A model generated the notes under the pieces. It saw only the letters and a program-made list of their open reading frames with translations, had not been told where the DNA came from and made no database searches. A stretch of 58,882 nt of DNA, the filler included, from Circinaria calcarea (Eukaryota): assembly GCA_051942165.1 (NCBI GenBank). It is 3 parts of 3 records of this genome, joined end to end, with 100 filler letters (N's around TTAATTAATTAA, not from the genome) between each part and the next. Parts side by side here need not be neighbours in the genome. Positions count along the whole stretch, not along the records: positions 19,694 to 39,262 come from JAVECS010000202.1; 2 more parts are not named here. The stretch is one strand, 5' to 3'. This document shows positions 1 through 58,882 of the stretch, one piece after another; position 1 is the first letter of the stretch; each line of letters starts with the position of its first letter. The position numbers were made by a program, and so were the translations under genes.

Positions 1-407
1 GGGTTTTTGCGATTTACGGCACGGGCATGAGTTGGGTTTTTAGAGCTAGAGGGGAAGTAGGTAAGGGGGAATGGATTCTGGCGATTGATCGGGGGTTTCT
101 GGGCGGGAGTAGTAGCAATACCGGGACTGGGAGTGGATAAAGGGATAAAAGGGGCGCAAGAACAATGATCTGTTTATCATGAGACGGTCAAGGCATGGGG
201 TTTTTCGCACTTCCCACAGCTTATAAACTTTGACTGGACTTTGGAACCCGTGGTTTTGGATTTTGGGCAATGACAATGGGCGCATGATACCCCATCCCCC
301 CCCTTTATGTTTGATTGTATCATTTCAAATTTCGATCAGTCATAGCTATATATATATTATATATACCCCGAGATGGGGGTGAGCCTGATCCGTTTTCTGT
401 GTGGAAA

Positions 408-510
408 GGGAGCAAAGCCGCTTTAAGAGGGAGCAGCGAGAGAGCAGCGGGGGAGCACGAGGGAGCAGGGAGGGAGCAACAGGGGAGCAGGGAGGGAGCA
501 CAGGGAGTAA
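408..510 (+). repeat. Degenerate GGGAGCA(G/C) short tandem repeat tract
   Basis: About 8 imperfect GGGAGCA units in ~100 bp; probably transposon-derived low-complexity sequence. Confidence 0.6.
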
Positions 511-869
511 AAGCAGCTGAACACGGCTTAACCAGGGGGGCAGCCTGTTACGGCTCCTCAGCTCGGTTGTAGTTACCCAGTGGCCTCTTAAAGACGTCAG
601 CCAACAACTGCTGCCTAAACTCAGCCGCTTCCTTTAAAGCCTAAGGATGTCACCGGATCAAAACGAAGGAAGCCCGGTCGGCGGAGGAAGGGTCAGCGAT
701 TATTACGGCACTACGGAGTATGATGGCTGGGAACGGCTGAAGTCGCTATTCACAGAATATGCTTTGCTGTAATGTTGCTATTAGACATGTGCTTCCTTCA
801 GTCCAGGTATCACCATCCGAAATCACTAGTGGATAATCAGTATGTACCTAGTCATAATAGTAGTACGCA

Positions 870-980
870 ATGGGTTAACCCATTTGAAACGGGTTGGGTA
901 GCATGGGGTTGGGTAGCATGGGGTTGGGTTGGGCATAGCCTAAACCCAACCCGAACCCAACCCATTAACCCAACCCAACT
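870..980. repeat. Foldback GGGTT/AACCC inverted-repeat array, probable DNA-transposon (hAT/MITE-like) terminal region
   Basis: GGGTTGGGTAGCATG x2 and GGGTTGGGTTGGG are followed by complementary AACCCAACCC units; the transposon assignment is inference. Confidence 0.5.
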
Positions 981-1344
981 TCTGTTCTGCTTAAAGCGCG
1001 CCTACACGAAACGTTTATTATTGCGACCGTCTTAGCTCCTTGGTCTCGGGTCGATTCCCTGTTGCGTCTCGAGAAGGACCTGGCACCAATTTTAGCAGTA
1101 TCTGATGGTCAAAGAACAAGTAGCTAATGCGTGAAATCTCCATATCCACACGCTAACACTTTCACTCCGCGGTTCCGATCGAGGTCAAAAGCTCCATGGC
1201 AGGCGGTCGCGTATCCCCCTCGGCAATGGAGCTTGATATGCACAAGAACCGAGATAGGTCTGTCCAGTTCCTTTCCTCCTAACTAAATAAGTGGAAGGGT
1301 TGGTATTGTGATCTATCGCTTGAGCTTTGATGTATGTAACATAT

Positions 1345-1560
1345 GCGTCTTATGCATCACTTGCTCGAGTGAGAAGGATGAACCAGTCTCGCGCAGGAGT
1401 TTGCGATTGGTTTTCCCGCCAATGTTAATGGCAGCTCGGGCATGGTAAAGAACAGCGTGGGTATCATGTAGGCTGGCAAATGCTTGGCCAGCTCGGCTTC
1501 AACACCTCTGCTGATGTTGAGCAACCTGGCTTCAGGGGCAGCAGGTCCTGCGTCGTTCGA
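1345..1560 (-). pseudogene. NRPS adenylation-domain C-terminal subdomain relic
   Basis: Minus strand reads VEAELAKHLPAYMIPTLFFTMPELPLT/(frameshift)GKTNRKLLRETG, matching the LPxYM(I/V)P...LPLTxxGKxDR (A10) region of fungal NRPS A domains. Confidence 0.75.
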
Positions 1561-2112
1561 TATGGGTGTAAATTGTTGGTATAGTGTAAACTGCTACATT
1601 GTACTGGCAGTTGTAGTGCGGCACTACATTGTCAAGGATAATGTAGTGCAAGTGTCTCAGCTGCACCTTTGGCATTTCTGGCAGCGCTGGTTTCTATCCC
1701 ACCAACATACATTGTGGCAGCATTATGCGCTTGTAGAAGACGGGTTCTGGAGTTGGTTATCATCAAAGAGTTTTACGTGCCGGTTAAGATATAGAAGTTT
1801 GTTGGTCACCCTGTTCTAACTGGTCAGCTTTTTGGGCTAATGGGTATTGGCTCCGGGTTTTTTCACGGGTTACTATTTCTTTATGGGTCATTGTTTCTTT
1901 GAGGGTCTATCTCACTGTGACCCAATATGGAGCGTGGCAAGAAGGAAAAAGAAGGCCTGAGGCACGGATATTCTAGATATATAATCCACTGAAATCCAAT
2001 TTAATACTGTATAAACTCATCTAGATCATTCTCCCAAACAACTCGTCGAGCTATTATTCACTCCTGCATTACTAAGTTATCTTATTTTCACCTTATCACA
2101 TCATCAACGAAC

Positions 2113-2809
2113 ATGCATTTCCTTAGAGCAACAGCTTTAGCTATCTTCTCCGCTACAGTCGTCGTTAGAGCGTATCAACCCATCTATGCTCGTGATGCAT
2201 ACCCGGATAACAGTATTGCAATGCTCAAGCGTGATGCTTATGCCGAGGCCTATGCCGAGGGCTATGCGGATGCTTATGAAGGCATCCTGGCTGAGCGCGA
2301 TGCGGAGCTAGATTGGAACTTTCAAGATCTTGTCATCAGATCGAACGGTCTTGCAACTCGTGGGCTCCATGTTTCAGGTGTCCCCGATGCTTGTGTAAGT
2401 CCAGAGTAATCTTTTGATATCTTCATATAGCTAATTTCCACAGGCTCAATGCTTGTATAATGCTTTGCTATCAGGGGGTCATATTAAAGGCGAAAGTGAC
2501 CTGAGTCCCCCGAAGAAGCTGTCGTCCTCGGTATATTCCCAGCTTGAGGGGGCGTAAGTACTCTTCTGATGGTTATACTCTGTTGCTAGGCTAATGAGTT
2601 CTTTCAGGATGGCCTTTCAATGCCTTCATGTATGTAAGACGTCCGAAGTGAAGAAATGGGCACAAGCACAACCACATGACCAAGGCACGGCGTCACCGGA
2701 AAAGGGTAACTCTCCTTCTGGAGGCTCTTCTGGCAAAGGCTCTCCTCAACGAGGAAGTTCTCCTCAACGAGGCTCTCCTCCCCGAGGATCCAGCCCAAGA
2801 AGAGGTTGA
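2113..2809 (+). CDS. Secreted prepro-protein, ~197 aa, 3 exons (2113-2394, 2444-2553, 2608-2809)
   Basis: Hydrophobic N-terminal signal; KR followed by DA-YA-EA-YA-EG-YA-DA dipeptides; two GTAAGT..CTAAT..CAG introns keep the frame open; CxxC and CxxxC; C-terminal GSSPQR/GSPPR repeats. Confidence 0.85.
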
Positions 2810-3987
2810 GAAGAATGCCAGCTAGCAGCGGAATATTCAAAAGAGTCGAAGATAGAGGGATAGAGAATCAAGGACAAATGAGAAAAAGGATTACATTGGG
2901 ATAGATAGGTTATTTGCTTTTCAGAGAAATGCATCGTTAGACATTCTCGCATAGTGGCGTTTAAGAGAGGAAGGCAAGGTGGTTAACAGGCTAACCACAG
3001 ACCGCTTAGATATGGAATAAAGCAATTCTACATCTATTTGACTTTGCGATGCACTTGTATAATGTGTCGAACTTGCGAGTTTGTGATATTATCGGACTTA
3101 ATAGAGCTTTAGCTGTAAATATTTCCAGAATTTTATAAACTTGTTGCGCTTGAATAAACGGAATGCGTCGGATTTTCCACGTAATATTAAAGTTCTATCT
3201 TCTAGGCAAGAAAGGAGGTGCATTAAAGGGAGGGCGCTACATCTTTAATGGTATGGCAGTTCGGTATGTGAAAGTGCTATGGAATACTATTATGAAATAC
3301 TGCAGAACTTCTATATGCGATGCGTTACCTCATGTTCAATAACTTGGGAGAATACTCGGGGGATCGCTGATATATGGAGAAAAAAGCACGCCTAATTAGC
3401 GCTGTTTCCCCGCCATCTTGTCCGAACCCTCTAATCGCAACATTCGCCTATTTCCGACGCATTTCGAAAAGCCGGGTTTCAGATATGGAGATGATTTACA
3501 GAGTAGTGAAACAGCAATTACATCAGCAATAGCAACATATGCGCTTTGCACTGCCACTCTCCGGTTCTCGTTCGGCTTCGTTATTCTATTTCCAACAACC
3601 CCATCCTTCTATTCTTCATCATGGGATATGCAAAGGGACCCGTAGATGAGGCAATGTCGATGTCGAGATAACCAACACTACTTGCCTTGTTGGGGTCCGT
3701 GAGGCAGTGTCGATGGCGCGCTGACCAACAGCCTTGCCTCGTGAATGGTGTGAGGTTTCATCATGTGCGCATTCATGTGTATGACACTAGTATATCAGTG
3801 TAGAATATGAGTAGTCATTTCCTATAAAAAATTCACCTGCTTAAGCTTTGTAGACTTGTACTCAATCTCCTCTCAAAGCTTATTATCTCCGTTGCTGAAT
3901 CCTACTTTACATCTATTGGTAATCAAACTTCATCACTCCTATCATCAAAAATTGCTCAAGAACCTTGATCCGAAAGCCTTCCCAGCA

Positions 3988-4568
3988 ATGGCTTCCGATA
4001 AAACCTCTCAGGCCTTAGTGGCAACTGATCCGTCACCCAAAGCCATGTCTAACGTCGAAGACAAGGAGCTCGCTGCTCACACCACATATTCCTCTCTGGA
4101 GTTCACAGAGGCCGAACTCACTGAGCACCCTTTCGATCCAAACAACCCAGATCATGTCGAAATAGCAAAAGGCCTCACCCCTGAACAGATTGCCAACGCT
4201 ACTAGCCGTGAACGCAGGCTGGAAAAGCTGCCGTGGGATAAGTTTAATCGCAAATTAGCTGTACGTGATCCCAAGTCATGGCGTGCGTCAACGGCCTCAG
4301 CCGCACTTCCGCATTATCAGAAGTTCGAGATATACTAATTGCGGGCTCTACTTAGGACCGTGGCATCCTAGAGGAACACGCTAATAGGTTGGGGATCCCT
4401 TGGGGCTTTCACAAGATTTCCTATTCGGAGTATTACAACCAATCGATTGCCTTCTTCCAGGCCAAAGCACCAGACCTCGTTGATGAATTCAAAGCCATAT
4501 TGCGATATCAGGGTGAAAGGCAGGAACAACGGGCAAAGGAGGAACTGCAAAAAGATGCCAAACATTGA
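3988..4568 (+). CDS. Hypothetical protein, ~161 aa, 2 exons (3988-4260, 4356-4568)
   Basis: ATG 3988; GTACGT..CTAAT..TAG phase-0 intron; open through DRGILEEHAN..KDAKH* (TGA 4566-4568); no recognised domain. Confidence 0.7.
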
Positions 4569-5334
4569 CTGACCTTGAGGAGAACCCAGCGGGGTGGGGT
4601 GCATGTTCAGATCGCTAGGGTGGGTGGGATACTCTAATTCGGACCTCTAGGGTACGGTGTCGCAAACCTTGAGAGGATGTTGTTTCTTGCAATGTACCAC
4701 GCCTCAAGAGGATGTTCTGTTGCTCTGCGAACCTTAGCACACATGACTTTGAGAGTGAATTCAATTTACACTGGCAGAAATTATCCGTCCTTCTAGATTT
4801 GTAATTGCTCGAACTGGGAAGCGTCTGGCTGCATCCCTCCACTTAGATGCCAGAGCACCCAGTTCTAAATCCATTCTAATGACGTCGCACGACAAACTCC
4901 TTCATCGTTGCTATCCCCCCCTATCCACAATTCCTTCGGCCTCCTACTCTTAGCCATCAACCCTTCTACTAATGCCCAGGTTCACCCCATCCAAGGTAGT
5001 TCCTTCAAAGGACATTTATTGATCAAGAAGTCATCAGTGAGTTATAAGACGGATCGCATATATGCGTCTTACGCATATGATACACAAAATCTTCACCCTC
5101 CCAGCTGCAGCCTGGGCATCTTGGGTGTAACCCTGGGGACTTGAAATACTTATTCCAGTTCTCCCTTGCTTTGAGTCTTTTCATCCATCTTTAGTTGTGG
5201 TCTGATACAGCACCACATCTTGATGGCTTCGGTGATCAGTCTCTCATCATGCAGCTCAAGAGTCACCTTTATTTCAGAGAGGAATAGATTGCTGTATGCC
5301 TTCCTGTTCGAGGTAGGGTTTCATTGCAATGAAC

Positions 5335-5950
5335 TCACCCCCTCCGCCATTTGGCGATGGCGAAGCCGTATTGGTTTCGAACCATTGAAACGAAATTTTT
5401 GACCTCTGCGAGGGCTTGACTCTTCTTAGCCATTGGTATGAACCATTGATAGCGCAAAGCGTCGTCGATTATGACCAGGAAGTAGCGGCTGCCCCCACAT
5501 GTGGGTAGGGTCTTACCTCCGCCGCCAAGATCTAAATGAAAGCGGAATCCTGGCGTATCAGACCTCGTTATTGGGCGTGTACTGAGCTGTCGATGTGACT
5601 TGCCTAGTACATGTGGCTCGCAGAATTGGTGGTTACCCCCTAGAGCCTTGATATCAATACCTGTAGCCATTGTAGCTAGCTTCCGTATGTCAGCTGCATT
5701 CAAATGACTCAGTCGACGGTGCCGTAGCTCCAAATCCGGCTTGATAGCCGTCTTGAAGCTGACATGATTCAGGATTTCTTCAACCATATATCGTGTGGCG
5801 TGTACTTTTCTCAACGTCATATAGTAGGGATTGCCTGATTGTGCACTTTCTAGTGCAACCTCGCAGTTATTTTGATATCGACCTCCTGATCGACGCCGTC
5901 GATTTGGACGTATAACATGATGGTTCCGAAGCTAGAAGCTCTGATCTTAG
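5335..5950 (-). mobile_element. Ty1/copia LTR retrotransposon pol fragment (GAG-pre-integrase plus integrase core start)
   Basis: RHRRLSHLN...FCEPHVLGKSHR (HHCC-like), FHLDL, RYFLVIIDDALRYQW..KKSQ; truncated at both ends. Confidence 0.85.
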
Positions 5951-6277
5951 AGCCATCTGCGAGGTAGATGTCCTCGTTGCTTTATATGATTGGTGTGGCG
6001 AAGACGGTAAGGTCCTGCGGGTACCATTTCGGATCTTTGGCATTTGTCAGCTTTGCTGGTCCGGCTCGCATCAATATGGTAAGCGTTGGCGCGCTTACGC
6101 GCACACAAAAGCAGTGTTTTCTCACCACGAAACCTTAGATAATTCATCAGATAATTCATACTTTTCATAGTAGCAACGAATGCATGAATTACTCTCATTA
6201 ATGCTTCCATGACTGCCCTAGTGATCTAATAAGTTCTACAGATAATAACTGATTTAAACCTTGTGTATAATAGTTCG

Positions 6278-6660
6278 CTAGTGGAGTAAAATAGAAACAT
6301 TAAGAGGCTGTAAATGATGCGTAGTATGTGGCGGTAAAATAAGCAATAGAATATGAAATAAATCGCATGTATTAATAAACATTATATTAATATGACTGGA
6401 ATGACTGTCTACTAATAGTAGACGTCGCCTATTACCTGCTGTTAACGCCGTACAACGCTGGAATACCGTTTTTAGCCATTTTAGGCCAATCTCATCAGAA
6501 CTCCAGCCTTTAGAGGATACGGCGAAATAGGCGGCTTGATCCGGTGTCCAATCCTCCACCCAAGTGTCCTGAAGTGTGCCAGAATCGTCTTGGGATATGA
6601 GAGCTGGTGGCAAAGCGATTCCGGTAGCGCTGATACTGGCTAGTAGAGTAATAAACTCTG
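6278..6660 (-). mobile_element. Fot1/pogo (Tc1-mariner, DDE_1) transposase fragment, RIP-damaged
   Basis: FITLLASISATG.ALPP, SKGWSSDEIGLKWL, RRLLLVDSHSSH, LPPHTTHHLQPLNVS. Confidence 0.9.
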
Positions 6661-7869
6661 CTGCTTCAAGAACACCCTAGCCTTCCTGCCTCACATGTTA
6701 TAACTCCTGCTCGCCTTCTCAACTTTTCGACCGACTCTAGTTTGAACTGTGTTCTCGAGCTTTCGTCGCTATCTACGTATGGTTTACCACTACAATTCAG
6801 CTACGCTAGAAAATATATTCAACCCGTTGAGAACAGAGTTCATGAAAAGGAATATCCTTTAGTTTATGATGTCCACATGGATCTTCTACCAAACTTTCTC
6901 TCAATCAATATGAGAGTTAAGCCGTGGTGAGTGAAAGAGAGGGGATAGGGGTACCTGCTATAGTTGACTCCAATATATAGTAAAAGATTCTAATAATTGT
7001 GCTCTGCCCGTGGGCAGAGCTTATCTCAGAAATTCAGACTCTGCTTTGCTTCGCTGCCGCGTATTTTTCGGAATGGCTGTATGTAGTTAGTAGATGCTAA
7101 AAATAGCGTGCGCGCGAAACGCAGCCTTTTTGGTGACGAACACAACATTGTTGTATAAGAGGTGATTTTTTCATTTCTATCAATACCCACACACTATAAA
7201 AATATTCTAATTAAGGCATCTTTTAGAGCGTATTTCATTCCTAAATTTGTCAGAGCGGATTATTTTTATATTTTGGTATTGAGGCTCTAGGATTGTTGGC
7301 GCATTAGAGTTGCCTTTATTCGTGCACGTTTACCCCGCTTTATTCAACAACGACCAGGTCAAATTTAATAAAACCTTTATTAATATGCAGCCATAATTAT
7401 TTAGAAGAAAATACCAGAGCGGATTTAATCAATTCTGCGTAGTGGTTACGTGGTTGGTAAAAGTCATATTTTGGGAGCGCGGGGATCTCGCGATGTCCCA
7501 TATATTTTTTGGATAATTCTCTCAGACTTCTTTTAAAAAGGGTTTACATAATATCGGATCGGAATAACCTTTTTTACGTGGAGCTAGTACGAAAGAAGTC
7601 TGAGGCCTTCGGAGCTTACGGAGGTGGCACTGAGCCAACCTCCTTTGGAGGGTGCATCGGCTTATGAATTCCCCTCCTGCCCATATTTCCAATTTACTCC
7701 CCCATCCATTCGGTCGGCGGCTTGATTTTTGGTCGTATCTTAAAAGCATTGTTTGTTCACTTCCAGCAGATAGATATCCACGCCGACCTAGGTATAAGGT
7801 ACACACTTGCGTTGAAAAATAGCTACCAAATCCCCGCTCCCGGATCGTCTGTCATAACCCCCCCTCTTT

Positions 7870-9620
7870 TACGTAACATCGACACCGGAAACCCATCCAC
7901 GACGCTCTAGAAGCACTCGTCGCTTCACCGTCATCTGTTTCGCCACCAACGCCATTGCCAACCCTTCCTGCATCGCATACAAACCTGTGCCCCTTCCTTC
8001 TCTCCCCCTTTCGCTTACAAAGCTCATAACCACCCTCCCTTCTTGCTCTACCTCCCGTCGACGGAAGAAGAAGTCTAAATGGCCCTCCCACCTCCGCACT
8101 TGCTCTTAGGTGCGAGAGGAAGGTTAATGAAATCGCCAAGTCATCTGGGAAGGTCCGACGGCTCAAGCAATAGATTGATACATGGGATAAAGATAACGTT
8201 GGGAGGATAGAGATTGGGACAGGCAAGGAACAGTGAAAGATGGCAGGGAAGATGGTAATAAGGCATAGAGAGGGGCGAATGGGTTAAAGAGACGCGGAAT
8301 GAAATACAAGGTAGGCCGTGAAGGTAATGAATTGGCAAGTTAGAGAAATTCGGAGGGTTTGCGTTAAGGACAAGTCGTCTGGAGCGTAAGTAGGTGCATT
8401 GCACAATATGGTGAATGGAATGCATTTATCCTCAGTCTTACGGATCATGACGAGATAGACTCTATCAATCGATGAAACGAATGCTGATATGCAAATCCTC
8501 TTGCTGCGAGAGATCTGTACAGTATGGTCCATAGAATTGCTCCGATATCAAAGAATTCCACAGCAATCTCATCTCATTCTGGCAGTGACGCTTTAAGAGA
8601 ATGTTTGTCGCCATATCCATTAATTGCGTTTTCACCAAATCCTCAGCAAGCCTTCCGAGCCTGGACAAAAAGGTCTGTTGCACCAACCTAGCTACGGTAC
8701 ATCGGTTAAGTTAAGCTTCGTTGTTGTTCCGTTTACACCCCCCCAACCCCTTCCCGTTGATTGATGTCTCCCGTTGGTATACCAGAACCAACTCCCAATG
8801 GTTGCAGCAATCTGTTCTGCAGGGTATATATGAGAGAAAGTTCTTAAGGTGTGGAGTATGTCGCTGGGCTCTATCTCCACTAGACGTCCCACTAAGCAGA
8901 ACAACTATCTTATCACTGCTTGTACTTTCTCCGAAGAGTCAACCTGACCACGTTTCTTCATTCGCTCATTCTCCTCTATCAAGACACATGTTATTTCACT
9001 AACCAATGTAAATAAGCTGCCTAACACGTCATGGGAGCGTGAAGCGCATCTCATTACCGATCTACGAAAAGACGGAGGCTTGATAGATGGGTTGAGAGAA
9101 ATAGGTTCCACGATACTTATTACTCTACTCCTTATTTCGAGCGTATAACAACAAGGAATAGATCCTCAAAGATTGCGCAATCTATATAGAGCACACGAAT
9201 GGCAAGTATACGTGGGTCTCTACGAGTACCTCTTCTTCAATCAAGTATCGACTGACAAGATCCTTCTTGTTGATAGCTATCACGGTCACAAATGTAAGTA
9301 AATCTGCTTACAGACTTCCATAGCGAACTGGCTAACATCCCTAGGTCATCTTCGCCCTCAAACACGTAAGTTTTCCCGCCTCGTCTCATTCATTATTCAG
9401 ATTCGCAGCACTCCATCCCCTCTCTCACCGCATCTCGACCAAAAGGCAAACCTATATACGGTAAGACCAGCCCAGTTCCGTACCTTAGATCTCCATATCT
9501 AATAGCCACAGGCTCTGACAAGGACACCTCCATCGAGAAAGCAAAGATATATTAGCCTGTCGCTACCGACGTATTCTCGTCTTTTTTTGCAGTCAGCGTC
9601 TTTTTTACGCAATTTATATC
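7870..9620 (+). pseudogene. Decayed multi-exon gene of unknown family
   Basis: Long protein-like frame broken by TAG/TAA/TGA (..LIAFSPNPQQAFRAW..HEWQVYVGLYEYLFFNQVSTDKILLVD..), then intron-like GTAAGT/GTAAGA..(C/T)AG segments near 9294-9511. Confidence 0.4.
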
Positions 9621-9879
9621 ATCTTCTTTATATTGAGATTTCATCATGACGTATATTCATCGGGAATTGAGAAACTGATATATTATTATAGTGTGAGCTA
9701 CGTGCTTTCAGTGTGGGAAAAGCTTGCATTTCGCGTGATGCCCCGAGGCTGGCTAAATGCAATGAACGCTAGGGATATCGCGCTAATAGTGGTTGCTCCA
9801 TGCCTTCTCCACATCTATGACAACTGCCCCCTTAAAAAGGGGGTTGGCCCAAAGCTATCCCTCGCCTCCAATGACCGAA

Positions 9880-10570
9880 TCGTCAGCTTACCAGGGATAA
9901 TCCCTCGCTACAGCTTCCTTCGCGACCTCTTTCACGTTCATTTCCTTGCACTCTTTAACAATCTCCTTAGTCATATCACTAGGGAATACGACTTTCCTGG
10001 GGCTGCGATTCCAATCTGCGAGTACAACCTACTTTTCCCATAATATCCTGTTCTCCACATATTTCATTATTTTTGCCTTCCAAATCTCAGCCTCTCCCGT
10101 AAGTAATTTTCCCGACTGTTGCCGTAACGGTCTTCGCGTTCTTAGAAACTCTCCCTAGAGCTAGATTCGTTAATTACTCCTACTCGGGTTGCTGAAATAG
10201 CCGGGTTTGCCGTTGGTATAGCTGGCAGTCCCTCTCTTGGTGGGCCTCCAATGGTCATACCTGTGGTTACTGCCATAAATTTACATTCTGGCTTTAAAAG
10301 GGTAATGATTTTTCTCTCTTTATGCCTTCCTTTATCTACCGGCGCCTCGCCTCCTTCGGGTCGGATTATATGGTAAAACGAGTTCCTCAAGATTTTGCCG
10401 CCGTTTCTGGTGTTACCCCAGCTATTTTCCGTTACGTGTGCTTCCGTAAGGTCCTCATTTTTGAAGCCATAGATATTAAGCCACTCTTCTCGTATCAAGA
10501 TCGGCCCGTTGCATATCTCTCTTAGTATATCCATAATCCTTGGCTTATCGGAGGTATTCTCCAATTCCAT
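9880..10570 (-). pseudogene. Decayed ORF fragment, possibly transposon-derived
   Basis: 142-aa ORF followed beyond its stop by protein-like sequence (RTRRPLRQQSGK..VVLADWNRSPRKVVFPSDM..); AT-shifted; family not recognised. Confidence 0.3.
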
Positions 10571-13249
10571 GACCCTTGCTTTTAGCTTTAGGAATGGTTT
10601 CCGTACTTTGTTATCTCTTCTGCTTCTGGTGTGTGTGAGGCATGACCTCGAAGTGACTGGGTAACCTCGACTGATTCCAGTACTGTGCCGTGTGGGTTTG
10701 CGGTGCTTAGATGACTCCGCCGACGCAGATACTGTATCCTGCGAGGTCAGGCCAGAGGTAATACTTGCCCAATAAGCAACATCGTCGACTTAACACTTAA
10801 CCAAGTTGCTTCAGTATAAATAAAAGATTATATGGCTGCTAAACAGCTTTATTTTTGGTTATAATGGTACACTCCACCAGACAGGCGTCCTGGGGAGGGA
10901 ACGACATCCCTGGCGTATAAGATACGCTAGGGAGAGCATTGGAAGGCCCATAATAATATCTTGTCCCTAGACGACGAAACAGCCGACATGGCCATAGATC
11001 TGACTTCCACAGAGCCAGAATTAACACCTGCTCAACAAGCTGCAATCGTCGACTTGATACTCCACGGGACAGGCATCTTAGGAAACGGCACCCGGAACGT
11101 CGACCCACGGTTGTTAATCAGTAAAGGGTTAATATACCAGAATTTAGAAACGAACCAATATTACCACCATAAGGTGAGTTGACTGAGTTCAGTTAGATTG
11201 GAATCAGTCGGCGGCCCAATATTGATATTGAAATTGAATACAGAGTTTTTATAAAGATACTACGCATTGCTCGCGATGCTTTTCAACAGATGTATAGTGG
11301 CTTCATCCTCCTTAGGAAAAAAATTATTTTATATTTAGCAAGAGATGTGCTCTGTTAGTTAAAAAATTTACGGGGAGAGGATTTTGAAAGGGTTGTATCC
11401 ACGGGAAGATCTCGAAAACATATCGATAGAAGGTTTTAGTTAAAGGCCAGGTGTGCGGGAAGCGGTCCGTTTCGAAGATTTTTTTCAACACCCGATGCCT
11501 CGCGGTGGGGAATGGTGCACCGACTCCACGAGACAGTCGGGACCGTAAATAATCGCTTTGTTATAGGGCACAGCAAAAACAGCAAGCTATAGTTATCGTC
11601 TCAACGAAAATGATAACACGCGGTACAGCAAGGTTTTTTTTTCGGGAGCTTAATTAGGACCAGTATATTTCGTCGAGGGCGTTGATAAGAATAGCGTTAA
11701 ATATAAAATCTTCGCTGCCGACCATGCTTCATTTAAAAGGTTGGAGAAATATATCCATGAGGGTCAGAGCTACTTCGATTGAAGACCGGGATTACCCCTA
11801 TTTAATGGACAGGGTTCAATCGAAAGCCTTAGATAAATATTTTGGTGTCAGCGATGAAACTGAATCTCGCCAGCAGGCCTTTGAACACTCTACTCTAGAA
11901 GGAAGGAGCTTGCTTTAGCACATTAACCAAGGGAAAGGCATATCTTCACAGAAAAAGAACTATAAGAGAAAATGCAATAAGGTAGGATGATAGGAGGTGG
12001 TCAGAATAGAATGTCAGGAAAAGAAATCAAGATGAGAAGTTAATGAGTTCAGAATAAGAAGCCAGAATTGCATAGCAAGTCAAGGGGGAATTTATAGAGA
12101 TGCCAAATCCGGTATCTCCGGTTTACCCTCACAGACAGGTAAGAACCTGCAACCAGAGCACGGCTTGAATAGTAAATATTATAAAGTTATTCAAATAGAG
12201 GAGCGTCTGCTAATATATATGATCTAGGTATAATATCCGTTAATATTGCAACATACAATTACCTTCTCCACTTATCCGCCATGGCCGCCGGCGCTTATTC
12301 GCTCGCCCTACCCCGTTCCACAACCACATGTGCCAAATTAAGAAGCCTACCAAAACGCCCCACGCCCTATTCCGTACCTATTTTCAGGTTCAATTTCCGG
12401 CCAATTTCCATGCCAATTCCCCAGCATATTCCCCAGCATATTTCCCAGGCCCATGCCAGCACCACATACAATCACGTTCGTGATTAACTACAGCGCGCTC
12501 TGCTGCACGCTCTGCTGCGTGCTTTACTGGCATGCCAAGAAGCAAAAAAAAGCCCATTAATTATGATTAGCGGAAATGTACAAATTCATACCTCGATAAG
12601 TTGGAATATAAAATTTATACCCTATTATACACATTTATACTCCACCACTCAAAATGATCAGAGGACGTTCATTCTTCATCCGACCGGCAAAGCCAGCAAT
12701 GGTTTCGCGTCGCTGGCAGGAGGCGAGGGCGCTAGGAGAAAACAGCCTCGTTGACGGTTGAATAATAGGATAACTCCTCCTTTAGATCTTCATCCGCCAC
12801 CTCATCGTCAAAGTCTTATCTAGTAGCATTGAGCTAAGTTATAAATCCTTATTACGAGCAGCTGGTGTGTCGTAGGCAATAAGCTTATGGTACAGGTTTA
12901 GTCGACAAGCTTCTCCAGATTCTTTATTGCCAATTTGGACACAAGGGGCAAGTCGTCGAATACGGGCATTCAAATCAGCTATGTCGACCGACACCGTCGA
13001 TGAAGGGAAGAAGCCTGGATTGTTGCAACGGCAGTGGAGTTATCTGGAGTACCGCCATGACTGAGTCTGTGATCTGCGTGGTTATAGAAGTAAGGGAACA
13101 TATGAGAAAGCTTCGGGGCTATACAAAGTTGTTCCTATATTCATTACACAGTGAAGCGCTTGGGAGGGCACAGAGAGGAAGAGGCACTCGAGAATGTCAA
13201 CTTGTGAGGTATAGGCACACTGGGAGGTGCAAGAGCTTACACTTGGAAT

Positions 13250-13372
13250 GTAGGCACTTGAGAGGTGTAGGCACTTGGGAGATGTAGGCACTTGGGAGGT
13301 GTAGGCACTTGGGAGGTGTAGGCGCTTGGGAGGTGTAGGCACTTGGGAGGCGTAGGCACTTGGGGGTGTAGG
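13250..13372 (+). repeat. 17-bp minisatellite (GTAGGCACTTGGGAGGT) x ~7
   Basis: Directly visible tandem units; more degenerate units upstream to ~13200. Confidence 0.9.
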
Positions 13373-13639
13373 CTTGTGGGGCTTAAACGCTTAGGCTTGA
13401 GAGGGTAGCCATATTTGGTCCAGGGAGCCAGAACAGAAGAGAGCCAACATGGGAGAGATTAGTTCAAGTAACCAGTTCTTAGAAGCAGTCATGATATTCG
13501 GAATAATGAACATCAATCACTTCGCTCTGGCCTTGAACAGAATATGAATTAGTGGAAACCGAAAAGCCTGTCTTTGCAACCGTTTATCCACTCCATAACC
13601 AAATAGCTTGAGGCGGGGCACCCACCCACTTCCTATCCA

Positions 13640-14283
13640 ATGCCGGTTACACAGGAAAGAGTGCTTAAGAAACGCAAGATTATCGAAGACGAAGAGATTA
13701 TAAACACGCAGCCTCACCTGCTGAGCTTCCCTTCACTCAATTCTGTATATTCCCCAGCCAGTCTACGCTGCAATATTACTCTGGCGGAGTTGATGAGAGC
13801 ATCGGAATCGATTTTTAATCAAGTTAATTGGTCGGAGGTGGTGTTAGATGCAGTTACGCAGGAGAAGTCCGTTGTATATCGAAACGCGTTCGAGAAGATC
13901 CTTCGGACCTAGATTACAGAACTGCTGAAATAAAAAAGAATGCTCCGAAAAGAAGCATATCAAAAGTGGCCAAAATGGGAAATATAAACGCCATCATTAC
14001 AAGAAATGGCAATGACAGGAATTAAAGAGTGGTGCCTGAACGTGAAGCTGAACATTTCAAAAATATCTTTATCGGTGACTATAAGAGTTTCAAAGGGTAT
14101 GAGGATGAGGATGTCGATGTCGATGATGATAATAACGATGAGGAGGAGTTTCTGCATAATTCGAGCCGTGAAATAAAACACTTGCTCGGGAGCCCTCCTC
14201 TTCCGACGATTAATCAAAACCGACTTCTAACCAGTAATACCATTATACGACTATTTCCGATAGAGGAACATGGGATCCGGTAA
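13640..14283 (+). pseudogene. Decayed hypothetical gene (basic KKRK N-terminus, acidic tail)
   Basis: MPVTQERVLKKRK.. ORF ends at TAG but protein-like sequence continues; acidic EDEDVDVDDDNNDEEE block downstream. Confidence 0.35.
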
Positions 14284-14329
14284 GTTAAACAGCGATTATA
14301 TCAGGACATAAAATAAGAGGAAGCTTAGC

Positions 14330-15181
14330 GACGACCCCCCCTAGACCCGGGGAAACAACGAGACTCAACGACGTCCATTAACACCTTTGGCTTGCTGGTT
14401 TTCCAAATGCTGCTCGGCCTTTGCACAGACAAAAGCTTATTGGCCGCAGTATCTTAATCACCAAAGACCCAGACGAGCATCTCGTCTAGTTCGAAGCTCA
14501 GATCTTCATCAAGCCGTTGCCTGGCTTCCTTCTCGACTACGGCTATCGGAATGACAATCTATGCTCAGATCCAGAGTTACATAAGTCTGCGTGTGGATTT
14601 TTCCTTTCCTATGCATGGCTCGTGCGCTATGAAGGCGATCTCCGCCGAAGAATCTGGGCTGGTGTCAAACAACATCGGATGGCCTAACTGGGTTAAATTT
14701 ATGGAAGGTTTTCTCGACAAATCAATTTCGAGACTTTGAGCGACGTCAACAGGTGATACGAGTATGGAGAATTACGATTAAGTCGGCTCAATACCATCTA
14801 CAGACTCATCCTACCTGCGTATTCCCTCAAGAAATTATCCGGGGATATAGAAGCGGATCAACCTGGTATAATGCATTTTTCGAGCGTCTTGGCAAGTAGG
14901 GGCTAGCTGTATTTGCCATTCTCTCTGTTTTCCTGTCGGCGCTACAGGTTAGCCTTGCAATGTTTTCGCTGCAAGGCAATAAACCATTTCAGAAGATATT
15001 ATATGGATTTGCTATAGCCTCGTTTATTGCTGTTATAGCAAGTGTGATTTTGGTCATTTTGTATGGCTGGGTCTGTTCTGGTATTACTTGCTATCCACTT
15101 GGCGGAATAATAAAGCGACCACAGGAAATGTACCGGCGTATCCTATCCACAATGGGGCTCGCACGTTCGAATGTAGATTAA
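14330..15181 (+). pseudogene. DUF6601-family membrane protein pseudogene
   Basis: RLNDVH*HLWLAG..ARPLHRQKLIGRSILITKDPDEHLV*FEAQIFIKPLP..SACGFFLSYAWLV..YEYGELRLSRLNTIYR plus C-terminal hydrophobic segments; stops and frameshifts. Confidence 0.75.
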
Positions 15182-15669
15182 GGAAACGGCAGACAGCTTG
15201 GGGGGTTTCGCTACCATAATTTTGTTATGTAACTGTGGATCGGAATAATAAAAGGTCCGGAGTTTTAAGCCTAATTACTCTGTACCTTAAGGTAGTCAAT
15301 ATCACACTCCAAATATATCCTACTGTAAAATTCATCCATTTCACCCCCCTCATCATTCAATAAACATGCCACGCCCTTCCGTGTTTTTGAGGCGCCTTTG
15401 CGGTATAACCAGCTTCAGTGTTGATCCAATAATAGACGTGATGTGCCCCGCTTTATATGGGGCTACTGGCGCCGTATTTAGCGAGGGCGGTATCCATCTC
15501 TCGTTCCCTTATGTAATTGCTCGAACCTGCGGGGCAGCAAATGTGCAACCTTGTTGAAGACCGCCCATGCTCTTCTTCATAATGCAACCGACCCTCTCCC
15601 TCCCTGCTATCTATCCACCGTACAAGGACGCCGGTGCAGCCGCGCTCGATTATGAGCCCTTAAATAGGG

Positions 15670-18600
15670 ATGGCCACGAAAAAGGCCCCGTTTTCCGCGT
15701 CACCGGCCTCCCAGCCCCGCAGCCTGACGACGAGCTGAACATAACGCTGAAGGCTACCATCAACGACAACCCGTCGGAGGAAGTAAAGTCGAAGCTAACT
15801 GTCAACACGGCTATTGTGCCCTCCTGCTACGACAATGAGCAGGAAAGGGTTGCGCTGGTGGAGTTTCGCGGCGGGGTTCCCGAGTTCCTGTCCGAGCTCG
15901 AGGAAAACCCGCTAGGAGACTGGCAGGTCGAGATGGGCGGCATGGACACCAGCTTCGACTGTCACTCTTCGGGCTCACACAGTTGTATACGCCGAAGCCA
16001 GACGCGCCAGTTACCACAGAGTGCGTTGCATTTCTTTGCTGGCGTAACCTGCTTCCGCTGTTCCCGCGTGTTGCCTTCTAGCTTCTAACCTACCGCGCCG
16101 CAGTATAATCGCCATCACCGAACTCGACGGACACGCATATGGCTCATGGAGGGGAAAGGGGAAACCTCGGGCGCATGTGGCTACGCGACTTCGTGGTCAA
16201 GGACCTGCTGTGTTGCCGCACGACGGTCTATGGCTACAACTCGAAGCTGTCAAGCCATGGGGTCGACACAATCATGGACTATGGCCGGAAGCTGATAGAG
16301 GAGCTCAAGAAGGTTTGGAACACAGAGGAGGTAAGCGCTGTTATGAGGTGCTGTTACGAGAGCGTAAGCATGAGGCTGACGGCTGCAACAACAGCTAACA
16401 AGACAGCGGCATAGTGTCTTGTTAAGGCGGTTCAGACAAACGAAGACGATCATCCAACGATAGCAACCCTCCACATACGGCATGCTTCTATTTGGGATCC
16501 CGCACAAGGGGCTAGTGGTGGATGATATCCAAAAGATGCTAGCTGGGCAGAACAATCAGCCGCGAGGTGCACTACTTCAGCATATCAGATCTAAGTCTGA
16601 CTTGCTGGCGTTTCACCTAGCAGATTTCAGAAACCTCATCCAAGACCGGAAGATGGTAAGCTTCTACGAGATGGGGCAGACTAGGTAGCTTAAGTTTGTA
16701 TGTCCTCCAGTATTAGACTATATAGGAGACCGCTGTTGTTTTTCTGCAATACGACCGCGAAAGCAGAAGCTGGAGAAGGGTTGGCGACTTCATCATAGCA
16801 GTGGATTCCAACTCGGCTCTTCTCCAGCTGCCGGATGCCATGGAGGAAAAGATCCATCTAGGCCCCGATCACTCGAAGATTGTCAAGTTTGATAATAGGA
16901 ATAATCGAGGGTACACCAGTGCGCGAGATAAGCTTAGATAGTTTGAGCAGGATGCTCCGGGTGTGGTCGCGGCTCGGTTTTGTACGTAGCCTTCTATTCT
17001 ATGCTACATCACATAAAGATTAGTCATTATTCAACCGTCCTTGTGCTTGCTTCTAGCTAATAATCGCCGAGTTCTAGTGCGAGCACAAAACAGACCCAAG
17101 CCTTGTTCCACGGTCCCCTTCCAGAGAGATAGCTTGTTCGTGGGCCGAGAGGGCATTCTTGCAACGATACGTAAGAAGTTTGAACAACCAGCCTCGCATG
17201 ACTACGGCCGAGTGGCCCTTATCGGTCTAGGAGGCGTAAGGTAAGCATTTATATACATTGTCCTGCGCGAAGTTATGCTCATGCTCGTACTAGGAAGTTC
17301 CAGATCGCTATCGAGTATACGTACAGAGTTAGAGAGTCTGCTTCGCAAGCCTGGGTGTTTTGGGTGCATGCCAGCAGTGCTACCCGATTCGAACAAGCCA
17401 ATATAGATATTGCCGCCAAGGTCGAACTTCCCGGCCGCGATGACCCAAAGGCTGATATCCTCCGACTCTTGTATAACTGGCTTTGCGATGGGAGAAACGG
17501 CCGATGGCTTATGGCAATCGATAATGCCGACGACGATGACGTTTTCTTTGCCGCCGACCAAGATAGCGCCGGCATTGCGCAGAAGAGCGCCATCCCCAGC
17601 CGCTTGAAAGCTTCATCCCTCAAACGCCGAACGGAACGATTCTCATCACCTCGAGGAACAGGATTGTGGCATGTAATCTCGTTGGGCCGCACGGCAGCAT
17701 CGTCCAGGCGGAGCCGATGGGTGAAGAGGACGCGCTAGCGCTGCTCAAGACCAGAGTACCATTTAGCGAGTCAAGTAAAGCGGATGCGAAGGCGCTTATC
17801 CAGGCTCTAGAACGCATACCTTTTACAATTACCCACGCCGCGGCGTACATCAAGACAAGAGCACCCACGATAACCATGTTGAACTACCTCAGCTGTTCCG
17901 CGAGAGCGAGGCCAATCAGGTGCGTCTCCTGGGCAAGGAAGGTCTAAAAGACATTCGGCGAGACCACAGCATAAGGCATGCAGTTATCGCGACGTGGCAG
18001 ATCTCGTTCACCCAGATCCAGAAAACGGAGCAGCCAGCTACAAATTTGCTTGCGTTGATGAGCATGTTCGATAGACAGGGGATTCTGATAGCTCAGCTAC
18101 GAAACAGCACCAGTCAACTCGACTTTGACGACGCTCTGGCGCCGTTGCTAAGCTTCTCCCTTATGCGGGCCGAGATCGGAAAGGAGTCATTTGAGATGCA
18201 CCGTCTAGTGCAGCTATCAATGAGAAAGTGGCTCGAGGCGTACAAGTAGCTAAGCAAATGGACAAAGGAGTCGATACGGGTGCTAACCGCGGCATTCCCC
18301 AGCGGAGACTATAAGACATGGGCAGACTGCGAAGTACTCCTCTCCCATGCAAGAGAATGTATTGGCCACGGAACAGAAGATGAGGCGGACCTGATAAATC
18401 AGGCACAGGTTACTTTGAGCTTAGGATGGTACTTACTCCTTAGAGGGGGGTGCAAAACGGCGGAGAACGTTAGTCGAATATCAGTCGAAGCAAGAGAGAA
18501 AGTACTTGGGCCGGAGCACCCACACACGCTCACCAGCGTCAACCACCTTGGGTCGGTTTTGTCGAGGCAGGGCAAGTACGAAGAGGCGGAAGCGATGCAC

Positions 18601-18971
18601 CGGTGAGCTCAGGAAGGGTACGAGAAAGTACTCGGGGGTAGAGCACCCAGACACGCTCACCAGCATAGCCAACCTGGCCTCGACATTTTGGAACCAAGGG
18701 CGGTGGAGGGAGGCCGAAGAGCTGGAGGCACAGTTGATGGAGATAAGAAAAGAGAATGCTTGGGAAGGAGCATCCAGACACGCTGACCAGCGTGGCCAAC
18801 TTGACTTTCACATGGAAGTCGCAAGGCCGTTGCAGAGAAGCTTTAACATTAATGGAAGAATGTCTGACGCTACAGGAGCAGAAATTATGCTCTGACCGTG
18901 CAGACACAATCTCTTCAAAGGCAGCTTTTAATGAGTGGCGGATGCAAAAATTGGATATTAGGTTCTGCTAG
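15670..18971 (+). pseudogene. Fungal NLR-like gene (SesB-like alpha/beta hydrolase, NB-ARC, TPR/kinesin-light-chain repeats), pseudogenised
   Basis: LDGHAYGSW..MWLRD..YGYNS, LFGIPHKGL, VSFYE, DHSKIVKF; VPFQRDSLFVGRE, VALIGLGGV.K.QIAIEY, VFWVHAS, WLMAIDNADD, ILITSRN, MHRLVQ; (L)G.EHP.TLTS repeats x3; several frameshifts and in-frame stops. Confidence 0.9.
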
Positions 18972-19139
18972 CTTTAGGCCATTTAAGTTGTTTAGAGCAT
19001 TCATTACCGTTTGCCCAAATAAACCCACGATAAAGCGAGAATATCATTAGGTGCCTTTTTCTGATTGGCTAAAATTATCAGCTCGCCTTTCCCGTTCCAT
19101 TTATTGTTACTACCCACTGTACCAAAACTTAAAGAGGAT

Positions 19140-19526
19140 ATTGACGATGCAGTTCAGAGGAGAATCTCATGGCGTTGCATTACGAGCCCTCGGGGTCCAG
19201 TACGAGAAAGAAAATATGGGAAAGCTTCTTGAAGAAGGCTGTGGCAGCCACGTGCGGAGCGAAATACACACCCACTGATCTCGACTGGCTATTGAAGAAA
19301 GAAGTTAACGGCCGACAGGTTCATTGGTGAATCACTATGTGTACAGCTTTACTGACTGATCCTCGATCTAGATCAAGAACATGGTGACTACTGCTTATGC
19401 TCTCGCTGTGAGCGAGGAGAAGCCATTACCGCACTCGCACTTGGAAGTCGTCATCGGCCTGATAAGGAATTTCAGAAAGACTTCAACGGTGCCGGCCAGA
19501 TCGTGAACCAAATGTTCTATATGTAG
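19140..19526 (+). pseudogene. AAA+ ATPase C-terminal (lid) fragment
   Basis: DDAVQRRI..LHYE..RKKIWESFL..EVNGRQ|intron|IKNMVTTAYALA..HLEVV..; frameshifted, no Walker motifs upstream. Confidence 0.7.
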
Positions 19527-19593
19527 TCTGAGAATGCTATCTAGATAAAAGGACTCTAATAATCTCCTCAAACACCAGTGTTCTCAATACCCC

Positions 19594-19693
19594 NNNNNNN
19601 NNNNNNNNNNNNNNNNNNNNNNNNNNNNNNNNNNNNNTTAATTAATTAANNNNNNNNNNNNNNNNNNNNNNNNNNNNNNNNNNNNNNNNNNNN
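19594..19693. other. Artificial contig-joining spacer (44N + TTAATTAATTAA + 44N)
   Basis: Exactly 100 nt with a six-frame stop 12-mer at 19638-19649; identical to the spacer at 39263-39362. Confidence 0.98.
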
Positions 19694-20129
19694 GGGGAGG
19701 TGAGGGGGCTTGCGAAATTGAGATCACATGATGAGATATGCGGGGAGTAGAAAAAGGAGGGTCGGAATAGCTCGGGGATGTTTTTTTTTTTGGTGGGCAA
19801 CAAAACAATGAATATGGCACGGTTTCACCAAATAAAATTTCCTGTCTACTCCTTCAATGAACAAAAATTTGGGACCCTACTATCTACACTCATTCCCTCG
19901 GGAAAGCAGGAAACCAACCAAACCCCCCTTGAAAAATGAACCTAGTACATGGACAAATCGTTGTATCCATCCTCCTCCCTCCTCCCTGCTTTCCCATTTT
20001 CCCCTTCCCCCCCGGTCCTTGATCGAAGAACCCAGCAAACAAACAACCAACCAACCATACTTCCCCTTCTCCCCCCCCTTTCGTCTCTATCTTCTCTTTT
20101 TTTCCTCCTCTCCCTCGGTTCGTCGAGGC

Positions 20130-20161
<32 letters not shown>
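20130..20161 (+). repeat. (GA)n microsatellite
   Basis: AGAGAGACAGAGAGAG... tract downstream of DOM34. Confidence 0.9.
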
Positions 20162-20321
20162 GAAGAAAGGGGGTTAGGAGGTAATAAGTCAAGGCAGAGA
20201 GCAGAGAGCGGTAGTAGGTGGGGAGGGGGAATATGTATCGACAATGGCGTATATCACGGGGAAAAAAGAGAAAACCAAAAAAAAAACGCGGTATGGGTGT
20301 AACAATCATGTGGACAAAATT

Positions 20322-21710
20322 TCATATTCCAATTCCATTCGCTTCTTCTCCATCAATCTTCCCTAACCCTTGTCCTCCTCTTTCCTTTCCCTTTCCCTCT
20401 CCTTCTTCCCTTTCCTCCCCTTCCTCTCCTCCGTCATCCTCGTCCAGATCCTCGAGCGGAAACGTCAATATGGCCGCTATCCCGCCCAACCCCTCCAACC
20501 GCTTTCCGCTCTCATGCTCGCTGCTCAGCACTCTCACCTCGCCTCCCTCTTCCTCCCTGACCCGGTCCACCAGACGTACCCAGCGCCTCCGGATCGCCAC
20601 ATCCTGCGCGCGGAACAGAGCATTCGAAATCAGGAGAACCCCTCCCCCCTGCCCCACCGCTCCCTTGTCCACCGCACGCTCGATTTCCCTTGGCCCGTAC
20701 CACGCCCGCCCGTCGTCCTTGCGGAGCAGCGTGAGGAAATCATCCATCAGCTTCGTCTCTCGCGCGTACTTGGTGTCTTTGAGTCGGGCGAGGACTTCGG
20801 GTGACTGTAGAACTTCGTTGAGGGCGTGCAGGTGGCCGGAAGAGGCGTGCACGACAAGGAAATTTGGTTTTTGGGCGAGGAGGGCCTTGTTGCCGGTGCG
20901 GGTAGCGGTGTCGAGGATGTAGGCAAGGAAGGCGGAGGCGGTGAAGCCGGGGCTGGCGAGTAGAATCGGGAGGGATTGGGAGATATCGATTTGGCGGAGG
21001 AGGGTTTCGAGGGTGGTGTGGAAGAATTTCTCGAGGCCCTGGAGGGTGCCTTTGAGTCAGTGGTTTCATTATTTGCGCTTCTTTTCGTGATGGGGGCCGG
21101 TTTCCTTACCTTGTCGTGCCCACTTCCCCCTGTTCTCTTCCGAGGCACCTGCACCTCGACCCTCTGCCTTAGCACCGTCCTCTCCCCCGTCAGTATAGCG
21201 ATATTCGCCAATCCTTCCTGCATCACACACGCCCACGCTCCGGTTCCTTTCTTAACATCACACGCGGCTCTGACGACCTCCCTACTGATACTATCCCAAC
21301 CCTCGGCCTTTTCCAACGTAAAGTTTCTTTGTAGCTCCAGATCAAGGGTATGGTATTGGCCATTTTTCGTATATTGATTTTCTTCGGCGATTTGACCAGA
21401 TACGTGTAGTTGGGATGCAAGTGGGTCGAAGCTTGTGGATCGAACGCGGATAAGGAGGGTGGTGTGTATTCGGGTTGAGGATGTGGAGCCGGTGGCGGAG
21501 GTTGTTGTGATTCGGCGTATGGCAGAGGCGCGGAGGAGGTCCGTGGGGGAAATGAGGTTATAGGCGTGCCACTAGAGGGAATTAGTTAGTATATAAATAG
21601 GGAAAAGGGGAATTAATGAGCGTTGGAGGTACCATGTCTTCGGGGTCTTCGGGGTAGAGGGTTATAGTGCCGGAGCCATCACGCTCGATGTTCTGCTTGA
21701 TAAGTCGCAT
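20322..21710 (-). CDS. DOM34: Pelota/Dom34 ribosome-rescue factor, 3 exons (21710-21633, 21571-21110, 21038-20322)
   Basis: MRLIKQNIERDGSG..PEDPEDMWHAYNLI..GQYHTLDLE..WDS..MQEGLA..PRKR..ASPGF..AWYG..LLISNALFR..SSEHESGKRLEGLGGIAAILTFP; canonical introns. Confidence 0.95.
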
Positions 21711-21986
21711 CTTGGTATTTGAAAGTACATTGATAAAGATTGAATCACTTGGAGTGAGATGTTATATGTCTAATAATTAAGATGCAACAAGAAATGTACG
21801 GTTGGATAGAAAGCACTTCTGCTTATCGATTAGGGATAGGATATGCTTAGGGTTAATGACGTCCAAAGAGAACTTCATGCTCCAGTTTTCTGTTACGTAT
21901 TGATAGCAACCCTCATAGACTATAAGAGTTCCTAAGAGTCGCCTCTTTTCACTGTCAATTTCGACTCCTCATACATAGCACTCACA

Positions 21987-23338
21987 ATGACCAAGCTAGA
22001 CATTAACTCCAAGTATCGTATGCTTTCCGGCCATGAAATCCCTGTTTTGGGTTTCGGGGTATGTTTCATGACATTTTCTCACCTTGCATGTTGCTATCGA
22101 CTTGAATACTTACTGCGTCAATACCTTTGATGTGTCTGTCATTCTTAGCCCGTCAAGTGCCCGTGTTTTGATTTATTAATCAGTTAACAAGAAAGGATAC
22201 TAAATCCTGCTCAATGGACAGGTCTACCAAACGTACGTCCCCCAACCAACCAACAGAAACCCCAAGCACTATATCTAATCAACCATCGGGCCCGCACATC
22301 AAGCAGAAGAAGTGGTCCTCCACGCCTTCAAGACCGGCTACCGTCATGTTCGTTGCCCCTTCTCTCCATATCTAAACCAATCGCAATTCCTAACATAACT
22401 CCTTTTTCCAGGTCGATTCGGCCCGCATGTATCGTAATGAAGGTCCCTGCGCAGCTGCGATGAAGAAATCCGGTCTGCCGCGTTCAGACCTCTTCTTCAC
22501 CACCAAAGTCTACACCAAGGACATGGGTTATGACAAAACCAAAGAATCGATCGCCGCCAGCCTCAAGGAAACCGGACTCGATTATATTGACCTGTACGTA
22601 CCACCGATTACCCTCAGCTTCACTCCTCTGTACCCATTCCCAACTGTAAACATGCCCCCATCAAAAGCAAGGCAAAATTAACCTAACCCACCACCAAAGT
22701 TACCTTATCCACGCCCCCTACGGCGGACGGGACGCCCGTCTCGGCTCCTGGCGTGCCCTCGTCGAAGCCCAATCCGCCGGCCAAATCCGTTCCATTGGCG
22801 TCTCCAACTACGGCATCCATCACCTCGAAGAATTACAATCCTACATCGCCGTCCTCGAAGCCGAGCACGGCAAAGGCAAAGGCGGGCAAATCAGCGTCGG
22901 GCAGTGGGAACTGCATCCCTGGCTCGAAAGAAAAGAAATTGCCGCGTGGTGCCGGGAAAAGGGCGTGGTGTGCGAAGCCTACAGTCCCGTGGTGCAGGGG
23001 ACGCGGTTCGAAGAAAAAGTGCTGCAGCCGCTGGTCAAGAAGTACGGAAAGACGCCGGCGCAGGTCTTGCTGAGATGGAGTTTGCAAAAGGTAAGAGAGA
23101 GAATCTTTTCTTTAAAAAAGATTGGGGGAGTCTTTCCGATACTTTTATTTTCCGCCGAAGCACTGACACGGTTTGGAAACGATAGGGATTCGTCCCGCTC
23201 CCGAAATCGGTCACGCCGTCACGAATCGAAGAAAACACTCAGGTTTTCGACTTTGCACTTTCGCCGGAAGAGATGAAGTCGTTGGAAACGGGCGATTATG
23301 CCCCTGTGTGTTGGGATCCGACCACGAGCAAGGATTGA
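21987..23338 (+). CDS. Aldo-keto reductase, multi-exon with an 11-nt microexon (22222-22232)
   Basis: [91 protein letters not shown]; intron 2 acceptor reads CGG rather than CAG. Confidence 0.9.
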
Positions 23339-23954
23339 AAGAGTGTAAAGTTCCGGAACAACCGCGGATTTTCCACGGTGTATCTATACTGTCTCTCTCC
23401 TTGAAAGATTTGTGTATAACCTAAATCTAAATGGTAGTAAATAAAGCTCCCTGAATAGAAAATCACAACCCTCACCTTTGCCAATTCCTCCTCCCTAAGA
23501 AATTTTTCCCTTACCTCGATACACTACCTCTCTCCCCTTTTCAACCCCCTTTCCCTCGACACAAATCCACCCTTCACCCTCGACCCACCTCCCCGCCTCT
23601 TTCTTCATTCATTCCATTTCGCGTCTGTTCCGTTCTGCCAGCCAGCTAGTCAGTTCCGAGCATGAATCGGCCACACAGAATGAGTTGGGGAGGAGAGGAG
23701 CTGCAAGGGAGAACGGGGGGAGGGGAGGGATACGAATACGTTAGGGCCCCGAGGAAGAAAGAAGAAGAAAGAAAAGAGGTCCGATACCTCCCTCCTCTTC
23801 CTCTCCAGCATTCCCTTGTCTCCAGCATCAAGCATATTCCGTTCCTGCTGCATAGTGTTCCTCCCTCACAGGTATTCGAAGATAGAGCCTGTTTACTTGC
23901 TGCAGGGACAGCATTGTAGTGACGGTGATCTCATAAGGTGATCTGTCAAGATCG

Positions 23955-24345
23955 TAGAGTCTGGAGGGATTCTAAAGAAATCGACGGGGCCGTCTTGGAT
24001 CGTATGGTAGCAGTATAGAGCTAGCAGAAATGGTAATCCACTACCAACTACAGAATCACAGCCCGGGCAGTCACAATATGATCTTCTCATCTCTGCTTCT
24101 TAGCTATTGTGTTCTTCAATGCGTAACCGTGCCCCTGATTTTATACTCACAGGTCTTACACTATAGCCACGTTTCCAGTTCTGAATTCCTAGTCTCTCTC
24201 TGCGTACATAGAAGTAGGTGCCTAGTGTAAGCAAAGGACCCGCGCGAGCTATGTCGGTTTCCTTCTCCCTGAGGCGTTACCCGCCATGTATGCATCCTTG
24301 TTGTGCCTTCGTGGCCCTATGTCATGTAATATAGGGGTGCTGGAG
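23955..24345 (+). repeat. Diverged direct repeat, copy 1
   Basis: Colinear blocks shared with 25490-26090: AGCTAGCAGAA, AGCTATTGTG.TCTTCAAT, TTCCTAGTCTC..CTGCGTACAT, AGGTGC.TAG.GTAAG, CCCGCGC.AGC.ATGT, CTTC.TGGCC.T...ATGTAAT. Confidence 0.7.
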
Positions 24346-24801
24346 TTGGTTGTAACAAAACGTCATACCGCGGCTTATAGCTTCCTCTAAACTAATTAGG
24401 AATCGCGTTGCTCAAAGGTGCAGGGCCGTGCCACCCTTGCTTCATTATTCATGTGTAGGGACAAAGGTAGTAAGGTGAGAATTGTTGTGGGCTTGAATAA
24501 TAAAGTCCAACACTCTTTATCATGCAGGTAGTTGCAGGAACAAAGGACGATCCAGTTGCTTCCATAAGCTTCACCTGCATCTCTTTCATCAGCTAAAATA
24601 AAAAAAAACAAGCCTGGGCCTCTTAAATTTAAGCCTCCTTTCTTCACGATAACTGGGGCAGAGTTGACCGAAAAGGGACCAGAGGATAAGCCACAGCATC
24701 TTTTGCAACCTACTTCAATACCAAGGTCTCTCCATGCATTTTCCTTCTACAGACCTTGAGTAACAACTTGTGTCTAGTTTGTCCCTCTTCTTCGGATCAG
24801 G

Positions 24802-25293
24802 ATGTCAAGACTTCAGCGACTTCTTGAGTCGATTTCCAAAGGCATGAACAACCAAGCTTTACAGACAGTAATCACTGCCGGTCTTCCCGTATGGATGAAT
24901 ACAAGATTCAATAGGATGGATGCAAGATTCAATGCAGGATTCAATAAGGTGGATGCAAGATTCAACGAGGTGGATGTAAGATTCAACGAGGTGGATGCAA
25001 GATTCAACGAGATGGATACAGGATTCAATGCAAGATTCAACGAGGTGGATGCAAGATTCAACGAGATGGATATAGGATTCAATGCAAGATTCAACGAGGT
25101 GGATGCAACATTCAACGAGATGAATACAAGATTCAACAGGGTGGATGCAAGATTCAACGAGATGGATGTGGCTTTCGATAAACTCAAAGTAAGACTTGAA
25201 TCAAAGATAGACAGCCTTCGCTGGGAACTATTTGGACAAAAGCCGACAGGAGCCAGCATGCAGACCAAAGGGCTGAAGGTATTTCTCTCCTAA
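24802..25293 (+). CDS. Heptad-repeat coiled-coil protein (RFNEVDA)n, 163 aa, intronless
   Basis: About 12 R-F-N-E-V/M-D-x heptads (21-bp units, ~24895-25170) with three xFNA 4-residue inserts; open frame. Confidence 0.7.
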   Translation: MSRLQRLLESISKGMNNQALQTVITAGLPVWMNTRFNRMDARFNAGFNKVDARFNEVDVRFNEVDARFNEMDTGFNARFNEVDARFNEMDIGFNARFNEVDATFNEMNTRFNRVDARFNEMDVAFDKLKVRLESKIDSLRWELFGQKPTGASMQTKGLKVFLS

Positions 25294-25489
25294 AATTGTA
25301 ATTTCGCTCGATGGCCAGTATGGTCGTATCGAGTAAGCCACCCCTTGTAATGCTATACACGCCACCTCTCTTCATAAAACCGAGCATTCACATGGTGTTA
25401 ATACCTCCGTCTTGATATAATAAGCCTTCTGATTTGTTGTAGGAATAGTACTAATCTGAATATAGTGATAAGATACCAACGACGTTCAG

Positions 25490-26090
25490 CAAGAGTCTGT
25501 GGAGGCGAGTCTGAATTGTCCATTAGATCGCATTGGCCAAACGGCCTTATCCAAATAGAGAACATGGGATGGTATGGGAGTATTACACAGCTAGCAGAAT
25601 TGTAGTACAGCAACAATCGAGGGCCTGGCCAGAGCAGTCCTGGATGTTGAAGGTTTCGCACGGAATGGCAGCCGGAAGCTGAATTACCTGTATGGCTAGA
25701 CCTTCTACTCTCATCTCCTCAGCTATTGTGATCTTCAATACATACTCGTCCACCTCTGATCATACCCTCTTAAATCCAAGGCCATAACCATGTTGCTACT
25801 TCTCAGTTCCTAGTCTCCCTGCGTACATGGACGCAGGTGCTTAGCGTAAGTAAGATCCCGCGCAAGCCATGTGTAGTCATCTTTTCATACAAGAGGTTTA
25901 CCGTCAATATATTCTTGATATACCTCAAACGTGAAGCTTAATAAGACTTCCATCATCCAGTTACCCTTGCGGATGAGACTGTATCCAAGTCAGCGGTTCT
26001 GCTAGCCTTGATAGACTGTGGGGTGCTTTAAAGTCTAGTCAGTGATCGCTTCATGGCCTTGTATTATGTAATGCAGATGCAACTGGAAAT
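25490..26090 (+). repeat. Diverged direct repeat, copy 2 (with extra internal sequence)
   Basis: Same blocks in the same order as 23955-24345. Confidence 0.7.
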
Positions 26091-27524
26091 GAAGGGTATG
26101 GATATCGACAGAAGAAAGAATGGCAAGCCCTAGATATAGAGATATTAGGTTGAGCCAGTTTGATGTGTGTATAAACTATTGCCGGGTTCCCTGGGTACAG
26201 AGCTAGGCTAGTGAGACACTCTACCCTGCAGAGATCGCAATGCACGCTGTGGAGCGTATATATTGGCACGCTACTATATGGCTTATTTATGACTTCCATC
26301 TGTAGCTTACGTGGTAGAACCTCTACCATTAATGACAGCAAAATCCTCTTCTCAATGCTGGCGTCAATTCGGGAATACAGGCTATGGCGATGTCTCCGGG
26401 GGCCGCTCATATAGCTCCCACTGTCTGTGCGACAGTGACAACTACGGTAGATAGACTACGCTAAGTACATAGCTATGGGTTGTGCGAAAGGAAGTTTCAA
26501 TGGTTAACATCCTGCGGAAATGCGAAAATGCGAGACAGCAGAAACGCCAAAGCATCAGTTCCCAAGTGCCTTGATCGCCTAGCCACATCGCTGTCGCAAC
26601 AAGGTCGCCACCACAGCGCTGATGGCAAGAAGGTCTAGTACAATGACCATGGTTAGAATGGGTACGGCAACAAAGTCACGACCATAGCAGCAGTAACGCT
26701 ACTACAGCTCAATCATTACCTCCAAGTGGCATCGGGTATCTGCATAAGATGACATTGCAGATTCTTCGGCGTTAAAAAGGCTTCTTTTCTGACCATGTTA
26801 TCGGTTGGAATGGCAAGGAGCGGGAAGAGAATCTCCCCCCCCCCGCCGGACTCGGTTTTTCCTCTCACCCTTTGGTGTCAGGGTGCCGTTGACGGCAAAT
26901 GGGCGGATGAAAGAGGGTTGCGGAGGTGGTAGGATAACTTTAGGAAGCGGGTATTATGATTATATAAAATAACAAGGAAAAGGGATAACTTTTTTCTTCT
27001 GTTCTTGGAGAAGGGGGCAATTTGGATGTGCAGAAAGGGGCAGAGGCAGGGAAGAGGGAATAAGGACGACAAACCGGAGGTGTTTATCGTATTTCCGTTA
27101 ATATAGTCATGGGCAGCCACGCACCGGCCTACCTACCTCGGCTTGAGCCCTCGATGAACCACAAGTCAGAAGGAAACCCGCGGTACAGAGCATGTCAATG
27201 CAGAACACGCCGGTTGTAGATGTCAGAGACGCGTAGGTCAGTATGCTACTATATGAAAAAACCGTTGGCTACTTCTAGCGTCATGTTCGCCCTCGGTGTA
27301 TTTAAGCTTTCTTGCCTCTTCCTGTATGCATTTAGTACAAGTGTTATAGGTAGAAATGGTGGTTGTAGAACTTGTATATATTTGTTTGTTTGTTTGTCAA
27401 AGTGGGCAAATCTGAGTACACCAAAGGTTCCTCTTATCCCTTTTATCCCACCTTGTTCTGTACTGCAGCCACATCCGTTATCCATCTATCACTCCCAACC
27501 CCTTTCCCGCTCCCACTCCTGCAC

Positions 27525-28628
27525 TCACCACTCACAATCCTCCAGCATATCGTAATATGACTCCTTATGCGCCCTTGCGTTCTCCTTGCCATGTCGTTCC
27601 CAGTGATGTGAGTCACAATCACTAGGGTCTACCAAAGATTTTACTTTTGGTGGTTTTTTGAGAGGGGTGATTGAACATTTAGGGGTTGCAACTGGTGGAG
27701 CTGGTAAAATGAGACCTAGATCTTCTAGGTCTTCTTCCGTAAAAGTAAGGTCTTGGGTGGAGATGAATGGGATTTCCAAGGTGGTTGAAAGGGCGGGCTT
27801 TGCGTATAGGTTTGATGATTGAGTGTTTGAGTTTGGAGGCTTCGGTGGTGACTGAGGATTGGCTGCGATAGCCGGGGCCTTTGAGTTGGAGCCAGTGCCT
27901 TCGTAGTCTTCGAGGTCTTGTGATGAGAGGAGAGCGAGGTATTCTGCGACGTCATGAATGGAGGGCTGTGATGCAGGCAGCGCTGAGGCGCGGGAGTGTG
28001 GAAGAAACCGAGGAGGATGAGGAGGAGGAGGAGGAGGAGGAGGAGGGTTTGTGTTGGTGGAGGAGGATATTTCGCGTGCTATCTGTGTGCTGCTGTCGAA
28101 GAACAAAGCCCAGTCTTCCTCGTCGAGTTGGGGTGCAGGAAGGCTCTTTGGGTTGGGGATGAGATGTGGTCCATTGGCAGCTTCATTATCTTTGGAGGCC
28201 ATATTAGGAGGAAGTTCCTTTAGAGGCTCCCTCTTTGATGGGCTCTTCTCGCCTTCTTCTTTGGCAGAATCCACCTCTATCTTCCTTCGCTTCGCACATC
28301 CCTTCCGCCCGCCCTCTCCCGGCCCATCTTTCTGTCCAAAGAAGACGCCGATTCTGACCTGCCTGGGGCTAAGTTTGTCCTCCGCTTCGGCTTCCAATCC
28401 CATTCTCCTCCTCGTATCGCGATCCTTCTGCTCCCTCTCTTCTTTTTTCTTTCGATTAATGCGCCGCTGCCTGTCCTTTTCCTTGATGCGGTCTGCACGT
28501 TCTCGAAGCTGCTCCGCACGCTGCAGTCGACGCCGTTCGGCATCTGAGATGCGGGGACCGGATGCTTTCTGGTATGCCTTTTTGGCTTGGCGGAGTGTCT
28601 GCGGTTTCTGCGGAATAGGGACAGGCAT
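27525..28628 (-). CDS. Hypothetical protein, 367 aa (basic coiled-coil N-terminus, poly-Pro, disordered)
   Basis: Long ORF; PQTLRQAKKAYQK..RISDAERRRLQRAEQLRERA; repeated SSTQ/SSQDL/STQDL motifs. Confidence 0.8.
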   Translation of the reverse strand: MPVPIPQKPQTLRQAKKAYQKASGPRISDAERRRLQRAEQLRERADRIKEKDRQRRINRKKKEEREQKDRDTRRRMGLEAEAEDKLSPRQVRIGVFFGQKDGPGEGGRKGCAKRRKIEVDSAKEEGEKSPSKREPLKELPPNMASKDNEAANGPHLIPNPKSLPAPQLDEEDWALFFDSSTQIAREISSSTNTNPPPPPPPPPHPPRFLPHSRASALPASQPSIHDVAEYLALLSSQDLEDYEGTGSNSKAPAIAANPQSPPKPPNSNTQSSNLYAKPALSTTLEIPFISTQDLTFTEEDLEDLGLILPAPPVATPKCSITPLKKPPKVKSLVDPSDCDSHHWERHGKENARAHKESYYDMLEDCEW

Positions 28629-29088
28629 AGTTGACGGACGTTCAGTGGTTTGAAGAGAAATACAGCCGAATCACGTTACACACCATCTCCGACGTAATTG
28701 GTGTTTAGGGCATTGAATAGTTATGGCCGTAAGAATTGTAGGATGTTCCTCGATACTGTTGATTGATCGGAATGAGGGGCATATCCGACTGTGGGGTATC
28801 AGCTAACCCGCTACCTAGTCCTTTCCTGCAACAATACCTCTATACCTAATATGGAAGCGGCAGATTCGACTTGGGCTGAAGCGTCCTTTTCACGTTACCA
28901 GAGTGTTCCGAGTAGCAGGATTTGCACATCTAGATTACAGATATCTAGGTAATCGCCTGACACGAAACAACAATAGGACAATTCATGTCGCAGCACAAAA
29001 CTAGCTAGGGTATAGTCAATGATCACACGATAGCGCCCGTCTGGGTATTTGGACATTCCATGCTCTCTTCAGAATCCATATACGTCCA

Positions 29089-31156
29089 TCAGAACATATC
29101 AGTCAGAGCCCCATGACTCGCATCTCCAACCAAGTAAGAGTATTTGGCTAGCACGCCCCTTGTGACGGTTCTTTTCGGGCGTGTCCAGGCTCTCAACCGT
29201 TCTGCAACTTCGGCTTCACTAACGTCCATGCTTAGCTCGTTCGTCTCTGCGCTGATAGTCACCATGTCCCCATCTCGGACTACTGCAATCGGTCCACCTA
29301 CCGCGGCCTCCGGAACAACGTGACCCACGATGAAGCCATGGCTAGCGCCACTATAACGTCCATCTGTGACGAGAGCCACGTTCCTAAGTTTCGCGCCCAT
29401 AAGAGCGGCACTGGCTTTCAGCTGCTCTGGCATCCCGGGTCCACCTTTAGGCCCTTCATAGCGGACAATAAGGACAACGTTCTCTCCGTGCTTGATTTCA
29501 CCTTTGTTCAGTGCAGCATCAAGCTGAAATTCCTTGTCGAAGACACGGGCTTTGCCGATAAATTTGGTGCCTTCTTTACCGGTGATTTTAGCGACAGCAC
29601 CTCCCGGCGCGAGATTGCCACGCAGAACCTGTAGGTGGCCTGTTGATTTGATTGGATTTGAAAGTGGACGGATGATAACTTGGTCTTGTGAGAGGGATGG
29701 GAAGGATTCGACATTCTGTGCCAGTGTCTTGCCCGTAACCGTGGGAATGCCACCATCCAAGAGACCGGCTGCAATGAGAAGCTTCTGCACAGAAGGTATG
29801 CCACCAACGTCATAAAGGTCTGCCATGTAGTATTTGCCGCTTGGTGCGAGATCTGCGATAAAAGGGATCTTGTCGCTAACGCGTTGGAAGTCATCGAGTG
29901 TTAATGGTACCCCTGCGGTAGCCGCCATTGCGAGGAAGTGCACAACCCCATTAGTGCTACCGCCCAAAGCCATTGTTATGACCATTGCATTTTCGAAAGA
30001 GCGTTTCGTTAACAAATCGCGAGGTTTGATGTTCTTCTCCATACATATCCTAATGATTTCTGCAGACTTCACGCATTCACGCATCTTTGCTGGTGACGTA
30101 GCAGGAGTTGATGAAGATCCAGGGAGGGTTAGACCCATTGATTCAATGGCTGTAGCCATCGTGTTCGCGGTGTACATCCCTCCACATGCACCAGCGCCCG
30201 GGCATGCATGGTGCTCGATGTCTTCCATGATCTCATCTTTGCTCTTCGTCCTATCTCCGCCATCGTCCGAGGGTTGCTTCAAGGCATCGTATAGATAGGC
30301 CCCATGAGCTTCATAGCAGGTGGAGATATTTATAGGCTTGCGGAGGAGATTGCTATAGCCGACAGCTATGGTGCCGCCGTAAATCATTAGCGACGGTCTA
30401 TTATGGCGAGCCATTGCCATGATACAGCCAGGCATGTTCTTATCACAGCCGGGCAAGGTAATGCAGGCATCATGATGTTGAGCACAAGTCACGGTCTCGA
30501 TGCTGTCGGCGATTATCTCCCGACTCTGCAAAGAGAACCTCATGCCTGAAAGGGTCAGCCGGATTTACGTAGATGTAGATACGGAGAACATACCTTCGCC
30601 TCCCATAGTGATAGCGTCCGACACGCCAATAGTGTTATATTGCCAAGCAAGCATCCCCTGCTTCTGAACAGCATCTTTGACGGTTCTCCCGAGGTCAAGC
30701 ACTTCAGCACGAAAGATCAGATTCTCGTATTTCTCTATCGAATTGGAGAAAGCTGGGGATATCCAACGCTTCCAAGATGTCACTCACAATGCATACTGTG
30801 ATACCCATCAGCGGGCCGCTACCATAGGGAAGGTCCTTTTTGACTTACTTGCACGGATTGCCCTCCCACCACACCGATGCCACGCCCACATGGGGACTGT
30901 TTTGCATTACTTCCCGGTTCGGTACCCCAGCTGCATAGAGCATGGCCTGTTCGAGATGTTAGGTAATATCTCGGCATGGTCCCCGATACGGTTGTCATAC
31001 TTGTGCGCCAGGAAAGTCGTGCTCGTTTGTGATGGTGGAAGAGTATTTATTGAGGGCCAGTTTCCCATTTCGCATTGTGCCATGTGGTAGATGTGGGAAA
31101 TCCAGAAATCGAGGTCCTTCGGGCTCATTCTGCTTCTGCAGGTTGGAGGGATCCAT
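29089..31156 (-). CDS. Dihydroxy-acid dehydratase (IlvD/Edd family, Ilv3-like paralog), 5 exons including an 8-nt microexon 30788-30795
   Basis: ATG 31156 in GCCACCATGG context; EGNPCNMHL, SREIIADSIE, PGCDKNMPG, GACGGMYTANTM, GGSTN, GNLAPGG, YEGPKGGPGMPE, TDGRYSGASHG. Confidence 0.95.
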
Positions 31157-32119
31157 GGTGGCGGTCTTGACCTGGTGGACGCTCTCGTAAAGGTCTTACC
31201 GGGTATACACTGAGTTCTCCTCTACTGCGTTCGGAAAGAATTCTGATCTTTCGAGGACCTTCGAGGACTGGGAGGATCCACAAGCCGGCTTTGTACCATA
31301 GTCCCCAGACGCTAATACCTGCCAAACAACTGGGCTTTACCGAAGGCTAGCCGTCGCGCATGCGGTCCGCCAGGTCTGAGGTGTCACAATGTCTTCTGCA
31401 GCTTTCCTGCATTGATTTGTTGGAGGGATAACCTCGTGGGCAGTCTGTAGCGTGCCGGACCGCGGTACTCTTTGGAGGGGATAGACTGCCGTACATCCGC
31501 GGTGTTCCAAGTGCCAGGTAAAAGGTTTTCCCTCTCGTAACTCCTTGCGGGGATGGTCCCCGCCTGACCATGTTTCTGTTCCCATTTCGTCCTTGCGGTC
31601 GACTATTTTTGGTTTCTAGCGGTTTTCCCCGGATCACCAAGACGGGACGTTCAATCAAGAGCCGTGGAACGTTTTGGCCAGGGGATTGGCTTAGGTAAGC
31701 GCACCGGCTTATGGTATCACTGATTGGAGGATCAAGACTAAGCACGTGTCCTTTTCCTTTGGAAGACCTCGAACATGTATACCGGGACGGAGCGCTGCAC
31801 TTTACCATGGCAGCGCATCAAGAGATCAGGTACCAATCCGCGGAAGGACGCGGTCCTCCGATCGATCGTCGGCTAGAGTAGACCATTCTGTGCAGCTGCA
31901 GCTACACAGGTACTCAATGACGAGGGACAGCATAAGCTTAATGTCAACCAGACCTCGCCTCGTTACCGGAAAGAACAATAGGGGGAAGGTGCCTGTCAGG
32001 GTCCTACGATTGTCTTCGCTTGTGTTACCCTAAGATAAGGCAAAACGTCTTAACAGTTCTAACCAATTGGCCCTGGGAAGTAGCATTTCGAAGATAGCCT
32101 TGACCGCTTCCTACAAGAT

Positions 32120-34567
32120 ATGCCGAGCTTACGCCCGGCTCAACTGTCTATGGCTGGACATCGGCTTTGGAAATTCTTGATTCTTCACTTGACGTGGGCG
32201 GCGATCGCTGAAGCTTCCGACTCTCACCTCGTCAATGCTTCGAAGACAATCTCCCAGACTATCGGTTGGTCTGCGCAGTATTCCTATGGGTTTGTCAAAG
32301 CTGCCCTCGCCAACCGATATAGTCGCATGATTCACGGTCACTTCGGGATCTGGGATATGGCGCAGCTGTTAGCTGCCTGTAGCATTCTCCCGGCCTTCAG
32401 GCTGTGGAGGAAGCGAACCACCAAGATGGAAGGGAAGGCCTCGGAGAGGGAGAGCATCAGTGAGAGGAAGAGTATCAGCGGCTCTACCCGGCATTCCGGC
32501 ATTTTTAGTGGAAGCGCCAAAAATGGTAAGTCTTTTTGCCGACAGTCACCCTGCGAGTCCATCCCTTTTGATTGCATTCAACCGTGATAGCTGGCCAGAA
32601 AGGTTGTCAGCTATCGAATTCCGGCGGGGGTGAATTGCCAATACTACTTCATGGACGAGCTGTGATTCAACCAAGCTTCGCTACTGACATCAGGAAGACC
32701 GGCCAGTCTCAAGGATAGCAGCAGTGCCAATCGAGAAGCGAGACTAACAGTTACTCTTCCAGGCACTCTCGTAGATCCGAGCTCGACAGATCCTGGTCTG
32801 CTCAGGAAGCACTCCACGTTCAAAACATACAGGACCAACATTGCTACATATCCTTCGATCCGAACCTTCTACCGTCCTCATCCACAAGCCGATAAGCTTC
32901 CCGATAAGCCCACACCCTTGCCGCTCCTCGTCTTCGTACATGGACTTGGGGGTTCCCTAGCTCAGTTCCACCCATTGCTTACTAGTCTCGTGAATGTTGC
33001 TCCGTGCCTTGGCATCGACTTACCAGGCTGCGGCCTTTCTCAATTCTCCCCCAAAGCCTGGGAGGCTTACTCTCCAGAAGCCCTGACCGAACTCCTACGC
33101 GTCGTTATCGAAGAACACTGTGATAGAAAAAATGACCAGGGAGTAATACTGATCGGGCATAGCATGGGATGCTCTTTATCTGCATATCTCGCCTCAACTT
33201 CTTCCGTGCACGCTCAGCTCACGATCAAAGTACTTGGGCTTATTGTGATCTGTCCCCGAGTTTCTACCCCTACACGTCAACAAATAGTCACGTTTCGAAG
33301 AATACTCCAAGTGCCAACCCTTGTTTTTGATCTTTGGCGCAAATGGGATCGCAGGGGAGGCACCCAGAGTGCAAGTGTGACCAGATTCGTTGGTCAGAGT
33401 GCTGACATTGAGACCAAGAAATTGCAAGAGAAATTCAATTCGCAAAGTCAAACAGCTGTATGGCGCAGGATGGCTTGGGGCATAATGCCAATCATTCGTT
33501 CTGATGGATCTATCTCGGGTGGTCTACCTGGACCAGAAATCTGGACAGGGGTAGCAGCCCCTTTATATCTTATCGCCGGTGAAGCAGATAATGTCACCAA
33601 ACCGGAGGAGATTGCAATCCTCAGCAAATTGCTAGGAAAAGTTCAAGATCCCATTTCTATGAAGTTTAAAGGTGGAGAAGCTCCGGTCCCAGACTCTGCA
33701 GGAGGCAATCCACAAGCAAACGACCCTAATAATAAGGAATCTGCCGATCATGATGAAAAGCATGGATTGGGCCTTTCAACAACAGAGACCACTTTGCTCA
33801 GAAGGGATGCCGCCCCCTCGCCTGTTCAAGCCCGTGGGAACGCAGCGGAGTCAAGGCACCGCCAGGTCTTAAAAACTAGCATTCTCCCAAGCCCAGCCAA
33901 TCATGCTTTGCTATATGATAACGCCACGTACCGAACTTTGGCTGGCTTGATACAGGCATTCCTCGCTGAACACATCGACGCTCGTTTGTCGCTTGGGTGG
34001 CAACTGCAGCATTTATCCACGGAAGGAAAATGGGACGTCAAGAACCTTCAAAAGTGGCAGGCAGTCACACCCGTCTCGGAACCTATTGGCGGGATCTTTA
34101 GAGCAATGAAAACGCTACGAGAAATTGATGAAAAGCACAGCCCGGCAATCTTTGTGAAGGATTGGAAGGACAAGATAAAGGCTGTAATTGACATTTCGCA
34201 CGAATCTCCTTGTTACGATCCCAGGGGCCTAGAAGCTGGGGGTATCGAGTATCACAAATTTCCTACAGTGTCCAAAATACCACCAACATCAGAAGAGGTC
34301 AGAGATTTCATTGGGCTTGTTGACCGACTCCGTGAACAGCAGAAGTCGAAAGACGACCTTCGGCTGATAGGTGTACACTGTCATTATGGATTCAATCGCA
34401 CAGGCTTCTTTGTCTGTTCGTATTTGATTGAGAAAGGCGGCTTTACGGTCCAGCAAGCCATTGAGGAGTTCCAAGCGAAGAGACCACCAGGAATTCGGCA
34501 TGATCACTTCATAGATACCCTTTTCGTTAGATATTGCGTTGGATTAAAGAGAGCACCGACACTATGA
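32120..34567 (+). CDS. Alpha/beta-hydrolase fused to a Cys-based dual-specificity (DUSP11/capping-enzyme RNA-triphosphatase-like) phosphatase, ~736 aa, exons 32120-32525 and 32763-34567
   Basis: VFVHGLGG, DLPGCGLS, GHSMG, AGEAD, PANH; C-terminal VIDISH..Y..HCHYGFNRTGF..F..RPPGIRH.HFIDTL; GTAAGT..CTAAC..CAG intron keeps frame; start codon uncertain (32120 or 32150). Confidence 0.9.
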
Positions 34568-37500
34568 TCGGCCTCGCCATTAGCTCAGTTATGCTGCTAA
34601 ACATGTCCGTCAATAATGGGCGACTCAAGACCTAGATGGCCACAAGCAGCTCGTGATGCTCAAGACTATCCTCTCAACATTTCTTCATTAGCTTCTTTTC
34701 AGGTCATCCTGCTGTCGCGGGCAAGACTGGTTACCAGGCTCCGGGAAATTTTAACAGATGTCAGCCTGAGTTTGGTTCTCGTCCTTGGTTCCTCACAGTC
34801 GGCGCTGGCACTAGTATCTTTTTGCGAACCCTGCGTCAGCGGGGTAATCCGCAGATAAGGTAGCATTAGCACGAACACGTTAGAGCGCTAAGATCCATCG
34901 AAGACTAGCCACCCTTTCACTTGCAGCTCTGATGATGAAACGTGGAGGGAACAATAATGGAAGAAGTATTACTGGAACCGTCGATCAAGTTCGTATTGCG
35001 ACCACAATAAACCCCCAAAATGAGCCTGATGGACATGGGCAATGGTTTGACTTGCCGCATTCGCTGTAACTCCACGAATGGTCGACTAGGAAAGAGAGTA
35101 GATGACGCTATCAGCACAGTCCAATATTTTGTCGGCCTTATTCAGTGACCTCAATTGCCATGTGGTATCCTTTGACCTCTGCCGGCTGCGACTGCACTGC
35201 CAGGCATGGAGGCTGTAGCAATTTTCTGAGTATCCAGAGTTGCGTGTCCTTCTGCTCTGCGTCTGCGACGAGCTCCTTTCTCCTTCCTATTAATTAGGAT
35301 GACGACCCGATGAGTTGCCTCACTTTTTCTTGCAATGCACTTGGGGGTGGTCTTGTATCTATAGCCTGGGTAACTCGAGGTGCCAATCTGGATACTGTAT
35401 GATTGGGGGCCCTGCTCCGTGGCACGTCGAAACAAACACATGGCGCAAGTCATCCTGCGGCATTCTGGCGAAGACTTGCCAGGCATGGAGGGCTTGAGCC
35501 ATTCGGCATTGCCCCGCATACCACCCAGAAAGTAGATGCAACCTCCTGTTCCATCATGCAAACTTGGGCATGGCACCCTACAATATGATGCGCATGAAAC
35601 GAGGTTGGTGCTCTTTCGAGTTCGTTGATCATAAGCCTCGATGACCACAGAGCAAGTTGGACATGTGGCGCCTTTAAGCTTAAAGGAAGACTCATAGCTT
35701 TCCTTTGGAGTCCAAATTTGTAGAGAGGGTAAGCCTGGATTGTGGCGGTCCTAGGCTCATGTTACCAACTGCTGTGTAGGGTGCGGTTTCATAAATCGTG
35801 GCTTATCGCCCCCAACTCGTCGAGTTTGAAACATGATGAGGGAATTCAAGCAGTATCACAATTTAGGACAGACCAATTTGATACAGTAGGCAAGAAACAT
35901 CGAGAGGAAGTGCAGGCCTCTTGCTCCTATCAACAGGAAAATTGTCGGCTGATATATCGGCACGGATTGCTTTTCACCATGCTCACTGGGGTGGAACCAA
36001 CCCAGGGATCATGTAGGATGCCAAGTTCAATACGCGAGAGGAGGCTATAGAGCTATACATACAAAGACCACGGCTGGAGGTATGACTAACGCACTTGGAT
36101 GATTTACCTTTCCTTCGATTGCCCGTTTTGCTTTGAAAAGATTTAGCGTACGTAGGAACTCAATCATTTCCCGTCATGGTCATAGTGGCTGGACGCCTCA
36201 GCCGCGTTAGCATTGAAACTTTTATAGCTTAATTCGTCAATCGAATGGAGAAATGATGCGCCATTGGTCAGCCTGTCGATCCCTGCGGCTACTAGCTCAC
36301 TAATCCAACAGACTCGGGTAGGCGCACACGTAAGGCTTTTTGGAGCTTGACCGCAACGTTTGGTAGGCAAAAGCCAACTTTGACGTTGACGCTGCCCGTT
36401 GACCTTCCGGTGATGGCGGTGGTCTTTCACACTCACCGGCGACACACCGGTGGCTCTTTCATACCGAGGGGTGCATTCGGACTTCTGCCGTCTTCTTCCC
36501 CTGCTCTCTATTCTTGTCAACACTGCTCCACCGCTTCCCCCAACTTCCGGAGACGTTCCTGGCTCTCCCATCGTAAGCTGAGAATGGCTATTCTGATCCC
36601 AATCTGGGCTCGGCGAACGAAAAACACCAAGGGCTCCGGCCACTATCCCCGAACCTCGCACGGGAATACACACGAAAGGGGCTGATGACTGGGCGCCCGT
36701 TTGGACAGAGTAGCTCTAGAGTTGGGGCCCATGTAGTTTGCGCCAACTGGAATGTCGGTCCCTTGCTCACTCGCCGGCGGTGCAGTCGAATCGTGGACGA
36801 GGCCATCGACAGCATTCTGCACTGTAGTATCCGAGGTGATCGTCTCCAGACTCTCGTACGGGCTGATATGAAGGATGCTCTTTTCGAATGACCGGAATAG
36901 GTAGGGGGATGTCGATCCCTTACATAATCCATCGCTCGCTTCCTGCGCCTCAGCTGAAGGTCCAGTCGTTTGTCGTTTGCCGGACGACCTCTATCAACAA
37001 GTCCTCAGGCCCTAGTACTTGCTGTGCTATTCTGATACACATCCCCCGTCTCCCTCGACGGATCGAACACTGGGTCGCTTGTAGATGCCATGTTACAAAC
37101 AATCGGCTACCCTGCGCCATCGGAGGATAACCGTTTCCATGCCTCCACCCCGGCAGCCTGGTCCAGCACAACGGCTTCGACTCCAGCGGGTTGTTACCCT
37201 CCCCCGTGCATTGTAAACCAGTCACGGTATCGGTTTGTCCCTGACGACCCATCACCATGGCCCTGTCATTGTGAATCCCGGTTGCCCTGATCGCTGAGCT
37301 GATCTGTGTGTGACAGCCTGTTCGCAAGCTGACTGGTCCACCCCATTGCATACGGAGTCACCTCAGCGAACCTATGCTGCACCACTCCTCCTAGCTCCGC
37401 GGTCAACTCCGCCCATGCTTGGGTTTCCTTCCCTCGATGATTTCATATTCTCCGTCTTCTCTGTCCACAGTCCAAATCGCCTTATCCCTTAGCGGCATCA

Positions 37501-37962
37501 CCGAGGGATTTGGAGCAGATGCCTAGCCCTCGGTGCCTGGGCAGTCACGCCCCGTCCCTCCAGCATATGTCACCTTACTGTTTTAAGCCTGTCTACCTGA
37601 GGAATTAGAGTCAGAGGTCGTCCTTGTGTATATCTGCCAGATACTTGCCACATGATTCCTTTTTACTGCCTCATCATCGGCGGTCTCTGAGTAATAACCG
37701 CACGTTGGTGTTTCCTTAACTACCACATCAATTCTCTTGTTCTCTCTTTCTTATGTCCCATCAAGAGTCATACGCACATCACACCAGCAAAACAGTAATC
37801 CACTCGGATAAACTTTCACTCACCATCACCTGCACTTAACCAACTTGAAACTTGACCAATCATCCTCAGTCTAGTGAGCCAGCAAACACCCATTTACCGT
37901 CAGGCACGTCAGCATTGACCCGGCTCTCGAAGTATCATTATCAACGCCGTCATCACGGTACC

Positions 37963-38211
37963 ATGTGTCTTCAAGTCATAGAGAAGTATGCCGTCTGTGG
38001 CTGCGTCTACTACCAGCACGCTGTCGACCCGTGTGCTGCCTACGGTCAGAGAAGCCACTACACCACCCAGCGAGAAGTGCTCGTTGGATATGCCTGCTCC
38101 CATCACTCTTATCGTGGATCCCAGCCATCCTCCAGTGGTTCCAGCAGCAGGTATGCCGACTCCGGCTACTCTAGCGGCGGCAGATACTCCGAATCGTCTT
38201 TTCGTCAGTAA
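37963..38211 (+). CDS. Small Cys/His-rich protein, 82 aa (putative Zn-binding microprotein)
   Basis: ACCATG start; MC..VIEKYAVCGCVYYQHAVDPC....H.....EVLVGYAC.HH followed by a Ser/Gly/Tyr-rich tail. Confidence 0.8.
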   Translation: MCLQVIEKYAVCGCVYYQHAVDPCAAYGQRSHYTTQREVLVGYACSHHSYRGSQPSSSGSSSRYADSGYSSGGRYSESSFRQ

Positions 38212-39262
38212 TCCTACCCAAAACTACGAGGAATACATGGGCTACGGAATGAGAATGCAGAGGGCTAGGAACGCCACCATGGAAAACGACAATCATGGAA
38301 GAGGGAGATGGCAGTATGTCGTGATTGTATCAACAAGTGCCTCGGGAGGACATCGCCCTTTACCCTAGTACCGGTCTTGGCATTCCAATTGACGGAAGTT
38401 TGTCAACGATGAATTCCACTTTCCTTCAACCGCCGCGGCAAGTCCGTTGCTTTCCTTTCGCTATCACATCACAATGGAGTAGCGCTTTACCATTCTGTTT
38501 ACACGACTTTGGCCTTTTCGCCTAATGACCTGGGATCTCTTTGGGGCATTGAGTCACGCGATAACGGCGATCAGGACGTTTGGGGAGGAATGTTTTTGAA
38601 TCGGGCTGTGCCTGATAAGGGGAGTTTGTGCAATTTTACAGTTCAGCAAGCATGACTGATGTTTCCGAGTACATGGGGTTTTTACGAGGAAACAGAAAGG
38701 CATACACACGGGAGTCATGGGACGGGAGGTTCGGTTTATCTGCATGACGTGTCTGCGACATCGACAATTGGCGTTTTTTTGGATTATCCCTCACTACATT
38801 TGGATTTCTTTGCTTGCTTGAGCGTGGCATTCTTGCGATCGGTGTGTACAATAGATGTTCAGCTGCAGGCAGCAATGATCGGCTTCGCAGGGCGTTTTTT
38901 CTCGCCTAGGAGGGCTGAACTGTTTTGCCGTCTTTTTACAATGTACCCTTGGGCTTAAACATGACCTATCATTTAAACCATGTCAAATCGCAAAAGTCAC
39001 GCTTCCGAGTGACTCAAATATACAGCAAGAGAAACATCAGAGACTCCTTCTCCCATGCAATCAATGGTTGATACGCACGGGGACAGTACCCAAACCCCGC
39101 TACCCCGCGTATTCCCATGCCCAATTCGCCGGAACCGCAAATCGAGATATTCCTCAATCGGCTCTCTATTGTCAACATACCTCCACTCTCAGCTACCGCG
39201 TAACATTTTGATACCATCCCACCCATAAAGAGCCCTTCCCTTCCACTCCATCCCAGCTCAAC

Positions 39263-39362
39263 NNNNNNNNNNNNNNNNNNNNNNNNNNNNNNNNNNNNNN
39301 NNNNNNTTAATTAATTAANNNNNNNNNNNNNNNNNNNNNNNNNNNNNNNNNNNNNNNNNNNN
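39263..39362. other. Artificial contig-joining spacer (44N + TTAATTAATTAA + 44N)
   Basis: Same 100-nt construct as 19594-19693. Confidence 0.98.
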
Positions 39363-41258
39363 CCACCCCCTCCGCCCCCCGGGTGCCCATTCGACCTGAT
39401 TTCACAAAATCCATAATTTACGGTATTTCTTTATTTACTTATTCAAGTTTAACGTTCATATACAGCCGGTGTGGCTATGACAGACATCGCTATTTCACCT
39501 TAAAGCCTTTATGGCCACCAGAGGGTCGCTATATAATGCCTCAATTCCGAAGCTCCCAAAATACTAACCGTCGATGTGCGTGTTCTCGCTATCAGCCGCA
39601 GCTTCAAGCTTTCGGGCATTGCCCTCCTGATTCCCTGTGCCTAGGGCACCTCTATGATCCTCCGAGAAGGATCCTGCCAACTACATGCCGGCCTTTGGTG
39701 GAAGTTGGCTATCATTTGTTAGGCTTCCGAAAGGGTTTTGGTTGCTGGCTATCCCTCACCGGATAGACTTCCGTTTGTCGCTTTGGTTGCTGGCCGTTGG
39801 GCGGTAGCGGGCTTCCAATTATCTAGGCGCAGGAGATGAGCATTAGGTTTATGCTTCTTCTTCTCCTTCCCTGTCCATCTTCTCCCCCCACGTTCTGTCG
39901 CTTTCCGCCGCCCCTTTTCTCCTCCCTACCTCCGTATTTTTCAGGTATTCCAGCAGCGGGATAACCGCCTCCTTCATACCCATTACCTCCGCTAGCCACT
40001 TACCGCCCGGCCCCACTAGCCAATTAATATTAGCTTTAACGAATGCCCTCCTCAACACGTCTCTTTCTTTCCTCCACTTCCTGCAGATTAGTAACATGTC
40101 GTGCGCTGATTACTCCATAACTCTACACCATCCGCAGCTCTTGTCTTTTACCGCCTTTATTCTACATAAATAGATGCCAACCACTGCGTGTCCTACTTTC
40201 AGCTGAAAGAAACACCCCATCAACGGCTTCGGGGCCTTTACCAGCATAGGGTCTATTCCTTTCTTCCGGGGTAAGATATAGAATACACCGCGCCTCGCGT
40301 TCCTCCTATCAATACGCGTCTACAGCCAACTTTTTATTTCTATTACCTGCGTTTCTATGGTTTTTCGTCTTATATGCGCAATAGAGCTCCATTTAACCGC
40401 TTTTCTTCTTCTACCTTCCGCTACTTCCTTAACGGCCCTGTCTACCACCTCGTTTCTTTTCATTTTTACGTGGCCGGGGACCCACCGTATCGCTACCATA
40501 TGCCCTCTACTCATAAGCCACCGGGTTTTATCGTGAATCTACGCGGCAATAGCCTACCCAGCCCTACCATCCTTATTTTTAATTTTTTTAATCGCTGCCT
40601 AAAAGTCGAGGAAGATAATAATTATTTCTTAATTCCTTGCTCTAACCAGCGCGACCTTTAGGGCTTCTAATACCCCCCAAAATTCTATATCGAAGATCTC
40701 TTTATTTTTACCCAGCGAGGTTTTATATACCTACCAAATTGATTCTCGTTTCCACGCTACAGCAGCCCCTACCCCCCCCGTGCTCCAGCCTCGATCTATT
40801 TATCTAAAATATTAAGTCTACGCGGCGTTCTTTTACTTCTCCGAGCGTTTATTCTATAAATAATATAATGATCTTTCCTGAAAAAACCTCCGGCCGGGTT
40901 TTTACTATCGGTTTTATATCTTTTATAGGGTTGACACTATTTTAGATAATTAATTATCTCGCTAGATAATGATTTAATATCTTTTTTACCCCTCTCTTCT
41001 GCTTAATTAATATCGTTAATAGGCTGTTCGCCGGGTTATACCGCTCTATCCCCCTTTCTTAATATAACTAATAGGATTTCTTTGGTAAAATAGCCGTCCG
41101 GTAAGTTTAAAAAGCCTTCCTCTATAACCCCTTTACCTAATATTTAATAAGGCCTTTACCGGTGTTAAACCTGCTTCTCTTATTACCACGGCTTCCGGTA
41201 TATTACGAAATTTTCCTTTTATTACTTTAGCTTATCAATTAACGAGCCTTTGCATTTT

Positions 41259-41634
41259 TGTTACGTCCCTAAGTTTCTTAGACAAAGGCAATGCTAGTCA
41301 CTGGTATAAGGCAGGGGTTCCGTAGATATGCGCGAGGTTCTATACCAATCACTTGGCAAGTAATGAAGTGACAATAGAAGTATATTGCTACACTTGTAAG
41401 GTCTTGACCACACAGGTCAAACACTGCGGAAAGGACTATGCCTATATACTCCTTCCCTGACAGGGGTTATAGCGGTGATCCTTATGATCCCACTGCTCTC
41501 TAACCAGATCAACCGGATCACTCAGATCACTATGCTCCCATTGATCCCATACGTTACACAAGGGATCACTCGGATCATCCTCCTGAATACCCTTGGTACG
41601 TGTAGTACTGGTTACGGCTGGTGGCGCCATTACA
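41259..41634 (-). mobile_element. Solo LTR, 376 bp
   Basis: TGTTA...TTACA termini; exact 5-bp TSD ATTTT at 41254-41258 and 41635-41639; inserted in the LINE; strand tentative. Confidence 0.9.
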
Positions 41635-42234
41635 ATTTTCTTCTCCTGCTTCGTTTACCCCTTCTATCATAATTCGGTATTATATAACGCTGTTGCCTGA
41701 ACTATTGCGATCTATATCTTATATACTAGCCCGAGGACCAGCTCATACGTACCCACTATGCCTTTCAGCCTCGCCTCCGCTGTTTTCGCCTTTTATATTC
41801 GGTGTTTATAATAGGCCCTCAGCTAAAGTCCGGAATCGATGAATACCCCTAGCTATCTAGTGGCATCTTTGTTGAAGGATACCTCTTTACGGCTTATTTT
41901 GAATTTTGCCCCCGGGATCATTCTTCTTCTATTAGCTATTTTAGCTCTGGTAAAAAGAATTACTTCTATTTTCTCCGTATTATAGCTAACCGCGTTCTCT
42001 AGCCCCCATTTAATCACAGCCTTGCCCACTAGTTCCAGCGTGGCTGTAATTTCTGCTGCAGAACCTCCTTCGGGGATAAACCCTAGATCATCCACGAAGG
42101 ATAGCGAGGTGATTCCTGGTACTGCTGTTTCCACTGCGGTGAAAATTTTATTTAGGTAGATCAGGAATAGGATTGGCGACACGGGTGACCCTTATAATAT
42201 TCCTGTATCCACTGCTTTTTCCGGGTTTATGCAC

Positions 42235-42609
42235 TATTATAACACCAGCACCATAGTATGTACTAGGGCCCGGTTGGGACTAGACCCGGGACGGGGCAAA
42301 CGCCGACCCGGTTACTCAGTATACTCAATATACTCATGAGATGAGCAAGATGAATAAAATGAGTGTGCTGCTCAGTATGCTCAGTATATTTAAGAACTAA
42401 GCAAGGTAAGCAAGGAGAGCACGGCCTTATATAAATAGGTTATTCCCGTTCATTAGAATAGCATGTTTATAGAACCATAATGAGTTCAATATATTCCTTT
42501 TATATTAAGCCTAGGGCAACAGTTCAACTACACCCTATGTAACCGTGCTATTATTAATCGGGACGTATCATATTCCTTAATACGCCCCAAGGATTGCAGC
42601 GCCCTTACA
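42235..42609 (+). mobile_element. Solo LTR, 375 bp (5' TG apparently mutated to TA)
   Basis: TATTAT...TTACA; exact TSD TGCAC at 42230-42234 and 42610-42614; removing it restores RT continuity (VINGC|INPEKAVDTG); TATAAAT inside. Confidence 0.88.
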
Positions 42610-42768
42610 TGCACCCGTTAATCACAAGCTTTACTCGGCGGTCTATAAGGAAAGATTTAATCCACCCTATTAAATCGTTGACGATTCCCATCTCTTGCAT
42701 CCGGCAAATTAATTTATCGCTATTCAAATAATTAAAAGCTCCTTTCACGTCCATAAACATTGCTCCTG

Positions 42769-42988
42769 TGTAAGGATCCTCTACGAATAGTGTAATGATC
42801 TTACGATAAAGGTCGGTAAATTGTGTGATAATGAGCTCAATAGGTTCGCATAAGCGTATGAATTATTGCTAAAGAATTCTGGTGTAACGCTTCGCGAAGA
42901 AAACCTTTCTCGCTAAGCTAACACCTCGTGACCTCGGTGTATAGTTCACCCGTAGGGTTCGTAGGGGTTCTCGGGTAGAGCCCTTACA
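42769..42988. mobile_element. Short solo-LTR-like element, 220 bp
   Basis: Inverted termini TGTAAGG...CCTTACA; flanks do not form a TSD; marks the point where the LINE is truncated. Confidence 0.65.
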
Positions 42989-43129
42989 GCTATATTAAGT
43001 GCTATATTAAATGCTATATCGCATGTTCTATTAAGTGCTATATAATATATCATATTAAATAAAATTCGTTTCAGGGCATTGCGCGCTAGCGCGCGTTACC
43101 AGTACCGAGCGCCATAAGCACCGGTCCGC

Positions 43130-43253
43130 TGCTCATCCTGCTTATCCTGTCTGTCACACGTGAGCATACTGAGCACAGTATCATGGGTTTAGTCCGTTCC
43201 GGTCCTAACCCCTTTCTGGGTCTAGCATATGTCATGGTGCTGGCGCCATAATA
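43130..43253 (-). mobile_element. Partial LTR of the same family as 42235-42609, opposite orientation
   Basis: Reverse complement TATTATGGCGCCAGCACCATGACATATGCTAG.. aligns with TATTATAACACCAGCACCATAGTATGTACTAG.., mostly through transitions. Confidence 0.7.
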
Positions 43254-43459
43254 AATAGCAAAAATGGACCAATTTTTATAAAATTTCAAAATCCATAATT
43301 ATTACAGATATAAAAATCTGAGATTTAGTATAAAAAAACTATATATATTTATCTAAAATCTGAAGGGATTTAAGTAATTTTATATGCAGAAACGAAGTAG
43401 TATTTTATAATATAAAAATAAATCTGTTATACGACTGACTTCTATCAAGCGACTGACAG

Positions 43460-43515
43460 GCACTAACTTGTTAGTGCTTTTGAAAAAATTATTTCGCGAA
43501 ATAATTTTTTCAAAA
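43460..43515. repeat. 8-bp-stem hairpin abutting a perfect 38-bp palindrome
   Basis: GCACTAAC-TT-GTTAGTGC (43460-43477) then TTTTGAAAAAATTATTTCG|CGAAATAATTTTTTCAAAA (43478-43515). Confidence 0.95.
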
Positions 43516-46500
43516 TTTACCCTTGGGCACGATTATTCAGTGGCTTCTATGATCATGATGGTGATGGATCATGCTATACACATATGCGACTATATAAAGT
43601 AACAAGTCCCTTGTCGACAGCTTATCCGTCCTCTCTCCCTCCACGTCCTGCACCGCCTTGGTATTCCACGCATCGCCAAGTACTCCATTCCCTATATTTC
43701 TCGACGTCTTCCTCAAGTGTTACCAGACACATATACCCATCCTAAGAACTGTATCGGACTGAGAGCTATAGTAATAGCTCTGTCAACCGCTATTACCCTC
43801 ATCGATACCCACAAACTCCAAGTCGTATACCTCGAGTCTTACCAAGACCTGCCTTTATCGACAAGCTCGGTACTGGCTTTCTGCTCAACTCTCGCCAGTT
43901 TGATCCGCAGGTACATACCAATGCCACGAAGCATCGGTCGTATAAGAGCTGTCATCAATAACCCTATGCTTAAAGCCTAGAAAGATTATCCGCGTCGAAC
44001 CATAATGCTTAGTTTAAGAACGATTGATGATTGCCCTATGGTGCCTTCGAGATAGCGGCTGTGCGGTTCCTCGAAGTAGGATCTGGTACACATGTTTATT
44101 TTGATCAGTCTCCTCATTACCTCATCGCTCAAGGCGTTTCAGTACTCTTAATTGCCTATACTGAGGTTTGCTGCAACCTTGAGCTCCACGTAGCGTATGG
44201 CCCATCAATCAAACTACTCAGTGCTATTCCTAGGAACTTTCAGGGTCAGCATCCGTGGCGAGATATCCAATTGTACCAGATTTTTCTACCTAAGGTTTAG
44301 TCAACTGCATCGAAAAGTGGACCTGGACGGCCTCTTATACCGTGGAGATGCTCGAGAAAAGGGTTTGACTGTAAAGAAGGTAAATCGTTATCTATCATAC
44401 CGGCCAGAGACTTTGAAGGGCCGGAGGAGTTGGTCTCGCATAGCGACAGCAAGATAGCATCGTTCCATGAGGCTATTCCTCCTCAACTGCAGGTGCTCTT
44501 GCCCAATATCCCAAGACAAAAATATTCTTTCTTCCGGATGTAGCTAATGGTTTATCATCCACAGTCCTAACTGTTTCAGACTAATTGCGGTTACACTATT
44601 ACCCCCTCTCCTGCCAGGGCATGGCTGGTTCGAAAGCGCGTTATGGCGGGAATTCCTCATCAAGTAAGTGAAGTCATAACAGTCGAACGTTAACATATCT
44701 AGTCACCTCATATCTACCTGATGGACACATACAATGTAATTGTCAAGCGTATTTGCACCAGCAAGGAAGACTACAAGTGGATAGAGTCAATTTTCACCGC
44801 CTTGACTTCTTTAGTGCAGTCGCAGCTAAGAGCTCCTACGGCCACCCTCTGGTGTATAGGGAAGCTCATCTTGACAACAAGTGTATTAGAAAATACACCG
44901 CGAACAGGCAGATATATTGGACAAAAGCGTGTGTGTGTCTCTATTTGTATTGTCCCTAGCTATCCTGCCGATGGTTCTGCAGTACGTTGCCAGCCCGGGA
45001 TACCCTGCTTGGCAGGGAATGCATAGGAGTTGTCAACCACATCCGTGTCTGAGACACAATGTCCTCTCCATACCTATGTACTAAGCCTATCAGTCGCGTC
45101 TCTCGTCTATGCTTTCCAGGTCGCACAAACATCCTTGCATGGAGATATGGATAAACGACAAACTAACGTTCATACATCTGTACCGAAAATCTGGCCTCTT
45201 CGACTGAGTGGCTCATCATGAATATTCCGGAATGCTGAAAGTGACTCCGGCCATAGGGGCTGCGAATATGCCTATGTGGTTTGTCAAATAAGTCTTTAAC
45301 AATCCTCCTATCCTATGTGATCAGGTTAACAGCTCATATCCGCAATAACCCTATAAAGTCTGCCTAAGACGGCCGACTCCTAATTTGTGATACCGCCGTT
45401 CCTGCGGGCTCCTAGCGTTAGAAACATAAAAACGTCTCGTCGGGACTCCATCCAGTGTTTCGCCCGCTTAGTGTTTTGAGGCATCTTCTATCAATTGCGG
45501 CACTAGAATTTGCTACTAATGCCCAGAATTCGACGTTGGTGACTAGGCAGCCATTTCCCCCTATTCGATTATCTAGGGTGAGCGTCAAAAATCATCTGGT
45601 CTTGGATAATCCCAGGCTTGTATGTCCTACCGCCAGCAGGGGTTGATCTTTGATCCTCTGGTCACTACAGCTTTCGTACACAACATTAGGATTCGTGACC
45701 GTGTAAGAGCGTCCTCAATGCCCGAGGACGGACTTATATTCTGGCTAGTGAGTTTGCCAGTCATCGCTTTGGATCTATCAAATATCAGATAAGGAGGTCG
45801 TATGTTGGGCTTCATCTACCCCAGCTATGCTCCGACTAGGTTTCCTTGCCAATGTGTGCTGAAATTCCGTCGCTGGGGCCATTACGGAGCATAAACTAGT
45901 TTTTTTGACGGCTGAGCGTTATAAGTGGTTAATCTCGAGCCAACCCAATGTGCATCCCAAGCCATCGGAACGAGGCCTCAATAGTGTTCCAATAAGCACG
46001 GTATTTCTGCTTGATAACAAGAGCTTCAATGCTATCTCGCAGACCAATGAGACTGCGAATTATAATTGCACGTCTGTCAAATCTCAGCGTAAGAGGGTTG
46101 TATGGTGCCTTTATTCGCCATACCTGTGACCATCTAAGACTCCTGGTGGTCTATATGGGCCTTTCTAATCTGTCTATATAAGGTGTATGACTGAGCGGGG
46201 CCTCCAAGAAATATTCAGAGAAATAATATATTAATATGAGTCTGTGTGATGTGTTAGGTCGCCGGTAGCTCCTATACGAATCCGTCTTCATTGTCTCCAC
46301 ATATTGACTTTATATCTCCCTGTTCATGTGGTTGTGTACCAGATCGGCCACAATCGTACACTTAAGAAGAACCTTTGCTTGTCGATCTCTGCGTGGATTA
46401 AAGTTGAAGCATGGCCATCGATCAGCTCCCAGCTGCCTTGATTGTACCTCATTGTACTCGCTTATTGGTGCGTATTGGCTTGATTGGAGTGCTTTTGTCT

Positions 46501-49500
46501 TTGCTAGCTTTAGCTATCATTCCTTCAACTCCTGTCGTTTGCCGTCATTTGGGATTCGTCCTGCGAGATAATGAACACAGTAGAGCCCTTTACAGTTCCC
46601 TCAGCTCTTCAGCTGCTCTAGCTTTGATACCACCCTCTCATTAGGGCATCTCACACAGCCACTAACATGTCCAGAAAGCTTCTGAAGCGGGTGCGATTTC
46701 AGGTCTCGAACTGTGCAGACTTTGGTCTGGTGATATGGGAACAGGCTGAAGCATCGATCCGAGGACAGGAAAGCGTCCCCAATATTCGTGCACAGTCTCT
46801 CAAAACTTGTCCCGATCCTGTTTCGTAGGTTCCACCCCTCTCTTGACTGTACGGTGGTGGAAACTGGCATTCCTCATCTGTAACAGTTTAGCGGCGACTG
46901 TCTCTAGTACTCTGACGCAAAACCTGCATTTTCTGACTGATACAAGTTACAGTGGCTCGCAGTGTGTGGTCGAGAGGCAAGCATATTGGCGAGATGGCGG
47001 GTGCGATACCGCATACAAGTTTAATACGACGTTTCCTAAGAGGCGAATGAGATTCTCGAGAGACACGGCGGTTTCATGAACTTGATCATCCCTGCTCTGG
47101 GGTTTGGCAGTCAGTAAATGGATCCTTGGGTAAAATGAGGTTGCATACTTGTTGGTCGAGCGTGTGGTTCTCGGATCATGCTGACACATTTGGCACATTT
47201 GGCACACCACTGGTAAACCTAGGTGGGTTGGCAAAAATCGCTGTGAAGGATTGCCTATGGGCAACTCAACCCCTCTCAGCTTGAATCGTTGCGGTGACCA
47301 AGCCGGCGGTTTCTCTGACTACGATGTTCTAGACTAGGTCCTTGTACGTTTCCTACCTTTGTAGGATAGGAAGCACGGTTTAGTGCTCCTTTGGCTGCTA
47401 CTTTGTAAGCTTAGGAGATGATGGCCCACAGATTCAATGCTGCGGGTGGCAGCTTCGAGAGCTCTGTATCCTTTGGCTACTTAGGTGGCCTGGCAGAGCC
47501 TTCCCGGGTTTAAGCTTAAGTCGTGATGCAGTGTCCACCAACGTGAAAACTCAGGCCTGACCATGGTGGATAGGCAAAAAGCTCTCGAAGGTGAATGCTA
47601 ACGTAGCTAACAATGAGCCAGAGAACGACATCATAGAACGGGGGCCCTGGCAAGTCCGTAATATGACCCACAACGGCCACACCATCCCAAATTCACCACT
47701 CCTCAACCCGTATTCCTTGACGCAAGTGCATCATCCTCTTAATCTTAAGACCCTAGAAAAGGTAGCCTCTCCTCCATATTCTTAACCTACTTGAGAACTC
47801 GAGAGACAGACTTCATCTGTATTTGTTGCAGGGCTTGGCAACGCATTCTTCATCTCATAGAAGCAAGCTGACGCAGAAGCCTTTCTTGAGCATCTACACG
47901 TTGCTCCTTCGACACCTCTTCCACTTCTGCAGTCAAGGAGAGAATCATTTGAGATAAGACAATGACCAAGAGTCATCCTCATCGATGTCATCCAATGGAC
48001 CAGTGAACCTCAGTGGCCACTTCACTACTTCTTCTAACGTCCACTCTATCCTTCCTTCTTCCAACCCGACTCTGTGTTCTCCTTATGGGTGAAGTCGCTC
48101 TCGAGCACACATGAAGCTATGCCTGGCACAAGCAAGTTCGGGGACATTGTTGGGAGAACATCATCTGTTGGATGGGAGTAGTGCGAACTTGATGCAGTAA
48201 GTCAACTTAATAAGGAGTCTGATTGTAGACTAACTATGCACAAGACCCCTCCACGAGCTCAAACGTTTCGAAAGCCCGATATGAATCATTGCCAATGCAT
48301 GGAAAGGTACAACAGCATCGCAAAGCATGGAATGAGAGCCGTTGGCCTTTAATTTTGGGAATACCCTCATATATATGGCAAGGAAGAACAACAAATGTAT
48401 AGCTTGTGGCCGAGGGGTAGTAAGAAGTAAGGTATACCTAACCAGATGTGTCAACCTAATAAGCTTATACGTCACACCACAGTTGTCTAGTTCCATACGC
48501 CATTGACATGTGAGATGGAGAAAGAGTAAAGTGTACGGCTACCATAAGGTAGCCGCCAAATACTGGCCCAAACCAGAGCTGGCTATCGCCCCCTTCCAGA
48601 GGTAAGTTGTAGTTCTTGTCTGTGTTTCTCTTCACATTGCTTGTTTATACCCCTATTGTATACCTAGTCGTCGATGATTGCATCACATAGGCTTTTAGGT
48701 CTTTATAACAGTATATGATATCTATGGTGTCAATGATATCCCTTTGGCTAATCTTCTGACATTGATAGGTCACCAAGCTAATAGGGCTTCTGACTCTGTT
48801 GGGAGACACGGAGGTTGTTATCAATCGATCTATGCCGACTTCCGTTGGAAAGATGACCTGACAAAGACTTGTAACGCCATTCATGGCCCCCCCTTTATTG
48901 GAAGAAATCCTTATAGACACGGCTTCGCAGACGGTACCTTCTTATCCTTGAGAAGGAGGATTAGAGTGGAACAATCGATCATTGACCCATCGGCACTACT
49001 TCGATGTACAATTCCAGAAAATATAAGAGTCGAGCACAAAATGTTGAACAAGGCTATCCCTCCCTAGGGATCCAACGCTATAGTATTTGCTTAAGGTCCC
49101 GACCATTACAAGTTTTTGCCGAAACTAGTTTGAAATACCATAGGTACTGAGTTCATGAGCTCTCTTCATAGACCTTGACAGCCTCCGTGATTTACTATTC
49201 TCATATATATGAGTTGATGTTACGCTCATCTCGTTAAGAATGAGTTTGAGATAATCGTCAAGGATATTTATATCTCACGTTTCTTCCTCTTATCATTTCT
49301 TCTTTTCTGGTTTATTTTTTTCATATATACCTTGAAGAGTGAAGGCACTGCGAATGTAAGCTCTGACATCCCGCGTTGGTCCCGTAAGGCAGGCGGCTTC
49401 TCGGAGCAGATGCACGATGTGCTGGCCCCGCGGGATATAAATGAAGACGAGGAGCTCGGCACAGCTCGTAGCAGGTCACAATATACGCTGACCTCAGCAA

Positions 49501-49839
49501 GGTTGCATATTCGGCCATGAGAGGCCAGATGGAACGCCCTGGCGAAAAAGGGGTTTCCCACATCCCGTGGTGATCCGGGGAAGCTGGCCAAGTCTATAAT
49601 GTGCTGGCCTTAAGAAGTATATATGAGAACTGGGGGCCAAGCACAGGTCGTATGAGACGGTGTTTTTGGCCGTGGTACGAACCAGCAATTTACTGGGCAC
49701 ATCTTCCCTGTGCCATTGTTTGCACGGAGCTGTGGCACGTTCCAGGAGCCCCTGGTTTCTCCCAGCTGCGTCCAATGCCTAAGGGGACTTCACACAGGTT
49801 AGTTATACTCTTAAGAGTTGATGTTTATTTACTGATATA

Positions 49840-50080
49840 GGTATTAGTCTACCTTTGATACCGTCATTGCTGCCAACATACCCGGTGGCAAGCTTGATTA
49901 CAAGCCTATTTCGCTGAGAATTTTTAACCGGAAAATATATTGCACCCACTGGGTACGAACTGGAGAACGTGGTATCATTTAGTAAAAGTGCATACTCCGG
50001 TATAAGATGCCGGATGTCGATATACTGGCGAAAATAGGATTTCGCCACTTCCCTCGCCGGTTCCGGGAAGCTGGTGATTT
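49840..50080 (+). pseudogene. CCCH (C3H1) zinc-finger gene relic
   Basis: KIYCTHWVRTGERGII**KCILRYKMPDVDILAKIGFRHFPRRFRE resembles the fungal K.YC.YW.R.GEC..QQGC.YKHEMP....L..G.R..PRW.RE family; the QQ position reads TAG TAA. Confidence 0.7.
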
Positions 50081-50184
50081 CTTGGACCAAGTCCATGACC
50101 TCGGAACGTTGCGAGGAGGCTCAAAGCTTTACACAGTGCAGGCGGTCGATCCTTCAAGTGAGGAAGATGACGGTGGCGGTGCTT

Positions 50185-50325
50185 CTGTACGCCTGCTTTG
50201 TACCAGCAGGTACTCAGGCTCCTCGTATGCCGCATTGTCAACAGGGCACACCTGTATGCCTGCTTTGCGCCAGCAGGTGCTCTGGCACCTCGCATGCCCC
50301 ATTGTCAACAGGGCACGCCTGTACG
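50185..50325 (+). repeat. 67-bp tandem duplication (2 copies plus start of a third)
   Basis: Units start at 50185, 50252 and 50319 (CTGTA(C/T)GCCTGCTTTG..CAGCAGGT..CATTGTCAACAGGGCAC). Confidence 0.9.
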
Positions 50326-52334
50326 ATCTTAGAAGCCTTTGACGCTGCGCCTGCACCTGCCGCTCACCAGGTTCCCTAAGCCTGTTGCATAGCCTCAACG
50401 TCAACCCCAGGCACAGTCAACCAAGGCCGATGAGCTCTTTGATGATGCTCCTGTCACTTTTCCGGTTCATCATAAGCGGATGTTCCAACGTCCTGCTTAA
50501 TCCCCAAAGCTGGACATTCCAATTTTCCATCCCAAGGCGCAGGACAAAGGTAATGCTGAAGACTTGTGAGGTGACGATCTCCTCCCAACCGATATAGAAG
50601 TCCACGGCATAGGATTCCTTGACCGACGTCTAACCTGAAGACGGATGATGTCCGAGGACACCACCACAGAACATGGTACCAAATTCAAACTCAGCAGTTG
50701 GCTTCCCGAATCGCTTCAAACCTGGCACCGGATCTCAGAAATCTGTATCGCAGACACAGACACTGTCTCTCTTAAATGCCTATCTATTAACCTTCATCCC
50801 GAACGACCGTACCCCGCGAGGCTCTACTGCCTCTATTATCCGAATACTAGGCGATGATAATGTCCGCGTTTAAGCCTGCAGGTGCTCAAGCAAAGAGTTT
50901 CACGGACCAACGATGCAAGCATGAAAGAAAACTTCTCATACCTTCGCTGATATGGTCGTTAGCCTTCCTCAAGTGGGCTATATACTTATGGTAGGGATGA
51001 GTAATGGTATAAGAGATCAATAAAAGAGAAGAAGCACACCTTACAAGGCTGTACAACAATAGGATGAGCAAAGAGAAGTATATGGAGTCAAGAATTATCA
51101 AGTGCTGCTAATATATGAAAAGCTTCATGGGTTAGTCATAGCAAGGCTGTGTTTAACCAGCGATGTATTGCGCGAGGAAATCTATCAAGTCTTTGAACTG
51201 ATATATCTTGTGAGTTTGCCCTAGGTTAACCTTCAGTCATTAGTGTTACGGTAACTATTTAAGGTTTAAAGGTATAAGGGACGATACGTACCCTGAGGAG
51301 AAGAACACAGTTCTGTAGTAGGGGAGAAATGACATAGTGGGGAGAGGGTCCTTTAATGCTATGAAGGTATATATGAGAAGAGGACCTTGGACAGTGCACG
51401 TTAGTGAAAACATCTTATAATTTTGAATCCTCGACAGCTGCTCTCTTTGTACTGTGGTGATGTGGATGAAAGACGTTGATGGGATATGGTTAGAAGATTA
51501 AAGGAAGGGAAGAGAATATACTGACCTCTGTTGCAGGATGACTGACCTAGGATTCACGCAACTCCGTTCTCTAGAAATGGGTGAATACCTCTCGATATCT
51601 GGTATGGTCTAGACAATGACGTCGAATCGATGCTCAGGCTCTTCTGGTATCCCCTCTCCTCCGACCTTCACTCCGTTCTAGCGCCTAAGACACCAGTCCG
51701 TCTTTGCTAGGGAATGTTAGGAGCTTGTTCGGGAAGATATGATCCGTACAGCTACCCGACTAGGGATCTAGGCACTGGAGTAACTTCCTTCTTCCGCTGG
51801 TTAATAGCAGGAGCCCAAGATTGATGTTAACACGGAGATAAAGTAGTAAGCTGCTGCACAATGCAATGAAGTGGGATAGGTTCATCTCACCTGCTACAAC
51901 TTCAATACCACGAACAAGGTCCCGCGAGCAAAAAAGCTGTAGAAATAGCCAGGTACCAGGGTATTTTTGCTTGCATGCTTGATGATAGGATTGCAATCTC
52001 GACCTTTCGTGGCATCAGAGCTTACCAAAAAGTCAGGTTGACGAGCTATAGAGAGTCCTTGAAAAGCGAAGAGCCGAGAGTATAGCAAGCATCTTAGGAT
52101 AAGGCTGCTTTGAACACTTTTCCGGCATCGCTTCTAGGTGGGTGCACAATCTCCTCGTGACTCCGTTAAGGCTACATGAACACCCTTCACATTTTTCGTC
52201 ACGGGAAACGGCAAATTTTCAATCACCAGATTGCCACAATCCCATATGCAAACCTCCTCAAAGAAACTAAGATCTTCTCCTGAACCTTGTACATATCCAG
52301 CCCAGGCTTCTAACAATCCCTAGAATATAGCAGT

Positions 52335-53298
52335 ATGACCACCATCCTTTCCCAGCGAGACTCCGTCAAGCATATTACGTGCTTTTACTGGAATCGAGGC
52401 AACTGCCGATACAGTGAGAGGGACTGCCTCTACGCTCATCACAGGAACACGGATAGAGTGGCAGAGGCGCCTATACGCGTGGAACGAGGTCGTAAGTCTA
52501 CCACTAGCATCAGTTCCTTGGCTTTAGTTTCTACGTCCTTGAGCAGATTAAAAAAGCTCTGGTTCCTCTACATGCTAATATCTAATCCTTTCAGAGCCTG
52601 CAGTAGCTGGCAAAAACGCACGCAGGTCGCAGCCAGAGTACGTCCCCTGGCGAAGTTTACCTGTTCCAGCTACACCGAGACCATCAACACAGCGCGCTGT
52701 AACCTCCCCGCGCTCTCCTCAACACCAGCCACCTCAGTTGTCTTCTCAGCCTCCGCCCCAGCACCCACCACGTCAGTATCAGTTGCTCGACCAAGTGACT
52801 TCCTCTCAGCTACAGCCTTCCCGCCTGCAACCGAATTCTCGGCAACAACTGCTCCCTGAGCAACCGTTCCATCAGCAGCTTCCTCACCAGCTGCCGAACC
52901 TGCCACTTCGAGTTCACGAATTACGTTCAGGGGACTCCTCACAGCCTGTGCGCAGTCCCACTCGACCTAGCAACGTTTCTCCTGGAGCTAGGGAAAGCCG
53001 ACGTCCAGCTACTGTGCAGCCATCTCACGATACAATGGCCGTCGAAATACGTGCTTTTCGAGAACTACGAGCAACCATCGAGCGGACCATCCAGCAACTG
53101 GTCACGATGGCCAATGATCTCCTCGCGTACATCCGGCGATTACAGTTGCAGGTCGGACTGTTTGGCGCGGTACCGGCCGGCATGCCTGCATTAGCGCTCG
53201 TGGTGGAGATCAACAACCTGGTCAGAGGGTACCGAACACTCACTGACCAGATGGACGCAATCCTGAAGAGGTTGCCAGAGGGTAGCGGCAGATGTTGA
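52335..53298 (+). CDS. CCCH zinc-finger protein, ~286 aa, exons 52335-52491 and 52595-53298
   Basis: KHITCFYWNRGNCRYSERDCLYAH (C-x7-C-x6-C-x3-H), AEAP..ERG|QPAVAGKNA, Pro/Gln-rich linker, helical C-terminus; canonical intron joins two ORF-track frames. Confidence 0.85.
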
Positions 53299-55388
53299 AG
53301 GTGATGGGCTGGCAGACCAGTGGAGGGTTTCCAATCTACTTGCGCATCTGCGGGTTATAGTCCATTAGTCTGGTTCTGGGCACAATCTTGCTCAAGTACT
53401 ATGATGCATTCGCCATGGAGTTTTATAGGGGTCAGGAATTCGGACACAATCATACATAGCGATATGGGAGTGCAAGGCTTGAATGAAAAGATAGGAAGGA
53501 AGGAGATATTTCCGGGTTTCTCTCGATACTGGCGGTAATGTTTGGAAGGTTGGCGGGTATAGGTTTATACAGGTAACAATATCAAGCCACCCACCAATAG
53601 CAAAACCATTTGCTTTGCCTCAAGTTCTGCAGCATACGTTATCCGGAAAATTGCAACTCCAGGAGAGGCGGAGTACGCCGGTGCAGGAGCAGAAGCAGGA
53701 ATAGATGGATACGGGGTAACGCTTATTTTGAAAGCGTATGTCAGGTGGAATTGGACCATGCGCTTGAAAGGGAGCGAAGATGGGGATTTCTTATCCCGGT
53801 ATATGGACTCATGAGGGTATGAGCAGGTCATAGCATTGGGTCATGAGGTTGGCGACACGAGCATGATAGCATATATTCATAACATGAGCAATATTGAATG
53901 CTACCTCCGATTTATGCTCTGTAGGCAGTGATGAGAATCTGAACCTATAATCATACGATTGCTAGACTCACCCGACTTGCTACAGGAAAACGGAAGTCGC
54001 TCCATTGAGATAGTCAGGGGTACTGCACGGGATATAAAAGCAATCATGGCTTGCCCAGTTAGAAGTAACAATCGACTTATCATAATTAGAGCAATTTGCT
54101 GAGCCAAACCCATATTGTGTGCATATAACAACCCATCCCTCCCCCTACCCTCGTATCCCATGACGCAGATACAACAGATTCTACACCCAAAGCCTGCCAG
54201 AAGCCCTGTATTCACTACCACCACGTATCACTATTCCCCTCAAGACCCTAGAGGCCCCTTGGACAGTTTGGATATTAAGCCTTGTCTTGCTGCCGCTAAA
54301 AATAAACGCAGTCTTCGCGGTATTCATATTAGTAGGGTAGATGAATTCGCATCTTGTATTCACAGAGTGGACTGTCATTTCGACAACGTACATAAGATGA
54401 TGACAGAATTTGTACTGCAAAGTATTAGCCAAGGCAGTCCGCATTTTGCTAGCACTGCTCTAGTACGGATTATGGATGATATATCGTAAGACAAGTCAGC
54501 AGGTATCTCCTCAGTTTGAGACGAGAGAAGCAAAGCGATACTGAGATGTAGGAGAATAATTGAGAATGCAGTCGTGTTTCCTGACGTCGCGTGAAGCGCT
54601 TATTACTTAATTCAGCGCCTCCCCAAGGCACACCGAGTCCAAGGATTAACCAATCCTTCGTTGGGCTGGTGTGTATAATACCGGCAGAGGTCACTGACTG
54701 TATGCGTGTTGGATGGATGCTTTTCCATGTTGACGTCTTGTCAGGTCTAGAAGAGAAGAAATAATTGCTCAGAGCAGAACGTTCATTCCAATCTGAATGT
54801 CCCCAACGTAAAGGCAATCAGTGTATAACTATCGAGTACTAGACTAAAACCATATCCCGACTAGTCTCTATATTTTGAACTCTTCAGGCAATGCCATGCT
54901 TTATCTCCAGCAACTTATAAGGTCTCATCCTATCGATCATGCTCTACTAGCTGTCGATTTGACATCTCAAAACGGAATCTACGGACTTCGGAGACAATGC
55001 AAGCTTTGGACGATATCCAGGAAGGTGCCGTGAGAGTTGTGACCTAGTCAATCCTGTGTATCCTGGCCATCGAATTCTACCATACAGGATAAAAGGCCCT
55101 GGTACTTTCCCGTATATATGATGAGTGTTGAACCGCGCCAAGACCAGCGGCTAACCATTGGATGTGAAGGGTGGTTTTGATTTCACTTGGAAAGTGTTGG
55201 AGAGCTATTATACAACACCTTAGATGTGATACGCTTCACTGATGATCTTCATCCACCCTTATTTTGTTGTTTGGCTTTTTTGGTTCGATATTTTTTCTAC
55301 ACTCCATACTCTTCTTGCTTTCCCACCCATTTATTCGTACTCCACCTAGTAGAAGAACTTGATCAAGTTGTTCACATCGACCGCTCCT

Positions 55389-56076
55389 ATGGATCCCACG
55401 AATGAACATCACGAAGATCTGGCTAGAGAAAGCTGGACCCCTGTGGTTGTCGTGAACAACACCTCCTCGAGAAGGGTTCAGCAGTCTCAGGCTGCCACAC
55501 ATCGTTCGTACTTTCGCAATTCTGTGTATTCAACTAATGGTTTACATTAAATAATAGTTCAGCCGTTTTTGAATGCTCAATCCTCCTCATCGATTAATGT
55601 CCAGCCGATACTAACAACGGGGCCCCGAACTCGAAGGGAGGTCGTAATCCATAATGACTGGAGCTTTGAGCGTGGTGGGCTTCCATGCAGGGCGATTGAC
55701 TATGCCTTGGCTCAAGGAGTACCTCCACCGGTAGCTCAATTGTTACGCTCTGTGAGTTTAACCTAGACCCAGACAAAAAGAGACTGGCTAAAGAGGTTGG
55801 CAGATTCGAGCAAGCGAGGACAGACTACGAGACCATGTCGTTGTCCTGCAAGGTATCCAAGCTGTCTCGTCAACCGCCATTAGCAGAATTCGTCGAGATA
55901 TATCGGGTTATATTGCGCAAGTAACTGCGCCTCGAGCCGCACAGGGCAACGCAGATACGACAGATCCGATAATTTCCCTCGTTGATCTCTGCATGGCTTT
56001 GGAGGAGATCATAAGAGGGCATGAGGTGCAAATAGCAGACATAAATGAGCAGCTGCGAAGTCTGAGAGCTTCGTAA
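55389..56076 (+). CDS. Orphan protein, ~193 aa, 3 exons (55389-55503, 55558-55751, 55804-56076), helical C-terminus
   Basis: GTTCGT..CTAAT..TAG and GTGAGT..CAG introns give a stop-free frame ending RSLRAS*. Confidence 0.7.
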
Positions 56077-58369
56077 GGACAGTGGTTGGAAATGATGGCT
56101 AGAAGCCTCGAGATTAGTACATAGCATTGCAGACAGAACCAATTGATAATTGACAAGAGATCTCGAACACATGCGAATGCCTTGAGTTCTAGTAAAGTTT
56201 TGCATTTCCACTAGAGTACAAATCTGTCCATCTTCAATACGTTCAATATCAATAGAAGGGACAAGGGACAATGAGACATGGTGCGTTTACTTTAATGACT
56301 CTTGTAAAGTTCTGGTGACAGTAGTCCCCTAGACAATCTGAAGTAGAGGACTTTCGCTCGACTGCTTACTATGCTATTCTTGGATGGATACCTCGCGCGC
56401 AACATGCATAGAGGCGTACTCAATCGGTCAGTGAATTGTCAACAGGTCACTGATACTCCACCAAGCGCTTTTGCACCTACTGCGTTTGACACCTAGCCTG
56501 GTGGCTGAACAGGCTGCAGTGGATACAATCAAGTTAGCTGATAGGGGTATTTTCGGGAGGATGAACATGATCTGAACAAGCCATACGTTGAAGCTTCCCT
56601 GTCTCGAATTCACAGAGTCGAACCATGTGGCTTTTATACCAGACTGCATTCGTTAAGCGATCCACAGGATGAAGGTCCAGATCATCTCAATAGCATCTGA
56701 CTAGTCAAACTTTAGTCAACGAGAACACATGCTTACCTGAAGCCACATCAATCACAGCGGAAAGGAATTTTGCGCCAGATAGCAAAGGGCCAACTGTCAC
56801 GTAGTGAGCATTGAGTGTAGTGGCGGCTAGCCGTCTGAACAACTTTCGTGACTGCTTGGACCAAACTTGCGATAGGAAATCGCGTTCCCTAAATAGCTGG
56901 CCATGTTTGAAAGTTCGTCAACAAAGTTGTTTGTAGCTCTTGGTGCTAAATTCGCTTGGCAATCGCTGTATTCTAAGCGCGCTAGGCGCTTCCACCAGCT
57001 AGCGCAAGACGACAACAAATTTTGGGGAGCGCAATGTTTTTTCATAAATTGTATCTAATGCTTTAAAACTATCGCCCTATTGATAGCTTTTTCTGATCGC
57101 CTCTTGCTAGCTCTGGAGAATGCCGCTTTTCCTTGCAGCGTTTCAAAGAACCGAGTTTGCATGAATAGAGACAGATAAACACAAAAACTTCCTTAGATCT
57201 CCTGCGTTACTTTACATGTTCTGCTCCCAATTTCTCTTCTTGCTATATTAAGCTTCCATATATATGAGTTGTCATTCCTAAAAAGCCGGCTGTCAAGTGT
57301 ATCTTTAAGCAGTTTCTCAACATTTCGATTTCATCTTATAAAATCTCCATCCGCTTGAGCCGGACCTCAGGACATCTTCGTTAGCCTGAGTGTGGAATAG
57401 AGATTCTGAATCGAATCAGTCTCTAGAAATTGCTCTTTCACTCATTTTTCGTATATTTCCTGTAACCCTAATGATTAACTGATATTTTGTGTCTTCTCTT
57501 CCACCGCGAATCTTAGTTTTATTGGCAATCTCTTCGTGCGGATATTCTTGACTCTCTCTCGTCAAAGCGTAGCATCTTGCGGATTAGAGTTGATATGCTC
57601 CTTAAGATCAAGACATGTGTGCAGAAAAGAGTAGCGAAGGTTGGTTATGCCGACATTTAGTATATTTCATTTAGGTATGTTAGCAGAGGGAAAGCTCAGT
57701 TGAAACCGATTACTTGAAAGAGATTCAGTGATCTCGAGAAAGGCTGAGGAGTAGTATAGCGCACTGTGGTATGCTACAACGATATGGCGAAAACTCATAT
57801 AAATTAAGGACGTAGGGGGACCAAGTCCTTGCGAGAGGTACCTTTTTGAGAGAAAAGAAAATCCAACTAGCACATCAAGAAGCACACTCGAATGTGTAGT
57901 ATAGAGGTTTGGTTTGTTGGTCAAATTCCTTGCAGCTTCCTGCCAATATGGGTGGGTGCTTTTAGTTCACAGTATAGCAAGGTGCTGGGATAGATGTGGC
58001 TCTCGAAGGCTGTAGGTACGGCAAGGTGTTCATGCTCTAATGTTAGACATCGTAGATGACGGGCACGACCAGCTAGTCCTTGCCTGGCGGGCTAAATATA
58101 TAAGAAAAGGGTAAAAGCACGAATCTAGCGTGCTGCGTCTCTTCTTTCAGTACGCGGCTGTTTCTCTCTTCTCCATTCTTTCTTCATCAAGTACTCTTCA
58201 ACGCTTTTTCTCTATCCTCCACTCCATATTCTGTTCATCTTCCTGCATCGAAATTCGAACTTGCTTTCATTTTTAATTAGAAGCTAGCCAGGATATCAGT
58301 CCTTCTACCCTTCGCATCAGATACTAACTACATACCTCACACCATCCATCGAGCATTTATCTTGCAGCT

Positions 58370-58882
58370 ATGGATTTCTTGGACGCTCAACACATGGACC
58401 CCGCATACCAGTCCTGGACGGAAGGAGCTCAAACCCATCATACACCTAGCCATCTCTATCCCTACATCATACCCACAGACCGCAGTCACAACTGCCTTCT
58501 TACCGACTCTGTCGCCGTTGCTCCAAATATGCCCTACCAAAGCTCATTCCAACTCTCCACAGTTGACGAGCTTTCATCCGACAGCTGCACTCCCACTCTA
58601 TGTCATTTGGCATCGGTGACGTCGAATCGCGTGGACACGAGATCAGGGTCGTTAGTGTGTTATGACTACACTGGTGGCCTCGCATCTAACGACTTCTACA
58701 CCAATAATGCCGGCCCGCAATCAACATCAAGCTCTCAAAACAAGCCTTACAAGGGTGAATGGGAGTTCTCAAGAGGGAAGTGGTGCTATGATGGGTCTTC
58801 CACAAGAACTGTGCTTGAAGAAGGTAGTCCGGAACCAATATCAAGCTGTAAGTAAAATGGATTTTGCTGCTCTTCATTCGGT
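58370..58882 (+). CDS. 5' part of a hypothetical gene, truncated by the window end
   Basis: 161-aa ORF after a TATA-like element (~58097) and pyrimidine-rich leader; probable GTAAGT donor near 58848. Confidence 0.45.

Follow-up and report, generated by a model that had tools for sequence, protein, structure and literature searches.

A two-domain gene of Circinaria calcarea: an alpha/beta hydrolase fused to a cysteine phosphatase nearest to RNA 5'-triphosphatases

Circinaria calcarea carries a single-copy gene whose product joins an alpha/beta hydrolase domain to a cysteine phosphatase domain, and our comparisons place the phosphatase nearest to the RNA 5'-triphosphatases RNGTT, BVP and DUSP11, not to protein dual-specificity phosphatases (DSPs). 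The best explanation for the fusion is a single-chain protein with two active sites that belongs to an old opisthokont family. In the usual picture, fungi rely on the metal-dependent tunnel triphosphatase alone, and the cysteine type belongs to animals and plants, along with a few protists (PMC2904801). Here, a conserved, single-copy fungal enzyme stands nearest to the cysteine type, has a remodelled P-loop, and has been classed as a protein phosphatase in phosphatome screens.

Gene structure and the hydrolase domain

We analysed a window of 58,882 nucleotides from C. calcarea; all positions count along this whole stretch. The fusion gene occupies 32120-34567 on the plus strand and comprises two exons (Table 1). 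An in-frame acceptor at 32693 gives a 168-nt intron and a predicted 759-aa protein, and a second in-frame acceptor at 32762 gives a 237-nt intron and a predicted 736-aa protein. Combining the ATG at 32150 with the acceptor at 32762 yields exactly the 726-aa public gene model P0001. A single 633-codon open frame (32666-34567) contains every motif named for either domain. Two separate transcripts, the refuting outcome named in the first-pass annotation, cannot account for the fusion, since a single exon holds the two catalytic centres. With both sites in one exon and the domains fused in all 120 homologues listed, a two-gene or read-through artefact is likewise ruled out. Pfam recognizes Abhydrolase_1 (E 7.6e-18) and DSPc (E 2.7e-11) in the predicted protein, and both families are present in 120/120 homologues among the matches listed. 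The gene accounts for one of nine DSPc matches in the genome. Of 22 fungal loci, 9 have an Ilv3B-type neighbour next to the fusion gene.

Table 1. Features of the fusion gene and its neighbour
Feature	Position	Strand	Basis or remark
Ilv3B-type dihydroxy-acid dehydratase gene, divergent neighbour	29089..31156	-	Pfam; synteny marker
Exon 1	32120..32525	+	Encodes the variable N-terminus in 135 codons + 1 nt; ATG at 32150 as alternative start
First hydrophobic stretch, residues 16-30, signal-peptide-like	32165..32209	+	Kyte-Doolittle 15-residue window 1.52
Second hydrophobic helix, residues 75-93, then basic RLWRKR; possible membrane anchor	32342..32416	+	Kyte-Doolittle 19-residue window 1.42
Predicted intron GTAAGT...CAG	32526..32693	+	168 nt; GTAAGT donor at 32526
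Exon 2	32694..34567	+	Both catalytic domains within one open frame
Alpha/beta hydrolase domain with cap	32780..33979	+	Pfam; predicted model pLDDT 87.5; esterase folds Z up to 28.5
Oxyanion motif HGLGG	32939..32953	+	Sequence motif
Nucleophile elbow GHSMG, Ser292 (759-aa numbering)	33155..33169	+	Motif, conservation
AGEAD, candidate triad Asp434	33575..33589	+	Asp conserved
Variable stretch inserted between candidate triad residues Asp434 and His539	33641..33841	+	pLDDT <50 segments
PANH, candidate triad His539	33893..33904	+	Invariant in family alignment
Cysteine phosphatase domain, RNA 5'-triphosphatase type	34028..34546	+	Sequence, profile, fold, tree distance
Family-specific basic motif KWxxKNxxKW	34028..34057	+	443/479 members
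Acid-loop equivalent KFPTVSKIPP, no Asp, conserved Lys663	34256..34285	+	Alignment
P-loop HCHYGFNRTGF: Cys698, His699, Tyr700, Asn703, Arg704	34376..34408	+	Motif, conservation
RPPGIRH: RNGTT-like RPPGI + His738	34481..34501	+	Alignment; His738 at DUSP11 Arg192 place

The exon-1 peptide finds a blastp match (E<=0.01) in 35 of 119 homologues, its most conserved section being the second hydrophobic helix. The hydrophobic N-terminal segments noticed at first reading are present but modest, with best Kyte-Doolittle windows of 1.42 (19 residues) and 1.44 (17 residues). An N-terminal value of at least 1.5 is reached in 49/53, 60/88 and 22/50 members of three sets of relatives and in just 4 of 112 yeast members, which argues against membrane association as a constant of the family.

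The hydrolase domain shows the fold, G-x-S-x-G elbow, HG oxyanion motif and Ser-Asp-His order of alpha/beta serine hydrolases, and the complete motif set first proposed for it (GHSMG, AGEAD, PANH) is in place in one frame. Across three homologue sets, the second comprising budding yeasts, Ser292 is conserved in 120/120, 111/114 and 74/83 members, Asp434 in 120/120, 114/114 and 93/102, and His539 in 120/120, 114/114 and 101/109. We infer an active serine esterase or lipase in the N-terminal domain. Fold comparison assigned it to no subfamily: no solved structure is prominent, with Z scores of 28.5-24 across esterases, including MAGL (25.7) and ABHD6 (25.3). The two-domain structure prediction has a pTM of 0.86.

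Relatives of the phosphatase domain

In a sequence search of the PDB, the phosphatase matched RNGTT (86 bits), BVP (58) and DUSP11 (51) ahead of DUSP23 (36), PTEN (28) and Cdc14 (20), and family-profile scores were 134 bits for RNGTT, 106 for BVP and 104 for DUSP11, with the next best at 54. Fold comparison placed BVP at the top (Z 22.0, rmsd 2.0, 158 aligned), followed by RNGTT (Z 20.9, rmsd 2.5, 167 aligned) and PIR1 (Z 20.8, rmsd 2.5, 169 aligned); Foldseek likewise returned BVP, RNGTT and DUSP11/PIR1 as its top three families. Next came PRL (Z 18.4, rmsd 1.9, 144 aligned), Cdc14A (17.6), PTPMT1 (16.0), PTEN (15.3) and Siw14 (11.9), the lead of the RNA enzymes over PRL being merely 2.4-3.6 in Z. 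In a phosphatase tree of 48 rows and 175 columns, with one long-branched domain (P0257) left out, the distance was 2.5-3.7 to eight HCTHG domains versus 4.8-6.9 to three DSPs of the same genome; the root of this tree was not resolved, and the HCHYG family was not recovered as a single clade. Clustering with protein DSPs, named beforehand as the outcome that would tell against an RNA-type domain, was thus seen by none of sequence, profile, fold or tree distance. The first-pass description of the C-terminal domain as RNA 5'-phosphatase-like stands, both in its nearest solved relatives by sequence and fold and in its missing acid Asp.

The narrower label, DUSP11/PIR1-type, fares less well. The domain shares with DUSP11/PIR1 (PDB 4jmj, 4mbb, 4nyh) its fold, the P-loop Asn and the lack of a WPD acid, but RNGTT outscores DUSP11 by profile, and the fusion family has RPPG in place of RGH, Tyr in place of the P-loop His, and a fused hydrolase. 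Moreover, His occupies the DUSP11 Arg192 site in 460/460 parsed members, with Arg or Lys one position earlier in 456. In the tree, the query lies on a branch separate from the HCTHG set, whose clade (97/85) contains the sole DUSP11-like row in a thin sampling. With His-Tyr in its P-loop, His at the Arg192 site and RNGTT closer by sequence, the domain is not a member of the DUSP11/PIR1 subfamily. RNGTT/Mce1 (PDB 1i9s, 2c46) is the best sequence match, aligned from Arg9 to residue 179, and has in common HC..GFNRTGF, RPPGI, an N-terminal RW/KW and the absent acid Asp. In contrast to RNGTT/Mce1, the fusion protein has no guanylyltransferase, places the phosphatase behind an alpha/beta hydrolase, carries His-Tyr in the P-loop and an added KWxxKN motif, and belongs to a genome that caps with a Cet1-type enzyme. 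Pfam found no RNA-binding or guanylyltransferase domain in the fusion protein, which ends about 55 residues past the P-loop, and its identity as an RNGTT capping enzyme was rejected on the missing C-terminal guanylyltransferase. BVP (PDB 1yn9) shares the P-loop Asn and conserved Lys and Arg, but it is a free-standing viral protein of 168 aa, its P-loop reads HCTHGINRTGY, and it has Arg at the place where the fusion family has His.

Cys698, Asn703 and Arg704 are conserved in 120/120 members and in 114/114 from budding yeasts, and in a third set in 135/141, 132/138 and 139/141, respectively. The P-loop, at 34376, fits the general HCxxGxNRTG signature invoked in the first pass but not the full published consensus, HCTHGXNRT (PMC5785229), its Thr-His being replaced by His-Tyr in essentially all members. 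His-Tyr follows Cys in 477 of 479 members, which were selected by HC[HN]YG; in unselected alignment columns after Cys, His occurs in 129/141 and Tyr in 131/141. The P-loop His of HCTHG is essential in BVP, and the P-loop Asn was reportedly described as a family signature by Changela in 2005. Beyond the P-loop, the RNGTT-type motifs N-terminal K/R-W, F..(M/L)KT, (I/V)D(I/L)(S/T), Y.. and RPPGI are retained, and the last KW of KWxxKNxxKW aligns with Arg9-Trp10 of RNGTT. Conserved Lys and Arg are numerous around the active site, and conservation in the pocket falls on basic residues rather than on hydrophobic ones.

Of the 465 members parsed, 2 show an Asp in the acid loop, one through a mis-parse, and 43 a Glu. 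By alignment, the Cdc14- and PTEN-type proteins of the same genome carry the acid Asp, whereas the fusion phosphatase does not. MCE1, BVP and DUSP11 also have no general-acid Asp (PMC9038691). However, PTEN, CDC25 and Siw14 function without a WPD acid, so its absence alone does not point to RNA. Siw14/PFA-DSP enzymes resemble the fusion phosphatase in being cysteine phosphatases that need no general acid to cleave a phosphoanhydride, but are a distant fold match (14% identity) with another P-loop.

Distribution, orthologues and earlier names

We found the fusion in moulds, budding yeasts, chytrids, Capsaspora, Creolimax and choanoflagellates, and stand-alone HCHYG phosphatases, which have no lipid domain, in two giant-virus contigs. 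The Aspergillus fumigatus Af293 protein EAL88066.1 shows 52.5% identity over 691 aa. We infer that it corresponds to locus Afu1g03540; elimination and synteny with ilv3B (AFUA_1G03550) make DspB (A. nidulans AN4057) very probably the orthologue in A. fumigatus. The A. fumigatus dspB knockout is viable and grows poorly without iron, a phenotype that gives no pointer to RNA. Candida albicans orf19.782 (C1_04640W) is a family member by sequence match to the phosphatome supplement, and Neurospora crassa NCU05049 (dsp-5; no mutant available) may be an orthologue. In the relevant parts of the A. fumigatus and C. albicans phosphatome lists, DspB and orf19.782 are classed as protein DSP/PTP, and the passages devoted to them mention neither the hydrolase domain, nor kinship with RNA triphosphatases, nor enzymology. 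NCBI naming of some orthologues precedes our assignment of the domain: 12 of 120 listed Eurotiales rows bear the name "RNA 5'-triphosphatase domain-containing protein". As the first-pass annotation had supposed, functional characterization was not found: a literature search, with most subscription journals beyond its reach, yielded no assay of the fusion family.

Among the 120 listed rows, yeast orthologues are automatically named "Lipid droplet hydrolase 1" in two and "triacylglycerol lipase" in three, and it is in such names that the family resembles Ldh1 (YBR204C) and Schizosaccharomyces pombe C57A10.08c. Both of these are hydrolase-only proteins. Going by the automatic labels, the hydrolase domain is probably kin to Ldh1, a lipid-droplet esterase/lipase of Saccharomyces cerevisiae (PMC11878206, PMC6921030). 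Searching metagenomes with an alignment of the hydrolase alone returned fused fungal loci and low-scoring, mainly high-GC hydrolases, with no hydrolase-only yeast gene, and Atlas searches returned generic hydrolase clusters only, Ldh1 not among them.

Candidate substrates and roles

The reading we tentatively favour, at somewhat less than an even chance, is a phosphoanhydrase for uncapped 5'-PPP RNA, with RNA as the presumed substrate. The phosphatase would be a cysteine phosphoanhydrase of the RNA 5'-triphosphatase type that works without metal: by analogy with RNGTT, BVP and DUSP11, Cys698 would attack the terminal phosphate while Arg704 and Asn703 hold it, and, with a phosphate as leaving group, no general acid would be needed. 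The likeliest substrate would be cytosolic uncapped 5'-PPP or 5'-PP RNA, for instance transcripts of Pol III or of viruses, rather than mRNA on its way to being capped or, specifically, RdRP-made small RNA. The hydrolase domain may pack against the phosphatase and place it at ER or lipid-droplet membranes. Several observations tell against the RNA reading: the P-loop differs from HCTHGXNRT at two positions, His stands at the DUSP11 Arg192 site, some acid loops hold Glu, the lead in Z over PRL is small, the protein has neither an RNA-binding nor a guanylyltransferase domain, and the iron phenotype of the probable orthologue gives no hint of RNA. Should the enzyme act on RNA, fungi would have a way of turning over 5'-PPP RNA that resembles the DUSP11 route.

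Two more specific RNA roles find less room. As expected from fungal capping by Cet1-type enzymes, the genome contains Cet1-type and Ceg1-type (guanylyltransferase) genes elsewhere, the guanylyltransferase gene on another contig; the fusion is therefore dispensable for capping, and with the probable-orthologue knockout viable, a role in mRNA capping is ruled out. A fungal PIR-1 counterpart, dephosphorylating RdRP-made 5'-PPP small RNAs for Dicer/Argonaute, is very unlikely. The genome does contain RdRP genes (12 matches on five contigs), and nematode PIR-1 plays such a role (PMC5785229), but the family has no equivalent of Arg192, the residue linked to beta-phosphate removal. The small-RNA role first suggested is further undercut by the budding-yeast members, where Cys, Asn and Arg are all intact: Saccharomycotina are reported to be without RdRP (PMC4290597), and retention of the fusion there speaks against an siRNA-specific function.

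Substrates other than RNA must also be weighed. The enzyme could cleave a non-RNA phosphoanhydride at membranes (isoprenoid, dolichyl, diacylglycerol or inositol pyrophosphate, or NTP) as a double enzyme of lipid metabolism, which we consider possible but rather unlikely. Soluble epoxide hydrolase, a phosphatase joined to an alpha/beta hydrolase, offers an analogue of this layout. Fusion to a conserved serine esterase retained across fungi and Holozoa and the hydrophobic N-terminus of many members fit such a role; the His-Tyr P-loop, KWxxKNxxKW and His738, all specific to the family, hint that the pocket has been remodelled, and acid-less Siw14/PFA-DSP phosphatases can serve inositol pyrophosphates. 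Yet Siw14, PTPMT1 and PTEN rank well under the RNA enzymes by fold, the basic pocket sits poorly with a lipid, the viral stand-alone copies have no lipid domain, and the anchor is lost in yeasts. Were this reading true, an RNA-triphosphatase scaffold would have taken on a new substrate. The fungal phosphatome papers treat the protein as an ordinary dual-specificity phosphatase, and such an enzyme, directed at proteins or phosphoinositides, seems improbable: the DSPc match is over the Pfam cut-off, neither PTEN nor CDC25 needs a WPD acid to act on monoesters, and PRL is next in the fold ranking, but every similarity measure favours the RNA enzymes, the P-loop Asn is present and the acid Asp missing, and SakA phosphorylation in the dspB mutant is like that of the wild type.

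More speculatively, and with a similarly small chance, fungi may never have lost the cysteine-type RNA 5'-triphosphatase, which would have been fused to the esterase before the split from animals and tethered at the ER or lipid droplets, its two sites acting in series. The two activities would then be coupled on one substrate, for example an RNA or nucleotide with an acyl or lipid group on its 5' polyphosphate end. Such an enzyme would represent an unrecognized membrane-bound step of 5'-end processing, overlooked because baker's yeast appears to retain the esterase half only. Deletion strains for the fusion gene probably exist already.

Gene structure and the hydrolase domain

The hydrolase motifs HGLGG, GHSMG, AGEAD and PANH and the phosphatase P-loop HCHYGFNRTGF all lie within one open frame, and Pfam matches both Abhydrolase_1 (E 7.6e-18) and DSPc (E 2.7e-11). 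Because one exon holds both catalytic centres, the fusion is independent of the splice model; the hydrolase-phosphatase fusion read in the first-pass annotation is borne out, and the objection that two separate transcripts are involved does not hold. Residues are numbered on the 759-aa model.

Coordinates of the features discussed (window positions unless a locus is named)
Position	Strand	Feature	Remark
19594-19693, 39263-39362		N runs	link three separate contigs; genes on either side are not true neighbours
19694-39262		middle contig	carries the fusion gene
27525-28628	-	367-codon ORF	no Pfam match
29089-31156	-	Ilv3B-type dihydroxy-acid dehydratase gene	head-to-head with the fusion gene, ~960 nt apart
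32120-34567	+	fusion gene
32120-32525		exon from ATG	closes at GTAAGT donor, 32526
32150		ATG	with acceptor 32762, the public 726-aa model of the lichen fungus Circinaria calcarea
32666-34567		633-codon open frame	all five motifs
32693		acceptor	keeps frame, 759 aa
32762		acceptor	keeps frame, 736 aa
L031:2348-3620		fungal locus, full hydrolase	stops right at phosphatase start; no phosphatase match in next 1.9 kb
L012:2986-3438		giant-virus contig, stand-alone 150-aa phosphatase	no hydrolase
L013:2872-3333		giant-virus contig, stand-alone 150-aa phosphatase	no hydrolase

The candidate triad Ser292, Asp434 and His539 is kept entirely in 120/120 close relatives; yeast proteins keep Ser in 111/114 and Asp and His in 114/114 each, and among distant representatives, counted where the column holds a residue, the figures are 74/83, 93/102 and 101/109, respectively. 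A few members lose the serine and keep the P-loop. In P0134 and P0169 the nucleophile is replaced by Asp, and five distant members (P0203, P0217, P0234, P0240, P0154) have a degenerate hydrolase and an intact P-loop. The two-domain model (pLDDT 87.5) has a disordered insertion between the triad Asp and His, and its high pTM of 0.86 suggests that the domains pack in a fixed arrangement. Fold matches of the hydrolase are generic esterases. Automatic annotation of orthologues refers to yeast Ldh1 and S. pombe C57A10.08c, a kinship that we treat as a lead; the literature describes Ldh1 as an esterase and lipase of lipid droplets (PMC11878206, PMC6921030, PMC4882453, each in part).

The N-terminus has two modest hydrophobic stretches, with RLWRKR directly after the second. 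Among Met-start proteins with both motifs, a 17-residue hydrophobicity window reaches at least 1.5 in 49/53 close relatives, 60/88 Eurotiales, 22/50 distant representatives and 4/112 yeasts. The membrane association first proposed is thus plausible as an anchor in filamentous fungi, but is no constant of the family of fusion orthologues (the HCHYG family).

Distribution of the fusion

A homologue search matched 1845 proteins among 7999 candidates scored, and both Pfam families were present in 120/120 among the matches listed, of 1845. With the phosphatase domain as query, a set of 1.84 billion representatives yielded 1686 matches; the hydrolase was also matched in 97 of the best 150, the remainder being mostly short fragments or HCTHG proteins. 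Fused members named among 29 representatives looked up include Blastocladiella, Synchytrium, Gaertneriomyces, Clydaea, Diversispora, Candida boidinii, Creolimax, Capsaspora and two choanoflagellates; further ones come from the Eurotiales and from many budding yeasts, among them Candida albicans. No animal or basidiomycete member was named among the matches listed, in lists not built to test absence. The fusion gene has conserved orthologues and is not confined to the C. calcarea genome, and, judged from presence rather than a reconciled tree, the fusion is very probably older than the fungi/Holozoa split.

The fungal locus L031 represents natural loss or decay of the phosphatase half. Both giant-virus phosphatases carry the HCHYGFNRTG P-loop and a KW motif on a long tree branch, adjoined by MORN-like repeat genes. 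Three oomycete proteins (P0216, P0243, P0257) contain two or three tandem RNA-triphosphatase domains of the HCTHG type, the last degenerate.

Phosphatase class and candidate substrates

By sequence, the closest solved structures are RNGTT (86 bits), BVP (58) and DUSP11 (51), then DUSP23 (36), PTEN (28) and Cdc14 (20). The family profile scores RNGTT 134, BVP 106, DUSP11 104 and the next 54 bits, its alignment reaching RNGTT Arg9-Trp10. The domain model (pLDDT 92.7) matches BVP (Z 22.0), RNGTT (20.9) and PIR1 (20.8), effectively tied and with a modest lead over PRL (18.4), then Cdc14A (17.6), PTPMT1 (16.0), PTEN (15.3) and Siw14 (11.9); Foldseek also has the first three families in front. In a tree of 48 domains, its root unresolved, eight HCTHG rows form one clade (SH-aLRT 97, bootstrap 85) with the query outside. 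Path lengths from the query are 2.5-3.7 to these rows versus 4.8-6.9 to three own-genome dual-specificity phosphatases (DSPs), which from their motifs we take to be Cdc14-, PTEN- and Msg5-like. Comparison with the PDB marks reference rows P0261 as DUSP11-like and P0269 as RNGTT-like. Sequence, profile, fold and tree distance all place the domain nearest RNGTT, BVP and DUSP11, as its RNA 5'-phosphatase-like description had it, rather than protein DSPs.

Cys698, Asn703 and Arg704 are near-invariant, and 443/479 members share the family's own motif, KWxxKNxxKW. After the Cys the family has His-Tyr, at a P-loop place whose His is presumably essential in BVP. This departs from the published consensus HCTHGXNRT (PMC5785229, in part) and speaks against strict membership. 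The general-acid loop position of protein DSPs reads KFPTVSKIPP here, with Asp in 2/465 and Glu in 43/465 parsed members; MCE1, BVP and DUSP11, like PTEN, CDC25 and Siw14, are described without a general acid in the available part of PMC9038691. DUSP11 Arg192, tied to beta-phosphate removal and missing in capping enzymes according to an excerpt of PMC12058148, is His738 here (His in 460/460 parsed members, Arg or Lys one residue earlier in 456). Similarity measures and residue tests together make the domain RNA 5'-triphosphatase-like in fold and predicted chemistry, yet a member of neither subfamily and, by sequence, nearer RNGTT than DUSP11. The DUSP11/PIR1-type label thus fits the fold but not the subfamily.

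Our preferred reading, held tentatively, is that the phosphatase domain trims uncapped 5'-polyphosphate RNA: it would remove the terminal phosphate through a phospho-cysteine, and the esterase domain would act on lipid esters and place the protein at the ER or lipid droplets. The serious rival, which we rate as possible though rather unlikely, is a non-RNA phosphoanhydride substrate, favoured by the lipase fusion partner and the remodelled phosphatase pocket. A phosphatase acting on protein or lipid monoesters is improbable, and a strict PIR-1-like siRNA role more improbable still. The genome encodes several RdRPs, together with a Cet1-type triphosphatase and a separate guanylyltransferase, in keeping with the Cet1-type fungal capping given in the first-pass annotation. 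Saccharomycotina, reported as lacking RdRP in the available part of PMC4290597, keep the P-loop intact; RdRP-made small RNA therefore cannot be the conserved substrate, which leaves the small-RNA role suggested at first unsupported in an RdRP-tied form.

We regard the HCHYG family as an ancient offshoot of the cysteine RNA-triphosphatase scaffold, in a group usually assumed to be without it. An automatic RNA-triphosphatase name is already on 12/120 among the Eurotiales matches listed. As the first-pass annotation had supposed, we found no experimental study of the family in the literature searched, most subscription journals lying outside it.

Orthologues and neighbouring genes

The A. fumigatus Af293 orthologue is EAL88066.1. 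Four of the six A. fumigatus DSPs have been placed in other families (PMC4502386, PMC7445287, both in part), leaving Afu1g03540 (DspB) and Afu1g13040. An Ilv3B-type gene lies beside the fusion gene in 9/22 fungal loci with 2.5-kb flanks, and A. fumigatus ilv3B (AFUA_1G03550; PMC3445565, in part) adjoins Afu1g03540; the pairing is probably present there too. From elimination among the six DSPs and ilv3B adjacency, DspB is very probably the orthologue. The dspB deletion is described, in the available part of PMC4502386, as viable with SakA phosphorylation as in wild type, and under iron starvation as lowering growth and siderophore-gene expression. The C. albicans orthologue, orf19.782, is filed as a protein tyrosine phosphatase.

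Two Eurotiales records (P0413, P0520) have gene models that run together with ribosomal protein S19e or bear its name, which suggests an adjacent rps19 gene in some Eurotiales. PTEN-like and other DSP loci occur as near-identical pairs (L004/L005 and L007/L008) on different contigs of the assembly, suggesting that it contains two haplotypes or strains.
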